Source: Rhizomicrobium sp. | Lineage (GTDB): Bacteria; Pseudomonadota; Alphaproteobacteria; Micropepsales; Micropepsaceae | DNA: 64,000 bases | Direction of reading: 5' to 3' | Assembly: GCA_036512455.1 (NCBI GenBank) | Contig: DATCAT010000014.1 | Span: forward strand, 157,205-221,204 | Shown: positions 1 to 64,000 of the stretch, in pieces | Layout: the number at the start of each line of letters is the position of its first letter | How positions within the stretch are numbered: the stretch's first letter is position 1 | Program-made: the position numbers and the translations under genes | The notes under the pieces: generated by a model | The model's input: the letters and a program-made list of their open reading frames with translations, nothing else | What the model was told of the DNA's origin: nothing | The model's database searches: none

Positions 1-2
1 AT

Positions 3-1055
3 CGCGCGCGGCGGCGGGCGATTGCGGCATTCAACGCGGAGAACACGGTTCTCAAGCGTGGTCTCGCGCTGACGCCGGTCAAGTTCGGCATCTCCTTCAC
101 GACAACGCATCTCAACCAGGCCGGCGCGCTGGTGCATGTCTATGCCGACGGTAGCGTGCATCTGAACCATGGCGGCACCGAGATGGGGCAGGGCCTGATG
201 ACCAAGGTCGCGCAGGTCGTCGCCGAGGAATTCCAGATCGATCTTGAGCATGTGAAGATCACCGCGACCACGACCGGCAAGGTGCCCAACACCTCGGCCA
301 CCGCCGCATCGGCTGGCGCGGACCTCAACGGCATGGCGGCGCAGGCCGCGGCACGCACGATCAAGGACCGGTTGATCGCCTTTGCCGCCGCCGAGTTCAA
401 ATGCGCCGCCGCGGATGTTTCTTTTCGCGACAATTATGTCGTCGCCGGCGCACATAGCGTGCGCTTTGCCGAGCTGGCGCGGGCCGCCCATCTCGGCCGC
501 GTCTCGCTGTCTTCGACCGGTTTCTACAAGACGCCGAAGATCCACTACGATCGCTCCCGGCATCGTGGCCGGCCGTTCTTCTATTTCGCCTACGGCGCGG
601 CGGTGTCCGAGGTCGCGATCGACACGCTGACCGGCGAGAACCGCGTGCTGCGCGTCGATCTGATCCACGACGTCGGCCGCTCGCTCAATCCGGCGCTCGA
701 TTTCGGTCAGATCGAAGGCGGCTTCGTCCAGGGCATGGGCTGGCTGACGACGGAAGAACTGGTGTTCGACGACAAGGGCCACCTGAAGACGCGCGCGCCT
801 TCGACCTACAAGATCCCGGCTTGCAGCGATCGTCCGCCGATCTTCAACATGGAATTGTGGCGGGGCGAGAACCGCGAGGACACGGTGCATCGCTCCAAGG
901 CGGTGGGCGAGCCGCCGCTGATGCTGGCGATTTCGGTGTTCTCGGCGCTGATCGACGCGGTTGCCAGCGTGGCGGATCATCGCGTCGAACCCGAACTGGA
1001 CGCACCGGCGACGCCGGAGCGCATCTTGCTCGCCGTCGAGAAGCTGCGCGCATGA
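3..1055 (+). CDS. xdhB: Xanthine dehydrogenase molybdopterin-binding subunit (5' end outside window)
   Basis: Frame is open from position 3. Moco-binding motifs HGGTEMGQGL, PNTSATAAS, GQIEGGFVQGMG, SKAVGEPP. Overlaps xdhC start (ATGA). Confidence 0.95.
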   Translation, partial: RARRRAIAAFNAENTVLKRGLALTPVKFGISFTTTHLNQAGALVHVYADGSVHLNHGGTEMGQGLMTKVAQVVAEEFQIDLEHVKITATTTGKVPNTSATAASAGADLNGMAAQAAARTIKDRLIAFAAAEFKCAAADVSFRDNYVVAGAHSVRFAELARAAHLGRVSLSSTGFYKTPKIHYDRSRHRGRPFFYFAYGAAVSEVAIDTLTGENRVLRVDLIHDVGRSLNPALDFGQIEGGFVQGMGWLTTEELVFDDKGHLKTRAPSTYKIPACSDRPPIFNMELWRGENREDTVHRSKAVGEPPLMLAISVFSALIDAVASVADHRVEPELDAPATPERILLAVEKLRA

Positions 1056-2068
1056 ACAATTGGTGGCAACAGGCAGCGGAGTTGGCGCGGCGGGGCGAGG
1101 CTTCGGTGCTCGTCACCATCTGTTCGGTCGCGGGCTCGGCGCCGCGCGAGACCGGCACCAAGATGCTCGTCTGGAACGACGGGCAAGACGGCACGGTCGG
1201 CGGCGGCAATCTGGAATTCACCATCGCCGACCAGGCGCGCAAGATGCTGGAGAATGGCGGCGCGCATCGTTTCCAATCCTATCCCCTTGGGCCTCTGCTC
1301 GGCCAATGCTGTGGCGGCCGTGTCGGCGTCCTGCTCGAACGCATCGATGGCGGCAGTGCCGCCTGGCTGGACGCGGTCCATGCCGCGGAAGAGGCCGGCC
1401 ATCCCTATGCGATCCATTCGTCTCTTGCGGAGGGTCGCATCGACAAACGCGTCGTTGATCTCGCCGGCATAGCCGAATTTCCCTGCGACGCCGCGCCGGT
1501 ACGTCTCACAGGCGGCGGCGGCAGACCGGTCGATCCCGGCAAAGCGTTCGACGCGAAAAGCCTGTCGATTGTCGAGCACGTCGATCCTCGGCCGCTGCTT
1601 GTCATGTTCGGCGCGGGCCATGTCGGCAAGGCGCTGGCGCCCATTGTCGCCACGCTGCCGTTCCGTCTCGCCTGGTTCGACAACCGCGTGGAGCTGGCGG
1701 GTTTCGACGTCACCATCGCCGCCGACCTCGTGGCCCAGGTGGACGCCACGCCGCGGGACGCGCTCTATCTCGTCTTCACGCAGAGCCACGCCGTCGATTA
1801 CGAGCTGACGCGGGCCATTCTTAAGCGCGCCGACTTCCGCTATTGCGGCCTGATCGGCTCGCGCACCAAGCGCGCACGGTTCGAAAAGCGCCTTCTGGAC
1901 GACGGCATTGCGCGCGCCATGCTCTCGCGCCTGGTTTGTCCCATCGGCAGCATCGGCCTGACCTCCAAGGCGCCGCAGGTTCTGGCCATCGCCATCGCGG
2001 CCGAGCTATTGTTGACCGTGCAATCCCGCGCCGCCGCGCGCGCGCCCAAGGCCGTTCATGGACGTTGA
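1052..2068 (+). CDS. xdhC: Xanthine dehydrogenase accessory protein XdhC
   Basis: ATG at 1052 overlaps the xdhB stop. GSAPRETGTKM, GTVGGGNLE, LGQCCGG and Rossmann FGAGHVG motifs. Confidence 0.93.
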   Translation: MNNWWQQAAELARRGEASVLVTICSVAGSAPRETGTKMLVWNDGQDGTVGGGNLEFTIADQARKMLENGGAHRFQSYPLGPLLGQCCGGRVGVLLERIDGGSAAWLDAVHAAEEAGHPYAIHSSLAEGRIDKRVVDLAGIAEFPCDAAPVRLTGGGGRPVDPGKAFDAKSLSIVEHVDPRPLLVMFGAGHVGKALAPIVATLPFRLAWFDNRVELAGFDVTIAADLVAQVDATPRDALYLVFTQSHAVDYELTRAILKRADFRYCGLIGSRTKRARFEKRLLDDGIARAMLSRLVCPIGSIGLTSKAPQVLAIAIAAELLLTVQSRAAARAPKAVHGR

Positions 2069-3242
2069 TATCGTACCCTGGCTGGAGCTTGCCCTGCGCT
2101 GGCTGCACGTCATCACCGGCATCGCCTGGATCGGCGCCTCGTTCTATTTCGTCTGGCTGGACGGCAACATCCGCAAGGTGGAGGGCGGCAATCCGCTCGT
2201 CGCCGGCGAGCTTTGGGCCGTGCATGGCGGCGGCTTCTATCACAATCAGAAATACCTGGTGGCGCCGGAACAGTTGCCGCCGCATCTGCACTGGTTCAAA
2301 TACGAGGCCTATTTCACCTGGATCAGCGGCTTCCTGCTGCTGGCGGTCATCTATTACTACGGCGCCAACGTTTTCCTGATCGACAAGGCGAAGCTGGCGC
2401 TTAACCCACCTGAGGCGATCGCCATCTCGCTCGCCTTCCTGGCCGGCGGCTGGTTCGTCTATGACGGGCTCTGCCGCTCGCCGCTGGGCAGGGACGGGCC
2501 GGTGTTCGGCGCGGCCTGGTTCCTGATCCTCACCGCCGCGGGCTTTGCCCTGACGCAAATCTTCAGCGACCGCGCCGCCTTCATCCATGTCGGCGCCATC
2601 GTCGGCACCGCGATGGTCGCCAACGTCTTCTTCGTCATCATTCCCAACCAGAAGAAAGTCGTCGCCGCGATGCTGGCCGGCCAGACGCCGGAGGCGCGGC
2701 TAGGCCTGCAGGCCAAGCAGCGCTCGCTGCACAACAACTACATGACCTTGCCGGTCCTGCTGATCATGATCAGCAATCACTATCCGATGCTCACCGGCAG
2801 CAAGATCAACTGGCTGGTGCTCGCGGCGCTGTCGCTCAGCGGCATCATGATCCGGCATGTCTTCAACCTGCGGCACAAGGGTGAACTGAACTGGCTCCTG
2901 GCGTTCGGCGCGGTGCTGGTGTTCGTCGCGACGATGGCGATTACGATCAGCGTGCAGCACGGTGCGCAGACGGCGCCGTCCGCGCCCGTTCCCTATGCCA
3001 CCGCGCGCGCGATCGTGGATCGCCATTGCGTCATGTGCCACAGCGCCCACCCGACGCATGCGGGCATCGCCACGGCGCCGGCCGGCCTCGACTTCACGCG
3101 CGACGACGTCGTCAAGAACAACGCCTCGCGCGTCCTGCTGCAGGCGGTGACCACCAAGGCCATGCCGCTCGGCAACGAGACCGGCATGACGGACGCGGAG
3201 CGCGCCCAGCTCGGCGCCTGGCTGCGCCAAGGTCCGCCATGA
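2058..3242 (+). CDS. puuD: Urate hydroxylase PuuD (DUF989 membrane domain plus C-terminal cytochrome c)
   Basis: RWLHVITGIAWIGASFYF, WAVHGGGFY, HWFKYEAYFTWISG, RSLHNNY; heme motif CVMCH; purine operon context. Confidence 0.9.
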   Translation: MDVDIVPWLELALRWLHVITGIAWIGASFYFVWLDGNIRKVEGGNPLVAGELWAVHGGGFYHNQKYLVAPEQLPPHLHWFKYEAYFTWISGFLLLAVIYYYGANVFLIDKAKLALNPPEAIAISLAFLAGGWFVYDGLCRSPLGRDGPVFGAAWFLILTAAGFALTQIFSDRAAFIHVGAIVGTAMVANVFFVIIPNQKKVVAAMLAGQTPEARLGLQAKQRSLHNNYMTLPVLLIMISNHYPMLTGSKINWLVLAALSLSGIMIRHVFNLRHKGELNWLLAFGAVLVFVATMAITISVQHGAQTAPSAPVPYATARAIVDRHCVMCHSAHPTHAGIATAPAGLDFTRDDVVKNNASRVLLQAVTTKAMPLGNETGMTDAERAQLGAWLRQGPP

Positions 3243-3739
3243 GCCGCATCCTGCGCCCCCAGACGCTGACGGCAGAGGCCTTCGCGCCGTTCGGCGATGT
3301 CATCGAAGCGCGCGGCGATCCGCTGGCGATCAACTATGGCGCGTCGCTGCGCTTTCACGACCTGGCGTCCGTCGACACGAGCGGCGAGGCGGGCCGGGCG
3401 ATCGTCAGCATCTTCCGCTCGACGCCGCCGTCCTATCCCTTCCTGCTGACGGTGATGGAAAACCATCCCGTCGCCAGCCAGGCCTTCATGCCGCTGAGCG
3501 GGCAGCCCTATCTCGTGGTCGTGGCGCCGGCAGGCCCGTTCGATCCGCAAGCGCTTCAAGCTTTCTTTGCCGCCCCGCACCAGGGCGTCAACTACCGCAA
3601 GGGCGTCTGGCATCACTACAGCCTCGCGGTCGGCGCGGTCAGCGACTTCCTGGTGATCGACCGCGAGGGTCCGGGCGACAATCTCGAAGAGGTCGCGCTC
3701 GGCGAAGCCGTCTTCGTCTCGCCGTCGGGCCGACTCTGA
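3239..3739 (+). CDS. allA: Ureidoglycolate lyase
   Basis: LTAEAFAPFGDVI, MENHPVASQAFMP, GVNYRKGVWHH. ATG overlaps the puuD stop. Confidence 0.9.
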   Translation: MSRILRPQTLTAEAFAPFGDVIEARGDPLAINYGASLRFHDLASVDTSGEAGRAIVSIFRSTPPSYPFLLTVMENHPVASQAFMPLSGQPYLVVVAPAGPFDPQALQAFFAAPHQGVNYRKGVWHHYSLAVGAVSDFLVIDREGPGDNLEEVALGEAVFVSPSGRL

Positions 3740-5021
3740 TGGCGCGCCAGGCCTATCGCGCAGCGGTCTTTCATCTCCTGCACGATCCCGCGGCCGGCGC
3801 GGCGCCGCTCGACGGCTATTTCGCCGATGGCGCCTTGCTGATCGAGGACGGCTTCGTCGTCCAAGCCGGCGCCTGGGCGGATATCGGGCCGAAACTCGGA
3901 TCCGATGTCGCCGTCACGCATTTTCCACAGGCCCTGATCGTTCCCGGCTTCGTCGACGCCCATGTCCACTATCCGCAGCTCGACGTCATCGCATCGCCGG
4001 CGACGCATCTCCTCGACTGGTTGAACAACCACACCTATCCCTCGGAGACGCGCTTCGCGGACCGCAAAGTCGCCGACGAAGCGGCGGGCTTCTTCCTCGA
4101 CGAATTGCTGCGTCACGGCACCACCTCGGCGCTGGTCTACGCCACCGTGCACAAGGCTTCGGTCGAGGCGCTGTTCGAAGCCGCGCTGGCGCGCAACATG
4201 CGCCTCGCCTCCGGCAAGGTGCTGATGGACCGCCACGCACCGGACGGCCTGCGCGACAACGCAGAAACCGGTTATCGCGACAGCCGCGATCTCATCCGCG
4301 CCTGGCACGGCAAGGGGCGGCTCTCCTACGCCGTCACGCCGCGCTTTGCGGTGACGTCGACGCCGGCGCAACTCGAAAGCGCGGGCCGCCTGCTCAAGGA
4401 AAATCCCGGCGTCCTGCTGCACACCCATCTTGCGGAGAACCACGAAGAGATCGCCGAAGTCCGCCGCCTGTTTCCCGATTGCGCCGATTATCTCGGCGTC
4501 TACGAGAAATTCGGCCTGGCGACGAACCGGTCCGTCTTCGCGCATTGCCTGCACCTCTCCGACAGCGAGTGGCAGCGCATGGGCAAGAACGGCTGCGCCG
4601 CCGCGTTTTGTCCGACATCGAACCTGTTCCTCGGCAGCGGCCTGTTCGATGCCGCGAAGGCGTATCACAACCAGGTCTGCACCGGCCTCGGCAGCGATGT
4701 CGGCGGCGGCACGAGTCTGTCGCTGCTGCAGACGATGAACGAGGCGTTCAAGGTCGGCCAGCTGCGCCGGCACATGCTCGATCCGTTCCAGCTCTTTTAT
4801 CTGGCGACGCTGGGCGGCGCGAAAGCCTTGAAGCTGGACGCCCAGATCGGCAATTTCGCGCCCGGCAAGGAGGCCGATTTCGTCGTGCTCGATCTGGCGG
4901 CGACGCCGCTGCTGGCGCGGCGCATCGCGGTTTCGTCTTCGCCGGCCGAGCAGCTCTTCGCGCTCGCCATGCTGGGCGACGATCGCGCCGTCGCGCATAC
5001 CTACATTGCCGGCGCGTGTGC

Positions 5022-5037
<16 letters not shown>
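3739..5037 (+). CDS. guaD: Guanine deaminase
   Basis: [46 protein letters not shown]. Confidence 0.95.
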
Positions 5038-5647
<610 letters not shown>

Positions 5648-5651
<4 letters not shown>

Positions 5652-6307
5652 GAGCGAAACAGCCTCGTATATTGGGTTTCGTGTTGGATCGACGTCCATT
5701 CGACGACCGGCGCTGCCGAGCCGACATCGCGGGTATCGCGGCGCAGCGCGTCATCCGCCGCCGCGATGACCGCCGGCTGCAACGCCGCGAGCACGCGCTG
5801 TCCCGCTGTCTGTCCGAGCGGAATGGTGCGGATGCCGGCGGAAATCAAATTGCTCACCACCGCGTGGAAGAACGCGATCAGCGCCGGCCTGAGCGGCACG
5901 CCCGATGAAGCGGCGGCAATGCCGACGGCGGAAGGGTAGGGCACCCATCCCTCCGGCAGAGCCACCGCGCCCCACGCGGCGCGGAACGCCGTCATGAAGG
6001 CTTGGCCCTGCGCCTTGTGTTCGAGCTCGAACTCCAGCGTCGGCACGAAGGCACGGGCTTCTTCCAGGGCATCCGCCAGCGCGGCGCGATCCTTTGCTTC
6101 GTAGGCGGCGCGCAGCATCGCGCCGTTTACCGGACCGAACTCATGCGCCAGTCCGCTCGCGATCCAGCCGCGCAGGCTGTCCTCGTCGCGCACCAGTTCC
6201 GCTTCGACGGCGTATTCGATGCCGTGCGAATAGCTGAAGGCGCCGACCGGAAAGGACGGCGACAGCCAGCTCATCAGCCGGTAGAGCGCGTCGCCGTCAG
6301 TGGTCAT
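5648..6307 (-). CDS. ureF: Urease accessory protein UreF
   Basis: [16 protein letters not shown] at the N-terminus, [11 protein letters not shown] at the C-terminus. Start taken at MTTDGD (6307). Confidence 0.95.
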
Positions 6308-6779
6308 GATCGTGTCCGTGATGATGCGCATGGCCGGTCGCTTCGGCGCTGTAAGCACCGCCCTCGGGCGAGAACGGCGCTTGGCGGCGATGCACATGTG
6401 CGCCGAGACCTTCGATCATCTCGACAAGGACATGATCGTCGCGGATGCGCAGGGAGCCATTGTCCAGCACCTGCACCGGAATATGCCGGTTGCCGATGTG
6501 CCAGGCGATGCGTGCGGTTTCGGCGGCCGAATGCGTGTCAATGTCGGCCACCGGCTCGTCGGCGGCGATGACGGCCAAGACGCCGCCGCCCTCCAGCGCC
6601 AGACCTTCGCCGTGCTGCAGGATGCGCGGCTTATCCAGGTCGAGCAGGAAGGCGTTGCCTGCCGAGTCCGTCAGCCGCGTCCTGCGGCGGTAGCGGTCGT
6701 CGAAGGTCAGCAGCACCGAACCCGCGCCGTCCTTCGCGTTCCACGTCCCGGGGGCCAGAACTTTCGTCGCGCGTTTCAT
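6297..6779 (-). CDS. ureE: Urease accessory Ni-chaperone UreE
   Basis: AWHIGNRHIP, PFSPEGGAY and His-rich tail [11 protein letters not shown]. Confidence 0.95.
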   Translation of the reverse strand: MKRATKVLAPGTWNAKDGAGSVLLTFDDRYRRRTRLTDSAGNAFLLDLDKPRILQHGEGLALEGGGVLAVIAADEPVADIDTHSAAETARIAWHIGNRHIPVQVLDNGSLRIRDDHVLVEMIEGLGAHVHRRQAPFSPEGGAYSAEATGHAHHHGHDHDH

Positions 6780-6781
6780 CG

Positions 6782-8491
6782 TCAGAACAGGAAGTAGCGC
6801 TGCGCCAGCGGCAGGACGCTGGCCGGTTCGCAGGTCAGAAGCACGCCGTCGGCGCGCACCTCATAGGTTTCGGGATCGACTTCGATTCGGGGCGTGGCGC
6901 CGTTCAGCACCATGTCCGTCTTGCGCACCGTCCGCGTTCCCGACACCGCGATGGTCTGGCGGTGGAGGCCAAGTTTGCTGCGAATACCGGCATCCTGCGC
7001 CGCTTTCGACACGAAGGTGAAATTGCTTGCCGCGCCGGCGCCGCCGAAAGCGGCGAACATCGGCCGGTAATGCACCGGCTGCGGCGTCGGGATCGAGGCG
7101 TTGGGATCGCCCATGGCGGCTGAGGCGATCATGCCGGCCTTCAGCACCAGGTCCGGCTTCACGCCGAAGAACATCGGCTTCCACAACACCAGATCGGCGA
7201 TCTTGCCGACCGCGATCGAGCCGACATGCGCCGCGATGCCGTGCGTGATCGCCGGATTGATGGTGTATTTGGCGATGTAGCGCCTGACGCGGAGATTGTC
7301 GTTGTCGCCTTTCTCCTCGGGCAGCCGGCCGCGCTGCTTGCGCATCTTGTCGGCGGTCTGCCAGGTGCGGATCAGCACTTCGCCGACCCGGCCCATCGCC
7401 TGGCTGTCGGACGAGATCATCGAGAAGGCGCCGATGTCGTGCAGGATGTCTTCCGCCGCGATGGTTTCCTTGCGGATGCGGCTCTCGGCGAAGGCGACAT
7501 CCTCCGGAATGCGGCGGTCGAGATGGTGGCAGACCATCAGCATGTCGAGATGCTCGTCGATCGTGTTCACGGTGTAGGGCCGCGTCGGATTGGTGCTGGA
7601 CGGCAGCACGTTCATTTCTCCGGCGAGCTTGATCACGTCCGGCGCATGGCCGCCGCCGGCGCCTTCGGTGTGGAAGGCATGGATCGTGCGGCCGGCGATG
7701 GCCGCGATGGTGTCGGCGATGAAGCCGCTCTCGTTCAGCGTGTCGGTGTGGATCGCGACGCCGACATCCATGCGGTCGGCGACGTTCAGGCAATTGTCGA
7801 TGGCGGCGGGCGTGGTGCCCCAATCCTCGTGCAGTTTGAGCGCGCAGACGCCGGCTTCGATTTGTTCGATCAGGCCCTGGGGTTGCGAAGCATTGCCCTT
7901 GCCGAATAGGCCGATATTGACCGGCATGCCGTCCGCCGCCTGCAGCATGCGCGCGATATGCCACGGCCCCGGCGTGCAGGTGGTGGCGCTGGTGCCTTCC
8001 GCCGGCCCGGTGCCGCCGCCGAGCATGGTGGTGACGCCGGAGGCAATGGCGTCGTCGGCCTGCTGCGGGCAGATCCAGTGGATATGCGCGTCGATGGCGC
8101 CGGCGGTGAGAATGCGGCCTTCGCCGGCGATGATCTCCGTGCCCGGCCCGATCACGATGTCGACGCCCGGCTGGACGTCGGGATTGCCCGCCTTGCCGAT
8201 GGCGGCGATGCGTCCGTCTTTCAGCGCGACGTCGGCCTTGACGATGCCCCAGTGGTCGACGATCAGCGCATTGGTGATCACCGTGTCGACGGAGCCCTGC
8301 ACGCGGCTGCGCTGGCTTTGCCCCATGCCGTCGCGGATCACCTTGCCACCGCCGAATTTCACCTCCTCGCCATAGATCGTCCTGTCGGCCTCGACCTCGA
8401 TGATGAGATCGGTGTCGGCGAGGCGCACACGGTCGCCGGTCGTGGGGCCGTAGATGCGGGCATAGGCTGCGCGGTCGATGGTGAAGGCCAT
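6782..8491 (-). CDS. ureC: Urease subunit alpha
   Basis: [58 protein letters not shown] at 8491 overlaps the ureB stop. Confidence 0.99.
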
Positions 8492-8799
8492 CACAGCGCT
8501 CCGTTCACACGGCCCTTAAAGCCGTGAATGGTGCGCGAGCCCGCATAGGGCACCAGCGTCACCTCGCGTTCCTGTCCGGGTTCGAAGCGCACCGCGGTGC
8601 CCGCCGGCACGTCGAGCCGCATGCCTTTGGTCTTGTCGCGGTCGAACACCAACGCGTCGTTCACTTCGAAGAAGTGATAATGCGAGCCGACCTGCACCGG
8701 CCGGTCGCCGCTGTTGGAAACCTTGAGCGTCAGCGTTGGGCGCCCCTCATTGAGGATGAGCGCGCCGGCGGCGGGAAGGATTTCTCCGGGGATCATCAT
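8491..8799 (-). CDS. ureB: Urease subunit beta
   Basis: [37 protein letters not shown]. Confidence 0.98.
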
Positions 8800-8803
8800 C
8801 GCC

Positions 8804-9106
8804 TCAGCGGATGGGGTTGTGAACGGTGACGAGCTTCACGCCGTCCGGGAATGTCGCTTCGACCTGCACTTCGTGGATCATCTCGGCGATGCCGTCCATG
8901 ACCTGGTCGCGGGTGAGAACGCCGGCTCCTTCGGCCATCAGAGCGGCGACGCTCTTGCCGTCGCGCGCGCCTTCGACGACGAAGTCGCAGATCAGCGCGA
9001 TGGCCTCGGGATAGTTCAGCTTGACGCCGCGCTCCAGGCGGCGGCGCGCCACCATCGCGGCCGTGGCGATCAACAGCTTGTCCTTTTCGCGCGGCGTCAG
9101 ATGCAT
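8804..9106 (-). CDS. ureA: Urease subunit gamma
   Basis: [36 protein letters not shown]. Confidence 0.98.
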
Positions 9107-9110
9107 GGCG

Positions 9111-10007
9111 TCAAATGCTCCAAAGGCGCGGCATCACCGGCGGCAGGCCCGCCGCGGCCGCGCGCAGGCCGCACCAGATTTTCGCGAAGGCGTCGCGCAA
9201 TTCGAGCGTGTTGCCGCCAATGAAGCGCACGATCAGCAGGTCGCGGAACGACGTCGCCCCGATGCGCAGGCCTGCGCCGGCGACGTCCGCCGCGATCGCG
9301 CGCGCGAGCCTAAGAAATTGCGCCGCCGTCGCGCCGGCATAGATCAGCGAACCGTACGCCGCCGCGCCATCGAACGTCGCCTTCTGTGTCAGCAATCTGT
9401 CGATGTCGCCTTCCATGTGCAGGGCATCCTTCCAAACCAGTTCGCCGGATGGGCCGCGAAATTCCCAGGCGTCGTGGACAAGGCCGGCGCTCATTTTCTC
9501 GCAGCGCGCGGTTCGCCCGAAGACCACGATCCCGCCGCCGAGGAAGCGGGCGCCGTCGTCCAGACGCACCTGCGTCCGGCGCCGCAGCCGCGCGGCATCG
9601 AACAGGATGGTCTCCTGCGGCAGATATTCCAGCCACGCATCGCGCCCGGCGCGCAACGCCGTCTCGACGAGGCAATCGGGCCCGAGCGAGCGATAGACTT
9701 TCTCCGCCGCCTGTCCGATCACCGTCGCCTGCGCGCCGTCGCCGAGCGCCACGCCGATGTCCAGCCGGTCGCCGCCGACCAAGCCGCCGGAGACGCAGGC
9801 GATCGCCGCCTGAAAAATGTCGCCGCGCGTCTGATACGGAAACAGGACGCGCAACGGTTGCGCCTGATACAGATCGGCCAGGCGCGTGGAACCATCGGGC
9901 GCGCGCCGGAGCGCAAGGCGGACCTCGCCGCCGCGTGGCGCGGCGACAGGCGTCTTCGTCCACGGCCCATAGGCGACATTGCCGACGGTGTTTTCGCTGG
10001 CGCGCAT
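9111..10007 (-). CDS. ureD: Urease accessory protein UreD
   Basis: [30 protein letters not shown]. First gene of the ure operon. Confidence 0.93.
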
Positions 10008-10116
10008 GCGTCAACGGTAGTGGAGGGCGCCTGGCCTGACAACGCCGCGCCGCGCGGGCAGCGTGACCAATTCTTGGGCACTCGACTTTTGCGCTTGCCC
10101 GAAATAACAAATTGGG

Positions 10117-11139
10117 ATGACAGACCACCGCGGCTTCATCGCCGGCCTGCCCAAGGCCGAACTGCACATGCATCTGGAAGGCAGCCTGGAGCCCGAGCTG
10201 ATGTTCGCGCTGGCCCGGCGCAACAAAATCGCCATTCCGTTCAAGAGCGTGGAGGACATCCGCGCCGCTTATAGTTTCACCAACCTGCAGGACTTCCTCG
10301 ACATCTACTACCAGGGCGCCGCCGTGTTGCGCGGCGCGCAAGATTTCTTCGACCTCACCGATGCATACCTCACACGCGTCGCCGCCGACGGCGCGCGGCA
10401 TGTCGAGCTGTTCTTCGATCCGCAAACGCATACCGCGCGCGGCATTCCGTTTTCCGTCGTCGCCGACGGGATGCTCGGCGCGCTGGCAGAGGCGGAAAAG
10501 AAACACGGCGTCACCGCGAAATTGATCCTCTGCTTCCTGCGCCATCTCGACGAGGACGATGCGCTTAAGACGCTGAAATCCGCCGAGCCTTATCTCGACC
10601 GCATCGCCGGCGTCGGATTGGATTCCTCGGAACTGGGTCATCCGCCGTCCAAGTTCAAGAATGTCTACAAGGCGGCGCACGAGCGCGGGCTCAAGCTCGT
10701 CGGCCATGCCGGCGAGGAGGGGCCGCCGGACTATGTCTACGAAGCGCTCGATGTGCTTCGCATCGATCGCCTCGATCACGGCAACCGCTCGCTGGAGGAT
10801 GCGGCGCTGGTCGCGCGCCTGGTACGCGCGCAGATGACGCTCACAGTCTGTCCGCTGTCGAATTTGAAACTCTGCGTCGTCAACGACATGAAGAACCATC
10901 CCTTGAAGCGCATGCTCGATCTGGGCCTGCGCGCCACCATCAATTCCGACGACCCGGCCTATTTCGGCGGCTATCTCAACGACAATTACAACGCGGTGGC
11001 GGACGCGTTGTCGCTGACGCGCGCGGAAGTGGTCACGCTGGCGAAAAACAGTTTCCTTGGATCGTTTCTTGGCGAGCCGGAAAAGGCGCGCCACGTCGCG
11101 GCCGTCGATGCGTATGCGACGGCGAATGGCGGCTTGTGA
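10117..11139 (+). CDS. add: Adenine/adenosine deaminase (ADA family; probably adenine-specific)
   Basis: PKAELHMHLEGSLEP, GLDSSELGHPP, HAGEEGP, TVCPLSN, NSDDPAYFGG. Confidence 0.9.
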   Translation: MTDHRGFIAGLPKAELHMHLEGSLEPELMFALARRNKIAIPFKSVEDIRAAYSFTNLQDFLDIYYQGAAVLRGAQDFFDLTDAYLTRVAADGARHVELFFDPQTHTARGIPFSVVADGMLGALAEAEKKHGVTAKLILCFLRHLDEDDALKTLKSAEPYLDRIAGVGLDSSELGHPPSKFKNVYKAAHERGLKLVGHAGEEGPPDYVYEALDVLRIDRLDHGNRSLEDAALVARLVRAQMTLTVCPLSNLKLCVVNDMKNHPLKRMLDLGLRATINSDDPAYFGGYLNDNYNAVADALSLTRAEVVTLAKNSFLGSFLGEPEKARHVAAVDAYATANGGL

Positions 11140-11265
11140 TTGTTTGTGCTGCGCATGGCTGACTCCGTTTTTCGCGTGTTGAAGCGCACGCCGGAAAAAT
11201 CGGCGGGGCGCTTCGAACAGACCTGTGGGGATTTACGGGAGATGGGGTTTGGACCGACTCGGTTC

Positions 11266-11284
11266 AAGGGGTCGGTGCTGGCCG
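11266..11284. repeat. Left target-site duplication (AAGGGGTC) plus left terminal inverted repeat
   Basis: Read directly from sequence; matches the right end. Confidence 0.88.
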
Positions 11285-11341
11285 AATTAGGCCACTCTGC
11301 ATTCAAATTGAGCCACTCGTAGCGAAACGATTCGTACCACG

Positions 11342-11839
11342 CTACCGCGTCTGACCTGTATCAGGGCTAGGCGCGCCCGGTGCTTCATCTGCCGATGGTA
11401 CCGACGTGTCTGGCAAATCGAGTCTCTTGAAAAAATCGTTGTTACAGATTTGACCAACGTATGGGACAAAGCCGTCTCTCGCACCGGGTGCGCCGTTGAC
11501 AACACCTTCGAGCTTGGCATCAACGATCATCGAATTGCCGTTGTGCAGCGTTATCGTGAGATAGCAAATTGCAGTCACGTAGCAGTTGGGTTGGGTGAGA
11601 CAATCAACTGATTCGTAACGGACGAACTGGGAGCCGCCCACAGTCGTTGTTTGTGGCATTCCGAGCGTTGCTGTAATCGTGTCTATACTTTTCCCAACTA
11701 GAAGCGGCCCGACAACGGGATAAGACTCGATTGGACGTTCCTGTGTAAGGCGAGCTTGCACGATAGATGCGCAGGCTGACAGAAACGAAAGAGCGACCAA
11801 AGATGAAAGCATAATCTGTATGAGAGGGTTTCTTATCAT
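11342..11839 (-). CDS. Hypothetical lipoprotein (IS passenger)
   Basis: Hydrophobic signal ending in lipobox-like LSAC. Three further Cys. ATG directly abuts the upstream TGA (TGAATG). Confidence 0.65.
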   Translation of the reverse strand: MIRNPLIQIMLSSLVALSFLSACASIVQARLTQERPIESYPVVGPLLVGKSIDTITATLGMPQTTTVGGSQFVRYESVDCLTQPNCYVTAICYLTITLHNGNSMIVDAKLEGVVNGAPGARDGFVPYVGQICNNDFFKRLDLPDTSVPSADEAPGAPSPDTGQTR

Positions 11840-12307
11840 TCACAAATCCTCCGAAAACCCCACGTTCACGATCAATCCGCTCTGAATCGCCGTCTGATAC
11901 CGGGCACCTACGCGCAAGCGAAACTCATGGCTGAAACCATATTCCAGCCCCGCGCCCGCCCTCACGCCGAACGAGGACACGTCACCCGGAATGCTCACGT
12001 ATTCCGCCCCTATTGTTCCGAAGAGCGAAACACGATTCCATTCACGGAATCGCCAGTTGGCGTAGGCATCCACATAGCCACCGTTGAATCGCACCGGAAG
12101 AAATTGAGAGCCCACATACCCGGCTTCCAAATCCAGATACCGATTCAGGTGGAATCCAGCGCCGCCATCATAAGCCTGAAAAGTAATTCCGCCCGCTGAG
12201 ACGAAATCGTAGTCGGCTGCAAGATATGGCCCAAAGTCGTCGGCGGATGCGCGTAAGGGCCATAGGCAAACGAGGCCAAGTACCGCCACCAATTTCAAAA
12301 TTCTCAT
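11840..12307 (-). CDS. Small outer-membrane beta-barrel protein (porin/OmpA-like; IS passenger)
   Basis: Signal peptide MRILKLVAVLGLVCLWPLRASA. Alternating aromatic strands (GAGFHLNRYLDLEAGY, GAGLEYGF, RLRVGARYQ). Purine-rich RBS before ATG 12307. Confidence 0.7.
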   Translation of the reverse strand: MRILKLVAVLGLVCLWPLRASADDFGPYLAADYDFVSAGGITFQAYDGGAGFHLNRYLDLEAGYVGSQFLPVRFNGGYVDAYANWRFREWNRVSLFGTIGAEYVSIPGDVSSFGVRAGAGLEYGFSHEFRLRVGARYQTAIQSGLIVNVGFSEDL

Positions 12308-12337
12308 ATCCCCATCCCCTCTGGTGATCGGGGAGTT

Positions 12338-12496
12338 AGAAAACCTAGCTAGGCAAGGTCGCACACGGCTTTAGGCTCCTAAGCCCTGAACATACCCGTA
12401 TGCCTCCTCGACCATAAAGGTTGAGGAGTGCTGGTGACGGCGGCACTTACGCCGCCTAGCTAGGGGTTTCTACGCCCCGGACCGGTGTGTGCACCG
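12338..12496 (-). ncRNA. Putative structured RNA leader (chain of hairpins); possibly related to phage C4/a1b1-type regulatory RNAs
   Basis: Hairpins at 12404-12428, 12439-12456, 12463-12478 and 12483-12496. CCTAGCTAGG occurs twice (12344, 12455). Family link and strand are inference. Confidence 0.35.
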
Positions 12497-12767
12497 ATCT
12501 AGGAGAAATATGTCACAGAACTGTAAGTTGCGAAATCCTATTTCCAACTTTTCTACGTTGCGTAGTAACATCAAACTATGTCCACACGACTACCCGGCAG
12601 CGAAGCCATACCGATTCCATTTCCAGAACCCGGCTGCTGGATGAAGGAAAATCAGTCCAAAAATTTCGGCGAGTTTCAATGTGGGCTTTGTAGGGGCAAT
12701 TTCTACAAAACGGCGGATAACAGGCTCTACGTCTATTTGGAGATTATGACGTGGAAGGACGTGTGTA

Positions 12768-13019
12768 TTAAGACTTACATGCCACTTCGCCTGCCGCATG
12801 AGGCAGAAAGCATTTTGTACATACGTTGGGAGGAAACAGGGGTGCGCCTGCGGCAAGACGATCATCCCGCCATTGATGCAACTTGGCAGCCGCGAGATTG
12901 AGTTCCTCATCGGTCATTTTCTCCGCTCCGCCGATGTAAGCCACACCCAATTCCTCGAAGCGCCGTTTTAGGCGCTCACTCACAAATTCGATAGCCATGA
13001 TGATATCTGTTTCGTCCAA
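12768..13019 (-). CDS. Hypothetical protein (IS passenger)
   Basis: 83-aa ORF with TTG start just downstream of a sigma70-like promoter. No family recognised; overlapping alternative ORFs exist. Confidence 0.35.
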   Translation of the reverse strand: MDETDIIMAIEFVSERLKRRFEELGVAYIGGAEKMTDEELNLAAAKLHQWRDDRLAAGAPLFPPNVCTKCFLPHAAGEVACKS

Positions 13020-13037
13020 TTAATCCGTACACAGACT

Positions 13038-13065
13038 ATTATCTCACGATGCAGATAAAAGTCAA
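13038..13065 (-). promoter_or_regulatory. Sigma70-like promoter TTGACT-N16-GATAAT with internal palindrome TTATCT-N8-AGATAA
   Basis: Read on the minus strand just after the transposase stop. Confidence 0.55.
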
Positions 13066-13074
13066 GAAATCCAT

Positions 13075-13965
13075 CTAGCCAACCCCGCCATCAATTACCC
13101 GGAACCGTCCCACCATCCGCCCTTGCGGCGCAGGCGTCACCACGCCATCCAGCGCCGCCTCGACAAGCTCGCTGATCGTCCAGACATGATCGACAACGCC
13201 CAACTGCATCGCAGGCGTGATTCGTAGAGCCTCATGGACGCGACAAAGATTGTAGTGCGCCACATACAGCGCCACCGCTGCGCAGTGATTCAAATAGGTC
13301 TTGCTGAAGCCGTTTGTCAGCCGCGTGAAGCGGCGCTGGCTCATGCGCAGTGTGAGGTTCTGACGCTCGACATAAGAGGTGCTGATATGCGTCGGCACGC
13401 CATGTACGGCGTTGCGGGTTACCTTTACTACCTGACCCGGCGAATAGCGTCGCGCAGCTTCCGGGCTACCGTTTACCGCGTAATGTTTTTCCACAACGCC
13501 GTGCGCGCAGTTCTCGCCAAAGGCGTGAGCAATGGCCCACGGGTAGGCGTTGAAGCCGTCCGTTGAAATCTCAGGCGAGCCGATGACGCGGGCGCGCAGA
13601 TCGTCCGCGAAGTCCTGCGTATTGATCGCGGTACGCTTGCCGGTCTTGTACGTGATGATCGCTTTCGCGGAGTCGGCCAGTGCAATGAAGGTGTATTGAT
13701 CCCCGACCATGTCGCTGTCATCGGGCTTCACAAGGCGCTGCTTCTTGCCGACGAACGCCCAGATTTCGTCGAGTTCGATCCGGTTGACGTGAAGGCCGCG
13801 CATCATGGCGCTGTGCAGCTTCAAGCAGCCTTCGCCGACGCGGACGCCTAGCGACATAACCGTCCCGCGATTGACACCAGTGAGTCGTTCGGTTGCGCGG
13901 ATGCTGACACCGTCGCAAAGGGCGGAGATCGCTGCCACCTGTCGCTCGCGAGGAAGAACGTTCAT
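13075..13965 (-). CDS. IS1-family DDE transposase (single ORF, N-terminal HTH, no zinc finger)
   Basis: HTH VSIRATERLTGVNRGTV; catalytic ELDEIWAFVGKK, ISTDGFNAY and STSYVERQNLTLR; C-terminal YNLCRVHEALRITPAM. Start taken at MNVLPRE (13965). Confidence 0.9.
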   Translation of the reverse strand: MNVLPRERQVAAISALCDGVSIRATERLTGVNRGTVMSLGVRVGEGCLKLHSAMMRGLHVNRIELDEIWAFVGKKQRLVKPDDSDMVGDQYTFIALADSAKAIITYKTGKRTAINTQDFADDLRARVIGSPEISTDGFNAYPWAIAHAFGENCAHGVVEKHYAVNGSPEAARRYSPGQVVKVTRNAVHGVPTHISTSYVERQNLTLRMSQRRFTRLTNGFSKTYLNHCAAVALYVAHYNLCRVHEALRITPAMQLGVVDHVWTISELVEAALDGVVTPAPQGRMVGRFRVIDGGVG

Positions 13966-13982
13966 TCTGTCACTCTCAAAGT

Positions 13983-14056
13983 TGGCTCCCCGGCTGGGTG
14001 TCGATCCCAAGTCTTCCGGCTGTAAGTCGTCTGTCCTACCGTTAGACGACCGGGGA
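13983..14056 (-). ncRNA. tRNA-like RNA (pseudo-tRNA; Gln-type acceptor and D arms, nominal UAC anticodon, collapsed anticodon stem)
   Basis: 74 nt: TCCCCGG TC GTCT AACGGTA GGAC A GACGA CTTACAG CCGGA AGAC TTGGG ATCGACA CCCAG CCGGGGA G CCA. Perfect 7-bp acceptor stem, encoded CCA, D and T stems intact, anticodon stem has only 2 Watson-Crick pairs. Confidence 0.8.
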
Positions 14057-14072
14057 GAATTCGCATCCTATA

Positions 14073-14144
14073 GCTATCATATATGATAGCTCGCTGATCT
14101 TGTCAACTGAAAAGTATCAGATATGATAGCTTTCATATCTGATA
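14073..14144. promoter_or_regulatory. Divergent promoter/operator region with palindromes
   Basis: GCTATCATATATGATAGC (14073-14090). TATCAGATATGA-N6-TCATATCTGATA (14115-14144). Minus-strand TTGACA (14106-14101)-N17-TATATG pointing at the tRNA-like RNA. Confidence 0.7.
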
Positions 14145-14155
14145 GTGGAGGATCA

Positions 14156-14395
14156 ATGGGTTACCCGAAAACGCAGCCGGACTGGGAGACGCGGGCGGCG
14201 GCTTTCATCAAGGCCGAGATACTGAAGGCTGAGATCACCTACGAAGAGCTAGCCAAGCGAATGAAACGGCACGGATTCGCCGAAACGAAGGCGTCTGTGA
14301 CCAACAAGCTATCCCGGGGTACTTTCCCCGCCTCGTTCTTTCTCGCGGCTATAGCAGCCTTGGAATTGCCCGGGGTAAGCTTGGAGGATGTCTGA
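14156..14395 (+). CDS. Small HTH DNA-binding protein (DUF6471-like)
   Basis: GGAGG RBS at 14147-14151. ITYEELAKRMKRHGFAETKASVTNKLSRGTFPASFFL resembles DUF6471/XRE-like HTH proteins found next to IS transposases. Confidence 0.8.
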   Translation: MGYPKTQPDWETRAAAFIKAEILKAEITYEELAKRMKRHGFAETKASVTNKLSRGTFPASFFLAAIAALELPGVSLEDV

Positions 14396-14441
14396 GAGGC
14401 GTGAGTTTGTCGCCTGAGTCTCAAATCGTCAGAGATGCAGC

Positions 14442-15257
14442 ATGAGCGACAAGCCCGACCCCACCACAGGCAAGACCCAAGGCAGAGAGCCCCCAAATCC
14501 ACCGCTCCCGACGAGCCATTCGAGTCCCGATAGCCATCAGCATCACCAGTTGAGCGCACACAAGGGCTATGAAACCGCAAAACACCTCGCCAAGCGCCTG
14601 CGTCAGGTTGCTTTGGAGTTGTCCGTTTCGGATTGGCTCATGGTTTTCTTCACTGCCGTCATTGCTGCGGCCACTGTATGGAGCGCCGTAGTGGTTCGTG
14701 GGCAACAGGTCATCATGCAAGGTCAACTGGACGAAATGAGAAATGAGCAGCGAGCTTGGGTCTACGCTGACATTGATCCCAATGCGTCTCTCGTCATTAA
14801 CGGCTGGGATGGCGTAGTCCCGCTGCAAATTGTTCTCCACAACGTAGGAAAATCGCCCGCCACTCAGATTCTTACGTTCGCGCATCTCTATCCGATCAGC
14901 GGTAGCGGGCCAAACGTTTCTGTCCGCGATTACCCGAGTCTGTGCTACGCGAAAACCTATTCCGAGATGGGTTCCCACATCTTCCCCGGCCAAAGTATTC
15001 CGGCAACGCGGTCCCTTAGTCAGGCCGAAACCGGTTCGTGGGATGTGACGCCGGTTTATCCCGGCACGGTCACTTTCCAAATCCGAGGATGTATTCTGTA
15101 CAAGAGCGGAGCCGATCCAACGCCCCACCACACATGGATCAACGCTAGCATTATCAATGCCAATGGATGGCCGATGTTCGCTATCGCTAAGGGTGATCGA
15201 ACGAACACCCCCATCCGATTGGAATTCACTTTGGTGAAAGCCGAAGTTGATGACTAA
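14442..15257 (+). CDS. Hypothetical single-pass membrane protein (IS passenger)
   Basis: Disordered N-terminus, one TM helix (WLMVFFTAVIAAATVWSAVVV), coiled segment QLDEMRNEQRAWV, then a beta-rich domain. Confidence 0.65.
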   Translation: MSDKPDPTTGKTQGREPPNPPLPTSHSSPDSHQHHQLSAHKGYETAKHLAKRLRQVALELSVSDWLMVFFTAVIAAATVWSAVVVRGQQVIMQGQLDEMRNEQRAWVYADIDPNASLVINGWDGVVPLQIVLHNVGKSPATQILTFAHLYPISGSGPNVSVRDYPSLCYAKTYSEMGSHIFPGQSIPATRSLSQAETGSWDVTPVYPGTVTFQIRGCILYKSGADPTPHHTWINASIINANGWPMFAIAKGDRTNTPIRLEFTLVKAEVDD

Positions 15258-15356
15258 TGCGACTGCTGTCGCCAACGCGCGCATCCCGATCATCTAGGAA
15301 TGCCCGCCGCTGGTTGCGATGCCAAAAGAACAAAACCAGCCACTGAGGGGCAAAAC

Positions 15357-15375
15357 CGGCCAGCACCAAGGGGTC
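15357..15375. repeat. Right terminal inverted repeat plus target-site duplication (AAGGGGTC)
   Basis: Read directly from sequence; matches the left end. Confidence 0.88.
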
Positions 15376-15541
15376 GGAAAAAATAAATTTTGCGATTTCT
15401 TATCCCATGAAAATTTCGCGCGGAACCGCGGAGTGCGCGGAGATTTTCTCGGGCTGATGTGGATAGACCTTTGGGTGCAGCGCGGCGAACGATATTTTCT
15501 TTCAACGCAAATAAAGTTTGGAAGGGGAGGGGAAGAGGGAT

Positions 15542-17005
15542 TTACCGAAACGCCGGCTCGGTGAAGCTGCGCAGCTTGCGCGAATGCAGGGTGCCGGCGC
15601 GGGCCTCCTCGCGCATGAATTCCAGCGCCTTGATGCCGATCTGCAGATGCTGGCCGACACGCTCTTCGTAGAAGGCGTCCGCCATGCCGGGCAGCTTGAT
15701 CTCGCCGTGCAGCGGGCGGTCCGAGACGCAGAGCAGCGTTCCGTAGGGCACGCGGAAGCGATAGCCGTTGGCGGCGATGGTCGCCGATTCCATGTCGATG
15801 GCGATGGCGCGGCTCTGATTGAAGCGCACCGCGAGCTCGTCGAAGCGCAGCTCCCAATTGCGGTCGTCGGTGGTCACGACCGTGCCGGTGCGCAGGCGCT
15901 CCTTCTGCACCTTGCCCTTGAGGCCGGTCACCGACTCCACGGCTTTGGCCAGTGCGAGCTGCACTTCGGCGATGGTCGGAACCGGGATCGCGAGCGGCAA
16001 GACGGAGTCGAGCACGTGATCGTCGCGCAGATAAGCGTTCGCCAGCACGTAGTCGCCGAGCCGCTGGCTTTGGCGCAAGCCGCCGCAGTGGCCGACCATC
16101 AGCCAGACATGCGGCCGCAGCACGGCGAGGTGATCGGTCGCGGTCTTGGCGTTCGACGGCCCGACGCCGATGTTGACTAGCGTGATGCCTTCGCCATCCG
16201 GCTGGACAAGATGATAGGCCGGCATTTGCGGCATCTTGGCCAGTGGCGGCGCGCTCGGCTCCTTGCCTTTCTCGGTGACGCGCATGCCGGGCTCGATGAA
16301 TTTCACGGCGCGGCCGTCTTCGAGTTCCTTGAGGCCATAGCCGATGAACTCGTCGATGTAGCGCTGGTAGTTGGTGAACAGCACGAAGCTCTGGAAACTT
16401 TCCGGCGTGGTGCCGGTGTAGTGGCGCAGCCGGTGCAGCGAATAATCGACGCGCTCGGCGGTGAACAGCGACAGCGGCCCGCTTTCGTCGCCGATCCAGC
16501 GCCGTCCGTCGACCACGGTGTCGTCGGCGGCGTCGAGGCGGGGCAGGGGGAAGTGTTGCGCCAATTCCAGCCGCTGCTCCGCCGACATCGCCGACGCCGC
16601 GCGCTCCACCGCGAAGGTCAGTGGAATGGGGGTGTGGCTCCTGCCGACATAGATGTCGGCCTTGTTGTTCTGGGTCAGCAGGCTCAGCTGCTCGATCAGG
16701 TAATTGCGGAACAGGCGCGGCGCGGTGATCGTCGTGCCGTAGAAGCCCGGACGCGGCACCTTGCCGAAGGCGAGCGTCGTCGAGCGCGGCACCGATTCCA
16801 CCTCGATGCCGAGATAGGGATAGACCGGGTCCTTGGTCGCCTTGCGTTTGCCTTTGGAGAACGCCTCGAAATTCTTCTCGATTTGCGAAATGGCGGCGTC
16901 GTAGAGCTCGATCAGGCGGTCGACGACGTCGTCGACCGTGTCGCAGCGCACGAGATTGGTCGCCGGGACTTTTCCGAATTTGGGACCGTGCGCGGGGCTA
17001 GCCAT
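15542..17005 (-). CDS. amn: AMP nucleosidase
   Basis: ERVDYSLHRLRHYTGT, FVLFTNYQRY, QMPAYHL, NIGVGPSNAKT, AIDMESATIAANG, TEPAFR. Start taken at MASPAHG. Confidence 0.95.
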   Translation of the reverse strand: MASPAHGPKFGKVPATNLVRCDTVDDVVDRLIELYDAAISQIEKNFEAFSKGKRKATKDPVYPYLGIEVESVPRSTTLAFGKVPRPGFYGTTITAPRLFRNYLIEQLSLLTQNNKADIYVGRSHTPIPLTFAVERAASAMSAEQRLELAQHFPLPRLDAADDTVVDGRRWIGDESGPLSLFTAERVDYSLHRLRHYTGTTPESFQSFVLFTNYQRYIDEFIGYGLKELEDGRAVKFIEPGMRVTEKGKEPSAPPLAKMPQMPAYHLVQPDGEGITLVNIGVGPSNAKTATDHLAVLRPHVWLMVGHCGGLRQSQRLGDYVLANAYLRDDHVLDSVLPLAIPVPTIAEVQLALAKAVESVTGLKGKVQKERLRTGTVVTTDDRNWELRFDELAVRFNQSRAIAIDMESATIAANGYRFRVPYGTLLCVSDRPLHGEIKLPGMADAFYEERVGQHLQIGIKALEFMREEARAGTLHSRKLRSFTEPAFR

Positions 17006-17013
17006 TCGGCCTT

Positions 17014-18222
17014 CTAAAGAAAGGATGTCCCGACGGGAAGGGGTGGCAAGCCAAGGTGAGTCGCCACCGACTGGCCGATATCGGCGAAGGTGCTGCGCTC
17101 GCCGATGGAGCCCGGCGCGACGCCAGGGCCGAAGGCGAGCACCGGCACATATTCGCGCGTGTGGTCGGTGCCCGGCCAGGTCGGGTCGCAGCCATGGTCG
17201 GCGGAAAAGATCGCCAGGTCTCCGGGGCGCAGGCCGGCCTGCAATTCCGGGATGCGCCGGTCGAAGGCCTCGAGCGCCGCGGCATAGCCCGCAATGTCGC
17301 GGCGATGACCGTACAGCGTGTCGAAGTCGACGAAATTGGCGAAGATGATCGCATCGTCCGGCCCCGTCTTCACACACTCCATCATGCGGTCGAAGACTTC
17401 CTCGTTGCCGAAGGCCTTGACGTATTTGGTGATGCCGCGGGCGGCGAAGATGTCGGAGATTTTCCCGATGCCGACGACTTCATGTCCGGCCTGGGCATAG
17501 CGGTCCAGCAGCGTCGGCGCGTGCGGCGGCATGGCGTAGTCGTGGCGGTTGCCGGTGCGCAAGAACTCGCCGGGCTTCTCGCCGACGAAGGGCCGCGCGA
17601 TGACGCGGCCGATGTTGTAGCCGTCCACCAGTTCACGCGCGATATGGCAGATCTTGTAGAGCCGCTCCAAGCCGAAATGGCTCTCATGCGCCGCGATCTG
17701 GAAAACCGAATCGGCGGAGGTGTAGACGATCGGCTTGCCGCTTTTGATATGCTCTTCGCCGAGGGCATCGAGGATCTCGGTTCCCGACGCGTGGCAGTCG
17801 CCCAGGATGCCGGGGATTTCGGCGCGTTCGATGAAGGCCTTGGTCAGCGCGGCGGGAAAGGACGGCACGGTGCGCGGGAAGAAGCCCCACTCATAGTCGA
17901 CCGGCAGGCCCATCATTTCCCAGTGGCCGCTCGGCGTGTCCTTGCCGAGACCGAGCTCGGCCGCATAGCCGTATTTTCCCACGATGCGGTCCGGCGCGGC
18001 GATCTCGACCGCCCGGTCGGCGCCCTTGGCCGCCTGGCCCAGGCCCAGCGACAACAGGTTGGGAATGTTCAGCGCGCCCTTGTGCCCGTTCGCCCGCTTC
18101 AGCCCTGCGGCACAGGCCTTGGCGATGTGTCCGAAGGTGTTGGCGCCGGCGTCGCCGAAGCGCTCCGCGTCGGGCGCCGAGCCAAGCCCGAAAGAGTCGA
18201 GAACGCCGATGATCGCGCGCAA
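17014..18222 (-). CDS. deoB: Phosphopentomutase
   Basis: [58 protein letters not shown]. Probable TTG start at 18222. Confidence 0.95.
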
Positions 18223-18316
18223 GTTCGAGAGGTCCGGAAAAGGTGACGGCGCAGCGTACAGATTTGTCGCGCCGGACGGAAATATATAGTTCAGTTCCCT
18301 TAAGAGGACGGTTCGC

Positions 18317-19150
18317 ATGGCAAAAGCGCAAGCAGACGAAGTGGAACGCGGCATTGCCGCGCTGAAGACCGCCGTCGGCGGAGCGTTTCCCCGGACCGCG
18401 CTCATCCTGGGCAGCGGCCTTGGTCCCCTGGCGGACAGAATCGCGGACGCCACCGATGTCTCCTACGCCGACATACCGGGCTTCCCGGTGCCCTCGGTGG
18501 ACGGCCATCACGGGCGCCTGCGCGTGGGCTCCATTTCGGGCCATGGCATCGCCTGCATGCAGGGGCGCCTGCACGCCTATGAAGGCCATGCCGCGCAGGC
18601 GCTGGCGGTGCCGATTCGCATCCTTCGCGGCCTGGGCGTGGAGAGGCTGTTCCTCACCAATGCGGCCGGCGGCCTGACGCGCGACAAGCCGGCCGGCACG
18701 CTGATGATCGTCGACGATCACATCAATTTTTCCGGCCAGAATCCGCTGATCGGGCCGAACGATCCGAAAATCGGCGTGCGCTTTCCGGACATGTCGCACG
18801 CCTACGATCCCGCGCTCAGGGCGCAGTTGCGCCAGGCGGCCGAACAGTCCGGCGTCGCGGTCACCAGCGGCATCTACCTCTACACGTTGGGTCCCAATTT
18901 CGAGACCCCGGCCGAAGTGCGCATGTTCGCGGCTCTCGGCGCCGACGCGGTCGGGATGTCGACGGTTCCCGAATGCCTCGCGGCCGTTCACTGCGGCATG
19001 AAAGTCGTGGCGCTGTCGCTGATCACCAATCTAGCGGCCGGCTTGGCCGCCGACCCGTTGACCCATCACGAAACCTTGCACGAGGCGAGCAAGGCCTATG
19101 ACCGGGTCGAGCGTCTGCTCATGCGGTTCTTTGCCTTGGCGGCGGCATAA
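18317..19150 (+). CDS. punA: Purine-nucleoside phosphorylase (trimeric PNP I family)
   Basis: [51 protein letters not shown]. Confidence 0.92.
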
Positions 19151-19495
19151 CCTTTCATTCCGGTGGATCAAACCGGTCGAATGTTTTGTCGCCCCAAATT
19201 GGTGACGGACGACTGCCGCGCGACCGCGCGGATTGCGCGCAAAAGGCCTGCAAATGGCCGTTTCCTGAACAGCGTGACATATTCCACACGCCATCAGTCG
19301 CAAATCTGCAAACGTCCGCTCTTAGATTGACTACGCGGTAAGGTGGATGACAAATTGTTGCGAGCGCGAACGACTGGTTGTCAATAAACCCAGGCGTTAT
19401 GCAGGTTTTTGGGAATTTACGTCATCTCGGAATCGCTAGAGAGCGCAATTGATCCGCGAGCCGTCTCGCGGGTCGCAGTTTTTGAGGGGAATTCA

Positions 19496-22294
19496 ATGAC
19501 AAATCGGACGCTGAAATCACTCCTGTTGGGCGCAAGCGGTCTGCTTTTGACGCCGATGCTTGCCGGGCCTGCCTTCGCGCAATCCACCGGTACGCAAGAG
19601 ATCGAGACCGTTGTCGTCTCGGGAGCGATCATCTCCACCACGGGCCTGATGACCCCGCTGGAGATTCCCAAGGAACGTTCGATCGTCACCAAGGAATTCA
19701 TCGACACGCAGGGCGCGGGTCAGACGGTGTTCGACACGCTGAACACAATCCCCGGCTTCAACTTCACGAACTCCGATCCGTACGGCAACAGCGGCGGCAA
19801 CATCCGCCTGCACGGCATGGACGGCAGCCGCATCTCGCTGACTTGGGACGGCATGCCGCTCAACGACACCGGCAACTACTCCACCTTCACCAACCAGATC
19901 GTCGATACCGAAATAATCGACCGCGTCTCCGTCAACCAGGGCACGACGGACGTTGACAGCCCGACGGCTTCTTCGACCGGCGGCGTCATCAACATCCTGA
20001 CGACCAGGCCGTCCGATACGTTCGCCGTGTTGAGCGATCTGTCCTATGGCAGCTTTGATTATCGCCGCGGCTTCTTCCGCGTGGACTCGGGCGAATTCGG
20101 CCCGTGGGGCACCAAGGCGTTCGCGACCTACTCCTACACCATGTACGACAAGTTCAAGGGCCCGGGTAACGAGCAGAAGCGGCAGATCAACGCCGACATC
20201 TATCAGGACATGGGAACGCTCGGCTGGATCAACGTCGCGGCGCATTTCAACAACAACCGCAACGATTTCTACAACGCCCAGTCCTACCTGCCGATTCCGG
20301 CGTCGCGAGCCTATCTGGCGACCATTCCGGCCGGCACCACGCCCAATCCCAGCACGGAGGCCGGCGTCCTGGTCGGCACCGGATCGAATTTCAGCTCGAC
20401 CTTCAGCTCGACCGGCTCGCCCAATATCGCGGTCGACGCCAACGGCAACTACACGGGCGTGATCCCGCCGGGCAACCTCGTCCCGATCGGCGGTTTCGGC
20501 CTGGGCTTCGACGAAGATCCGATCTGCACGCGGCCGGCGCCGCTTGCGGCACCGGGCGCGGCCGGCGTGCAAAGCGACAGCGCCATCAACTTCGCGGCCG
20601 GCGTGCCGACGAGCTGCACGGGCTTCTACAAGCTGCGCATCAATCCGTCCGACACGGGCAACATTCGCGCCTCCTCGCTGTGGCACGTCACCCAGGACCT
20701 GACGTTCACCCTGGACGCCAACTTCCAATACGTCCTGGCCAATGGTGGCGGCTTCACGGCGATTTCGGAAACCGATGCCAAGCTGCGCGGCGCGACGACC
20801 GGCCCGACGCTTACGGCCGCGCAGATCGCTGCTGCAGCCGTCGCACCGTTCGGCTGCGTCGCCGGCAATGGCTGCGACCTGAACGGCGACGGCGACATTC
20901 GCGACACGGTCGCCGAATACACGCCGAACAACACCAACACCCGCCGCTACGGCGTCAACGCACAGGCCATCTATGCGCTGAACGACTCCAACACGTTCCA
21001 GTTCGCCTATGTGCTGGATTGGGGTCTGCACCGCCAGACGGGTCAGTGGTCGACCTTCGACAACGTCAACGGTCCGAACGACGTGTTCGGCGGCCTGCGC
21101 GATCCGGCCCATCAGGTGAAGGCGGCGGACGGCTATGCGCTGCGTCAGCGCGACCGCAAATCCTACGCCATCCTGAACCAGTTCTCGTTCGACTATGAAG
21201 GCCGGTTCTTTGACGACAAGCTGCGCGTCAGCGCCGGTGTCCGTCTGCCGTACTTCAGCCGCGACCTGAACAACCTCTGTTACAACCAGACCTCGAACGG
21301 TTTTGCCTATTGCACGACCGAACTGCCGACCAGCGCGACGCCGGCGGCGAACGGGACGTTCACCTTCGCCGGCCAGTCCGGTGCTTTCACGGCGCCCGGC
21401 AAAGAATCCGTGCAGTACACGCGGACGCTTCCGAACGCCGGTCTCGCCTACCTGCCCTGGGGCGCCGAGCACCAGTTCTTCGTCGCCTTTGCGGAGGGCA
21501 TTTCCGTTCCGCGCACGGACAACCTGTACAATGAAGGCACCAACTCGGATCCGGTTTGCAAGACCGCAAACCCGGCTCCGGCGCCGTGCCAGTACTTCAC
21601 GTTTGCCCAGGTGGCTCCGGAAACGACGGCCACCTACGATCTGGGCTATCGTTATCAGGGCGACTGGCTGAGCGGCTCGGTGACGTTGTGGAACACCCAG
21701 TATCGCAATCGAATCATCACGACGTTCGATTTCGATCAGGGCATCAGCATCGACCACAATATCGGCACCGTGAACATGGACGGCGTCGACGTCGAAAGCA
21801 CCATCAGCCCGATGGAAGATCTGGACATCTACACGTCCATTTCCTACCTCCATTCGCGCGTTGCGCCCGGTCCGTTCTCGACGATCTTCCTGAGCGCCGC
21901 CTCGTCGGTGTCGATCGCCGGCAAGGAAGTTCTCGAAACGCCGAACTGGACCGCCTCGTCGCGCATTCAGTACAAGATCGCCGGCTTCCGGCTCGGTCTC
22001 GGCGGCAAGTTTGTCGGCCGCCGCTTCGCGACCGACAACAACGACTATCGCCTCGACAGCTATGTCACGGCGAATGCCGACGTGACCTACGATCTGGGCA
22101 AGATCGGCTGGGACGGTTCCTACCTGAAGTTCAACGTCAACAACCTGTTCGACAGCACCTATTTCGGCAGCGTCGCGACGTCGAGAAACTGCTTCACCTA
22201 CAAGGCGCCGATCATCGCGGGCTGCACCAGCTACCCGTTCCTGGGGATCGGCGCGCCGCGCACGTTGCAGATCGAACTGCGCAGCGTGTTCTAG
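19496..22294 (+). CDS. TonB-dependent outer-membrane receptor
   Basis: Signal peptide, TonB-box-like ETVVVSG, plug region (IRLHGMDGSRISLTWDGMPLND), NVNNLFD motif, C-terminal Phe. Confidence 0.92.
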   Translation: MTNRTLKSLLLGASGLLLTPMLAGPAFAQSTGTQEIETVVVSGAIISTTGLMTPLEIPKERSIVTKEFIDTQGAGQTVFDTLNTIPGFNFTNSDPYGNSGGNIRLHGMDGSRISLTWDGMPLNDTGNYSTFTNQIVDTEIIDRVSVNQGTTDVDSPTASSTGGVINILTTRPSDTFAVLSDLSYGSFDYRRGFFRVDSGEFGPWGTKAFATYSYTMYDKFKGPGNEQKRQINADIYQDMGTLGWINVAAHFNNNRNDFYNAQSYLPIPASRAYLATIPAGTTPNPSTEAGVLVGTGSNFSSTFSSTGSPNIAVDANGNYTGVIPPGNLVPIGGFGLGFDEDPICTRPAPLAAPGAAGVQSDSAINFAAGVPTSCTGFYKLRINPSDTGNIRASSLWHVTQDLTFTLDANFQYVLANGGGFTAISETDAKLRGATTGPTLTAAQIAAAAVAPFGCVAGNGCDLNGDGDIRDTVAEYTPNNTNTRRYGVNAQAIYALNDSNTFQFAYVLDWGLHRQTGQWSTFDNVNGPNDVFGGLRDPAHQVKAADGYALRQRDRKSYAILNQFSFDYEGRFFDDKLRVSAGVRLPYFSRDLNNLCYNQTSNGFAYCTTELPTSATPAANGTFTFAGQSGAFTAPGKESVQYTRTLPNAGLAYLPWGAEHQFFVAFAEGISVPRTDNLYNEGTNSDPVCKTANPAPAPCQYFTFAQVAPETTATYDLGYRYQGDWLSGSVTLWNTQYRNRIITTFDFDQGISIDHNIGTVNMDGVDVESTISPMEDLDIYTSISYLHSRVAPGPFSTIFLSAASSVSIAGKEVLETPNWTASSRIQYKIAGFRLGLGGKFVGRRFATDNNDYRLDSYVTANADVTYDLGKIGWDGSYLKFNVNNLFDSTYFGSVATSRNCFTYKAPIIAGCTSYPFLGIGAPRTLQIELRSVF

Positions 22295-22318
22295 GCCGTA
22301 CGCCCGACGCATCCAAAG

Positions 22319-22354
22319 GGCCGGCCCGGGAAACCGGGCCGGCCTTTTCTTTTG
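22319..22354 (+). terminator. Rho-independent terminator
   Basis: GGCCGGCCCGG-GAAA-CCGGGCCGGCC followed by TTTTCTTTTT. Confidence 0.9.
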
Positions 22355-22427
22355 GCTTGCGGCGCGCTTGGATCGGCCGTGGCGTGGTGTCAGCTCCGAC
22401 GCCGCCTACCCATCCGCAGGAGTTCCC

Positions 22428-23447
22428 ATGGCCAGAAATGCCGCCGCTGCCTTTGTCGCCGCCCTGGCGCTGGGCAGCCTCGTACCCGCGCAGGCGTTCG
22501 CCTGGGGCTCAACCGGGCACCGGATGATCGGCGAGCTGGCGGCGCAAAACCTGCCGGACGAGATGCCGGCCTTCCTGCGCACGCCGGATGCCGTGGCGCA
22601 GATCGGCGAACTGGCGCGAGAGCCGGATCGCTCACGCGGCTCGGGAACGGTGCACGACGCCGAGCGCGATCCCGGGCACTTCGTGGACGCCTCGGACGAT
22701 CTGACCGTCCTGGGCGGCCCCTCGCTCAAGGCGCTGCCGCCGACGCGCTCGGACTACGACACCGCCCTGCGCGCCGCCGGCGCGACGCAATACAAGGCCG
22801 GCTATCTGCCTTATTCGATCATCGACGGCTGGCAACAGCTGCGCACCGATCTGGCCTATTGGCGCATCGACACGGCGGGCGAGAAATTCGCCAAGACGGA
22901 TGCGGCCCGCGACTGGTTCGCCGCCGACCGGCGCCTGCGCGAAATGCTGACGATCCGCGATTTCGGCGTCTGGGCGCACTATGTCGGCGACGCCAGCCAG
23001 CCGCTGCATGTCTCGGTCCATTACGACGTCTGGGGCGACTTCCCCAATCCGGAAGGCTTCTCGACGGTGAAGGGCCTGCACGCGCGGTTCGAAGGCCATT
23101 TCGTCAACGCCAACATCGCCGAAAGCGATCTGTCGCCGCTGCTCGCGCCGACCCGCGACTGCGCCTGCGCCATCGAGGTGCGCACCGCCGACTATCTCGT
23201 CGCCTCGCAAGCCTTCGTCGTGCCGCTGTTCCGGCTGGAGAAGGCGCACGCCTTCGACGGCAACAGCCCGGACGGCAAGGCCTTCGTCGCGGCGCGTCTC
23301 GCCGCCGGTGCGTCGGAGTTGCGCGACATGGCGCTCGATGCCTGGCATGCCAGTGCCGACGTCCGCCTGGGCTATCCGCCGCTCAGCGTCAAGGATATCG
23401 AGGCGGGAACGGTCGACGCCCTCGCCATGATGCAGGGCGCCGAATAG
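22428..23447 (+). CDS. Secreted S1/P1 nuclease
   Basis: AGGAG RBS and signal peptide ending AFA-W. Zn motifs WGSTGH, HFVD, HYVGDASQPLH, LHARFE. Confidence 0.85.
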   Translation: MARNAAAAFVAALALGSLVPAQAFAWGSTGHRMIGELAAQNLPDEMPAFLRTPDAVAQIGELAREPDRSRGSGTVHDAERDPGHFVDASDDLTVLGGPSLKALPPTRSDYDTALRAAGATQYKAGYLPYSIIDGWQQLRTDLAYWRIDTAGEKFAKTDAARDWFAADRRLREMLTIRDFGVWAHYVGDASQPLHVSVHYDVWGDFPNPEGFSTVKGLHARFEGHFVNANIAESDLSPLLAPTRDCACAIEVRTADYLVASQAFVVPLFRLEKAHAFDGNSPDGKAFVAARLAAGASELRDMALDAWHASADVRLGYPPLSVKDIEAGTVDALAMMQGAE

Positions 23448-23461
23448 AGCCCGTTCGGCCT

Positions 23462-24064
23462 CTAGCGGCCGGCGGACACCGGCACGGCGTCGGCGTTCGC
23501 CCGCGCCAGCAGGTCCCGCAGCCAGTCATTGACGACGGCGTCGATCACCAGATGCACGCGATCCGTCGTGCCCTTGTTGGCGACGCGATGCGGATCGGTC
23601 AGGCGCAGATACCAGGCGCTGCCGGGTTCCATGACGACGCGCCTGCGGTTCAACTCGAACTCCACGCCGGGATTGGTCGCGACCGGAATGTGGATGCGCA
23701 CGGTTCCGTCCTCGGCGCTGAGATCGGGATCGCTGTGTTCCTTTATGATCGAGCCGGGGGTGAGGCGCATCAGCCGAACGCTGCGCAGCTCGCAGGAAAA
23801 GCGCGCCAGGAGGTCGCGGATATTCGGGCAGAGGCCGAGCAGCGGGGTATCTTCGAAAGCCGTCGCGGCCGGATCGGAATAGATCATCATGACCGGATGG
23901 CGCGCCCCGGCCGGCGCGCGCAGCGGCAGCACGCTCCAATCGCCTTCGTAGTTCTGCTTGACGAAATGCTCTATCCAGTCCTGCGACGACAGGCGCTCCA
24001 AATCGCGCGACAGCGCCGCGGGCTCGAAGGCGAGCGGCAGACGCAGACGGTCGGGAAAAGTCAT
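23462..24064 (-). CDS. Aspartyl/asparaginyl beta-hydroxylase family (2OG-Fe(II))
   Basis: VRLMRLTPGSIIKEHSD, RIHIPVATN, HRVANKG, RVHLVID. Confidence 0.88.
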   Translation of the reverse strand: MTFPDRLRLPLAFEPAALSRDLERLSSQDWIEHFVKQNYEGDWSVLPLRAPAGARHPVMMIYSDPAATAFEDTPLLGLCPNIRDLLARFSCELRSVRLMRLTPGSIIKEHSDPDLSAEDGTVRIHIPVATNPGVEFELNRRRVVMEPGSAWYLRLTDPHRVANKGTTDRVHLVIDAVVNDWLRDLLARANADAVPVSAGR

Positions 24065-24222
24065 CTCGCCACTTTATGGCGCCGATCCCCTTGCGGCAAG
24101 AATACCGGGAGCGCGCCCATTTCCCATTCCGCGACTTTTTGGTTGCGCAGGATTGCCTTCTATAATGCGATGACGAGGAGCCGGCGCAACGCGATGCGAT
24201 TCGGACATTCAAAGAGGCTGGC

Positions 24223-25146
24223 GTGCTGAATTCCTATTGCGTGTCGGGCTTGTCGGTCGCCAGCGAGGTCGACCTGCCGGGGCTCATCGGCAAGCCGGCC
24301 GGTCCGCCGGATGTGTCCATCCGCCGGCGTCGTGTACCGCTGGCGCTGGAGAATGCCAGTTCCAAGGGCCCGACCTGGGAAATCGCCGGCGAGCGATTTT
24401 TGCTGCGCATCCCGGGCATCGCGCGCTTTCTGCTCAGCGGCGGGCGCGAGATCGACTTCGAACTCGAAGACGGGGCGACGCTGGGCGACGCCGCGATCTT
24501 CCTCGTCGGCTCGGTCTTCGGCATCCTGCTGCATCAGCGCCGGCGAGTGGTTCTCCACGCCAGTGCTGTCTGCGTGAACGGCAAGGCAGTGCTGTTCTGT
24601 GGACCTTCGGGCGCGGGCAAATCGACGCTCGCGGCGGCGCTCGGGCAACGCGGCTACCCCCTTCTGACCGACGATGTCTGCGCCGTCACCGTGGAGGACG
24701 CCGCGGCGCCATTGGTGCATCCCGATGGGCGCCAGTTGAAGCTATGGCTGCAATCGATCGAGCGGCTCGATCTGGCGGCGCGGCGCGGCGAACGGGTCCG
24801 GACCTGCCTGGAAAAATTCTACGTCGAGTCGGAAAAGTCGGTCGGCGAGCCGCTGGCGCTCGGCGCCGTCTACGCGCTGCGCGAAGCCCGTCCGCCGCAC
24901 GCGCCGGGCATCGACACGCCCAACGTGGTCGACTCTGCGCTTCTTTTGCGGCGCAACGCCTACCGTCCCCTGCTCGTGGGCCGCATGGGGCAGAAGGCGA
25001 TTTACTTTCATGCCGCGACGACGATCGCCAATGTCGCGGGAATTTTTCATCTTTCGCGAGTCTTGGATTTCGCGGCGTTGCCGGATGTCGCCGCGTCGCT
25101 GGAGCGGCATTGGCGGACGCTCGGCCTGCTCGGCAAGGCTGTGTGA
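24223..25146 (+). CDS. HPr-kinase-like kinase (lasso tailoring kinase type)
   Basis: LHASAV, Walker A GPSGAGKSTL, LLTDD. GTG start; translationally coupled to the sulfotransferase. Confidence 0.85.
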   Translation: MLNSYCVSGLSVASEVDLPGLIGKPAGPPDVSIRRRRVPLALENASSKGPTWEIAGERFLLRIPGIARFLLSGGREIDFELEDGATLGDAAIFLVGSVFGILLHQRRRVVLHASAVCVNGKAVLFCGPSGAGKSTLAAALGQRGYPLLTDDVCAVTVEDAAAPLVHPDGRQLKLWLQSIERLDLAARRGERVRTCLEKFYVESEKSVGEPLALGAVYALREARPPHAPGIDTPNVVDSALLLRRNAYRPLLVGRMGQKAIYFHAATTIANVAGIFHLSRVLDFAALPDVAASLERHWRTLGLLGKAV

Positions 25147-26069
25147 TGCGCAGCGTCTGGCTCGCCTCCTATCCGAAGTCCGGCAACACCTGGCTGCGGA
25201 TGCTGATCGCGAACCTGTCGGCGACGGACGGCGCGCCGGTCGACATCAACGACTTGCCGGAGCGCGGCGGCATCGCCAGCGCGCGCGGGCCGTTCGACCA
25301 TCTGCTGCTGATCGATTCCGGCCTGCTGAGCCATGACGAGGCCGATGCTTTGCGTCCGCTGGTTTATGAGGAGCTGGCGCGCGGCGCCGAGGACGACGCG
25401 TACGACAACCCCGAGGCCGCGCCGCCGGTCCGCTTCATCAAGGTGCACGACGCCTATACGCTGACGCCGAACGGCGAGCCGCTTCTGGCGGGCAAAAAAG
25501 GAGCGGACGGCGCCATCGTCATCGTGCGCGATCCGCGCGACGTGGCACCGTCGCTCGCCAACCACAATGGCAGCAGCATCGACGACGCGATCACCTTCAT
25601 GAACGACAAGGCGGCGGCCTTCTGCGCCAGAAGGAACCGGCAGCCCAGTCAACTGCGCCAGCAGCTCCCCGGCTGGAGCGGACACATCGCGACCTGGCTC
25701 GATCAAACCGACATTCCGGTTCACCTTGTCCGCTACGAGGACTTGAAGGCCGATCCGGTTGCCGTGTTGCGCCGGGCGCTTCAGTTCGCGGACCGCGCGG
25801 CCACGGACGAAGAGATACGGCGCGCGGCGGCGTTCGCGGATTTCGGGCAGTTGCGCGCGCAGGAACTGGCGAAGGGGTTTCGCGAAGGGCCGCGCCCGCT
25901 GCAGGGCGGGAATTTTTTCCGCCGCGGCGAGGCGGGCGGCTGGCGCAGCGAATTGACGGCCGAACAGGTTCAGCGCATTGAATCCGAACACGCCGCGATG
26001 ATGCTGCGCCTTGGCTACGCGCCGGCGTCCGCGGAAAACCCGGCCCGCGCCATGGGGGAGACGAGATGA
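25146..26069 (+). CDS. PAPS-dependent sulfotransferase (SULT-like)
   Basis: 5'-PSB YPKSGNTWLR, 3'-PB VRDPRDV, RYEDL, FFRRGEAGGW. Confidence 0.9.
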   Translation: MRSVWLASYPKSGNTWLRMLIANLSATDGAPVDINDLPERGGIASARGPFDHLLLIDSGLLSHDEADALRPLVYEELARGAEDDAYDNPEAAPPVRFIKVHDAYTLTPNGEPLLAGKKGADGAIVIVRDPRDVAPSLANHNGSSIDDAITFMNDKAAAFCARRNRQPSQLRQQLPGWSGHIATWLDQTDIPVHLVRYEDLKADPVAVLRRALQFADRAATDEEIRRAAAFADFGQLRAQELAKGFREGPRPLQGGNFFRRGEAGGWRSELTAEQVQRIESEHAAMMLRLGYAPASAENPARAMGETR

Positions 26070-26341
26070 GAGTGCAAAAGAAGGGCGACTGGCTGGCCGC
26101 GAAAGTCGGCGACGAACTGGTCATGATGAGTGCCGAGAAGGGCAACTATATCGGACTGAGCGAGGTCGGTGCGCGCATCTGGGAACTGATCGAAACACCG
26201 CAGGATGTCGAGGCGGTCTGCAGCCAATTGCAGGCGGAGTACGACGTCACACCCGAGGCCTGCCGCCTCGAAGTCGAGTCTTTTCTCAACGAGCTGGTGA
26301 AACATGGCGCGATTGCGCTCGATCCGCCGCCTGCTGCGTAG
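26066..26341 (+). CDS. PqqD-family RiPP recognition element (lasso B1)
   Basis: 91 aa; YIGLSEVGARIWELIE, LQAEYDVTPEAC..EVESFLNEL; adjacent to B2. Confidence 0.9.
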   Translation: MRVQKKGDWLAAKVGDELVMMSAEKGNYIGLSEVGARIWELIETPQDVEAVCSQLQAEYDVTPEACRLEVESFLNELVKHGAIALDPPPAA

Positions 26342-26780
26342 GTTCGCGCGGATCGGCAATCGCCGCCGCGCCCTGGTGGTCGAGGCGGTGGCGTGGCTGC
26401 TGACGGCGCGGCTCTGCCTGATCTTCATTCCGTTTCCGCGGCTGGCGCGCCGTCTGGGCACATTCGCGCCGCCGACCGATCGGCGCGCCCTGCTGGCGAA
26501 GGCGCCGGGCCCGGACGAACATGCGCGGCTGGCGGGCGAGGTTAGTTGGGCCGTCACCCGCTCGGCGCGCTATGCTCCGTTCAAGGCTGTCTGCTTGCCG
26601 CAGGCGATGGCCGCCCGCATGATGCTCAAGCGGCGCGGCGTTTCCAGCGTGCTGCACTTCGGCGCCGCCAAGGGACAGGACAAACCGCTCGACGCGCATG
26701 CCTGGCTGGATGCCGCGGGTGTCGAGGTCACCGGCTATCCGGTGGCGAAGGGGTTCGCGGAGATCGCGTGCTTCGTGTGA
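26304..26780 (+). CDS. Lasso peptide leader peptidase B2 (transglutaminase-like)
   Basis: Catalytic Cys and His in AVCLPQAMA and DAHAWL; VLHFG strand. Confidence 0.9.
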   Translation: MARLRSIRRLLRRFARIGNRRRALVVEAVAWLLTARLCLIFIPFPRLARRLGTFAPPTDRRALLAKAPGPDEHARLAGEVSWAVTRSARYAPFKAVCLPQAMAARMMLKRRGVSSVLHFGAAKGQDKPLDAHAWLDAAGVEVTGYPVAKGFAEIACFV

Positions 26781-26797
26781 GCAATCGATAACAATGG

Positions 26798-27493
26798 TTG
26801 GGGCGACGGCCCATGTCGATGATCGAACCCGGACAGGACGATAAAGCCGCGATGCCGGCAGCCAAGGCCATGATGCCGCCCTATCTCGTGCTGCGGGATT
26901 TTCTCGACGAAGAGACGGTGGAGGGACTGCTCGCGCACGCCCGGGTCCACCAATCCGATTTCGCGCCGACGAAAGTCGGTTCGAAGGCGGTCAACAACTC
27001 GGTTCGCGTCTCGCTGGGTCTGCGCGGCCTCGGCGACTACCGGCGGGTGCTGAAGAGCAGGCTGTTCGACCTGGTCCCGAGGCTCATCGCTGAGTTGCAG
27101 GTAACGCCCTTTGCAGAGCCCAAACTCGAGACCGAATTGGTGGCGCATGGCGATGGGGCGTTTTACAGACGCCATATCGACACCCAAACGGCGCGCTACG
27201 ACGACGTGCGGCAGATACGCGTCCTGAGCGGCGTCTATTATTTCCATGCCGAGCCCAAGGCGTTCAGCGGCGGCGCCTTGCGGCTTTTCGCCATCGGGCC
27301 CGAGCCCGCGCCGCATGTCGATATCGAGCCGCTGCGCAACAGCCTGCTGGTCTTCCCCTCCTGGGCGCCGCATGAGGTCAGGCCGGTGCAGTGTCCGTCG
27401 AACAATTTCATGGACTCGCGTTTCGCGATCAATTGCTGGCTTCTGCGCGCCAAACCCGCCGCGGCGGCCGATCCCGTAGAGCCCGCCGGCTAG
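26798..27493 (+). CDS. 2OG-Fe(II) oxygenase (prolyl-hydroxylase-like); start codon uncertain
   Basis: YRRHIDT (HxD), LSGVYYF, FSGGALRL, PHEVRPV, SRFAINCW. Confidence 0.85.
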   Translation: MGRRPMSMIEPGQDDKAAMPAAKAMMPPYLVLRDFLDEETVEGLLAHARVHQSDFAPTKVGSKAVNNSVRVSLGLRGLGDYRRVLKSRLFDLVPRLIAELQVTPFAEPKLETELVAHGDGAFYRRHIDTQTARYDDVRQIRVLSGVYYFHAEPKAFSGGALRLFAIGPEPAPHVDIEPLRNSLLVFPSWAPHEVRPVQCPSNNFMDSRFAINCWLLRAKPAAAADPVEPAG

Positions 27494-27513
27494 CGATTAT
27501 CGCGCGGCGAACC

Positions 27514-28707
27514 TCAGTACTCTTCGTCATCGCGCGGTCTGATCAGGTTGAGGTCGAAGGCGATGGCGATGCGCGGCTCGGTTCCGCGCGTCGGCACGAC
27601 GGAATGGAAGAAATGCGACGGGAAAATCGTCGCCACGCCCGCGACCGGCTTGATGTAGCGTTTCCCCCAGCACGGCTTCCGGCCTTCGGCGTCATCACGC
27701 CACGGGCCCACCAGGAGCGCGCCGGCCCTGTCGTCTGCGCCTTCATTCGGGGGTATCGAGACGTGATAGACGCCCGAGACATAGGCATATTTGTGCAGAT
27801 GCGCCGGATGGCTATCGCCTGCGTGAACGACATTGGCGCCGGTGACGAGAATTCCCTCCGCCGGCGCGCCCGGCATGATCTCGTCGAGTCCGCGATTTGG
27901 AAAATCCGCGAGATATCGTTCGATCGCGGCGCGCATGAAGACGGTGATCGCCGCATAGGCACGTTCGTGCGCCAGACCCAGATGCTCGGTGCGCAGGAAA
28001 TCGTAGGTCCGCCGGCGCGCCAGGCCGGGACTGTCCAATATCTCCCCAGCCAGCATGGCATTGAAGTTCTCGATGCCGCCGAATTCCGGCGTCGGTTCGA
28101 ACGGCACCTGCCAAACGTGACGATCCAGATCGACCAGCTTTCGCGCTTCGTCGACGCGGCCCGCGCGGTCGAGCCCGATGGCGCGAAAGCCGCGCGCGAC
28201 GGTGCAATTGGCATAGCCGGGCGCAAGCGTGTCGCAAAATGCCAGCAGGGCGTTGTCGTCGGGATCGCGCGCCAGGCCTTGCAGCAGAGCAGCGGCCGAT
28301 TCGTAGGCTGCCGGGCTGGTTCGCATCGCCGCGTAGAACGCGTCGCGCGAATCGTCCCGCCGGCGAAGGTCTCTAAGCGCAGCCCCGCGCAGGTGATGGA
28401 AACTGGCGATGTTCGGATGGGACCCGGCTGCCAGCGCGCGATCGCAGACCTGCAAGGCGTCTTGCGCCCTGCCCAGCATGAAATAACATCGCGCCAGCGC
28501 AAACTCGCGCAGGGATACGCCGTCCGGCGCCCGGGCGCGCGTGAACGCCTCCGCGGCTTCATCGAATTGCCCCAGACGGAAGAGGACATCGCCGAGCCGC
28601 GCCAGTTTTTCGGAATCGCGCGGCCATCGCGCTACGAGTTCGCGGTGCAACGCAAGCTGTACGTCCAGAGGGACGGGTCGCGGCGCATCGGCGTCGATCC
28701 AGCGCAT
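27514..28707 (-). CDS. TPR repeats plus putative 2OG-Fe(II) oxygenase domain
   Basis: N-terminal TPR helices (LGDVLFRLGQFDEAAEAF); C-terminal HPAHLH..YVSGVYHV, FPSHFFHSVVP, RIAIAFD. Confidence 0.75.
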   Translation of the reverse strand: MRWIDADAPRPVPLDVQLALHRELVARWPRDSEKLARLGDVLFRLGQFDEAAEAFTRARAPDGVSLREFALARCYFMLGRAQDALQVCDRALAAGSHPNIASFHHLRGAALRDLRRRDDSRDAFYAAMRTSPAAYESAAALLQGLARDPDDNALLAFCDTLAPGYANCTVARGFRAIGLDRAGRVDEARKLVDLDRHVWQVPFEPTPEFGGIENFNAMLAGEILDSPGLARRRTYDFLRTEHLGLAHERAYAAITVFMRAAIERYLADFPNRGLDEIMPGAPAEGILVTGANVVHAGDSHPAHLHKYAYVSGVYHVSIPPNEGADDRAGALLVGPWRDDAEGRKPCWGKRYIKPVAGVATIFPSHFFHSVVPTRGTEPRIAIAFDLNLIRPRDDEEY

Positions 28708-28927
28708 CGGTCAAATTCCAACGGCTCGACAAGGGGCGGCCAGGCGCGAACGTTCACGGGAATCGGCCAAGTGAATTTCGTCCCGATGGTTGGGGCAATC
28801 CAACCATTAGTCGGTGTTAATATCAAATGTCGGCGTTCTGTTGCGTGAGGCCGGCGCGTCCCGCCGCATTGGCACCCTGCGCGGCTTGTAGGTTAAGCTC
28901 TCGTGGGGCAATTGCGGATCGAGACTT

Positions 28928-29788
28928 GTGACGCGGGACGCAGCGACGGCAGAGAGTCCGAGGCGGCGGTACGACCTGACGTCCGCAGCCGCCGACTATG
29001 CGCCCTGGCAGGGCGCGCCGCTGCGAACGCTCGTGATCTGCACACAGCAGAGGTCCGGCAGCACGCTGCTGGGCGAGGCGATGTATTTCGCCGGCGGCAT
29101 GGGATGTCCGTTGGAGTATTTCCATTCCGGCTTCCGCCCGGACTTCGAAGCGCGCTTTCAGCCGGCGGACATTCACGCCTACGCCGCCACGCTGCACGAA
29201 CTTCGAACCGACACGAGCGGCGTGTTTTCCGTCAAACTGTTTTGGCAGGACGCCATCGACCTGGTTCGCGAAATCGCGCCGTCCGAATTTCATTGGCGGC
29301 GCAACGGCCATGCCATGCAACTCGATCCCGATGCCCATCGCCGCATCTTCGCGATCCTTGCGAATCTGGTGCCGAACCCCACGCTCGTTTTCCTCCGCCG
29401 CCGCGACACGATTCGTCAGGCTGTTTCCTTGTTCATGGCCGGAAGGAGCCGCCAATGGCGTCAGCTTTCGCCAGGCAAAGGCTCCGGCGCCAGGGCGACG
29501 GTGGCCTATGACTTCCATCGAATATTCCGCTTTCTTTCCACGATACAAAGAACCAACACGCATTGGACGAACTTCTTCGGCGCCAATGGCCTGGCGCATT
29601 ACGAGATGGTCTACGAAGATCTCGAAAGCGACTATCAAGGCACGCTGCGGCGGTTCTTCGATGCCCTCGGCCGGCAGGATGCCGCGATCGCGGCGCCGCG
29701 ATTGCACAAGCAGTCCGATATCCACTCCGAGGAGCAGTTGCAGCGCTTCCTGTCCGAATTCCGCCACAGGTCGGGTCGGGAAGCCTGA
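28928..29788 (+). CDS. Stf0-family sulfotransferase
   Basis: ICTQQRSGSTLL, PLEYFH, VFSVKLFW, LRRRDTIRQAVS, MVYEDL. Confidence 0.85.
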   Translation: MTRDAATAESPRRRYDLTSAAADYAPWQGAPLRTLVICTQQRSGSTLLGEAMYFAGGMGCPLEYFHSGFRPDFEARFQPADIHAYAATLHELRTDTSGVFSVKLFWQDAIDLVREIAPSEFHWRRNGHAMQLDPDAHRRIFAILANLVPNPTLVFLRRRDTIRQAVSLFMAGRSRQWRQLSPGKGSGARATVAYDFHRIFRFLSTIQRTNTHWTNFFGANGLAHYEMVYEDLESDYQGTLRRFFDALGRQDAAIAAPRLHKQSDIHSEEQLQRFLSEFRHRSGREA

Positions 29789-29808
29789 GCGGATCCTGAA
29801 CGCCCTGC

Positions 29809-31719
29809 TCAGCGATTGCCCCGCCGGAACCATTCGATGTAGCGGGCCTGGATGAAATACACGACGGCCTGACGCGTGTCGTATTCGGAGCCGGAATTGT
29901 GGTCGTCGGCCCGCCGCCGCGTCAGCATCTTGCGCATGCGCGGAAAATCGAAGCGGTGCGAGAGTTTGCCGTCGCCTTCCATGCGATCGATCTCGGCCAG
30001 AATTTGCGGCTCGATGCTCTTGGCCATGGCCAGAAAATCGGGCTTGAGATCGTCATTGCCCCGGCCGCGCGTTTGATATTCGGGCGGATACAGGTCTTTG
30101 AGCGCCTGGCGCGCGAGGTAACGTTCGCGGCCGCCCTTGACCCAGAGATCCTCCGGAATAGCGAGCGCCAGTTCGATCACCCGCTTGTCGTGAAAGGGCT
30201 GGGTGAATTCGAGGCCGCAGGCGGCCGGAATGCGCGAGCCGGCAAGGGCGCGGCCGTTCTGGTGGCTTTCCAGCGCCCTTGTCATGCGCGCGCGTCTTTG
30301 CGCGCCGCTGACGGGCTTTGACGCGCGGGCCTCGATGCCGGCGGAGGCCTGCACCTTCACCAGCGGCCAGGTCGAACCGAACAGCGCCAGGCCGTGGCGG
30401 TGACGCATTCTCACGCGATTGATTTGCTGCGGCAGCAGGTTCGCCACCACTTCGGCCCAGGCAATTCGCCAGACGCCCGCGCCGCTGTGGCGCCGATAAG
30501 CGCGGAACTCGGAAACGAATTCGCGCAGGCGGCCCTGGCGCAGCAGACTGTAGAGCCACGGATGGTTTCTCGGATTGAGCGTGTAGTCGCCGCCATGACC
30601 GTCCATGATGACCTTGGCGCCCGCGGCCGCCGCCGTCGCATGGATGTCGTCGGTGATATAGCCGCCCGCGCTCGTGGGACCCTCGCCGCCGAAGAACGAT
30701 TTCTCCATCGCCGTGAAAATGCTGCGTCCGGCGCCTGTGACATAGCGAACGTCGAGATGCGGCATGAACCTGGAGCAGATCTCGGCCCAGCGCCGGGCGT
30801 GGCGGATCGTGCCGCGATAGTCTTGCGGCATCGCCGAGCAGATGCAGATGAGTTTGCGGTTCTGCGCCGCAACAATGGGGCCGGCGAGGGCGGCGATGGC
30901 GGTGGAATCGAAACCGCCGCCGAAGAACAGCGCTCCGGGCTGGGTGGTGCGCCGCAAGCGGCAGGCCACCGCTTCGCCCAGCACGCGGCGATAGGCGGCG
31001 ACATAATAGGCTTCGTCCTGGCCTTGGTGACGCGGATCCGCCCTCGGTTGCCAATAGCGCCGCACGCTTGTGGCGCCGTCGGCGGCGACCGTCATCACGG
31101 TGCCGCCGGAAATCGCCGATATGCCGTCGAACGGTGTCACTGCAATTTCCACATTGCGGTTGAGCAGTTTAGCCGAGCCGAGCATGTCGTCCAGCAGCAC
31201 ACGCGGAACGTCGCCGAGCGCCCACAATCCCTTGATCTCCGTCGCGAAAGCGAAAAAGCCTTCGGCGCGATGAAAGGCGATGCGACGCTGGCCCATGTGA
31301 TCGCGTGCCAGGACAAGTTTTCCGGCGCGCGCGTCCCAGATGGCGAACGCGAAATCGCCAAGCAGGCGATCGACGCAGTCCTCGCCCCATCGCGCGTAGG
31401 CGCGCAGCAGGAGCGCACTGTCGGCCATGTCGCGCAGCGTCTCGGTGTCGATGCCGAGCGCCTTCGCAAGCTCCTCGCGGTTGTCGAGCCGAAGATCGGC
31501 GACCAGCGTCAGGGCGCCGGCCTCGTCGCGCAGCGGCTGGGCATCGAAGCGATCCTCCTGTGTGACGCGCATGAGCAGGTGGGCGAGGCCGACGGGGCCG
31601 TCATGCCAGGCGCGGCGGCGATCGGGGCCGAGATGACCCATCGCGTTCATCTGCCGTTCGAGATCGCGCGCGGCGACGGCCGCGCCATCGAAGCGCAGGA
31701 TTCCGCAGATGCCGCTCAC
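29809..31719 (-). CDS. Asparagine-synthase-like lasso cyclase (C protein)
   Basis: Starts MSGICG (Ser replaces the catalytic Cys), ARDHMGQR, PP-loop variant GGGFDS, MDGHGGD, QPFHDKRVIE. Lies downstream of the precursor on the same strand. Confidence 0.85.
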   Translation of the reverse strand: MSGICGILRFDGAAVAARDLERQMNAMGHLGPDRRRAWHDGPVGLAHLLMRVTQEDRFDAQPLRDEAGALTLVADLRLDNREELAKALGIDTETLRDMADSALLLRAYARWGEDCVDRLLGDFAFAIWDARAGKLVLARDHMGQRRIAFHRAEGFFAFATEIKGLWALGDVPRVLLDDMLGSAKLLNRNVEIAVTPFDGISAISGGTVMTVAADGATSVRRYWQPRADPRHQGQDEAYYVAAYRRVLGEAVACRLRRTTQPGALFFGGGFDSTAIAALAGPIVAAQNRKLICICSAMPQDYRGTIRHARRWAEICSRFMPHLDVRYVTGAGRSIFTAMEKSFFGGEGPTSAGGYITDDIHATAAAAGAKVIMDGHGGDYTLNPRNHPWLYSLLRQGRLREFVSEFRAYRRHSGAGVWRIAWAEVVANLLPQQINRVRMRHRHGLALFGSTWPLVKVQASAGIEARASKPVSGAQRRARMTRALESHQNGRALAGSRIPAACGLEFTQPFHDKRVIELALAIPEDLWVKGGRERYLARQALKDLYPPEYQTRGRGNDDLKPDFLAMAKSIEPQILAEIDRMEGDGKLSHRFDFPRMRKMLTRRRADDHNSGSEYDTRQAVVYFIQARYIEWFRRGNR

Positions 31720-31885
31720 GGCGCCGCTTCGCGCAACGGGCCGGCGACACGGTCGCGTTCTAACAGCGTCGAAAGTCCGTGATGTGCGGATAAGGGCCGG
31801 CGCATCGTTTCGCTACCGGTTTCACCCTGCCAATGTCGTCCTGCGCGGCAAGCACATTTCCGCTGCGGGGGTCTGCAAACCGCCG

Positions 31886-32050
31886 CTAGCTTCCTGACTG
31901 GGCGGTATTGGGAGATGAGTTATGGTTTTCTGTAATGTCGGGGATGTCCTTGTTCGTCCCACTGGCTTCCGCCGTCACGATCACTTTCGGCGTTGACCAC
32001 GGCTTGCGCGCTGCAGCGCAACCCGATTCGGTGGACACTTTCTCAGACAT
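31886..32050 (-). CDS. Putative lasso/RiPP precursor, 54 aa: MSEKVSTESGCAAARKPWSTPKVIVTAEASGTN-KDIPDITENHNSSPNTAQSGS
   Basis: WxxPxV leader motif, Thr at -2, Glu at core position 8, C-terminal Ser. Located 166 bp upstream of the cyclase. Confidence 0.8.
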   Translation of the reverse strand: MSEKVSTESGCAAARKPWSTPKVIVTAEASGTNKDIPDITENHNSSPNTAQSGS

Positions 32051-32259
32051 GGCCGTCTTCCCCGCAGCACGACAACGCACATAAGTTGACACAAAGTAAT
32101 GGCGCAAATCAATCGCCTTCGGCGAACGCCGTCTTTATTGCGTGGAAATGGTTCAAAAACTATTGCCTGAGGCAGAGTTCCTTGGTAAATAAGATTAAGA
32201 CTAGCCACCTCGCTGCGGTGGTGGGCTCCTGACGCGGCGACTAATCCATGGGGTGATTG

Positions 32260-32778
32260 ATGACCAGTCCGTATCTCGGCGAAATCAAGCTTATGCCCTG
32301 GAGCTTCGCACCGCGAGGTTGGGCGTTTTGTGCTGGGCAAATACTGTCAATTCAGCAGAACACAGCGTTGTTCTCCCTGCTCGGTACAATCTACGGCGGT
32401 AACGGTCAGACGACGTTCGGTTTGCCGGATCTGCGCGGCCGCGTGCCGATCCATCGCGACCAGCAGGGTCAATATCCGCAAGGCGACATGGAAGGCGAGG
32501 AGCAGGAAACGCTCTCGCTGAGCGAGATGCCGGCGCACAATCATTCCTTCGTGGGTACGTCGGCGGCCGGCGGCGCGGGCTCGCCGACCGGTCTGACAAT
32601 TCTGGCCGCCCCGAATCTGCCGGCGAATGCTTACTACGGCCCCGACACGACGCCGACACCGATCGCGCCGACGAGCGTCAGTCCCGTCGGCGGCAATCAG
32701 CCTCACCAAAATATGCAGCCCTTCCTCACGATGAATTATTGCATCGCGCTGAACGGCATATTCCCGGCGCGCAACTAG
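32260..32778 (+). CDS. Phage tail-collar domain protein 1
   Basis: YLGEIKL..FAPRGWAFCAGQ, LFSLLGTIYGGNGQTTFGLPDLRGR; C-terminal HQNMQPFLTMNYCIALNGIFP. Confidence 0.92.
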   Translation: MTSPYLGEIKLMPWSFAPRGWAFCAGQILSIQQNTALFSLLGTIYGGNGQTTFGLPDLRGRVPIHRDQQGQYPQGDMEGEEQETLSLSEMPAHNHSFVGTSAAGGAGSPTGLTILAAPNLPANAYYGPDTTPTPIAPTSVSPVGGNQPHQNMQPFLTMNYCIALNGIFPARN

Positions 32779-32821
32779 ACGACGGCGGGACGCACAAACC
32801 AATTTACGGAGGACGGGCGGT

Positions 32822-33361
32822 ATGGTTACACCTTTTATCGGAGAGCTTCGGCCGTTTGCGGGCAACTTCGCGCCGAGAAACTGGGCGATGGCGAATGGGC
32901 AGCTTTTGAGCATCGCGCAGAACGCGGCGCTGTTCTCGCTGCTCGGCACCACCTATGGCGGCAACGGGGTCAACACGTTCGCCTTGCCAAATCTGCAAGG
33001 CACGCTGGCGATCAATCAAGGCCAGGGACCGGGGCTGACGTCGCGCACGTTGGGCGAGATCGGCGGAACCGAGAACGTGACGCTGCTGCAGGCGAACTTG
33101 CCAATCCACAACCATACGATGAACGCGACAACCCAGCCCGCGGTGGCGAATGCGCCGCCGGGAAACACTGTTCTGGGCGGCACGATCACGGCACCCGGCT
33201 CGCTCTATATCACGCCGGGTAGTCCGACGCCCGTTCCGGAAGTATTTCCGGCCAATGCCTGCGGCATCGCGGGCAGTAGCTTGCCGCATCCCAACATGAT
33301 GCCGGCGCTGGTGATCACCTACATCATCGCCTTGTCGGGCATTTTCCCCAGCCGCAATTGA
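32822..33361 (+). CDS. Phage tail-collar domain protein 2
   Basis: FIGELRPFAGNFAPRNW, YGGNGVNTFALPNLQG; C-terminal HPNMMP..YIIALSGIFPSRN. Confidence 0.92.
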   Translation: MVTPFIGELRPFAGNFAPRNWAMANGQLLSIAQNAALFSLLGTTYGGNGVNTFALPNLQGTLAINQGQGPGLTSRTLGEIGGTENVTLLQANLPIHNHTMNATTQPAVANAPPGNTVLGGTITAPGSLYITPGSPTPVPEVFPANACGIAGSSLPHPNMMPALVITYIIALSGIFPSRN

Positions 33362-33380
33362 AACACGAGGAAGACCGAAC

Positions 33381-33926
33381 ATGAGCAATATGTACATCGG
33401 AGAAATCCGGCCGTTTGGCTTCACCTTCGCACCCCAGAACTGGGCGTTTTGCGATGGCCAGCTGATGTCCATCGCCCAGAACTCGACGCTGTACGCGGTG
33501 ATCGGCACGACCTATGGCGGCGACGGACAGACCACCTTCGGGCTTCCCGATCTGCGCGGCCGCGCGACGATGCACCAGGGCACGGGTCCGGGGCTGACCC
33601 AGCGCGTGATCGGCCAATCCTTTGGAACGCCGAATGTGACGCTGATAGCCTCGCAAATGCCGGCCCATGTGCACACTTTGAACGCCGCCCAGCCCGCGCT
33701 GCACGGCGAAGGCTTGTTCACGGGCACGCCGGGTCCGACCGTGCTTTATTCCAACAGCGCGCCCGGCAAGGCTTGGCATGGCGAGGCGAGTCCGCCGCCC
33801 TATGTCAATTTCTCGAACAAAGCGATCTCGATCAATGGCGGGTCGCTGCCGCACGACAATCTGCAGCCGCTCCTGTCGGTCAATTTCTGCATTGCGCTCT
33901 TCGGGATTTTCCCGTCGCAGAACTAG
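33381..33926 (+). CDS. Phage tail-collar domain protein 3
   Basis: YIGEIRPFGFTFAPQNWAFCDGQ, YGGDGQTTFGLPDLRGR; C-terminal HDNLQP..NFCIALFGIFPSQN. Confidence 0.92.
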   Translation: MSNMYIGEIRPFGFTFAPQNWAFCDGQLMSIAQNSTLYAVIGTTYGGDGQTTFGLPDLRGRATMHQGTGPGLTQRVIGQSFGTPNVTLIASQMPAHVHTLNAAQPALHGEGLFTGTPGPTVLYSNSAPGKAWHGEASPPPYVNFSNKAISINGGSLPHDNLQPLLSVNFCIALFGIFPSQN

Positions 33927-33963
33927 CCGTTCGGGGAGGCGCTGACGAAACGGGGCGGCGGCC

Positions 33964-34482
33964 ATGTTCGCGTTGCCGTCCTCGCTTGTCTCTGAAGGCT
34001 TCTCGCTGCGGCCGGAGACTGAAGCGGATATTCCGTTCCTCGCCGGGCTCTTCGCCTCGACGCGCGCCGAGGAGATGGAGCGCATCGTTGAATGGACCGC
34101 CGAACAGAAGCAGGCGTTTCTGTTCGATCAGTTCCGGCTGCAGCGCCACCACTACTACACCCATTTCCCGAACTGCGAGTTCCTCGTCCTGGAACGCGGC
34201 GGCGTGGCCGGCGGGCGAATTTATCTCGACAGCACGCCCAATTCGCTCGATCTCATCGACATCTCGCTCCTTCCCCCATGGCGCGGCCGGGGCACGGGCA
34301 CGACGCTGCTGGACGCCGTCATCGCCGCCGCCCGCGCCGGCGGCCGGCGTGTCACGATTTTCGTCGAAAAGTTCAATCCGGCGCTGAACCTCTACCGCCG
34401 CTTGGGATTCCGCGAGATCGCCGATACCGGGCTCTATCTCGAAATGGAATGGCGCGCGGACGCCGCCGGGAACGTCAGTTGA
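33964..34482 (+). CDS. GNAT acetyltransferase
   Basis: DISLLPPWRGRGTGTTLL, NPALNLYRRLGF. Confidence 0.9.
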   Translation: MFALPSSLVSEGFSLRPETEADIPFLAGLFASTRAEEMERIVEWTAEQKQAFLFDQFRLQRHHYYTHFPNCEFLVLERGGVAGGRIYLDSTPNSLDLIDISLLPPWRGRGTGTTLLDAVIAAARAGGRRVTIFVEKFNPALNLYRRLGFREIADTGLYLEMEWRADAAGNVS

Positions 34483-34777
34483 ACGTGCAATCGTAGAATA
34501 CGCCGCGTTCGTCCTTGCCCGTCGGGACCAGGAACAGCGTCAGGCTGCCCAATGCCGCGTTCTGCAGGCGCCACAGACGCTGCTCGAGGATGCGCGGATC
34601 CTGGGCCAGGAACGTCAACGAAAAGGGCGGCCGGAGCGCCGGCCGCTGACCGCGGACCGCCAGCGCGTCGGCCGCCTTCAGGGTCAGCGAGATCGGCGGG
34701 ACATCGGTTTCGTCGACCATGAAGATCTGTCCGATCAGGCCGGTGAAGTCCTCCAGAACAAATTGCCGTTCCGTCAT
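34475..34777 (-). CDS. DUF6916-like protein
   Basis: 100 aa; RPPFSLTF, LEQRLWRL, LFLVP, YDCTFN. This family typically accompanies tail-collar triplets. Confidence 0.75.
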   Translation of the reverse strand: MTERQFVLEDFTGLIGQIFMVDETDVPPISLTLKAADALAVRGQRPALRPPFSLTFLAQDPRILEQRLWRLQNAALGSLTLFLVPTGKDERGVFYDCTFN

Positions 34778-34933
34778 GTGCGTCCCGATTTTCTTGGCGC
34801 CGTATTTTAGGTGGCAGAGGCGCCCATCTGCAAGACGGCCGCCTTGTCCTGCGGTCTAGCGCCTCAAGTTCGCCAAGACCGGCGGCTTTGTGCAACAGTT
34901 CGCCTTCCAGATTAGGCAAATGAGGAACGCGGA

Positions 34934-35086
34934 ATGTTTACTCTCATCGGGCTCGGCATCAACGTCATCGTCGCCGCCATGGTCATCGGGATCTACGCCA
35001 AACTCGACGATCTGTCGCGCGCGGTGAGCCGCTTGACGGCTCAGGGCGTCGCGCCGCCACAAGCGTCTTCGCCGCCGCAGGCGTAG
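34934..35086 (+). CDS. Small membrane protein, 50 aa (not in ORF track)
   Basis: GAGGA RBS at 34922; MFTLIGLGINVIVAAMVIGIYAKLDDLSRAVSRLTAQGVAPPQASSPPQA; one TM helix plus a short coiled segment. Confidence 0.55.
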   Translation: MFTLIGLGINVIVAAMVIGIYAKLDDLSRAVSRLTAQGVAPPQASSPPQA

Positions 35087-35103
35087 CGGGCGCCGATGCG
35101 CCT

Positions 35104-36324
35104 TCAGGTTTTTCCGGCGGTCTGCCCAAGCCGCAGGGCTTCCAGTCGGCGGTAGCTCTCGGCCAGATGACGGTCCACCGCGGTCCGCATCGCAGCCGTC
35201 GTCGCCCGCTGCTTGGAGATTGAATCGGGGGCGAATGTCTCGCTGGGGGATTTCGCGTTGTAGCGCGCTTTTTCCGCCATGACGTCGTGCTCGGATGCGC
35301 TGTAGGCGACGCCGAAATGCGGCAATATGGCCGTCGCCAGCGCCTCCGGCAGCTGGCGGTAATTGACCAGCAGCCCGTTGCCCTTGGGAAACGCCTCCAG
35401 CACGGCATCGCAGATCTTTGCCAGCACGCGCGCGCAATAGTCTTCGTCCGGCACGCCGCCCGGCAATTGCAGATCGTAAAACGGCGGCGGGAAAAATTCC
35501 GGGACCATCTGCGTGCCGCGTTGCCATGCCTGCGAGACCAGCACTTCGAGCGGGTCGCGATAGAGAAACACCCAGGGCACGGACGGGAAGGCTCGCCGGA
35601 ACCAGGGCAGCGCCAGCGTGTGCCAGCTGTCCAGCTTGACGAAATAGTGTCTCTCGCCGCCGCCGCGCATTTGGCCGAAGGCCGCGATCATCGCCGTCAG
35701 GAGCGCGGTATTCCTCTCATCGTTTCGGACGCGGCAGAGTTGCACAACGGCGTCGATCGGGCTTGCCTCGGAGACGACGATGTTCTGCGGCAGGGCGCCG
35801 AGCATCTGGGCAGCCAGCGTCGAGCCGCAGCGCGACATGTGAAAAATGAAGCCGCTCGGCTGCAACACCGGCAACTCATGCGACCATCGCGCGAGATCCG
35901 GCAGCGGCGTGCGGAAGCGAAACAGCCGGTTGAATGGCCGGCGCAAGATCTGCCGGATCGAGTCTTCATAGAACGGTTCGCTCAGGCGCCGGTCGCCGAA
36001 ATACGCCCAATCGACGGCAAGCCGATCGCCTTGCCCGAACATCTGGATCGGAAGCCAGCCCTTTTGCAGCGGTGAGGGGGCGGCCAGGGGTGCCGCCACG
36101 AGGCGCTCCAGGCCCAAGGGATCGGGGCGCAAGAACGGCGTCAAATCGTCCGCTGCCAGGGCGATGGCGCGGGCCCGCGCCGCAGCGACCGTCCGTTCGA
36201 CGAATTGCGCAATGTCGTCAATCGTCCCCAGGGCGGCTTGCAGTGCGCCGTCGTTCAGGACGAGGACGCGAAAGCGATCCAGCTCGTGTCTTGCGCCGTT
36301 CGCCCCGTCCGCCACCATTTGCAT
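35104..36324 (-). CDS. Sulfotransferase-like P-loop protein
   Basis: FIFHMSRCGSTLA, FVKLDSW, FLYRDPLEVLVS. Confidence 0.75.
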   Translation of the reverse strand: MQMVADGANGARHELDRFRVLVLNDGALQAALGTIDDIAQFVERTVAAARARAIALAADDLTPFLRPDPLGLERLVAAPLAAPSPLQKGWLPIQMFGQGDRLAVDWAYFGDRRLSEPFYEDSIRQILRRPFNRLFRFRTPLPDLARWSHELPVLQPSGFIFHMSRCGSTLAAQMLGALPQNIVVSEASPIDAVVQLCRVRNDERNTALLTAMIAAFGQMRGGGERHYFVKLDSWHTLALPWFRRAFPSVPWVFLYRDPLEVLVSQAWQRGTQMVPEFFPPPFYDLQLPGGVPDEDYCARVLAKICDAVLEAFPKGNGLLVNYRQLPEALATAILPHFGVAYSASEHDVMAEKARYNAKSPSETFAPDSISKQRATTAAMRTAVDRHLAESYRRLEALRLGQTAGKT

Positions 36325-36409
36325 CGTTCTCAGGGCCGCCTGCCGCGCAGCCTAAGGGCGAAGCAAAGCGCAGATCAATGGCGTGGCCGGGCCGATCCGG
36401 CCCCGGCCA

Positions 36410-37741
36410 TTACGGCCGGTAGGTCAGCTGCAAGCCGGCGACGTTGACATAGGACTGGGTCGTGCCGGTCAGCGTGCCGCGCAGCGCCGCGCCCGGGATG
36501 GCCGGATTGAGCGCGACGTCCGTCTTCAGGTTGAACAGCCGCGAGGCCGTGACGTTCAGGTCCATGCTGCTGCTCAGGCGGCAGCGTACGCCCGCCGACA
36601 GCCAGATGCGGTCGGCGTCGGGAATGCGCGGCTCGCGCGTCGCGTCGGGCACGGGGCTTTGGTCGTAGGCGGCGCCGGCGCGAAACGCGAGGGATTGGCT
36701 GGCGCGATATTCCAGGCCGACTGAACCGAACAGCGTGTTGCGCCAGTGCGTCGTCGTCACGTCGTTGGGCTGCAACGGATTTGCCGCGATGACGGTGAGC
36801 TGGCGAAAGCGGCTCCAATGGGTCCAGTCCAGTTCCACCATGCCCGACCAGTTGCTGGAGAACTCGTTGCGCGCGCCGAACTCGACCATATCCGGCATGG
36901 TCAGCGGCGTCGTCTGGCGCGTGTCGGTGAACAGGCCCGTCACGGCGCGGATGGTGGCGCCGACGCCGGTGGCGTCCAGCGTGAAGGTCAGCGGCCCCTT
37001 CAGGTCGTGCTGCAGCGACGAGCGATAGGAGAGGCCCAAGGTCAGGCTGTCGCTGGGCCTGGCCATCACGCCGGCGGTGTAGCCGAACGTCCAGCTCTTG
37101 CCGCCGAGACGCGCGAAGCTGTCCTGCCCGCCGGGCACGGAGCCGGGGATGCCGTTCAGCGCCCCCAACGTGCCGGTGTCGATGGCGCTGGTCAGCGTGC
37201 CTTGCGCGTACTCGACCTGCAGGCCGGCACCGAAGGTGAGGCTTGGGCTCAGCTGATAGGAAATCGTCGGCGTGGCGTTGATCGTCAGGAGTTCGGTCTT
37301 CTGCGCGTCGTACCGTCCGGCCCAGGTCGCGGGATAGTCGGTTCGCAGGCCCCAGGGCGCGGAGATCTCCAGCCCGACGGCGATGCGGTCGGACAACCGA
37401 TGGCGAAAACCGAAGGCCGGAACCAGCGCGTCGCTGATGAAGCCGCTCGGCGTCAAACTTCCGCCGGTCGGATTGCCGGCCGAGGTCGTCGCCGATGCAT
37501 AGGTGCCCTTCGAGCCGGGCAGGATCGCGACCATGCTGATCGAAAAGTCCGTGTCCATGACGCCGGCCAGCGAGGCGGGATTGTAGGCCAGATAGCTCGC
37601 GTCGCTGCTGGTCGCGGCGGCGCCGGCATAGGCCGCGGCCATCGCGTCGGCACTGTGCTCCTTGAGGCCGTAACCGGCGCCGAGAGCGGGCGATGCCCCC
37701 AGGGCGAACAGGCCCAGGAAAACGAACGCGGTCCGGCGCAT
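36410..37741 (-). CDS. fadL: OmpP1/FadL/TodX outer-membrane hydrophobic-molecule channel
   Basis: Signal peptide, GYGLKEHSA hatch region, AYNPASL, YDQSPV..RIPDADRIWLSAG. Confidence 0.85.
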   Translation of the reverse strand: MRRTAFVFLGLFALGASPALGAGYGLKEHSADAMAAAYAGAAATSSDASYLAYNPASLAGVMDTDFSISMVAILPGSKGTYASATTSAGNPTGGSLTPSGFISDALVPAFGFRHRLSDRIAVGLEISAPWGLRTDYPATWAGRYDAQKTELLTINATPTISYQLSPSLTFGAGLQVEYAQGTLTSAIDTGTLGALNGIPGSVPGGQDSFARLGGKSWTFGYTAGVMARPSDSLTLGLSYRSSLQHDLKGPLTFTLDATGVGATIRAVTGLFTDTRQTTPLTMPDMVEFGARNEFSSNWSGMVELDWTHWSRFRQLTVIAANPLQPNDVTTTHWRNTLFGSVGLEYRASQSLAFRAGAAYDQSPVPDATREPRIPDADRIWLSAGVRCRLSSSMDLNVTASRLFNLKTDVALNPAIPGAALRGTLTGTTQSYVNVAGLQLTYRP

Positions 37742-37818
37742 GGTGAAATTCCTTTTCGGTATCGCAGAGCAGATCATATCGCTTGATCGTCCAACTCATT
37801 GAAATTGCGTGAAACTGC

Positions 37819-37834
37819 GTAAATTCCCGTTAAC
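37819..37834 (+). promoter_or_regulatory. CtrA-like box GTAA-N7-TTAAC (one mismatch)
   Basis: Lies 78 bp upstream of the kinase ATG; consensus is TTAA-N7-TTAAC. Confidence 0.45.
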
Positions 37835-37912
37835 CTTCGCCGCTATGCAATTATTTACTCGGGTAAGGCGATGATGCGGCGGGGAAATTGTTAGGGTTCT
37901 CTGGCCATCCAG

Positions 37913-39346
<1,434 letters not shown>

Positions 39347-39354
39347 GGCCCGCA

Positions 39355-40800
39355 TCAGTTCTTGCGCACGAACAGCATTCTGACGCGGCCCGTCCGTTCG
39401 GTTTCGGTCCACGCCCTGGCGGCGTTCAGGCCCTCGGCCCATCCGATCATGTCCGCGTCGTTGCGATATTGCAGCGTCCAGTCGGCGATGTATTCCATCG
39501 GCCAATAGTTGCTGAGCGGGCATTCGTTCATGTTGCCGATGATGAGCAAGCCGCCCGGCATCAACAGGTCGAACAGCCGCTTCACCAGCGCCTTGGCGCG
39601 ATGATCGGTGAGGTAGTCGAGCAGGCCGACCGAATAGACCAGATCTTGCGGTGGCAGGCCGGCGAGGCCCTCTGTGCCGCGCAGGATGTCGGTGAAGGAC
39701 AGGTTCAGCCCCTGCACCTTGATGCGGCCGTCCGAGTTCAGGACATAGGGATAGGTCGTCTCATGCGCGTAGAGCAGGGCGACTTCTTCCTGGTCGATCA
39801 GCGAGAACTCGACGCGGTGGCCCGACGTGCTGTGGCTGCTGAGATAGGCCTGCACCTCGCGCGCCGGGCCGCTGCCCAGGCTGGCGATGCGCGCCGGACG
39901 GTCATGACCGCGCTCGCGCACGACGTCGCCGATATGGGTGCGGACCACTTCCATGCGCGTGCGAATGCATTCGGCCACTTCCAGGCCGACCCGATGCATC
40001 AGCATCTCGTAGGCGTCGCCGCCCAGCCGCTCCCAGTCATAGACCTGGTTCATGATCTCGAAGTCGCCGGGATAGCCCAGCGGCTTGGCGTAGGAGCGGT
40101 CCCAGATCGCGCCCTTGCGCAGTTCGGGCGTCAGGACGAGCTCGGTATACTCCTTGGCGGCTTCGCGCACGTCGCGGTCGCCGGTGAACGCCAGGGTCAG
40201 ATCGTTGCCGGTCCGCCACAGCGAGCGCCATTGCTGGATCAGGCGCGGCTCGCAGGTCTCGAACGCCTCGACCTGGTCGAGGCCGTGGTGGAATTCGTTC
40301 GCGACCGCCGAATTGGACTCCAGCACCACGCGGTAGGAGCGTAGCAGCTTGAGGACATCGGCGCAGAAGGCGCGATATTCGATCGGCACTAGCTGGGCGA
40401 ATTCCTGCGTGAAGGCCGGCGAGCGCGCCGCGATCTGTGCCTGGGTGTTGCGCGTCAAGAGCTTGTCGAACTCGACGAAGCGGTCGACGAAGTTGAAAGC
40501 GATCTTGGATCCGAACACCGTGCTTTCGGCCCGGCAGACGCGCGCCGAACTTTCGAAGATCGGCAATCCCGATTGCTGGATGCTAAGCGGCACCGTCTCG
40601 CCGACTTCCGGAAGATCGTCATGCGACGTCTTCGACAGCGCCGACAAGCCGCCCAGACTGATGTCATGCAAACGGTACGCTGTGGCACGCACGCGAACGC
40701 GCGGCGCCAGACTCGGAAACATTCTGCGGGCGTCGTAGCGCGGCGGGCGAAAACGGATTTGACGGCCGGTCGAGCCTTTTAACTCTTCATACGCAAGCAT
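39355..40800 (-). CDS. Class I SAM methyltransferase with N-terminal PilZ-like domain (PhcB-like)
   Basis: DISLGG (DxSxxG); KPLGYPGDFEIMN; SLGSGPARE; DLVYSVGLLDYL; GGLLIIGN. Start taken at MLAYEELKG. Confidence 0.75.
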   Translation of the reverse strand: MLAYEELKGSTGRQIRFRPPRYDARRMFPSLAPRVRVRATAYRLHDISLGGLSALSKTSHDDLPEVGETVPLSIQQSGLPIFESSARVCRAESTVFGSKIAFNFVDRFVEFDKLLTRNTQAQIAARSPAFTQEFAQLVPIEYRAFCADVLKLLRSYRVVLESNSAVANEFHHGLDQVEAFETCEPRLIQQWRSLWRTGNDLTLAFTGDRDVREAAKEYTELVLTPELRKGAIWDRSYAKPLGYPGDFEIMNQVYDWERLGGDAYEMLMHRVGLEVAECIRTRMEVVRTHIGDVVRERGHDRPARIASLGSGPAREVQAYLSSHSTSGHRVEFSLIDQEEVALLYAHETTYPYVLNSDGRIKVQGLNLSFTDILRGTEGLAGLPPQDLVYSVGLLDYLTDHRAKALVKRLFDLLMPGGLLIIGNMNECPLSNYWPMEYIADWTLQYRNDADMIGWAEGLNAARAWTETERTGRVRMLFVRKN

Positions 40801-40927
40801 GACGGTACCCCATGGAGAACAACCAAAAACATTCCCTCCTGAAGGCACCCCAGGGACGCCCGTTGGAGGACGCCATCACCCAAACCCCTGCGCCGATCGT
40901 TGAGTCGTCCGGTCGCAGCGAAACAAA

Positions 40928-40943
40928 GTTAACAAACCATTAA
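40928..40943 (-). promoter_or_regulatory. CtrA box TTAA-N7-TTAAC (perfect match)
   Basis: Minus strand reads TTAATGGTTTGTTAAC, upstream of the methyltransferase. A near-match lies at 41115-41130. Confidence 0.65.
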
Positions 40944-41266
40944 TAGCTGAAAGAGTCAGACGAATCAATTGGATGCGGCCCCCCTGTTTGAGGGGTGGGG
41001 TAGGGTTAATCGTTAATGCTGCCCAAAAACACGCCAAGCGATTCAAATCCTTCTGCAATTTGAATCCCTTAACGCCGCCGCCGCGAAGTTCCCGGGCGGC
41101 CAAACGGCCTATCGTTAAGAGAACGTAAACATCATGGAGCGGTGCGTATTCGATAAGAGCGAGCGTGCCTATTCGATAAAATACCTACGATTTTCACCGA
41201 TCAGCGTTAGCGATTTTGGCGCAGCATCGACGCGTCCGAGAACGGACGCCGAAAAAAGGGCTGGCC

Positions 41267-41563
41267 ATGTTTCTGTATCGCGTCAAAGTCGAGGAACTCG
41301 ACTCCCTGCGTCTGCTGACCTTGAAAAACGATCTGACGCGCAGCGAGGAAAGTCTGCGCGCGCAGTGCCCCATTCGCGAGATGAGCCTGGTGAGCGACGG
41401 CAGCAATCGCCGCGAGCTCGACATCTATCTGGCGCTCGACGATTTCATCGACAGCGATCAGTTGCAGCGGCTGGTGGGCGAACTGAATTCGCTGCTCGAC
41501 AGCGACGCGAAGTCGAACCGCGCGCACCCGGCGCGCGTCAGCTCGGAACTGATTCACATCTGA
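41267..41563 (+). CDS. Hypothetical protein
   Basis: 98-aa ORF with host-like codon usage; no family recognised. Confidence 0.55.
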   Translation: MFLYRVKVEELDSLRLLTLKNDLTRSEESLRAQCPIREMSLVSDGSNRRELDIYLALDDFIDSDQLQRLVGELNSLLDSDAKSNRAHPARVSSELIHI

Positions 41564-41571
41564 CCGGGTAG

Positions 41572-42390
41572 TCAGCCATCGTAGAAGAACGGCTGGTGCA
41601 ATCCGATCAGCGTGCGCTCGCGGTCGGTCTGTGCCCGCTCAATCGCTTCGGGCGACAGGTGATTGATCTCTTCGGTGGTGAAGATGCGCTGCGCCAGGTC
41701 GCGGCGGCCATAGTGACACTGCAGGAAAAAGCGCCCGCGCCCCGGTTGCGCCGGCGTGCCGCGATGCCAGGCATCCGACACGAACAGGATCGCATCGCCC
41801 GCCTTGGCCGGCAGGTAGACCGGCTTCTTGTTCTCGAAGGTGAGGTCGCTATCGCCCAGGCGTTCCTTCGGCGGCAGGCGTCCGGAGCGATGCGAACCGG
41901 GCAGCACGGCCGTCGGTCCGGCTTCCATCGGGCAGTCCCAGATGAAGATGTGAACCCCGATGGCGAATATCGGATAGGGGATCGCGTCCGGCCACGGCAC
42001 GTTCTCGGGCCGCGGCACGTGCGGTCCGGCATCGACATGCCACATGCCGCCCTGATGACCGGGCGCATTGCGCCAGGCGGTGTTGGCGATGACGTGGCAG
42101 TCCTCGCCCAGCAGCGGCTCGATGACGTCCAGCAGGGCGCGCGACGCGATCGCCTTCTGCGCCAGGGCCGAGCGGTTGAGCATGCCGTAGCGAAATTCAT
42201 TGCGTGCGTCGCGCTCGCGGTCGGTGCCGGAGGTTTCGAAGATGGCGGCGATCTCCGCGCCCAGCGCCGCGGTGCTTTGCGCATCCAGCACGCCGCGGAT
42301 CAGCGCGTAGCCTTCGCGCTCGAGCTGCTCGGAGGCGGCCGGTGCGGCGCCCCGCAACACTCTCAGATTGCCGTGTCTGCGCGTCAGCAT
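41572..42390 (-). CDS. Phytanoyl-CoA dioxygenase (PhyH) family 2OG oxygenase
   Basis: WHVDAG (HxD), GPTAVLPGSH, AGDAILF..DAWHRG. Confidence 0.88.
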   Translation of the reverse strand: MLTRRHGNLRVLRGAAPAASEQLEREGYALIRGVLDAQSTAALGAEIAAIFETSGTDRERDARNEFRYGMLNRSALAQKAIASRALLDVIEPLLGEDCHVIANTAWRNAPGHQGGMWHVDAGPHVPRPENVPWPDAIPYPIFAIGVHIFIWDCPMEAGPTAVLPGSHRSGRLPPKERLGDSDLTFENKKPVYLPAKAGDAILFVSDAWHRGTPAQPGRGRFFLQCHYGRRDLAQRIFTTEEINHLSPEAIERAQTDRERTLIGLHQPFFYDG

Positions 42391-42484
42391 ACGCGCATGC
42401 TAAGCGTCCGCAGCGGTACGGAGCAATGACTTCGCGGCTGCAGCAAACGAAAAAAGACAATCGAGACGGAGGGCCCGGGGCGCT

Positions 42485-42510
42485 GTAACCTTTACCGAGG
42501 ATCACGCGAA
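42485..42510 (+). promoter_or_regulatory. ECF16/SigF-type promoter GTAACC-N16-CGAA (autoregulatory)
   Basis: Directly upstream of the sigma gene; the same motif recurs at 43724 and 49861. Confidence 0.75.
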
Positions 42511-42525
42511 CTTGATGGCGAAGGC

Positions 42526-43071
42526 TTGGTCGAAGCGGAAGCAGAACTGAAGGCGCTGATGGTCCGCGCGCTGGGCGGCGACGGCGCCGCCTATGCCGCG
42601 CTGCTGCGCCGGCTGGGCGGCTATCTGCGGGCCTATTACCGCCGCCGCCTCGGCAACGCCGCCGATGCGGAGGACATGCTGCAGGAGACGCTGATCGCCA
42701 TGCATACGCGCCGCGCCACCTACGATCCCTCTCGGCCTTTCACGGCCTGGGTGCATGCGATCGCGCGCTACAAGCTGATCGATCATTTCCGCCGCAGCAA
42801 GCGCCGGGCCGAAGATCCGCTCGACGATCCCGATCTGTTGTTTTCGTCGGCTGACGCCAATGCCGCCGAAGCCCAGCTCGATGTCGACCGGCTGCTCGGC
42901 CGCCTGGCGCCGAAGACGCAAGCGCTGATCCGCGACGTGAAGATCGAAGGCCTGTCGACCGCCGAAGCCGCGGCGCGGCACAACATGTCGGAATCGGCGG
43001 TGAAGGTCGGCGTCCATCGCGGCTTGAAAAGTCTCGGCGCCAAGCTTGGGGAGGGGGAAGGCGAGCGATGA
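42526..43071 (+). CDS. ECF sigma factor (ECF16, SigF/EcfF-like)
   Basis: DAEDMLQETLIAMH, FTAWVHAIARYKLIDH, SESAVKVGVHRGLK; paired with NrsF. Confidence 0.9.
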   Translation: MVEAEAELKALMVRALGGDGAAYAALLRRLGGYLRAYYRRRLGNAADAEDMLQETLIAMHTRRATYDPSRPFTAWVHAIARYKLIDHFRRSKRRAEDPLDDPDLLFSSADANAAEAQLDVDRLLGRLAPKTQALIRDVKIEGLSTAEAAARHNMSESAVKVGVHRGLKSLGAKLGEGEGER

Positions 43072-43709
43072 AGACCGACGATCTCATCGCGGCTCTGTCC
43101 GCCGGGCTCGATCCCGTTCCCAGGCGCGCGGCCGCGGGCCGCCTGGCGCTGGGCCTGGCGCTCGGCGCGGCCGTCTCGGCGACGCTTATGTTGCTGTGGC
43201 TCGGCGTTCGCGCCGATCTGATGCCCGCCATGATGACCGGCCCGTTCTGGATGAAGTTCGCCTACGCCTTCAGTGTCGCCGTGCTCGGCTTCGGCCTGAT
43301 CGACCGGTTGGCGCGGCCCGACGGGGAGGGCGGCGTGTTGGGGCCCATGATCCTGGCACCGCTCGGCGTGATGATCGCACTCGCCGTCTGGCAGCTGATC
43401 GGCCTGTCGCATGCCGAGCGCATGGTGCTGATGATGGGCAGTTCCGCTCAGGTCTGCGCCCGCAACATCGCGGTTCTGTCGCTTCCGATCTTCATCGGCC
43501 TGTTGTGGAGCCTGCGGGCGCTCGCGCCCACCCGCCTGACGCTCGCCGGCGCGGTCGCCGGCGGCCTCGCGGGCGCCGCCGGAACTTTCATCTACGCCTT
43601 TCACTGCACCGAGAACGCGGCGCCGTTCGTGGCGATCTGGTATACGCTCGGCATCGCCGCGATGGGCCTGCTCGGCGCCTTGCTGGGCCGGCTGATGCTG
43701 CGCTGGTGA
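43068..43709 (+). CDS. nrsF: NrsF/DUF1109 membrane anti-sigma factor
   Basis: MKTDDLIAAL start, about 6 TM helices, two Cys (QVCARNI, AFHCTE), FVAIWY. Confidence 0.88.
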   Translation: MKTDDLIAALSAGLDPVPRRAAAGRLALGLALGAAVSATLMLLWLGVRADLMPAMMTGPFWMKFAYAFSVAVLGFGLIDRLARPDGEGGVLGPMILAPLGVMIALAVWQLIGLSHAERMVLMMGSSAQVCARNIAVLSLPIFIGLLWSLRALAPTRLTLAGAVAGGLAGAAGTFIYAFHCTENAAPFVAIWYTLGIAAMGLLGALLGRLMLRW

Positions 43710-43723
43710 TCTTCACATTGCTT

Positions 43724-43749
43724 GTAACCGTATAGTCTCGGCCATCGAA
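43724..43749 (+). promoter_or_regulatory. ECF16-type promoter GTAACC-N16-CGAA upstream of msrA
   Basis: Exact motif match. Confidence 0.75.
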
Positions 43750-43776
43750 TAACGGTCGAGGAACTGGAGACGTCCC

Positions 43777-44475
43777 ATGCTTCGCAGCCTTCGCAATGTG
43801 GTTCTGGCGGCCGGCATCGCCGCCGCCTGCAGCCTGTCCACCGCCTGCGCCGACGCCATCGACAAGGCGGTTCCGGCGGCCACGGTCGACGCGCCCAAGG
43901 CACAGGCCCCGGCCAGCGAGACCGCCGTCCTCGCCGGCGGCTGTTTCTGGGGCATGCAGGGCGTGTTCGAGCATGTCCGCGGCGTGACCAAGGTCGTGGC
44001 CGGCTATTCGGGCGGCGCCAAGGCGACGGCGATCTATGAGCTGGTCGGCACCGAGACCACCGGCCATGCCGAGTCGGTGCAAATCACCTTCGATCCGCGT
44101 GTGGTTTCCTATGGCGAGATTCTGCGGGTCTATTTTTCGGTGGCGCATGACCCCACCGAGCTGGATCGCCAGGGCCCCGACAGCGGCAACAGCTACCGCT
44201 CGGAAATCTTCTTCGCCTCGCCGATGCAGGAGAAGATCGCGCGCGCCTATGTCGCCCAGCTGACCGCGGCGCACACCTTTGCCGCACCGATCGTGACCCG
44301 GATCGAGAAGGTGACGGGCTTCTACGCCGCCGAGGGCTATCACCAGGACTACCTGTTCCATAACCCGACCGCGGGCTACATCGTCTACAACGATCTGCCC
44401 AAAATCGATGCACTCAAGCGCGTCCTGCCGGTCCTGTATCGCGACAAGCCGGTGCTGTTGACCGACCATAGCTGA
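43777..44475 (+). CDS. msrA: Exported peptide methionine-S-sulfoxide reductase
   Basis: Signal peptide; AGGCFWG, GHAESV, AEGYHQDY. Confidence 0.95.
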   Translation: MLRSLRNVVLAAGIAAACSLSTACADAIDKAVPAATVDAPKAQAPASETAVLAGGCFWGMQGVFEHVRGVTKVVAGYSGGAKATAIYELVGTETTGHAESVQITFDPRVVSYGEILRVYFSVAHDPTELDRQGPDSGNSYRSEIFFASPMQEKIARAYVAQLTAAHTFAAPIVTRIEKVTGFYAAEGYHQDYLFHNPTAGYIVYNDLPKIDALKRVLPVLYRDKPVLLTDHS

Positions 44476-44484
44476 CACAATCGG

Positions 44485-44510
44485 GGAACTTTCCTGCTAT
44501 TGTCCCCGTT
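44485..44510 (+). promoter_or_regulatory. EcfG/SigT-type general stress promoter GGAAC-N17-CGTT upstream of egtB
   Basis: Matches the alphaproteobacterial general-stress-response consensus. Confidence 0.55.
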
Positions 44511-44541
44511 GACCAACGGCAACGCGGGCGACCCCTAGGAC

Positions 44542-45744
44542 ATGGCCAGAGACGCGACACTCCCCGCCGCAGCGACGGCGGACGCGCCGTCCGCGCTGCT
44601 GGCCGACTATGCGGCCGTGCGCCGGCACAGCGAAGCGCTGGCCGCCCCGCTGAGCGCCGAGGACCAGAACATCCAGTCCATGCCGGACGCCAGTCCCACC
44701 AAATGGCATCTGGCGCATACGACCTGGTTTTTCGAAACCGTGGTGCTGGGGAAATTCGACCCGGGCTACAAGCCGTTCGATCCCGCCTTCGGCTACCTGT
44801 TCAATTCCTATTATGAGGGCCTGGGCCCGCGCCATCCGCGGCCGCAGCGCGGCCTGCTCAGTCGTCCGTCCGTCGCGGAGATCGGCGAATACCGCCTGGC
44901 GGTCGACGAGGCGATGACGCGCCTGATCGAGGAGCGGCCGGCCGAGGTCGCGCCGCTTCTGACGCTTGGCCGGCATCACGAACAGCAGCACCAGGAACTG
45001 ATCCTCACCGACATCCAGCACGCCTTCTTTTGCAATCCGCTATTGCCCGCCTACGCGCCGGCCGCGGCCCGCGCCGCGCGCGCGGCTTCGCCGACGTCAT
45101 GGCTCGACCATGCCGGCGGCGTGGTCGAAATCGGACATGCCGGCGAAGGCTTTTCCTTCGACAATGAAGGCCCGCGTCATGCGGTGTTGCTGCAGCCCTT
45201 CCGCATCGCCGCACGCCCGGTCAGCAATGGCGAGTTTCTGAACTTCATCGCCGATGGCGGCTACCGCCGGCCGGAATTCTGGCTGTCGGACGGCTGGGCC
45301 ATGGTGCAGCGCGACGCGCTCAACGCGCCGCTCTACTGGCTGGGCGAGGCGTCCGGCTGGCGGCAATTCACCTTGCATGGCCCCCATGCGCTTGAAGAAC
45401 AGGCGCCCGTCGCACATTTAAGCTTCTACGAAGCCGCGGCCTATGCCGCCTGGGCGGGAGCGCGCTTGCCGACCGAATTCGAATGGGAAGCCATGGCGCC
45501 GCGCCTCGCGGGGCGGGGCGAGGTCTGGGAGTGGACCCGTTCGTCCTACGATCCCTATCCGGGCTATCGCCCGTTCGACGGCGACGTCGCCGAATACAAC
45601 GGCAAATTCATGAGCGGGCAGATGGTGCTGCGCGGCGGCTCGGCCGCCACGCCGCCTGGCCACATCCGCCCGACCTACCGCAATTTCTTTCCGCCCTCCG
45701 CGCGCTGGCAGTTCAGCGGCCTTCGACTTGCGAGCGACACATGA
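44542..45744 (+). CDS. egtB: Ergothioneine sulfoxide synthase EgtB
   Basis: SPTKWHLAHTTWFFE, HHEQQHQEL iron motif, FGE-sulfatase domain, YNGKFM, YRNFF. Confidence 0.9.
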   Translation: MARDATLPAAATADAPSALLADYAAVRRHSEALAAPLSAEDQNIQSMPDASPTKWHLAHTTWFFETVVLGKFDPGYKPFDPAFGYLFNSYYEGLGPRHPRPQRGLLSRPSVAEIGEYRLAVDEAMTRLIEERPAEVAPLLTLGRHHEQQHQELILTDIQHAFFCNPLLPAYAPAAARAARAASPTSWLDHAGGVVEIGHAGEGFSFDNEGPRHAVLLQPFRIAARPVSNGEFLNFIADGGYRRPEFWLSDGWAMVQRDALNAPLYWLGEASGWRQFTLHGPHALEEQAPVAHLSFYEAAAYAAWAGARLPTEFEWEAMAPRLAGRGEVWEWTRSSYDPYPGYRPFDGDVAEYNGKFMSGQMVLRGGSAATPPGHIRPTYRNFFPPSARWQFSGLRLASDT

Positions 45745-46694
45745 GCCCGTTTGCCATTGCCGCGCAGACCCAGACCAGCGAATTCGGCTACGCCCTGCTG
45801 GAAGGCCTGCACCGGCCCATCAAGCGCATTCCCAGCAAGTTCTTCTACGACGCGGCGGGGTCCGAACTCTTCGAGCGCATCACCGAGCTTCCCGAATATT
45901 ATCCGACCCGCACCGAGCTTGGCATCCTCAAGGCCCACGCCGCCGAGATCGCGCGGCTGATCGGTCCCGACGCCGAGCTGGTCGAATTCGGCGCCGGGGC
46001 GCTGCGCAAGGTGCGCCTCCTGCTGGACGTCCTGAAATCGCCGCGCGCCTATGTGCCGGTGGACATCGCCGGCGACTATCTGATGGACGTCGTGCGTCGG
46101 CTGGAAGGCGACTATCCCGGTTTGCGCCTCCATCCCGTGGTTGCCGATTTCACCCGTCCCCTGGCGCTGGGCGTGTTGGGAAGTGGCGCGTCGCACCGTG
46201 CGGGCTTTTTCCCGGGCTCGACGATCGGCAATTTCACGCGCGCCGATGCCGTTCAGTTCCTGCGCCACACCCGCGCCACGCTGGGCGGCGGCGGCCTTCT
46301 GATCGGCGTCGACCTGGTGAAGGATCCTGCCATCCTGCATGCGGCCTACAATGACGCCGACGGCGTCACCGAAGCCTTCAACAAGAATCTTCTGGTGCGC
46401 GCCAATCGCGAACTGGATGCGGATTTCGATCTCGGCGCCTTCGCCCACTACGCCTGTTACAACCCAGTGGCGCAGCGCATCGAAATGTATCTGGTCAGCC
46501 TGGCCGCCCAGCGTGTGCGCGTCGCCGGCGAGACGATCCGCCTGGCGCAAGGCGAAGCGATCCACACCGAGGACTCGCACAAATATACGCTGGATGGCTT
46601 CCGGGCGCTGGCCGCCGAAGCCGGCTATGCGCCGCGCAAGGTGTGGACGGACCCGGCCCGCTTGTTCAGCCTGCAATGGCTGGAGCCGGCCTAG
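45741..46694 (+). CDS. egtD: L-histidine N-alpha-trimethyltransferase EgtD
   Basis: IPSKFFYD, PEYYPTRTE, EFGAG, FPGSTIGNF, AAYNDADGVTEAFN, IHTEDSHKY. Confidence 0.93.
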   Translation: MSPFAIAAQTQTSEFGYALLEGLHRPIKRIPSKFFYDAAGSELFERITELPEYYPTRTELGILKAHAAEIARLIGPDAELVEFGAGALRKVRLLLDVLKSPRAYVPVDIAGDYLMDVVRRLEGDYPGLRLHPVVADFTRPLALGVLGSGASHRAGFFPGSTIGNFTRADAVQFLRHTRATLGGGGLLIGVDLVKDPAILHAAYNDADGVTEAFNKNLLVRANRELDADFDLGAFAHYACYNPVAQRIEMYLVSLAAQRVRVAGETIRLAQGEAIHTEDSHKYTLDGFRALAAEAGYAPRKVWTDPARLFSLQWLEPA

Positions 46695-46761
46695 AGTCCG
46701 ATCCAATCGGGAACCTCGCGCCTACAGAACGCTTATCTCAGCGGGAAAGCAGGCGGCATTC

Positions 46762-47826
46762 ATGCACTTGGCGCAAGTCGAAGACACGGGCCGGATCACC
46801 GATCCGCAGACCGCTGCCGCGACGGCGGGGCTGCGCTATGTCTCGGCGGACGATGGCGGCATTGCCCGGCGGCGTGCCGGCAGGGGCTTTTCTTATGCCG
46901 ACGGGGACGGCGCCACGATCCGCGACAAGGCGACATTGACGCGCATCGCCAAGCTCGCGATCCCTCCGGCTTGGCGCGATGTCTGGATTTGCGACCGCGC
47001 CAACGGCCATCTCCAGGCCACGGGCCTCGATGCCAGGGGTCGCAAGCAATATCGCTACAACGACGAATTCCGCCAATTGCGCGAGAGCGCGAAATTCGAG
47101 CATATCCTGATCTTCGGCCAGGTATTGCCCACGATCCGCGCAACGGCCGCCACGGACATGGCGCGCCATGGCCTGCCGCGTGAAAAAGTGCTGGCGACGA
47201 TCGTGCATCTGCTGGAGACGACGCTGGTGCGCGTCGGAAACAAGGACTATGCCAAAGCGAACGGCAGTTACGGCCTCACGACGCTACGCGAGCCGCATGT
47301 CGAGATCCATTGCGGCACACTACGCTTTCAATTCAGGGGCAAGAGCGGCAAGACCTGGAAGCTGAAGGTGCAGGACCGCCGCGTCGCGAAAATCGTGCGG
47401 GCCTGCCAGGACCTGCCCGGCCAGCAGCTGTTCCAATATCTCGATGACGACGGCGCGCGGCAGGGTGTCGATTCAACCGACGTGAACGCTTATCTGAAGG
47501 AGATCACCGGCTGCGAGATCACCGCCAAGGATTTCCGCACCTGGTTCGGCACCGTGGCCGCCGCGGTTGCGCTGCACGAACGGGGGCATTGCGAGACGGC
47601 AACCGAAACGAAGAAGACGGAGCGCGAGATCATCGCGGCCGTCGCAGGCCGGCTCGGCAATACGCCGGCCGTTTGCCGCAAATGCTATGTCCACCCGCTT
47701 GTGCTGTCAGCCTACGCCGATGGTGCGTTGGCGCTGCGGGTCTCGCACGGCGATGCCGACGACAAGACCAAGCTCTCGCCGGAGGAGGCGGCGGTGTATC
47801 GGTTTTTGGTGGGGCGGCTCAATTGA
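46762..47826 (+). CDS. Bacterial DNA topoisomerase IB
   Basis: IPPAWRDVWIC, RKQYRY, FRGKSG, TAKDFRTW, LGNTPAVCRKCYVHP (catalytic Tyr). Confidence 0.92.
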   Translation: MHLAQVEDTGRITDPQTAAATAGLRYVSADDGGIARRRAGRGFSYADGDGATIRDKATLTRIAKLAIPPAWRDVWICDRANGHLQATGLDARGRKQYRYNDEFRQLRESAKFEHILIFGQVLPTIRATAATDMARHGLPREKVLATIVHLLETTLVRVGNKDYAKANGSYGLTTLREPHVEIHCGTLRFQFRGKSGKTWKLKVQDRRVAKIVRACQDLPGQQLFQYLDDDGARQGVDSTDVNAYLKEITGCEITAKDFRTWFGTVAAAVALHERGHCETATETKKTEREIIAAVAGRLGNTPAVCRKCYVHPLVLSAYADGALALRVSHGDADDKTKLSPEEAAVYRFLVGRLN

Positions 47827-47856
47827 TCCTCAACTCTCCAAAGGGGAGATGAAAAA

Positions 47857-48627
47857 TCAAATCGTCCCGTCGAGGAAGTCGAACACGCTGGCCTTGAACA
47901 GCGCATGACCGATGATCGAGAAGTGATCGACGCCCGGGACCCGGACGGCGCGGCCGTCGGAAAAGACATCGGCAAGCGGCTGCGGGTCGCCCGCCAGCTC
48001 ATCGCGGGCGCCCGCGATCACCAGCACCGGAACATCCAGCTTCGCCAGTTCTTCTTTGGCGAACGGCTCGTCCTTGGCCCGGGTCAACGCCGCCAGCGCC
48101 AGACGGTCCTCGCCCTGGTCGTCGGCGAATTGGCGAAAGCTCTTCAGCATCGGCTCCTTGATGCTGTCGGGGTTGGCGGCCTCCATGGCATCGGCCATCG
48201 GAGTGCCGGCGATGGTGCGCGGCTCGAACAGTTTCTCGCCGATGCCGCCGATGGTGAGCGTGGCGAAACGTTTGGGCGCGCGTAACGCCGCCGCCAGCGC
48301 CAGCCGCGAACCCATCGAGAAGCCGAGGAGATGGGCGCGCTCGAGATCCAGATGGTCCATCAGCGCCAGGATGTCGCCCGCCATGTTCTCGCGGCCATAC
48401 GCCGCCGGATCGTGCGGCTTGGCGCTCTCACCATGGCCTCGGCAATCCAACGCGATGGTGCGGATGCGCTTGCGCTCCAGCGCGCCGTACCAGCCCAGCC
48501 TGCGCCAGTTCTCGACTCTGTTGGAGGTGAAGCCGTGGACGAGGATCATCGGCCGGCCCTCGCCGGGGCCGGCGATATCGTCATAGGCCAGTGTCAGCCC
48601 GCCGGACTCGAACGTCGCCATCGCCAT
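47857..48627 (-). CDS. Alpha/beta hydrolase
   Basis: LVHGF, GFSMG nucleophile elbow, GARDEL, VDHF. Confidence 0.88.
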   Translation of the reverse strand: MAMATFESGGLTLAYDDIAGPGEGRPMILVHGFTSNRVENWRRLGWYGALERKRIRTIALDCRGHGESAKPHDPAAYGRENMAGDILALMDHLDLERAHLLGFSMGSRLALAAALRAPKRFATLTIGGIGEKLFEPRTIAGTPMADAMEAANPDSIKEPMLKSFRQFADDQGEDRLALAALTRAKDEPFAKEELAKLDVPVLVIAGARDELAGDPQPLADVFSDGRAVRVPGVDHFSIIGHALFKASVFDFLDGTI

Positions 48628-48691
48628 ATTGTCCGGCGAAGGCGGACCGAGTGCAACTGGAGCGTGGCCGCGAGGCCGAGCGACCGTTAAA

Positions 48692-49165
48692 TCAAGCCGG
48701 CTTGAAGCCCAGCGCCACGCCGTCCATGCAGTAACGCAGGCCCGTGGGCTTGGGCCCGTCGTCGAAGACATGGCCGAGGTGTCCGCCGCAGCGGCGGCAA
48801 TGGACCTCGGTCCTGGTCTCGAAGAAGCTGGTGTCGGTCGTGGTCAGCACGGCGTTCGCCAGCGGCTGCCAGAAGCTCGGCCAACCCGTGCCGCTGTCGA
48901 ACTTGGTGGCCGAAGCGAACAGGGGCAGGGCGCAGCCGGCGCAGGTGAACGTGCCCTTGCGATGCTCGTTCAAGAGGGGGCTGGTGTAGGGCTGTTCGGT
49001 GCCTTGCTCGCGCAGGATGTGGAACGCCTCGGGCGACAGCAGGTGGCGCCACTCGGCTTCGCTGTGCGTCACCTCATAGCCCTTGGCCAGGGCCGGCAGC
49101 GCGCCCAGCGCGGCACCGGCGCCGCCCAGCATGAGAAGCTGCAAAAGATTGCGTCTGTTTGTCAT
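48692..49165 (-). CDS. msrB: Tat-exported methionine-R-sulfoxide reductase
   Basis: RRNLL Tat signal; KFDSGTGWPSF, CGGHLGHVFDDGP, RYCMDG. Confidence 0.95.
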   Translation of the reverse strand: MTNRRNLLQLLMLGGAGAALGALPALAKGYEVTHSEAEWRHLLSPEAFHILREQGTEQPYTSPLLNEHRKGTFTCAGCALPLFASATKFDSGTGWPSFWQPLANAVLTTTDTSFFETRTEVHCRRCGGHLGHVFDDGPKPTGLRYCMDGVALGFKPA

Positions 49166-49818
49166 CGCGTGTCTCCGTCCGTCTTCTTGTTCTGATCGAC
49201 CATGGCCATCACGTCGGCCGATGAGCCCGATGGCGCCGCCACTTCGACGATGCGCTCGTCGACATCGTCATATTCCAGGCGCAACGCCTTGGCGATCACC
49301 GCGTGCATGTCGTACATGCCGACGGTGTAGGTGAATTCGAGGATTTCCTCGTCCGAGAGATGTTTCTTGAGCGTCGCGAAGACGCCGTCCGCGACGCGGC
49401 CGCCGTCATAGACCATCGCATCGGTATAGGCGAGCAGGGCGCGCTCGATCTCGCTGTAGCAGGTCGCGACCTGCCAATGCGCGATGCCAGCGATCTTGTC
49501 CTCGGCGAGGCCGACGCTGCGCGCAGCCTTGCAGTGCTGCGAATAGACGAACTGGCTGCCGCGCGCCCAGCCGACGCGGGTCTGACCGATCTCGCGGTAT
49601 TTGGGGTCGAGCTTGCGCTTGCCGCGGTAGAACTGGAATCCCGCCACGGCATGATCGAAGGCGTCCGGTACCAGCGCGAAGACGGTCCACCAGTTTCCGG
49701 ACGTGCCGGTGGCGGTGCCGGGCTCGACAACGGGGTCGCGATCGCCAAACAGCGACTTGTAAACGGCCTTGGCGAACGGATGGGCGTCATCTTTGCCGAC
49801 CTGGCGCAATCTGGGCAT
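49162..49818 (-). CDS. Carboxymuconolactone decarboxylase/AhpD-like protein
   Basis: REIGQTRVG...FVYSQHC; helical CMD-like pattern; overlaps the msrB start by 4 bp. Confidence 0.7.
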   Translation of the reverse strand: MPRLRQVGKDDAHPFAKAVYKSLFGDRDPVVEPGTATGTSGNWWTVFALVPDAFDHAVAGFQFYRGKRKLDPKYREIGQTRVGWARGSQFVYSQHCKAARSVGLAEDKIAGIAHWQVATCYSEIERALLAYTDAMVYDGGRVADGVFATLKKHLSDEEILEFTYTVGMYDMHAVIAKALRLEYDDVDERIVEVAAPSGSSADVMAMVDQNKKTDGDTR

Positions 49819-49822
49819 GGCT

Positions 49823-50704
49823 TCACTCCCCCTTATTCGGTCCCGCCAGCGCTTTGGTTACAGCCAGGAGCTCCGGCAGTTTCATGATCTCGTTGTAATG
49901 GGTGAAGCTTGAACGGCTGGCGTCCAGGCTCTTACGGTTTCCCGCGAGCAGCAGATCATAGATCTCCTCCAGCCGCCTGGTGATCCCCAGCAAGGCGGAG
50001 ATCGGATAAAGGACGATTCTGTAGCCCAGCGCCTCCAGTTCGGTCACGGACAGCAGCGGCGTCTTGCCGTCCTCGACCAGGTTGACGATCAGCGCCACGC
50101 CCTTGAAGGTCTCGGCGACCCGGCGCAATTCCTCTTCGCTGCGCGGCGCCTCGATGAACAGGACATCCGCGCCCGCTTTGAGGAAATCGTCGCCGCGCGC
50201 CAGCGCTTCATCCAGGCCGTGCGTCGCCCGCGCGTCGGTGCGCGCCACGATCTTGAAGGCCTTGCTGGTCCGCGCCTGCGCGGCCGCGCGAATCTTCTGC
50301 GCGGCTTCGGTGCGGCTGACGACCTCCTTGTCTTCCATATGGCCGCAGCGCTTGGGCAGGACCTGGTCTTCCAATTGAATGGCCGCCGCGCCGGCGCGCT
50401 CATAGGCGCGCGTCAGCTGCGCCGCGTTCAGCGGTCCGCCATGACCGTTGTCGCCGTCGGCGATCAACGGCGTACTTTCGCATGCCCCCGCGACCACGCC
50501 GACGCGCGCGATCATGTCGCTCGCGCTGACCAGGCCGATGTCGGGCACGCCGAAGCCGGCGCCCGCGACGCCGAAGCCGGTCATGTAGAGCGCCCGCGCG
50601 CCGGCCCGCGCCGCGATGCGCGCCGACAGCGCGTCATGGACGCCGGGAACTATGGTTGCATGCGAATCCCGCAGGATTGCATCGAGCGATTCTGGTTCCT
50701 CCAT
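49823..50704 (-). CDS. Isocitrate lyase/PEP mutase family protein
   Basis: YMTGFG, DGDNGHG, LEDQVLPKRCGH, ARTDA, ADVLFIEA. Confidence 0.88.
   Translation of the reverse strand: MEEPESLDAILRDSHATIVPGVHDALSARIAARAGARALYMTGFGVAGAGFGVPDIGLVSASDMIARVGVVAGACESTPLIADGDNGHGGPLNAAQLTRAYERAGAAAIQLEDQVLPKRCGHMEDKEVVSRTEAAQKIRAAAQARTSKAFKIVARTDARATHGLDEALARGDDFLKAGADVLFIEAPRSEEELRRVAETFKGVALIVNLVEDGKTPLLSVTELEALGYRIVLYPISALLGITRRLEEIYDLLLAGNRKSLDASRSSFTHYNEIMKLPELLAVTKALAGPNKGE
49836..49861 (-). promoter_or_regulatory. ECF16-type promoter GTAACC-N16-CGAA inside the 3' end of the ICL/PEPM gene, facing CMD-msrB
   Basis: Exact motif on the minus strand, 17 bp upstream of the CMD ATG. Confidence 0.7.
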
Positions 50705-50732
50705 TTGTCGAATTTAATCCTTCTGCAGCGAC

Positions 50733-50757
50733 GGAACGCATTCCGGCGCTTGCCGTT
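50733..50757 (+). promoter_or_regulatory. EcfG/SigT-type promoter GGAAC-N16-CGTT upstream of csbD
   Basis: Consensus match; CsbD-family genes are typical general-stress targets. Confidence 0.7.
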
Positions 50758-50795
50758 TTATAACCGCAATTCGCCCCAAACAATGGAGAGAAAAC

Positions 50796-50984
50796 ATGGA
50801 CAAGGATCGCATCAATGGCGCGGCCAATCAGGCCAAGGGCGCCGTCAAGGAAGAAATCGGCAAGGCCACCGGCGACACCAAGCTGCAGACGGATGGCACG
50901 GCGGACAAGATGAAGGGCAAGGTCCAGAGCGCCGTCGGCGGCGTCAAGGATGCCGTCCGCGACCTGCGCGACGCAGCCGAATAG
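50796..50984 (+). CDS. csbD: CsbD-family general stress protein
   Basis: MDKDRINGAANQAKGAVKEEIGKATGDTKLQTDG..DKMKGKVQSAVG. Confidence 0.9.
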   Translation: MDKDRINGAANQAKGAVKEEIGKATGDTKLQTDGTADKMKGKVQSAVGGVKDAVRDLRDAAE

Positions 50985-51004
50985 GCCCTGCGCGTAACGA
51001 CAGG

Positions 51005-51037
51005 AAGGCCCGGCGAAAGCCGGGTCTTTCGCTTTTT
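51005..51037 (+). terminator. Rho-independent terminator (possibly bidirectional)
   Basis: AAGGCCCGGC-GAAA-GCCGGGTCTT followed by a T-rich tail. Confidence 0.8.
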
Positions 51038-51039
51038 GG

Positions 51040-52932
51040 CTACAGTGCCGCCGCTTCCTGGAACTGCAGATCGTAGAGCGTGTTGTACAATCCGCCCTTG
51101 GCGACCAGTTCCTCATGCGTGCCAATTTCGCGCACGCGGCCTTCGGTCAGCACCACGATGCGGTGCGCGTCCTTGATGGTCTGCAGACGGTGCGCGATGA
51201 TCACCGAGGTGCGCCCCTCGGTCAGTTTCAGCAGCGCGTCCTGGATCACCAACTCGGTCTCGGTGTCGATGCTGGCGGTGGCTTCGTCCAGCACCAGCAC
51301 TTCCGGATTCATCGCCAATACGCGGGCGAAGGCGAGCAGCTGGCGCTGGCCGTGGCTCAAATTTCGTCCGCGCTCGTTCAGCGGCGTGTCGTAGCCTTGC
51401 GGCAGGGCGCGGATGAAGGGATCGGCATGCACCAGCCTGGCGGCATGCTCGGCGACGTCGCGCGTGATGCGCGGATCGTTCAGCGCGATGTTGTCGTACA
51501 CGGTGCCTGAGAAGATGTGGAAATCCTGCAGCACCACGCCGATGCGCTTGCGGATATCCGACGGCCGGATCTGCATGACGTCGATGCCGTCGAGGAAAAT
51601 GCTGTCGTCCGGCACGTCGTAGAAGCGGCAGAGCAGGCGGATCAGGCTGGTCTTGCCCGATCCGGTCGGGCCGACGATGGCGATGCGCTCGCCCGGATGG
51701 ATGGTGAAGCTGACGTCTTTCAGGATCGGATGCTCCGGCATGTAGCCGAAGGTGAGATGCTTGAATTCGACGCTGCCGTGCAGATCGGCGGGCAGGGCAA
51801 TCGGATGCTCCGGCTCCTTCAGGGCTTCATTCCAGTCCAGTGCCTGGAAGATGCGCTCGCCGCTCGCCATGGCGCGGAACAGAACGTTCCACTGCTCGCC
51901 CATCGCCACGATCGGCGCGAACAGCATGTTGAGGAATTGCGTGAACAGGAACAGCACGCCGACCGTCATCTCGTTGTGCAACACCAGATGGCCGCCGAAC
52001 CAGACGATCGCCGCGATGCCGATATAGTTCATGCCGTCTATGAAGGGGCCGTAGAAGCTTTCGATCGTCGTCGCTTTGGTCTCGCTGACGCGGTTCTCGT
52101 TGTTGATCGCCGAATAGCGCTCGAAATTGATCTTCTCGCGGCCATAAAGCTGCACGACTTCGATGCCGGAGAGGTTCTCCTGCAGGTTCTCGTTGAGCCG
52201 CGAGATCGTCATGCGGATGGCGCGGTAGAGCGGCCGCGACATGCGCCGGAACAGCCAGGTGAAGAGCCCCGCCACCGGCATCACCGGCAGCAATTCGAGC
52301 GTCAGCGTCGGCGACAGCGTCAGCATGATCGTGATGGCGACGAAGAACGGCACGAACTGGCCGGCGAGCTGGCCGAAGCCGGCGAACAGCTCGAACAGCG
52401 TTTCGACGTCGTTGGCGACGCGCGTCATCACGCGGCCCACCGCGACGCGGTCGTAGAAGCTCGACGGCAGATGCTCCAGATGCTCAAACAGGTCGCAGCG
52501 CAGATCGCGCAGCGTGTTGAGCGTCGCGCGTCCGAACAGGATGCCGAAGCCGCGGCCGAAGGCGGCGGCCAGCAGCACCCAGACGATGAACTGGAGGCAG
52601 GCGGCATTGATCGGCGTCGTGCCGAGCGTCGCCGACAGCCAATGGTTGAGCGCGACCTGGCCCAGATCGCCGATCCGCTGGCCGGCATGCCCCTGCTGCA
52701 GGATGCCGTCGATCAGGACGCGGTTGACCACCACCGGCCCCATGATCGAGGCCACCGCCGCCAGCAGCACCAGCACCAGCGATGCAATGGCTTGGCCGCG
52801 ATAGGGCCGCATCCAGTGCATCAGGCGCGAAACCTGGTGGACGTCCAGGCTTTTGCCATAGACGTCGTCGTCGAAGGCGCCCCTCATGCGGCGCGGCGCG
52901 GCGGGCCTTTCGTTCAAGGTCGCATCGCTCAT
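51040..52932 (-). CDS. ABC exporter half-transporter (TMD plus NBD), MdlB-like
   Basis: GPTGSGKT, LSHGQRQ, VLDEATASIDTETE. Start taken at MSDATLNER. Confidence 0.92.
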   Translation of the reverse strand: MSDATLNERPAAPRRMRGAFDDDVYGKSLDVHQVSRLMHWMRPYRGQAIASLVLVLLAAVASIMGPVVVNRVLIDGILQQGHAGQRIGDLGQVALNHWLSATLGTTPINAACLQFIVWVLLAAAFGRGFGILFGRATLNTLRDLRCDLFEHLEHLPSSFYDRVAVGRVMTRVANDVETLFELFAGFGQLAGQFVPFFVAITIMLTLSPTLTLELLPVMPVAGLFTWLFRRMSRPLYRAIRMTISRLNENLQENLSGIEVVQLYGREKINFERYSAINNENRVSETKATTIESFYGPFIDGMNYIGIAAIVWFGGHLVLHNEMTVGVLFLFTQFLNMLFAPIVAMGEQWNVLFRAMASGERIFQALDWNEALKEPEHPIALPADLHGSVEFKHLTFGYMPEHPILKDVSFTIHPGERIAIVGPTGSGKTSLIRLLCRFYDVPDDSIFLDGIDVMQIRPSDIRKRIGVVLQDFHIFSGTVYDNIALNDPRITRDVAEHAARLVHADPFIRALPQGYDTPLNERGRNLSHGQRQLLAFARVLAMNPEVLVLDEATASIDTETELVIQDALLKLTEGRTSVIIAHRLQTIKDAHRIVVLTEGRVREIGTHEELVAKGGLYNTLYDLQFQEAAAL

Positions 52933-54785
52933 TTCGCGGCCTCGATCGCATGGCCGACCTCGCGTTCGAGATCCTGCACCAGCTCCTCGCGCCGGCCCTG
53001 GGCGCGCGCGAAATTGGCGTAGATGCCGCCGCGCGCGATCAGCTCGGCATGGCTGCCGAGCTCGGCCACCCGGCCGGCGTCCAGTACCACGATGCGGTCG
53101 GCATGGCGGGCGGTGGAAATGCGGTGCGACACCAGCAGCGTCGTGCGTCCGGCGCGCAGCGATTTCAGCCGCGAGAGAATATGCTCCTCGGTCTCGGTGT
53201 CGACGCTGGAGAAGCAATCGTCGAGCAGCAGCACGGCGGTGTCGCGGATCAGGCCGCGCGCCAGGCTGGTGCGCTGCTTCTGGCCGCCGGACAGCGTCAC
53301 GCCGCGCTCGCCGACCAGCGTGCGCAGGTGGTCGGGAAAGCGTTCGATGGTCTCTTCCAGATCGGCCGCTTCGGCGGCGTCGCGGATTTCGCCTTCCTCG
53401 CGCATCGGATTGTCGTAGGAAATGTTGCGCCCCAGCTCGTCGGCGAACAGGAAGGGATCCTGCGGCACCAGCGCGATCTGGCCGCGCACCTGGGCGATCG
53501 GCAGCAGGCGGATGTCGCGGCCGTCGAGATAGACCGTGCCGGGCGGCGGATCGAGCAGCCTGACGATCGAGCGCAGCAGCGTCGATTTTCCCGAGCCGAC
53601 GCGGCCCAGAATCGCGATCATCTCGCCGGCCTTCACCTCCAGCGAGACATCGTTCAACGCCGCCAGACCGGTCGCCACCGCTTTGGCATCGGTGCCGCGC
53701 GCGTCCTTCGCCGAAGCGCGCCGCGGATAGGTGTAGGACAGATGCTGCAGCTTGATGTCGCCGCCGATCCTGTCCAGCGGCCGCGCCTCGCCGGCGTCGC
53801 GAATCTCCGGCTCGTGGTCGAGGACCTCGAACAGCCGCGCCGCGCCCGACGAACCGCGCTGGAACATCGAGACGATCTGTCCCGATTGCTGGATCGGCTG
53901 CACCGCGATGTTGAGGTAGAGCATGAAGGCGATGAAGGTGCCGACCGACATTTCGTGGCTTAAGACCTGCCAGCCGCCGAAGCCCATGATGATCGTGACG
54001 GCGATGCCGGTGAACACCACCATCCAGGCGTTCAGCGCCGCATTCATCACCATCAGGCGGAAGTAATTGTCGGCATAGGCGCCTGACACCGCCTTGAAGC
54101 GCGCGACCTCGCGGTCTTCCTGGGCATGGGTCTGGATGGTGCGGATGCCGTTGAGGTTCTCCTGCACGGATTCCGACAGCGAGGAGAAGCCTTCCTGCAC
54201 CAGCGTCGACTGCTCATAGATGCGGCGCGACAGGTAGAAGCCCATGCCGGCGATGAACGGCATCACCGGCAGCAGCCACAGCGTCAGCTTCGGCGACAGG
54301 AACAGCATGAAGGCGAAGGCGATGACGCCGGAGAAGCCGAGCACGATCAAGGTGCGCGAACCGATGCTGATCAGCTGCCGCACCAGGTTCAGATCGTTGA
54401 TGGCGCGCGCCATCAGATCGCCGGTGGGAAAGCGTGCGAAGAAGCGCGGCCCCTGCAATTCGAAGTGCCAGTACAGCCGCTCGCGCATGTCATAGGCCAC
54501 GGTCACGCCCGTCAGGCGCACCAGCTGCCGTCCGTACGCCACCGTCACGTAACGCGCTGCCGCCAGACCCAGTATGCCCAGCATGGGTGTGAGCAGATTC
54601 CAGTTGTGGGCGCTGATCCCGTCCACGGTCCGGCGCACCAGCAGCGGCATCCCCGCTTCGAACACGCGCCCCAGGCAGATGTAGAACATCCCGCCCCAGA
54701 ACTTGGCGCGATGCTTGTTGATGAGCGGCAGCACGCGCCAAAGAGGGCTGCGTCGTGTCCGCCGCGGTGTTTCAGAGACGCTCAA
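52929..54785 (-). CDS. ABC exporter half-transporter (TMD plus NBD), MdlA-like; start uncertain (TTG 54785)
   Basis: GRVGSGKS, LSGGQKQR, LLDDCFSSVD (degenerate Walker B); FPTGDLMAR. Confidence 0.9.
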   Translation of the reverse strand: MSVSETPRRTRRSPLWRVLPLINKHRAKFWGGMFYICLGRVFEAGMPLLVRRTVDGISAHNWNLLTPMLGILGLAAARYVTVAYGRQLVRLTGVTVAYDMRERLYWHFELQGPRFFARFPTGDLMARAINDLNLVRQLISIGSRTLIVLGFSGVIAFAFMLFLSPKLTLWLLPVMPFIAGMGFYLSRRIYEQSTLVQEGFSSLSESVQENLNGIRTIQTHAQEDREVARFKAVSGAYADNYFRLMVMNAALNAWMVVFTGIAVTIIMGFGGWQVLSHEMSVGTFIAFMLYLNIAVQPIQQSGQIVSMFQRGSSGAARLFEVLDHEPEIRDAGEARPLDRIGGDIKLQHLSYTYPRRASAKDARGTDAKAVATGLAALNDVSLEVKAGEMIAILGRVGSGKSTLLRSIVRLLDPPPGTVYLDGRDIRLLPIAQVRGQIALVPQDPFLFADELGRNISYDNPMREEGEIRDAAEAADLEETIERFPDHLRTLVGERGVTLSGGQKQRTSLARGLIRDTAVLLLDDCFSSVDTETEEHILSRLKSLRAGRTTLLVSHRISTARHADRIVVLDAGRVAELGSHAELIARGGIYANFARAQGRREELVQDLEREVGHAIEAAK

Positions 54786-54984
54786 TCGATCCGTCGGCGC
54801 GTTGGCGCCGCCTGTCCTGACCGCCGCATGGCGGCGATTTTGTTGTTTGATTCCGGCGAATTGTACGAACGCGGTTTGCCCAGTGCCAGTCCTATTGCTG
54901 CACTGCACCGCACAATTGCCGATTGCGACAATTGCGCCGCGAGGGCGGCCTACCTACCTTGATGTGCTGACGGAGGGGCGCCGG

Positions 54985-56979
54985 ATGAAAACGGTATGTT
55001 GGGCCGCGTTTGCCTTGGGGCTGTCGCTCGCGCCGGCGCTGGCGCAGGACGACTTTGCCCCGCCGACACCGGCCGAGGCCGCCGAGCTGGTCGCCAAGCC
55101 GATCCCTTCGGGTCCGACCAATGACGGCGCCGGGCTCACGGCGAGCGATGTCGCGGCGTTTTCGGACGGTCTGGTGCCGGCGAGCCTGGCGGAGGGCGAT
55201 ATCGCCGGCGCCGTGGTCGTGGTGGTCAAGGACGGCCGGGTGCTCTTCCAGAAGGGCTACGGCGTCTCCGACGTCGCCACCCAGGCGCCGGTCGATCCGG
55301 AGCGGACGCTGTTTCGGCCGGGTTCGGTCTCCAAGCTCTTTGTCTGGACGTCGATCATGCAGCTTGTGGGAGAGGGCAAGCTCGACCTCGACCGCGACAT
55401 CAACGCCTATCTCGATTTCCCCGTGCCGCCCGCCTTCGGCAAGCCGGTCACCTTGCGCAATTTGATGACCCATACGGCGGGCTTCGAGGAGGCGCTGCGT
55501 CCGCTGGTCATCGGCGGCCCCGGACCGCTCGAAGCGCTCGACAAACTGCTCAAGGATTCGATGCCGGCGCGCGTCTATCCGCCCGGCGAGGTGCCTGCTT
55601 ATTCAAATTACGGCGCAACGCTGGCCGGCTACATCGTGCAGCGCGTCTCGGGCGAGAACTTCAACGACTATGTCCAGCGCCACATCTTCGCGCCCCTGGG
55701 CATGAAGCACGCCACATTCGTCCAGCCGCTGCCGCCGGCGCTCAACCGCGACATGTCGAAGGGCTATGAAAACGCGGCCGGGGCGGCGGTACCGTTCGAG
55801 ATGATCTCGATGGCGCCGGCCGGCGGCTTGTCGGCCAGCGGCGGCGACATCGCGCGCTTCATGCTCGCCCATCTGGGCGATGGGGCTTACGGCGATGCCC
55901 GCATCCTGCCGGCGCAGCTGGCGGTGCGCATGCACGGCATGGCGTTTCGCCCCTTTGCCGATCTGCCGCCGATGGCCTACGGCTTCTATCATGAGGATAT
56001 GAACGGCCACGTGCTGATCCAGCATGACGGAGACACCGGCGTCTTTTGCTCGATGCTCACATTGGTGCTCGACGCCGATACCGGCATCTTCATTTCCATC
56101 AACAGCAGCGGCAAGGACTTCGCCTCGAGCAAGCTGCGCGCCGCCTATCTGCTCGGATTCATGGCCCGTTATTTCCCGCCGCCGCACCAGGCTGCGATGC
56201 CGACGCTGCCGTCGGCGCATGTCGATGGGCTGAAAATCGCCGGCACCTATCAGATCAGCCGTCGCGGCGAGACCAATTTCATGCGTTTCGTTTTCTTGTT
56301 TCAGCCGGTCTCCATCGCTCTCAATCCGGACGACACGATCACCGTTTCCGATCTCGTCAATTTCGCCGGTCGTCCCAAGACGTGGCGCGAGGTCAAACCG
56401 TTTCTCTGGCGTGAGGTCAATGGCGACCGCTATGTGCAGGCCAGGCTCCAGGGTGGCCGGATCGAGCAGGTCGGGTCCGACCAGTTCGGCCCGGTGGGCG
56501 TCTTGCAGCCGGCGCCGCTGCTGACGAGTTCGGCGTGGAACACCCCGCTGCTGTTCGCGACGCTGGGCATGCTGGCGCTGACCGTCCTGTTCTGGCCGCT
56601 CAAGGCGGTGCTGCGCTGGCGTTACGAGCGGCCGTTGCCGCTGGCCGGCCGCGCGCGGCTGCTGTACCGCTTGACGCGGCTCGTCGCGCTGCTCGATTTC
56701 ATCTTCTTGGCCGGCTGGCCGATCTTCCTGTTGACCGTTACCGCGAGGCTGGAGAGCCACGGCGCCGGCAGCGATCTGGTGCTGCGCACGATTCAAGTGC
56801 TGGGCGTGATCGGCATTCTCGGCACGCCGGCGCCAGTCCTCAATTTTGCCTTCGGTCTGAAGGATCCTTCGCGGCCCTGGTGGACGAAGGCGAGCGATCT
56901 GCTCATCGTCCTGGCCGCCCTGGCCACCGTCTGGTTCGCTTTCAGCGAGAACCTTCTGACCTGGAGCCTGAAATATTGA
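54985..56979 (+). CDS. Serine hydrolase (beta-lactamase/PBP family) with C-terminal membrane anchor
   Basis: Signal peptide; SVSK (SxxK), YSNYG (YxN), LMTHTAG; about 4 C-terminal TM helices. Confidence 0.88.
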   Translation: MKTVCWAAFALGLSLAPALAQDDFAPPTPAEAAELVAKPIPSGPTNDGAGLTASDVAAFSDGLVPASLAEGDIAGAVVVVVKDGRVLFQKGYGVSDVATQAPVDPERTLFRPGSVSKLFVWTSIMQLVGEGKLDLDRDINAYLDFPVPPAFGKPVTLRNLMTHTAGFEEALRPLVIGGPGPLEALDKLLKDSMPARVYPPGEVPAYSNYGATLAGYIVQRVSGENFNDYVQRHIFAPLGMKHATFVQPLPPALNRDMSKGYENAAGAAVPFEMISMAPAGGLSASGGDIARFMLAHLGDGAYGDARILPAQLAVRMHGMAFRPFADLPPMAYGFYHEDMNGHVLIQHDGDTGVFCSMLTLVLDADTGIFISINSSGKDFASSKLRAAYLLGFMARYFPPPHQAAMPTLPSAHVDGLKIAGTYQISRRGETNFMRFVFLFQPVSIALNPDDTITVSDLVNFAGRPKTWREVKPFLWREVNGDRYVQARLQGGRIEQVGSDQFGPVGVLQPAPLLTSSAWNTPLLFATLGMLALTVLFWPLKAVLRWRYERPLPLAGRARLLYRLTRLVALLDFIFLAGWPIFLLTVTARLESHGAGSDLVLRTIQVLGVIGILGTPAPVLNFAFGLKDPSRPWWTKASDLLIVLAALATVWFAFSENLLTWSLKY

Positions 56980-57122
56980 CGGATGGAATATCCATATAAT
57001 TCAACTAGTTAGAATGACATTTGGGAGCGACGGCACGGCACTGTCACGCATCCGGCGCTGGGTTTTCTTAAGTTCGATCCCCATATAGTGAGTTCAACCG
57101 GCACCAAAGGGACGTCTCAACG

Positions 57123-58901
57123 ATGATCGCATTTCTCCGCTGGCTGAAATCCATCGGCCTGGGCGTCCTCAACGGCATCGCCAAGACCGCCGCCTTTCTA
57201 ATCCTGGTTTTCATCGTCATCGTCGCGATCGGGGTCGTGCAGGGTGATGGGCTGCCGTCGAACATGGTGCTGGCGCTCGACCTGCGGGCTCCACTGCTGG
57301 ATTCGTCCAACGTCGATTTCAGTTTCGGGTCGTCACCCGTCACGGTGATGGACATCGTGCTGGCGCTCGACGCCGCCGAACGCGACCCGCGCGTCAAGGG
57401 CGCCGTGCTGCGCGTCGGCAGCGCCAATCTCTCCATCGCCCAGGCCGAGGAGATCGGGGCCGCGCTCAAGAAATTCGAAAAGTCCGGCAAGTTCGTTATC
57501 GCGCACAGCCAGGGCTTTCTCGCCGCCGGTCTGGGGGATTATCTGACGGTCGCGGACGCCAACGAGATCTGGATGCAGCCCAAGGCGCCGTTCACCGCGG
57601 CCGGCGAAGGCGGCGGCCAGATCTTCCTGCGCGGGCTGCTGGATAAGCTCCAGGCCGTTCCGCAGATCGTCAAGCGCGCCGACTACAAGAGCGCCGCCGA
57701 TCAGGTCATGGAAAAGAACATGACGCCGGCCGACCGCGAACAGCTGACGCGGCTTATGCAGTCCTGGTACGACGCGGCGACGACTAGCGCCGCCGCTTCG
57801 CGGCACCTGGCGCAGAGCAGCGTCGTGGCGGCGTTCGAAGCCAGCCCGCAACTCACCGAGAATGCGCGCGCCGCCGGCCTGATCGACAGAATCGGCTACG
57901 ACGACGACGCGCAAAATGCGGCCCTCGCCCGCGCCGGCGACGGCGCGAAGATGGTCGCTCTGGCTGAGTTCGCGCGCGTCCGCAAGCAGACGGGCGAATA
58001 TGGCGGCGGCACGCGCATCGCTCTGATCCAGGCGTCCGGCGAAATCCAGGACGGCGCCGCCGGCGGCGGCGGGCTGTTCGGCGGCGACAACGTCATCGGC
58101 GGCGATACGCTCTCCAAGGCCATCCGCGCCGCGGCGGCCGACAAGGATGTGAGGGCGATCATCCTTCGGGTCGACTCGCCCGGCGGCTCGGTGACCGCCT
58201 CCGACCAGATCCTCGACGCGGTGAAGAAGGCGCAAAGCGCCGGCAAGCCGGTGATCGTCAGCATGGGCGGCGTGGCGGCAAGCGGCGGCTATTACATCTC
58301 GCTTTCAGCCAACCGCATCGTCGCCGAACCGGGCACCATCACCGGCTCGATCGGCGTCTTGACCGGCAAGGTCTCGATCGACCGCAGCCTGGCGCTCGCC
58401 GGCGTCGGCACCGATACGGTGGGCGTGGGGCGCAATGCGCTCTACAATTCGGAATTCCAACCCTACACGCCGGACCAACTGGCGGCGCTCAACCGCGAGG
58501 CCGACGCGATCTATGCCGACTTCACGCAAAAGGTCGCCGGCGGCCGCAAGCTGCCGCTCGCCAAGGTGCAGGACATCGCCAAGGGCCGCGTCTGGTCCGG
58601 CGCCGACGCCCGCGGCAACGGCCTGGTCGACGAGCTCGGCGGCTTCTGGACCGCGGCGGACGTGGCGAAGAAACTCGCGGGCATCGCGCCGGACGAACGC
58701 GTCAGCTTCCGCCTCTATCCCCGGCAGAAGGGGCTGTTCGAGGCGCTGGGCGATCTCTTCGGCAACTCGTCGGCCGGCGTGCGCGCCGCGCAAGGTATCG
58801 TCACGCTGATGAACGCGCCGGCGGTTCGCGCCGTGGTCGGCGCCGTGAACGAATTGCCGCGCGGTGGCGTCGAACTGCGGGCCACGCAACTGCCGCGGTA
58901 G
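57123..58901 (+). CDS. sppA: Signal peptide peptidase SppA (long form)
   Basis: DYKSA, RVDSPGG, SMGGVAASGGYYIS, TITGSIGV, KGRVWSG. Confidence 0.93.
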   Translation: MIAFLRWLKSIGLGVLNGIAKTAAFLILVFIVIVAIGVVQGDGLPSNMVLALDLRAPLLDSSNVDFSFGSSPVTVMDIVLALDAAERDPRVKGAVLRVGSANLSIAQAEEIGAALKKFEKSGKFVIAHSQGFLAAGLGDYLTVADANEIWMQPKAPFTAAGEGGGQIFLRGLLDKLQAVPQIVKRADYKSAADQVMEKNMTPADREQLTRLMQSWYDAATTSAAASRHLAQSSVVAAFEASPQLTENARAAGLIDRIGYDDDAQNAALARAGDGAKMVALAEFARVRKQTGEYGGGTRIALIQASGEIQDGAAGGGGLFGGDNVIGGDTLSKAIRAAAADKDVRAIILRVDSPGGSVTASDQILDAVKKAQSAGKPVIVSMGGVAASGGYYISLSANRIVAEPGTITGSIGVLTGKVSIDRSLALAGVGTDTVGVGRNALYNSEFQPYTPDQLAALNREADAIYADFTQKVAGGRKLPLAKVQDIAKGRVWSGADARGNGLVDELGGFWTAADVAKKLAGIAPDERVSFRLYPRQKGLFEALGDLFGNSSAGVRAAQGIVTLMNAPAVRAVVGAVNELPRGGVELRATQLPR

Positions 58902-59094
58902 GGTGAGGGGCGGCATCGCGAATGGAACTCGCCGCCGAGTCGCGCGGACTCTCGGACGCGACAGGTGCATAATTGCCACACTGACCGGCTTGTCGATCTT
59001 TTTTTGCCGACAGGCGGGGATAAGAAAGCCTCTTGCACCGCAATAGGACGTACATCAAAATATGAATGAACTCTCAAACAGGGCTGATTGCGAC

Positions 59095-59406
59095 ATGCGT
59101 AACGTCAACTGGATGGTGGTGGCCGCTACGGCCTTATTCTTGTCAGCCGGATCGGCCTCGGCCGGGGATTCTTCGACCCTCACATCCACCGCGCCCGCCG
59201 CCACGGCGCCTGCGGCTACCAGCAACACGTCCGATCCCGCGGACGAGATCGTCTGCAAATCCATGGCGCCGCCGACCGGTTCGCGCCTCGGCAGCCGCCG
59301 CATCTGCCAGACGGGGCGGCAGTGGCAGGCTCAGGAACAGGCCGCGCGCGACGCCGTCCAGCATGAGCAGAACCGCGGCGCGCTGTTCTCGACGCCGGCC
59401 GGTTAA
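59095..59406 (+). CDS. Small secreted hypothetical protein with two Cys
   Basis: Signal peptide; DEIVCK...TGSRL...RIC pattern. Confidence 0.7.
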   Translation: MRNVNWMVVAATALFLSAGSASAGDSSTLTSTAPAATAPAATSNTSDPADEIVCKSMAPPTGSRLGSRRICQTGRQWQAQEQAARDAVQHEQNRGALFSTPAG

Positions 59407-59498
59407 CCCAGCCGCCGTTTGTATCGGAATTGCGCCGTATAGCCGCCCGTGGGCCGTCCTACGGCGTGCGATGCGGTTGCCGCTCTCGAACGGCGGTA

Positions 59499-60062
59499 TC
59501 AGGTCCCTTTGGTGTCGATGACGACCCGAAAGCGCCTCAGCTGATTGGACGCGGCGGCGAAACGCGGCTCAAGCCGCAGTGCCGTCTTGTAGTCCTCGAA
59601 CGCCGCGCCGACATTGCCCAGTTCCTCATTGGCGACGGCGCGATTGTAATAGGCGATTTCCATGCGGCCGGCGCCGAGCGTTATTGCCCGGTCGGCATCC
59701 TTCAACGCGTCGTCATAGCGTTTCAGGGTGATGAACACCGCGCTGCGGTTGAGATAGACTTCGCCGTCATTGCCGCCGAGCGCCAGCGCCGCGGCGTAGT
59801 CTTCGAGCGCGCCGTCCGTGTTCCGCGCCCGCGCCAGCAATATCGCCCGGTTGATCAGCGTCGAAGCCCGGTCGACATTGGTCAGCACTTCGTTGGTCAA
59901 CGCTTCGGTGCAGGCCACGATGCCCGCCTTGGCATTGCCGTCGAACCCGGCCGAGACATAACAGGAATGGGCGCCGCTGCTGCCCAGCACGGACACCGCC
60001 GACTGCGCCGGGAGGGCGGCCAGCACAGCAACCGCCATCGCCAAAATCGGAACGATTTTCAT
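59499..60062 (-). CDS. Secreted TPR protein
   Basis: Signal peptide MKIVPILAM; TPR helices (YLNRSAVF, YYNRAVANEELG..AFEDY). Confidence 0.8.
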   Translation of the reverse strand: MKIVPILAMAVAVLAALPAQSAVSVLGSSGAHSCYVSAGFDGNAKAGIVACTEALTNEVLTNVDRASTLINRAILLARARNTDGALEDYAAALALGGNDGEVYLNRSAVFITLKRYDDALKDADRAITLGAGRMEIAYYNRAVANEELGNVGAAFEDYKTALRLEPRFAAASNQLRRFRVVIDTKGT

Positions 60063-60212
60063 CGCCGGCCTCCCGCCTGTCTGGTCGCGATCATCGTTCC
60101 ACCACCTCTTGCCGGGGTCAATTTTGGCGCGCAGCGAAGCGGCCCCCGCGATTTGTTTCAAGGCCACCCTTTTGCTAGCCTCGCGCCGCAATTCGCTGGC
60201 GCGAACACCTTT

Positions 60213-60887
60213 ATGATATTGGAATTAAAGGATTTTCTTAACCCAACCGAAGTCACGCGGCTGACCGCGCTGAGTCGCGAGCTAAACTTCGTCAACGGCC
60301 GCATCTCCAATCCGGCCAACCTGTCCAAGGACAATCTGCAGGCCGACGCCGCCGATCCGCGCTCGGCCGAGTCGTCGAAAATCGTGGCCGACGCCTTCGT
60401 CCGCTGCCAACCGTTCCAGGAATTTGCCTTTCCCAACCGCGTCGCGCCGCCGCTGCTGTGCCGCTACGAGACGGGAATGAAATACGGCGCGCATGCCGAC
60501 GCGGCTCATCTCACGGTTGAGGGCAAGCTGATGCAGTCGGATCTGTCCGCCACCGTCTTCATCGCCGATCCCAATTCGTATCAGGGCGGCGAACTGGTCA
60601 TTCATCTGGGCACGCGCCCGGTGGTCCTGAAGGGCTATCCGGGAGAGATCGTGGTCTATCCCTCCACCATGTTGCACGAGGTCCGTCCGGTGCGCTCCGG
60701 AACGCGGCTTGTCTCCATCACCTTCATCGAGAGCCTCATTCCCGACGAATACCAGCGCACGCAGCTTTATGAACTCAACGAAATCGGCGTGCTCGAAGGC
60801 ATGAAAATGCAATGGCTCAACCGCGTGCGCCTCGAAACCGTGCGCCAGAATCTGACGCGCATGTGGTCGCGGCCGCGCAACGGTTGA
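60213..60887 (+). CDS. PKHD-type Fe(II)/2OG hydroxylase (PiuC-like)
   Basis: YGAHADAA (HxD), DLSATVF, YQGGEL, YPSTMLHEVRPV, TRLVSITF. Confidence 0.88.
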   Translation: MILELKDFLNPTEVTRLTALSRELNFVNGRISNPANLSKDNLQADAADPRSAESSKIVADAFVRCQPFQEFAFPNRVAPPLLCRYETGMKYGAHADAAHLTVEGKLMQSDLSATVFIADPNSYQGGELVIHLGTRPVVLKGYPGEIVVYPSTMLHEVRPVRSGTRLVSITFIESLIPDEYQRTQLYELNEIGVLEGMKMQWLNRVRLETVRQNLTRMWSRPRNG

Positions 60888-60919
60888 TGGCGGCGCAAGC
60901 GATCTGCGGCCCGAACGGG

Positions 60920-61939
60920 TTATAGAAGCGCGGCGACGCGCGCGTCTTTCGCGGCGATCCGCTCCAGGAACTTCAAGCCCTTGGCGATCTCACCGCCCTG
61001 TTCGGCGCGCGCCTGCGCCAGCAATTGCGCGCGCATCGCAGGGGAATAGGAATATTGCAGCGGTGCCTTCGAATAGCGCGTGAGCACCGCGCTGGCGCCG
61101 ATCGCCTCGGCGAAGCCGGGCGCTGCGCCGATTTCGAAATGCGCCAGAACCTGCGCCAGCGTGGCCGCCAAATTCGCCAGCAGCTGCTCGAAGTCGAGCG
61201 GCAGGACGCGCGGTCCGAAAGTCTCCAATGTGTGCGCTCGCATCAGGCTCTCGGCGAGCCAGCTCACGGCCGAAAGCTCGCCGATCGAGGCAGGGGCGGG
61301 AACGACGTCGCCCAGCATGCCGCGCAGTCGCCGTCTGCGTTCCAGCTCGAAGCCTCTGAGATCCATCGCAGCGTTGGCGCCGGCCAGCAACGTCGCAAGA
61401 TAAGGCTCGGGGCGCAGGTTGAGATAGACCGCCCGGGAAGAGGGGCTGGCCGCCAACAGACGCGGCGCCAGGCGGCCGGCGCTGCTCGTGGCCTTGAGCA
61501 CGATCGTCTCGGTTTGCGCAAAGCCGCGCTGCCACAAATTCACGAACGTCGCGAGCCGCGCCTCGAGCGGCTCGCTGCCGCCTGCGCCCAGCTGGTCCTG
61601 CATTTCGGCCAGCGTGCGCAGCGGCAGCGGTTCGCGCAATCCAAGCACGCCGCCGGCCTCGTCGATCAGGCGTGACAGCAGCGTGGAACCGACATGCCCG
61701 CTGTGAAAGATGAAGTGCAGCGGCTTGCCCGCGCCGGCGCCGCGCAGCGCCTGCTCGACGGCGGGGTAGGGCAGCCAGCTGCCCTGCAGGCCCGGCGCCA
61801 GCACCCGATCGTCCAGAAAGCTCGCGGCGCGATAGGCGGCTTCGTCCAGGCCGACAAAATAAACCGTATCGCGAACAGGGTCGAATTTCTGCGGGTAGAG
61901 GGTTGGCGCCGGCAGCAACTCGGCGAGAAGGTCGCGCAT
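60920..61939 (-). CDS. Sulfotransferase-like P-loop protein
   Basis: FIFHSGHVGSTLLSRL, LREPLPL, VLKATS; same motif layout as 35104-36324. Confidence 0.65.
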   Translation of the reverse strand: MRDLLAELLPAPTLYPQKFDPVRDTVYFVGLDEAAYRAASFLDDRVLAPGLQGSWLPYPAVEQALRGAGAGKPLHFIFHSGHVGSTLLSRLIDEAGGVLGLREPLPLRTLAEMQDQLGAGGSEPLEARLATFVNLWQRGFAQTETIVLKATSSAGRLAPRLLAASPSSRAVYLNLRPEPYLATLLAGANAAMDLRGFELERRRRLRGMLGDVVPAPASIGELSAVSWLAESLMRAHTLETFGPRVLPLDFEQLLANLAATLAQVLAHFEIGAAPGFAEAIGASAVLTRYSKAPLQYSYSPAMRAQLLAQARAEQGGEIAKGLKFLERIAAKDARVAALL

Positions 61940-62091
61940 GCGGGCAAAGTATCAGCGCGCCCCGGTCAAATAAAGCAGCCCGAACCGCCCGGCGGCGCGC
62001 GGGGAACGACCCTTGCCTTTCCGGAATCGGTACTGCTAGACGAGCGTGTCTCTTGAACGCCGTCAGCCTTGTTGGAGCGCCGGGACTACAC

Positions 62092-63663
62092 ATGAAAAAC
62101 TTGGAGACGTCCGTCGCCGAAGAACTCCGCAGCCTCGATGAAGCGTTGCGTGCCAACTCGACCGCCACGGTGGCAATGTCCGAGAGCTTCGTGCGGCGGC
62201 ACCCGGACAACATCGACGGCCTAATATTCCTCGGCCGCGCCTACCAGATGCGCGGCCAGTTCGGCCCGCTGATGGACGCCGCCAAGCAGATCGAGGCGCT
62301 CGATCCCAAGCATGGGCTTGGCCGGACCTTGATGATCGACGCGCTGTATCGCTCGGGCCAGATGGAGGCCGCGTTCCAGGCGGCCAGGACGCTGGAAAAC
62401 GAGAAAAAACTCGATGCGGATATCCTCTCGGAGGTCGCCGGGTTCTACCGCCAGACCAGTCGCTATGTGGATGCCGCGCGCTGTCTCGAACGGGTGCGGA
62501 TCCTGCAGCCGACGAATTTGCACGCGCTGCACGCGTTGGCGGCGTGCTACGCCGCGCTGGGCGATCTGGACAAGACCGAAAGCATGTTCAACGCCCTGTT
62601 GCGCCGGGCGCCGCACGAATACGAGGCCTATTACAATCGCTCCGCGCTGAGAAAGCAGAAACCCGAGAGCAACCACGTCGTGGACATCGAAGCGATCCTC
62701 AAGACGCCGCTCCAGACTTTTGGCGCCGAGTCCGTACTGTGCTACGCGCTCGCCAAGGAGCTGGAGGATCTCAAGGAATGGAGCCGCTCGTTTAGCTATC
62801 TGAAACGCGGTGCCGATTCGCAGCGCCGCGGCATCACCTACGACGTGCAGCTCGATCTAGACTATCTGCGGCTACACGAGCAGACCTTCGACGAAGCCTT
62901 CTTCCGCCAGCCGCGCCCCGGCTACCGCGCGCGGCGGCCGGTCTTCGTGCTCGGCATGCCGCGCAGCGGCACCACGCTGGTCGACCGCATTCTGTCCTCG
63001 CACAGCAAGGTCGGAAGCGTCGGCGAGTCGAGCGAATTCACGGTCGCGGTGTTGCGCCAGAGCAGCCGCACCGATCGCGGCGAGGTCTCGCTTGATCGCG
63101 CCCGCGATCTCGACTACGCGCATCTCGGCCGGGATTACTGCGCCGCGGTGGATGGGCTCCTGCCCGGAATCGAGCATGTGCTCGACAAGACGCCGCCGAA
63201 TTTCTACCACCTCGGCCAGATCGCCGTGGCACTGCCGGAGGCGCGGATCGTCCATCTGCGCCGCAATCCGGTGGCGAACTGCTATGCCATCTACAAGACG
63301 CTGTTTCGCGGCGGCTACGCCTATTCCTACAACCTCATCGAGCTGGGCCGGTTCTATCTGGGTTATCTCGAGCTGATGGCGCATTGGCGCCGCGTCCTGC
63401 CGGGCCGTTTCCTGGACGTCGACTACGAGGAATTGGTCAAGAACCAGGAAGAGATGACGCGGCGGATGATCGGATTTAGCGGCCTCGACTGGGAGGACGC
63501 CTGCCTGTCGTTCGAGAAGAACGACAGCCCGACCATGACGGCGAGCGTTTCGCAGGTGCGCCAGCCGATCTACGACAGTTCAGTCGACCAGTGGCGGAAC
63601 TATGAGAAGGAACTGGCCCCGCTGATCCGCCTGTTCGAGGACGCCGGCGTCAAGGTGGATTGA
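62092..63663 (+). CDS. TPR-repeat sulfotransferase
   Basis: N-terminal TPRs; VLGMPRSGTTLVDRIL, DKTPPNF, RRNPVANC, VDYEELV, TASVSQVRQPIY. Confidence 0.9.
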   Translation: MKNLETSVAEELRSLDEALRANSTATVAMSESFVRRHPDNIDGLIFLGRAYQMRGQFGPLMDAAKQIEALDPKHGLGRTLMIDALYRSGQMEAAFQAARTLENEKKLDADILSEVAGFYRQTSRYVDAARCLERVRILQPTNLHALHALAACYAALGDLDKTESMFNALLRRAPHEYEAYYNRSALRKQKPESNHVVDIEAILKTPLQTFGAESVLCYALAKELEDLKEWSRSFSYLKRGADSQRRGITYDVQLDLDYLRLHEQTFDEAFFRQPRPGYRARRPVFVLGMPRSGTTLVDRILSSHSKVGSVGESSEFTVAVLRQSSRTDRGEVSLDRARDLDYAHLGRDYCAAVDGLLPGIEHVLDKTPPNFYHLGQIAVALPEARIVHLRRNPVANCYAIYKTLFRGGYAYSYNLIELGRFYLGYLELMAHWRRVLPGRFLDVDYEELVKNQEEMTRRMIGFSGLDWEDACLSFEKNDSPTMTASVSQVRQPIYDSSVDQWRNYEKELAPLIRLFEDAGVKVD

Positions 63664-63756
63664 GCGCAATCGGATGAACCGTACTTCAGGTTCACCCGAT
63701 TGCACGGCAATCAAAGAATCCAGAGCATAAAAAGATCATGCTCTGAGCCTGTCGCA

Positions 63757-63999
63757 TCATTCGCCGTAGCCGAATTCGCGGATCCATGGCTCCAGGATGG
63801 GGAGGATCGCGGCCAGCTTGTTGGCATAGCTCCGCCAGCGGCCGTCGCCTTCGGCATAGAGCCCGCGGCGCACCTGGGACGCGCTTTGCGACGTGATCTC
63901 GCGGCTTGCGGCATGCGCCGCGAAGTCCCGCAATTGCTCGTTCCACTCGACGCCGATGAAGTCGCAAGCGCCCCGGACCTGGCCCTCGAAATCGGCGAC
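63757..63999 (-). CDS. C-terminus of another TPR-type sulfotransferase (5' part outside window; not in ORF track)
   Basis: Minus-strand translation VADFEGQVRGACDFIGVEW...ITSQSASQVRRGLY...GRWRSY...LEPWIREFGYGE*. Confidence 0.8.
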   Translation of the reverse strand, partial: VADFEGQVRGACDFIGVEWNEQLRDFAAHAASREITSQSASQVRRGLYAEGDGRWRSYANKLAAILPILEPWIREFGYGE

Positions 64000-64000
64000 C

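Follow-up and report, generated by a model that had tools for sequence, protein, structure and literature searches.

A conserved cassette of three collar paralogs, a GNAT acetyltransferase and DUF6916 adjoins a lasso-peptide cluster in Rhizomicrobium sp.

Described relatives of the collar trio and the lasso cluster

The receptor-binding tip of the phage tail fiber is among the best-studied recognition modules in biology. In T4 gp12 (1OCY, 5IV5) and in the fiber of cyanophage A-1(L) (8KEC), the tip combines a collar domain with an inserted head, in which an HxH motif is found, and with a C-terminal strand running back to the collar. All three elements are shared by a trio of collar proteins encoded in a 64,000-nucleotide stretch of Rhizomicrobium sp. 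DNA (the window). The overall organization differs, however. A single 527-aa chain makes up the gp12 homotrimer and includes a long, baseplate-bound shaft, whereas the window encodes the tip alone, in three different chains. Sequence identity is ~24%.

The virophage DSLV2 (Aquatic Virophage 1 lineage) provides a similar arrangement of genes. Its three consecutive PF07484 proteins, each of ~19 kDa and composed of a collar and a variable head, co-purify in a 1:1:1 ratio (~58 kDa) and bind Synechococcus cells (PMC12724248). As in the window, the DSLV2 genes are consecutive, co-oriented and of similar size, a likeness by description rather than by sequence. The DSLV2 proteins are virion parts encoded beside capsid genes, whereas the trio in the window lies in a bacterial chromosome with GNAT, DUF6916 and lasso-peptide genes and no virion genes. 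Three collar genes in a row also occur on virus-like contigs, and the viral proteins sampled from them are longer (227–236 aa) than those in the window (~175 aa).

Among cellular proteins, RhiB, encoded in the rhiABC(D) operon of Rhizobium leguminosarum, and MrpB/MdpB of Microcystis are the only named members of PF07484/COG4675 (PMC13133039, PMC6969944; Cubo 1992, as cited elsewhere); rhiB and mrpB were described thirty years ago. A further member, from Ruegeria pomeroyi, has been found in exoproteomes (PMC4949626). RhiB and MrpB resemble the collar proteins of the window in being small and in standing outside a phage context, for RhiB again by description and not by sequence. As rhiABCD is portrayed, RhiB alone has the domain, and the descriptions mention neither a trio nor a GNAT or DUF6916.

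The genes next to the trio have relatives of another kind. Kinase-tailored lasso-peptide clusters, such as those for paeninodin and from Sphingobium yanoikuyae, share with the neighboring cluster a cyclase, a PqqD-type RRE and an HPr-kinase-like gene. Collar proteins go unmentioned both in a review of lasso peptides (PMC8498205) and in the descriptions of kinase-tailored clusters that we consulted, and the cassette described below is absent from the literature searched.

Organization of the locus and the collar proteins

Table 1. Features of the collar locus and its surroundings (window coordinates)
Feature	Coordinates	Strand	Basis
Asparagine-synthase-like lasso cyclase	29809..31719	-	Pfam Asn_synthase + GATase; NCBIfam NF033535
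Lasso-peptide precursor gene	31886..32050	-	ORF; leader-motif homologs in related loci
Divergent intergenic region, lasso precursor gene / collar operon	32051..32259	.	Sequence reading
Collar paralog 1, 172 aa	32260..32778	+	Pfam PF07484 E 9.5e-28; groups with position-1 orthologs
Collar paralog 2, 179 aa	32822..33361	+	Pfam PF07484 E 2.1e-25
Collar paralog 3, 181 aa, GNAT-adjoining	33381..33926	+	Pfam PF07484 E 7.5e-29
GNAT acetyltransferase, 172 aa	33964..34482	+	Pfam Acetyltransf_1, _7, _10, _3, FR47; 1e-11
DUF6916, 100 aa	34475..34777	-	Pfam PF21880 E 3e-20
Sulfotransfer_3-fold protein, 406 aa	35104..36324	-	Pfam PF13469

The three collar genes and the GNAT gene, which is the last of the operon, are separated by gaps of 43, 19 and 37 nt (Table 1). 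Paralog 1 starts at an ATG preceded by a GGGGTG ribosome-binding site; a TTG located 3 bases upstream is the less likely start. The DUF6916 gene is convergent with the GNAT gene and overlaps it by 8 bp, in keeping with a preliminary description that had the two genes facing each other. That description, read from the DNA letters, also proposed three collar paralogs of 172–181 aa with GIFPx(R/Q)N ends, variable middles and no signal peptides, and these observations hold. Pfam Collar (PF07484) matches all three proteins (E 1e-25 to 1e-28; 89–100 bits against a gathering cut-off of 24), with the match beginning at residue 7 or 8 in each case. The C-terminal ends are GIFPARN, GIFPSRN and GIFPSQN for paralogs 1, 2 and 3, and the pairwise identities are 44–45% (44% for paralogs 1 and 2). 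Their N-termini lie within the conserved domain and lack the features of a signal peptide. Column entropy in the collar alignment is 2.4–2.7 bits at residues 101–150 versus 0.4–1.5 bits elsewhere, and each paralog is a stand-alone protein of ~170–180 aa with a variable insert between the collar and the conserved C-terminal strand. Two further motifs, HxH and PHxN, had been passed over; the former is kept in 98 of 99 collar proteins and aligns with the SHQH segment of 8KEC.

Several comparisons relate these proteins to phage fibers. The AlphaFold monomer of paralog 3 has pLDDT values above 90 in the collar and C-terminal strand and of ~50 in the head. In a Foldseek search, this model aligns over its full length with 1OCY, the receptor-binding domain of T4 gp12 (191 aligned columns, E 8.5e-6, probability 1.0); the TM-score is just 0.35, a consequence of the poorly modeled head. 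A profile search of the PDB matches gp12 and the A-1(L) fiber, in the latter case with the HxH stretch included. The alignment with PHROG tail families is confined to internal segments of those families, and among viral sequences the closest homologs are minor tail proteins. Paralog 3 has more than 8000 homologs of 168–186 aa among the matches listed, many of which carry the JGI name 'microcystin-dependent protein'. These results support derivation of the trio from a phage fiber tip. The preliminary description had spoken of a domesticated phage spike; the phage origin stands, on the strength of the 1OCY match, but the part is not a spike: by their sequences the collar proteins are a fiber tip that lacks the shaft and the baseplate-attachment part, and the cassette's occurrence in several phyla (below) argues against a one-off event.

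A multi-phylum cassette with changing neighbors

To place the locus in context, 40 DUF6916-anchored loci were sampled from Pseudomonadota. Collar genes lie beside DUF6916 in 37 of them, exactly three in 23, and the GNAT gene of the cassette adjoins the collars in 35 of these 37. The trio with GNAT also occurs in Deinococcus and Paenibacillus, and named carriers include Paenibacillus pART37, Deinococcus ficus pDFI2 and the Ruegeria TM1040 megaplasmid. In the window, three collar classes, GNAT and DUF6916 lie within ~3 kb; the five core genes and the three paralog classes are the same as elsewhere, with a DUF6916 that differs in having no Tat signal. The five genes are thus a local copy of a conserved, multi-phylum, cellular and non-phage cassette, not a one-off domestication. 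A phage-derived receptor-binding tip has in this way been retained as a fixed set of three genes, accompanied by an acetyltransferase and a β-barrel protein, in ordinary chromosomes across several phyla.

The two partners of the collars are connected to them by natural gene fusions as well as by position. At one locus (L031) a single ORF fuses collar, collar and GNAT, and one further free collar gene brings the number of domains to exactly three; at another (P0384) GNAT is fused to DUF6916. The DUF6916 of the locus is the sole copy in its genome and has neither a signal peptide nor a Tat signal. Its model is a small six-stranded β-barrel (pLDDT 90.5), for which Foldseek found no structural relative below E 0.01 in the PDB or BFVD; a role as a recognizable tail-fiber chaperone, or membership of another known fold, was dropped on that result. 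The family comprises ~9400 cluster representatives, and the best 150 of 9385 matches show only a GNAT fusion, a tandem duplication, and Tat or unexplained N-terminal extensions. A full-text literature search for 'DUF6916' found no paper. Solved structures gave no clue to the substrate of the GNAT or of the sulfotransferase-like protein.

Two other assignments were considered for these genes. A GNAT–DUF6916 toxin–antitoxin pair of the TacAT type is excluded by the β-barrel fold of DUF6916 and by the variable gene order: in TacAT a small RHH/DUF1778 antitoxin gene lies directly upstream of the GNAT gene and shares its transcript, whereas DUF6916 is convergent here and changes position in other loci. 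A known anti-phage defense system was also dropped, since PADLOC models gave no match to any of six proteins searched at E values up to 0.01.

It is in its neighbors that the copy in the window departs from the others. Most other cassettes have a giant surface protein next to them, and a giant ORF adjoins 23 of the 40 sampled loci. The contig that holds the window has no ORF above 1300 aa, so the earlier remark that no large adhesin is nearby holds. In place of the adhesin, the cassette has a lasso precursor as its neighbor, with cyclase, RRE and HPr-kinase-like genes around it. Replacement of the usual giant adhesin by a kinase/sulfotransferase-type lasso cluster is new. The HlyD–HlyD–(M50+HlyD) trio, a neighbor of the cassette in other loci, has no homolog in this genome, and the type I secretion partner for which the preliminary description had proposed a check was given up.

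The lasso cyclase scores 333 bits against NCBIfam NF033535, under the cut-off of 525, and it served as the anchor for a reverse survey of related lasso clusters. Twelve of 16 such clusters carry the cassette; collars are absent from the other four, one of which keeps just GNAT and DUF6916. In the related loci, precursor homologs with a KPWxTPxVI-type leader motif are flanked by the cyclase gene and by the first gene of the collar trio. In all 16 loci with a precursor-like leader match the precursor adjoins the first collar gene in divergent orientation, whatever the orientation of the cyclase. In the closest relative (L001), the cassette is embedded between the cyclase and precursor genes on one side and the RRE and kinase genes on the other.

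Proposed assembly and coupling to the neighboring gene

Our preferred reading, to which we assign a probability of roughly 0.55, is that of a non-phage cassette that forms a mixed, metal-holding trimer and is coupled to the product of a neighboring gene. In this model, one operon would yield the three collar paralogs, with the GNAT encoded last, and the paralogs would assemble as a single A-B-C trimer of ~57 kDa, built like the T4 gp12 receptor-binding tip. Collar domains from the N-termini and GIFPxxN strands from the C-termini would form the base, the invariant HxH motifs of the three chains would hold an axial metal ion, and the hypervariable residues (~100–150) would make up a distal ligand-binding face. 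For both metal site and tip the proposal comes from homology only, because the head has a pLDDT of ~50. The GNAT and the DUF6916 β-barrel, tied to the collars by the fusions described above, would act in physical contact with the trimer. The GNAT step would be cytoplasmic, as the enzyme needs acetyl-CoA, and any extracellular role is putative since the collar proteins lack a signal peptide and the DUF6916 of the locus lacks a Tat signal. The module as a whole would be functionally coupled to the gene that it adjoins, that is, to a giant surface adhesin in most genomes and to a kinase/sulfotransferase-type lasso peptide here. Judged from sequence, then, the most likely role is that of a mixed trimer stapled by metal, with a variable tip for ligand binding and a coupling to an exported product of the neighboring gene.

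Two questions for this model are (i) whether the three chains share one trimer and (ii) whether collars of phage origin serve a phage-like machine. For the first question, the 1:1:1 heterotrimer put forward in the preliminary description receives indirect support from several sides. Copy number is exactly three in 26 of 26 triple-type loci, never two or four, and arrays of six and nine collar genes show a period-3 identity pattern, as expected for whole A-B-C triplets. In the paralog tree, one clade (SH-aLRT 96) unites 19 of the 27 proteins from position 3, a result equalled in none of 500 shuffles, and the three classes appear to be old and position-specific, with the reservation that deep nodes are weak and that the order of the classes is permuted at some loci. 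Invariance of H158 and N160 is peculiar to the triple type. The natural fusions (collar–collar–GNAT in L031 and GNAT–DUF6916 in P0384) and the 1:1:1 complex of the homologous DSLV2 proteins point in the same direction. Three separate homotrimers of different specificity, a small lectin-like repertoire, would account for other observations: single-copy members of the family in 10 sampled loci must act alone, and homotrimers are thus possible for the collar fold given that these relatives evidently function without partners; the same residues are conserved in all three paralogs with no asymmetry between classes; and one homotrimer was fairly stable too in the DSLV2 simulations (PMC12724248). An open-ended repertoire predicts a varying copy number, however, and neither the fixed count, the expansion by whole triplets, the ancient position-specific classes nor the exact three domains of the L031 fusion locus fits it well, so we regard separate homotrimers as unlikely. 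For the second question, families for sheath, baseplate J, HK97 capsid and integrase have no match on the contig that holds the window, in agreement with the preliminary description, and a prophage or tailocin remnant was dropped both for this lack of hallmark genes and because Phage_sheath_1 has no match in 30 of the 41 genomes that carry the cassette, several complete ones among them. The same description had asked for a search of the rest of the genome, and this was nominally positive: a contractile injection (eCIS)-like locus with two sheath genes, a tube gene and baseplate J lies on contig C52, and phage capsid genes lie on contigs C24 and C25. Together with the minor tail proteins as closest viral homologs, these would suit detached fibers serving such a machine from a distance. 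The predominance of sheath-free genomes among carriers of the cassette, collar proteins that open straight with the collar domain and lack the shaft and attachment part, and constant partners that are GNAT and DUF6916 rather than tail genes make this very improbable.

The coupling to the lasso cluster has its own alternatives. Cassette and cluster could be mere neighbors that have a variable genomic island, or regulation, in common and separate functions, the cassette acting here as it does beside adhesins in other genomes. This is possible, though on balance we doubt it. The cassette is far commoner without lasso genes (31 of 40 sampled loci, and the named plasmids), collars are missing from 4 of the 16 related lasso clusters, and ~45 more distant kinase-type clusters that were sampled lack the cassette; two very different neighbors, giant adhesins and a 20-residue peptide, with no evident common logic, also count against coupling. 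On the other side, linkage is kept across Rhizomicrobium, Sphingomonas, Erythrobacter and Xanthobacteraceae despite changes in gene order and cyclase orientation, the precursor–collar junction is constant across the related loci with a precursor-like match, lasso genes flank the cassette on both sides in L001, and the cassette is co-directional with the lasso genes in L040 and L011. A narrower proposal would make the GNAT, perhaps with DUF6916, a tailoring or self-immunity acetyltransferase of the lasso peptide, like AlbT of albusnodin, and the collars passengers. Acetylated lasso peptides are known (PMC8498205), and at a Caulobacteraceae locus (L052) GNAT and DUF6916 adjoin the cyclase with zero collar genes; but the same GNAT family stands beside collars in at least 30 lasso-free loci, including those of Paenibacillus, Deinococcus and Ruegeria, and is fused to collar domains in L031, and we consider the proposal improbable.

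Within the preferred reading of a mixed trimer coupled to its neighbor, the boldest form would make the trimer a protein partner dedicated to the lasso peptide whose gene stands head-to-head with the collar genes, one that binds, carries, presents or aims the modified peptide or holds it for acetylation by the attached GNAT. This specific form is speculative and, in our estimate, rather unlikely to be correct. If true, it would describe a two-part system of a ribosomal peptide natural product and a phage-derived receptor-binding device, and the same device would serve giant adhesins in most other genomes. Specific binding of a peptide or glycan by the trimer would, if it occurs, provide a compact and naturally diversified binding scaffold. 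Cultured Sphingomonas and Erythrobacter strains (Sphingomonas mali NBRC 15500, S. oligophenolica JCM 12082, Sphingomonas sp. NFX23 and Erythrobacter colymbi JCM 18338) carry the cassette wired to a lasso cluster, and therefore a small, mass-spectrometry-friendly product can report on the action of the cassette. Rhizomicrobium electricum DSM 21034 offers a natural contrast, as its lasso cluster has no collar gene in the 10 kb covered on each side.

A promoter and terminator scan gave no usable signal. An 11-mer block within the 209-bp divergent region between the precursor and the collar operon, TTCCTTGGTAA, is common to the window and L001, a weak indication that comes from two sequences only.

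The Sulfotransfer_3-fold protein follows the collars rather than the lasso genes. It has homologs in 12 of the 13 lasso loci with collars versus none of the four without, and homologs also adjoin the cassette in six non-lasso loci (L003, L006, L022, L024, L028 and L029). This protein is probably an accessory of the collar module rather than part of the core lasso machinery.

Architecture and fold of the collar cassette

The best-supported reading of the cassette, drawn from comparison of sequences, is that of a conserved cellular module whose core would be a mixed trimer stapled by metal, with the form of a fibre tip and a hypervariable binding face. The mechanism that we propose rests on comparative inference: the trimer would act jointly with the GNAT and a small beta-barrel protein, and would be coupled to whichever exported product its neighbour encodes, in the window a modified lasso peptide.

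Genes of the collar cassette in the window
Feature	Position	Strand	Product
Collar paralog 1	32260-32778	+	172 aa; Pfam Collar PF07484
Collar paralog 2	32822-33361	+	179 aa; Pfam Collar PF07484
Collar paralog 3	33381-33926	+	181 aa; Pfam Collar PF07484
GNAT	33964-34482	+	172 aa; several Pfam GNAT families
DUF6916	34475-34777	-	100 aa; PF21880, E 3e-20

The collar genes are separated by 43 nt (first to second) and 19 nt (second to third), with 37 nt to the GNAT gene, whose end overlaps the convergent DUF6916 ORF by 8 bp. The likeliest start codon of paralog 1 is the ATG at 32260, which is preceded by a GGGGTG ribosome-binding site. The three proteins are 44-45% identical in pairs, match PF07484 from residue 7-8 onward (E 1e-25 to 1e-28) and share an N-terminal collar, an invariant HxH, a PHxN motif and a C-terminal GIFPx(R/Q)N. 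Their variability peaks at residues 101-150 (2.4-2.7 bits versus 0.4-1.5 bits elsewhere, 64 homologs). The preliminary description of the paralogs (sizes, collar, conserved end and variable middle) and of a DUF6916 gene facing the GNAT is accurate on all these points, as judged from ORFs, Pfam matches, alignment and column variability. NCBIfam has no model for the collar proteins or DUF6916.

A profile of the three proteins matches the tail fibre of cyanophage A-1(L) (8KEC) at 1.4e-7, in an alignment that covers the HxH stretch, and T4 gp12 at 1e-3; these are the closest structures. The AlphaFold model of a single collar chain (alignment of 72 sequences) has pLDDT >90 in the collar and C-terminal strand and ~50 in the head, the latter as expected for one chain taken out of an intertwined trimer, and Foldseek places it onto the gp12 receptor-binding domain (1OCY, 191 columns, E 8.5e-6). 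Every PHROGs match is a tail protein in which the aligned region is internal to a much longer chain; the phage proteins that are homologous along their full length (36-38% identity) come from Microbacterium and Arthrobacter phages and are minor tail proteins. Taken together, the structure, profile and PHROGs matches indicate that the collar proteins are a fibre tip, collar plus head, with no shaft. The DUF6916 model is a small six-stranded beta-barrel (pLDDT 90.5) with no significant structural relative in PDB or BFVD. The GNAT has RimI-like and FR47-like matches below cut-offs and nondescript PDB matches.

Distribution and genomic neighbours

Paralog 3 has >8000 homologs, many annotated as 'microcystin-dependent protein' or 'tail fiber protein', and the neighbourhoods of three distant ones all hold three collars, GNAT and DUF6916. 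Of 401 Pseudomonadota genomes sampled, 42 encode DUF6916, and these span 28 of 212 genera. When 40 DUF6916-anchored loci were excised and scanned with profiles made in this analysis, collar genes were found within a few kb in 37, in three copies (23 loci), two (4) or one (10), and the cassette's GNAT family in 35 of the 37. In a tblastn search of plasmids and chromids, most of the records hit had three match sites. Among annotated cases, Paenibacillus sp. 37 pART37 encodes an Ig-like protein of 1592 aa, the GNAT and three 'tail fiber proteins', and the Ruegeria sp. TM1040 megaplasmid a choice-of-anchor D protein of 1895 aa, three collars, the GNAT and a convergent ORF of 97 aa; Deinococcus ficus pDFI2 is a third case. 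Further DUF6916 homologs occur in Myxococcota, Acidobacteriota and Magnetococcales; the family, with 9385 cluster representatives, is unmentioned in the literature searched. The only named cellular family members are RhiB and MrpB/MdpB. The cellular collar-GNAT-DUF6916 cassette is absent from the literature searched, and its lasso-linked form looks like a variant not described before.

The usual neighbour is a giant ORF of 1000-2900 aa, divergent or co-directional, which directly adjoins the cassette in 23 of the 40 loci. Three of four giants examined have Pfam matches, to Ig-like or cadherin repeats, in two cases behind an N-terminal DUF4347, or to He_PIG repeats with an autotransporter domain. 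The window's contig has no giant ORF, in line with the earlier remark that no large adhesin lies nearby. Six loci (L023, L024, L028, L029, L037 and L041; e.g. L029:11759-15993) have an HlyD-HlyD-(M50 protease+HlyD) trio flanking the cassette beside giant adhesins. The M50 part resembles, below family cut-offs, the intramembrane metalloproteases of daptide and YydH-type peptide pathways, a hint that non-lasso loci, too, may be linked to peptide export.

A phage remnant was rejected: sheath, baseplate J, HK97 capsid and integrase families have no match on the window's contig, as the preliminary description had said, and the cassette is conserved in cellular genomes. PADLOC has no model that matches any of the proteins. 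As for contractile injection or type I secretion partners elsewhere in the genome, which that description had raised, an injection locus was found and the HlyD-HlyD-(M50+HlyD) trio was not. The injection locus, eCIS-like and on another contig (C52:46800-66000), encodes 1045-aa and 682-aa sheath proteins, a 146-aa tube, baseplate J and several downstream proteins of 550-1000 aa. That the collars are fibres serving it is an unlikely alternative, as 30 of 41 cassette-bearing genomes have no match to a sheath gene. The genome has five Collar matches, the window trio and two on contig C32, and a single DUF6916 copy. The C32 pair (C32:6388-7307) are collar-only proteins of 130 and 121 aa that lack a head domain and carry Sec-type signal peptides, followed by a TacA/TacT-like DUF1778-GNAT pair (C32:7351-8244).

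Composition of the proposed trimer

Comparative evidence points to one mixed A-B-C trimer. On a tree of 99 collar proteins, operon position is strongly clustered: position 3 requires 5 changes versus 23.7 in shuffles, and 19 of 27 position-3 proteins fall in one clade (SH-aLRT 96), a result equalled in 0 of 500 shuffles. Proteins from loci with one or two copies group apart, in a clade of their own that shows recent local duplications. Triple-type loci have exactly three collar domains in 26 of 26 cases, and this type keeps H158 (77/78) and N160 (78/78); single-copy proteins have F, V or I at position 158 and a variable residue at 160. IMG/VR contigs hold larger arrays of six (L134:5693-8900) and nine genes (L132:1-5456). 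In the nine-gene array, identities are 64-67% among genes 1, 4 and 7, 57-63% among 2, 5 and 8 and 53-61% among 3, 6 and 9, against 33-48% for all other pairs; this period-3 pattern, which the six-gene array shows as well, indicates that the A-B-C trio duplicates as a unit. At L031:2100-3779 (-), beside a lasso cluster, one 559-aa ORF is a collar-collar-GNAT fusion next to one free collar gene, again giving three domains.

Three separate homotrimers are the alternative to a mixed trimer. Deep nodes of the paralog tree are weak, class order is permuted in some loci, all three collar classes keep the same conserved residues and, as single-copy relatives show, a homotrimer of this fold can be functional. 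The closest functional precedent is a heterotrimer: three consecutive PF07484 proteins of virophage DSLV2 co-purify via one tagged subunit, migrate at ~55 kDa in native gels, assemble into fibres of 16 nm and bind to Synechococcus cells (PMC12724248).

Linkage to the lasso cluster and possible export

In the window the cassette abuts a lasso-type cluster with a cyclase, a PqqD-type RRE, an HPr-kinase-like gene, sulfotransferases and oxygenases; the cyclase is asparagine-synthase-like (NF033535 at 333 bits, below cut-off). Mere neighbourhood of cassette and cluster is the alternative to be weighed here. Lasso association was seen in 7 of the 40 DUF6916-anchored loci, across several families and classes and with varied gene order. 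In a reverse, cyclase-anchored survey, 16 of the 80 loci retrieved had the same accessory set and enough flanking DNA, and in 12 of these related lasso loci three collars, GNAT and DUF6916 lie directly beside the cyclase (among them a Rhizomicrobium MAG, Sphingomonas oligophenolica JCM 12082, S. mali NBRC 15500, Sphingomonas sp. NFX23, Erythrobacter colymbi JCM 18338 and a Xanthobacteraceae MAG). Four related loci, Rhizomicrobium electricum DSM 21034 included, are without collars, and ~45 more distant kinase-type lasso loci (cyanobacteria, archaea, Acidobacteriota and others) are without the cassette, the sole exception being a Bacillota MAG with fragmentary collar-like ORFs 6 kb off. At L073 the cassette adjoins a cyclase and other lasso genes were undetected.

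Precursor homologs carry a KPWxTPxVI-type leader motif. In 16 collar-bearing loci, several identified by weak tblastn matches (E 0.005 to 2), the precursor stands between cyclase and first collar gene, its transcription directed away from the collars. The arrangement does not depend on the direction of the cyclase, which is co-directional with the precursor in the window, L001 and L083 and convergent with it in Sphingomonas and Erythrobacter. In L001 the cassette sits between the cyclase/precursor and RRE/kinase genes. The constant element is thus the head-to-head precursor-collar junction. The precursor there takes the position often held elsewhere by giant adhesin genes. In E. colymbi JCM 18338 (L075:12004-12569) a precursor-like gene is present three times in tandem between cyclase and first collar.

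The Sulfotransfer_3 (35104-36324) and Asp/Asn-hydroxylase-like (23462-24064) genes travel with collars rather than with core lasso genes (12/13 collar-bearing lasso loci versus 0/4 collar-less) and also adjoin collars in non-lasso loci (L003, L006, L022, L024, L028, L029), so their products may not serve in lasso tailoring. The GNAT, alternatively, might really be a lasso tailoring enzyme: one of the four collar-less related loci, from a Caulobacteraceae MAG (L052:9033-14300), keeps GNAT and DUF6916 by the cyclase, with no collar genes within 9 kb. The collar-collar-GNAT fusion and a natural 263-aa GNAT-DUF6916 fusion (P0384) are Rosetta-stone proteins that tie the cassette's parts together.

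Little outside evidence bears on where collar proteins are located: one from Ruegeria pomeroyi was detected in exoproteomes (PMC4949626), and COG4675 proteins are present in soil metaproteomes (PMC5579227). DUF6916 copies in a few genomes (L015, L020, L021, P0254, P0295) carry a twin-arginine signal, so that a folded complex might be exported by Tat 'hitch-hiking'; the copy in the window is without one. GNATs require acetyl-CoA, so the GNAT step, at least, is cytoplasmic. After the cluster (36410-40800), the window and its close relative L001 both have a FadL-type outer-membrane protein and a MASE8 histidine kinase. RhiB is regulated by quorum sensing, and a regulatory tie to this signalling module is therefore conceivable.

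Follow-up and report, generated by a model that had tools for sequence, protein, structure and literature searches.

The locus examined here raises the question of whether three adjacent genes of Rhizomicrobium, a soil alphaproteobacterium, form a system that makes and senses a lipid-like signal, and how such a system would relate to Phc. In Ralstonia and Cupriavidus, the methyltransferase PhcB produces 3-OH MAME/PAME and the membrane sensor kinase PhcS perceives it, with both genes belonging to phcBSRQ, together with PhcA. To our knowledge, PhcB with PhcS is the only characterised member of its family, and it is a diffusible-signal system. Phc signalling has been described only in Ralstonia and its relatives among the Betaproteobacteria, and phc clusters have been reported as restricted to Betaproteobacteria (PMC10653808). 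The original prediction for the window (the whole stretch of 64,000 nt that was analysed) proposed a unit of synthase, sensor and channel, and all three ORFs were found where it had placed them. We favour, with moderate confidence, a synthase–sensor signal module of PhcB/PhcS ancestry with an accessory channel, operating by the mechanism set out step by step below. The genes considered are the following:

36410..37777, minus strand: FadL/TodX-family outer-membrane channel gene (455-aa ORF)
37913-39346, plus strand: HisKA kinase gene, with about six transmembrane (TM) helices, HisKA and HATPase_c
39355-40800, minus strand: methyltransferase gene, 481 aa, with predicted PilZ–helical-lid–methyltransferase architecture
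41267..41563, plus strand: small conserved ORF of ca. 98 aa starting at MFLYRVK, divergent from the methyltransferase gene, in the close clade only

The kinase and methyltransferase genes are convergent, as anticipated, with their stop codons 8 nt apart, and the FadL and kinase genes diverge from an intergenic region of 135 bp. Kinase and methyltransferase lie tail to tail in 64 of the 71 related loci with room for a kinase gene (median gap, 7 nt), and of the 61 loci with room for FadL, 42 have it as a divergent neighbour of the kinase and 19 lack it. The synteny proposed for the three genes holds in most relatives, as does the pairing of candidate synthase and sensor, although FadL is not an obligatory part of the unit. 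One could suppose that these are unrelated neighbours held together by genus-level synteny, and the adjacency counts do come partly from kin, because the closest relatives keep an entire collinear block that runs from MsrA, an ECF sigma factor and NrsF by way of PhyH as far as FadL. However, the pairing of methyltransferase and kinase survives beside methyltransferase relatives of 29-36% identity, in further families and amid different flanking genes; FadL still adjoins the kinase in loci where 0.6-5 kb are inserted between methyltransferase and kinase; and in one locus (L133) FadL lies downstream of a 29%-identical methyltransferase, in a gene order differing from that of the window. Grouping of the three genes is far beyond chance, and mere synteny, already largely refuted, is a barely credible explanation. 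Additionally, of the 24 genus genomes sampled, 5 carry the methyltransferase, and these are precisely the 5 that carry the kinase sensor domain, the pair being inherited and lost together.

PhyH, the ECF sigma factor/NrsF and MsrA were considered as further parts of the module and rejected, because their conservation is limited to the clade of at least 74% identity, as in ordinary synteny. The small ORF is conserved as a protein, with in-frame indels, in 17 loci, and matched no Pfam family. An Rfam scan of positions 36000-42600 gave no match, and a consensus sigma-70 scan of the locus found no promoter. The only terminator-like hairpins found in a terminator scan were two that fall in the 5′-terminal part of the FadL ORF (37723-37741), with shuffled sequences giving more, and none occurred between the convergent kinase and methyltransferase genes.

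The methyltransferase starts at MLAYEEL, giving 481 aa; its relatives are also of 481 aa, covering 97% of a longer GTG-started ORF. Three domains could be delimited:

40486..40800, minus strand: predicted N-terminal PilZ domain, residues 1-105, with R18, R21-xxx-R25 and D46-I-S48-L-G-G51 (40648-40749)
39910..40470, minus strand: helical lid/substrate domain, residues 111-297, containing KPLGYPGD
39358..39894, minus strand: class I SAM-dependent methyltransferase Rossmann domain, residues 303-481

The resemblance to PhcB that was originally proposed is borne out. A 400-genome sample of the phylum contained four genomes with loci in phcBSRQ order, three of which were named by exact-sequence look-up (Ralstonia mannitolilytica, Cupriavidus and Massilia). 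BLASTP against R. mannitolilytica PhcB gave 27% identity over 240 aa (E 7e-28), the family profile matched PhcB in the R. mannitolilytica genome with E 4.8e-63, and hhalign aligned 403 columns with PhcB (residues 72-477 against 53-460; probability 100%, E 4e-51). This homology covers the latter half of the N-terminal barrel as well as the helical-lid and Rossmann domains, and includes the SAM motifs and KPLGY(P/A)GD. The motif KPLGYPGDF, first noticed in the original prediction, corresponds to residues 239-247 (KPLGYPGD, residues 239-246, at 40063-40086) and its PhcB counterpart is KPLGYAGD; K239, P240, G242, Y243, G245 and D246 vary little or not at all among 112 representatives. In the Rossmann domain, whose AF2 model has a pLDDT of 90.5, the same is true of G311, E315, D336 and D395-Y396. 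The JGI annotation labels relatives of this enzyme with the PhcB KEGG term, and the comparisons show it to be a true homologue of PhcB. The family is large, with about 3,600 clusters at 50% identity matching at E up to 0.001, and of ten cluster representatives chosen by length none was named as Ralstonia. A scan of genome contigs returned close Micropepsaceae relatives only, tblastn of plasmids yielded only relatives that consist of the methyltransferase domain, no NCBIfam family matches the protein, and a PDB sequence search with the whole protein found no match.

With no more than 20-27% identity between the two proteins, and a very long branch leading to PhcB, it is uncertain whether the substrate is conserved. 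The enzyme, gated by c-di-GMP, could instead have as its substrate a small molecule that is not a lipid, or a protein such as the kinase or its regulator, the resemblance to PhcB reflecting a shared fold family and nothing more. The low identity would agree with this, as would the Foldseek matches in the PDB, which are small-molecule or natural-product methyltransferases and the uncharacterised Bordetella protein 3ocj, the best of them including C- and O-methyltransferases of varied natural-product substrates. In one relative (L016) the partner of the methyltransferase is a class III nucleotidyl cyclase instead of a kinase, and MapZ-CheR offers a precedent for joint action of PilZ and a methyltransferase on proteins (bioRxiv 10.1101/814665). 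Nevertheless, a helical lid of small-molecule type and KPLGYxGD are common specifically to this enzyme and PhcB over ca. 400 aligned columns; lipid-related neighbours recur in independent arrangements, with a fatty-acid desaturase in 15 related loci and PF10118 and an MMPL transporter in others; and the partner sensor is wholly membrane-embedded, with minimal loops. We consider a non-lipid substrate improbable. Under the favoured synthase–sensor reading, the methyltransferase would use SAM to methylate a hydrophobic carboxylate, probably derived from a fatty acid, yielding a diffusible ester.

For the N-terminal domain, the proposed PilZ-like segment with DxSxxG was confirmed as to fold by structure search and as to motif by conservation. 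Foldseek with the domain model (pLDDT 84) returned only PilZ domains among the top 40 or so PDB matches, many of them bound to c-di-GMP, and these headed the PDB search with TM-scores normalised to the query of 0.51-0.62. The protein scores 20.7 bits against Pfam PilZ (PF07238; cut-off 22.5), many homologues carry a precomputed PF07238 match, and comparison of the N-terminal profile with the PDB by sequence gave an insignificant YcgR match only (E 0.6). The statement that a canonical RxxxR was missing proved wrong, since a literal one (R21-YDA-R25) occurs 21 residues before DxSxxG (DISLGG, residues 46-51). Among the 112 representatives, R18 is conserved in 100, R21 in 105, D/N46 in 100, S48 in 86 and G51 in 101, with R or K at position 25 in 58; the arginine pair conserved throughout the family is therefore R18/R21, i.e. 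with RxxR spacing. By model and motifs, the domain has a PilZ fold in which the ligand-binding motifs are conserved. The motifs are kept in most full-length representatives of the family that we examined, and the domain is apparently a functional candidate c-di-GMP receptor in most members; the genome itself carries five GGDEF genes. In our model, c-di-GMP bound by this domain would gate methyltransferase activity allosterically. Provided that the biochemistry bears this out, an intracellular second messenger would be directly linked to the synthesis of an extracellular signal.

This domain has the beta-barrel fold of canonical PilZ receptors (YcgR, PlzD/VCA0042, MotI/DgrA, Alg44 and the PilZ of BcsA), as well as [D/N]hSxxG and an arginine-rich N-terminal loop at the canonical distance from it. 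In contrast to them, it is fused N-terminally to a small-molecule methyltransferase, it conserves RxxR (R18/R21) with R25 only half-conserved, and its Pfam score falls just under the threshold. We found no paper describing such a fusion, including a survey of PilZ proteins (10.1101/814665). PhcB has lost both the (D/N)xSxxG and the arginines conserved by the PilZ-bearing family, whose c-di-GMP motifs the Rhizomicrobium domain keeps. An equivalence of R21 with R22 of PhcB, the site of the adaptive mutation R22C (PMC6989110), was ruled out, because the first 50 residues of PhcB do not align with the PilZ loop and, further, R22 sits just before a strand.

The kinase can be divided into two parts, of differing relationship to PhcS:

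37913..38587, plus strand: membrane sensor domain, residues 1-225, with about six TM helices and very short loops
38618..39346, plus strand: HisKA (His246, HELRTPLN) and HATPase_c core, from Pfam

That the gene encodes a multi-TM histidine kinase agrees with hydropathy, with about six hydrophobic helices in residues 46-205, and with Pfam (HisKA, 1.8e-20; HATPase_c, 3.4e-28); its H-box, SHELRTPLNAIIGFS, is as originally quoted. The proposed likeness to PhcS held for the sensor and failed for the core. Aligned by hhalign to the N-termini of PhcS, the sensor gave a probability of 87.8% (E 3e-6) and a score of 45.8, compared to 18.7 for the reversed control, up to 21.6 for column shuffles and up to 30.3 for block shuffles. 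An HMM of the sensor matched R. mannitolilytica PhcS at 4e-8 and also kinases adjacent to distant methyltransferases (6e-80 to 3.5e-19); among the 12,990 ORFs of the genome it identified this kinase only, with no other ORF below E = 2. These results suggest that the sensor is a relative of that of PhcS, with moderate confidence because the homology is remote; transmembrane composition can inflate such scores. Overall identity to PhcS is 22%, as for any two histidine kinases, and the H-box reads HELRTPLN in the Rhizomicrobium kinase and HEINNPVN in PhcS, pointing to a core of a different subtype. Assignment to the PleC/DivJ type from the H-box was not upheld either: the kinase scores 217 with the NCBIfam DivJ model (cut-off 1000) and 200 with PdhS (cut-off 2000), the TorS, BarA and LuxQ models score it level with DivJ, and all the NCBIfam equivalogs remain far below their cut-offs; nothing points to DivK as its target. 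A MASE8 domain, precomputed for the kinase of a relative, was discarded, since a direct scan found none in the window kinase and E 0.5 in one relative.

The kinase contains no receiver domain, its locus has no response regulator or receiver gene, and PhcR and PhcQ are absent from the genome, where the best PhcQ match is generic receiver similarity (27 bits). We propose that the signal would partition into membranes and be read there by the membrane domain of the kinase, which would then signal to an unlinked response regulator and not to PhcR/PhcQ.

As in Phc, a PhcB-type candidate synthase lies next to a kinase with a remotely homologous six-helix sensor. However, the Rhizomicrobium genes are convergent with nearly abutting stops, whereas phc genes form a co-directional operon; the kinase core is of HELRTPLN HisKA type; PhcR (receiver plus kinase), PhcQ (receiver) and PhcX are lacking; and the locus adds FadL and a CtrA-type promoter box in an alphaproteobacterial host. 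Judged by sequence, the module is a novel variant among synthase–sensor systems of Phc type, and it probably makes and senses a lipid-like signal. We found no paper describing a module of PilZ-bearing methyltransferase and kinase. The synthase–sensor pair belongs to a family much wider than the betaproteobacterial Phc, being accompanied in Micropepsaceae by a FadL channel and a CtrA-type promoter element. The logic proposed for the module, with a cytoplasmic enzyme making a lipophilic signal and a kinase sensing it through a bundle of about six membrane helices, is that of the alpha-hydroxyketone systems Lqs and Cqs (LqsA/LqsS, CqsA/CqsS); their synthase is PLP-dependent and unrelated to the methyltransferase, and we claim likeness of logic, not homology.

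The FadL-type channel recognised originally is a clear member of its family (Pfam Toluene_X, E 7.8e-84, 282 bits against a cut-off of 29.7), and scores 168.7 with the NCBIfam equivalog of E. coli FadL, below its cut-off of 585. Its probable start is M13 at 37741, as suggested by the signal peptide MRRTAFVFLGLFALGASPALG that follows from it. FadL modulates long-chain AHLs in Sinorhizobium (PMC9938287), also a case of a FadL-family channel and a candidate hydrophobic signal system in an alphaproteobacterium; in Sinorhizobium, however, the FadL gene is not linked to those of synthase and receptor, and an AHL serves as the signal, whereas here FadL is divergent from the sensor kinase. By analogy, FadL would ease passage of the Rhizomicrobium signal across the outer membrane. 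A strict dedication of FadL to the module was rejected, because its distribution in the genus does not track the module: it occurs in some genomes without the module and is absent from two with it. Moreover, the genome has no other PF03349 gene, so this one may serve fatty-acid passage in general and simply happen to lie next to the module in many loci.

Such a channel, present without the module in relatives, would also suit a cell-autonomous lipid or envelope circuit with no cell-to-cell signalling, in which the target of the methyltransferase is a membrane lipid or fatty-acid pool of the cell itself, for instance when free or hydroxy fatty acids taken up through FadL are esterified or detoxified, and the membrane kinase monitors the lipid state of the membrane, or the product, and adjusts expression. 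The lipid-handling neighbours (FadL, desaturases, MMPL) fit this circuit too, and the vicinity contains neither a dedicated response regulator nor a LysR output. We regard it as rather unlikely, because PhcB with PhcS is a diffusible-signal system, because strict co-inheritance with a sensor domain unique in the genome is a hallmark of synthase-receptor pairs, and because the module is accessory in the genus, unlike core envelope homeostasis.

The region upstream of the methyltransferase gene, and that between FadL and the kinase, contain the following elements:

40928..40968, minus strand: conserved promoter block of the methyltransferase gene, with -35-like and -10-like elements and a CtrA-type box
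37819..37834, plus strand: degenerate CtrA-like box, gTAA-N7-TTAAC, FadL/kinase intergenic, 94 nt before the kinase ATG

In the first of these, a -35-like TTGATT (40968-40963) is separated by a 17-nt spacer from a -10-like TATTAA (40945-40940), which is overlapped by a perfect CtrA-type box, TTAATGGTTTGTTAAC (40943-40928), situated 128 nt upstream of the methyltransferase ATG. The box (TTAA-N7-TTAAC) is unique in the 64 kb (0.01 expected), is kept in 47 of 76 loci, where it usually lies between -103 and -146 and its spacer varies, and stands out as an island of conservation in the alignment of the upstream regions. The genome encodes a CtrA orthologue. A link to the cell cycle had been predicted through PleC/DivJ and DivK; that route is unsupported, and the conserved box at the methyltransferase promoter gives the link support of another kind. 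In our model, CtrA would control transcription of the methyltransferase gene, probably repressing it, although PilZ and CtrA inputs would fit the physiological or cell-cycle control of a cell-autonomous circuit as well as quorum sensing.

A wider reading of the favoured module, which we offer as tentative, is that PhcB/PhcS would be one degenerate branch within a large family, as yet undescribed, of synthase–sensor pairs gated by c-di-GMP, with a lipid-ester output jointly licensed by c-di-GMP and CtrA and with FadL as its dedicated gate. If true, c-di-GMP, through PilZ, and CtrA, through the box over the -10, would together license a diffusible lipid ester in this alphaproteobacterial lineage, FadL would be a dedicated outer-membrane gate, and signalling at the population level would be tied to the cell-cycle or developmental state. 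Should the biochemistry hold, the Rhizomicrobium module would also provide a new class of lipid-ester signals, in Alphaproteobacteria that are abundant in soil and fresh water.

The first TTAA of the box coincides with the -10-like hexamer, and conservation of the box could thus be in part conservation of the promoter. Upstream of the kinase gene, 28 of 63 loci have a box with at most one mismatch; most of these boxes lie between -83 and -95, and none is perfect.

The locus contains the three genes of the original prediction, a FadL-type channel, a multi-TM histidine kinase and a convergent methyltransferase, arranged as follows.

36410–37777, minus strand, FadL channel (Pfam Toluene_X, E 7.8e-84)
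37819–37834, degenerate CtrA-type box gTAA-N7-TTAAC, upstream of the kinase
37913–39346, plus strand, kinase: membrane helices, then HisKA (His246 in SHELRTPLNAIIGFS) and HATPase_c (Pfam)
39355–40848, minus strand, methyltransferase ORF (gene itself, 39355–40800)
40928–40943, CtrA-type box TTAA-N7-TTAAC, 128 nt before the ATG of the methyltransferase
41267–41563, plus strand, small ORF of ca. 98 aa (MFLYRVKVEELD...CPIREMS...LDIYLALDDFI...SSELIHI), conserved at the protein level

The methyltransferase gene was delimited from its homologues, which have 481 aa and start with MLAYEEL. The channel is not an equivalog of E. coli FadL (168.7 bits, NCBIfam cut-off 585). Hydropathy indicates about six hydrophobic helices joined by very short loops in kinase residues 46–205, and a Pfam search found no receiver domain in this protein. 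By the database names of its close homologues and of related loci, the window belongs to Rhizomicrobium (Micropepsaceae, Alphaproteobacteria).

The relationship with PhcB was tested directly by searching the family profile against 400 Pseudomonadota genomes. In four non-alphaproteobacterial genomes, a methyltransferase gene is followed on the same strand by genes for a membrane kinase, a protein with receiver and kinase domains, and a receiver; three of these genomes were traced by exact-sequence look-up to Ralstonia mannitolilytica, Cupriavidus and Massilia, and database sources name the neighbours in these loci PhcS, PhcR and PhcQ. At the Ralstonia locus there is, in addition, an LqsR-like neighbour, the PhcX of PMC10653808. 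Comparison with R. mannitolilytica PhcB by BLASTP gave 27 % identity over residues 216–451 (E 7e-28), pairing KPLGYPGDF with KPLGYAGDY of PhcB; the family profile matched this genome with E 4.8e-63 (model positions 101–475), and a profile–profile comparison with PhcB reached 100 % probability (E 4e-51; 403 columns, residues 72–477 against 53–460). These results bear out the resemblance originally claimed and, by these sequence criteria, the methyltransferase is a relative of PhcB. JGI gives many homologues the name that KEGG uses for PhcB, [quoted passage not shown]. The family comprises ca. 3,587 clusters of 50 % identity at E ≤ 0.001, and 218 at E ≤ 1e-30, with the full length of ca. 480 aa kept in most of the best matches; a FastTree phylogeny, subject to long-branch caveats, nests the PhcB clade within the family, on a very long branch.

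An AF2 model of the whole methyltransferase (pLDDT 90.5) consists of a barrel (residues 34–104), a helical lid (111–297) and a Rossmann fold (303–480), and its PDB matches were 3ocj and natural-product methyltransferases. Modeled alone (pLDDT 84), the barrel retrieved PilZ domains throughout its top ca. 40 PDB matches, many of them c-di-GMP-bound, including MotI, YcgR, PlzD, PA0012, Alg44, BcsA, MapZ and MrkH, with a Pfam PilZ score slightly short of the cut-off (20.7 versus 22.5 bits). The N-terminus contains R18, R21-YDA-R25 and D46-I-S-L-G-G51; the predicted PilZ-like fold and DxSxxG motif were confirmed, but not the stated lack of a canonical RxxxR, because R21-YDA-R25 is literally this motif. 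Among 112 diverse representatives, R18 is conserved in 100, R21 in 105, D/N46 in 100, S48 in 86 and G51 in 101, and the position of R25 is occupied by R or K in 58. Profile–profile alignment showed that only the second half of the barrel can be aligned with the N-terminus of PhcB, which is devoid of these PilZ motifs. The methyltransferase N-terminus is a PilZ domain, degraded in PhcB. The genome codes for five GGDEF proteins and, considering also fold and motif conservation, the domain is predicted to bind c-di-GMP.

The kinase as a whole is no closer to PhcS than any histidine kinase (22 % identity), and its H-box is HELRTPLN versus HEINNPVN in PhcS. However, a profile of its sensor (residues 1–234, 59 homologues) was collinear with the PhcS N-terminus with 87.8 % probability and a score of 45.8, compared to 18.7 for the reversed control, up to 21.6 for column shuffles and up to 30.3 for block shuffles. 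The sensor HMM matched solely this kinase among 12,990 ORFs of the genome (≥150 aa), as well as kinases adjoining distant methyltransferase relatives (6e-80, 2e-49, 6e-30 and 3.5e-19) and R. mannitolilytica PhcS (4e-8), the remaining PhcS sequences being weaker. We thus consider, with moderate confidence, that both membrane sensor domains are remotely homologous. The assignment of the kinase to the PleC/DivJ type, made from its H-box, did not hold: it scored 217 bits against NCBIfam DivJ (cut-off 1000), equal to TorS, BarA and LuxQ, so that this label is undiagnostic. Orthologues of PhcQ and PhcR are absent from the genome, and there is no receiver gene at the locus.

Synteny was evaluated in 80 loci from species-representative genomes (52–93 % methyltransferase identity), which are kin, so that the counts overstate independence. 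The kinase is convergent and downstream of the methyltransferase in 64 of the 71 loci with room, and FadL is divergent and adjoins the kinase in 42/61, also where 0.6–5 kb are inserted between methyltransferase and kinase. Kin-independent cases of the methyltransferase–kinase pairing also exist. Both genes are convergent in an alphaproteobacterium of another family (L015, genome G033; 36 and 41 % identity, respectively), with an MMPL lipid transporter upstream of the methyltransferase, and tail-to-tail in metagenomic relatives with 29–34 % identity; another metagenomic relative contains a divergent kinase, then methyltransferase, PF10118 and FadL. Within the genus sample, methyltransferase and sensor domain occur in the identical 5 of 24 genomes, whereas FadL, single-copy in the genome of the window, occurs in eight (seven above the Pfam cut-off), including four lacking the module, and is missing from two that contain it. 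The claimed three-gene synteny holds in most relatives, with FadL being a frequent but not obligatory partner.

The stop codons of kinase and methyltransferase are 8 nt apart in the window (39346–39355), and the median distance among loci is 7 nt, with ≤20 nt in 46/65; some pairs among loci L018–L097 overlap, by up to 29 nt. Since the genes nearly abut without a terminator between them, overlap or collision of their transcripts is unavoidable and could allow antisense or interference control.

TTAA-N7-TTAAC occurs once in the 64-kb window, at 40928–40943, against an expectation of 0.01. Of 76 loci, 47 have a perfect copy ahead of the methyltransferase, mostly between −103 and −146, with fixed half-sites and a variable spacer. 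The upstream alignment revealed a conservation island, TTGAY, 17 nt and TATTAA, with the box beginning within the −10-like hexamer and further TTAAC half-sites nearby; the clade at ≥84 % identity also shares two tandem half-sites (GCATTAACGATTAACC; 41000–41030, minus strand) ca. 230 nt upstream of the gene. Boxes with up to one mismatch precede the kinase in 28 of 63 loci, none of them perfect. The genome contains a CtrA orthologue 80 % identical to what we take to be the Caulobacter CtrA sequence (next-best match, 39 %). The box overlying the −10 element suggests repression of the methyltransferase by CtrA.

The best-supported reading of these comparisons is a PhcB/PhcS-type synthase–sensor pair that would make and sense a hydrophobic methylated signal, with c-di-GMP and CtrA as putative inputs and FadL as a possible facilitator of the signal, as has precedent for long-chain AHLs (PMC9938287). 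Its main rival is a cell-autonomous lipid circuit. Clusters of phc genes were described as restricted to Betaproteobacteria (PMC10653808), and our literature search found no paper describing PilZ–PhcB fusions or phc-like modules in Alphaproteobacteria.

Fatty-acid desaturases, found in 15 loci 3′ of FadL or upstream of the kinase, and a PF10118 "metal-dependent hydrolase" are candidates for tailoring the signal or for its turnover; loci L043, L047, L054, L057 and L071–L091 contain one or two membrane desaturases (PF00487), often with PF10118. Genes for a PhyH-type 2OG dioxygenase, an ECF sigma factor, an NrsF anti-sigma factor and MsrA (41572–44475) keep their order relative to the module in relatives with ≥74 % methyltransferase identity but in no others, which looks like ordinary synteny. 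The small ORF, without a Pfam family, is conserved at the protein level in 17 close loci, where its indels stay in frame; it is divergent from the methyltransferase, sharing the promoter region with the CtrA box, and convergent with PhyH. A Sulfotransfer_3-family gene (35104–36324, minus strand), 85 nt downstream of FadL and on the same strand, is part of an adjoining cluster originally noted as lasso-peptide/tail-collar, and a GNAT plus tail-collar triplet also occurs 3′ of FadL in some relatives. In a distant relative (L016, genome G029), a class III adenylate/guanylate cyclase, encoded directly upstream of the methyltransferase, takes the place of the kinase, which is absent. In a locus from the same genus (L017; G012:C4:148782–150227), the methyltransferase is in four frame-shifted pieces and the kinase in two, from either pseudogenization or assembly indel errors (genome 52 % complete, 6 contigs), and the broken kinase is closely preceded by a gene for a single-domain response regulator.
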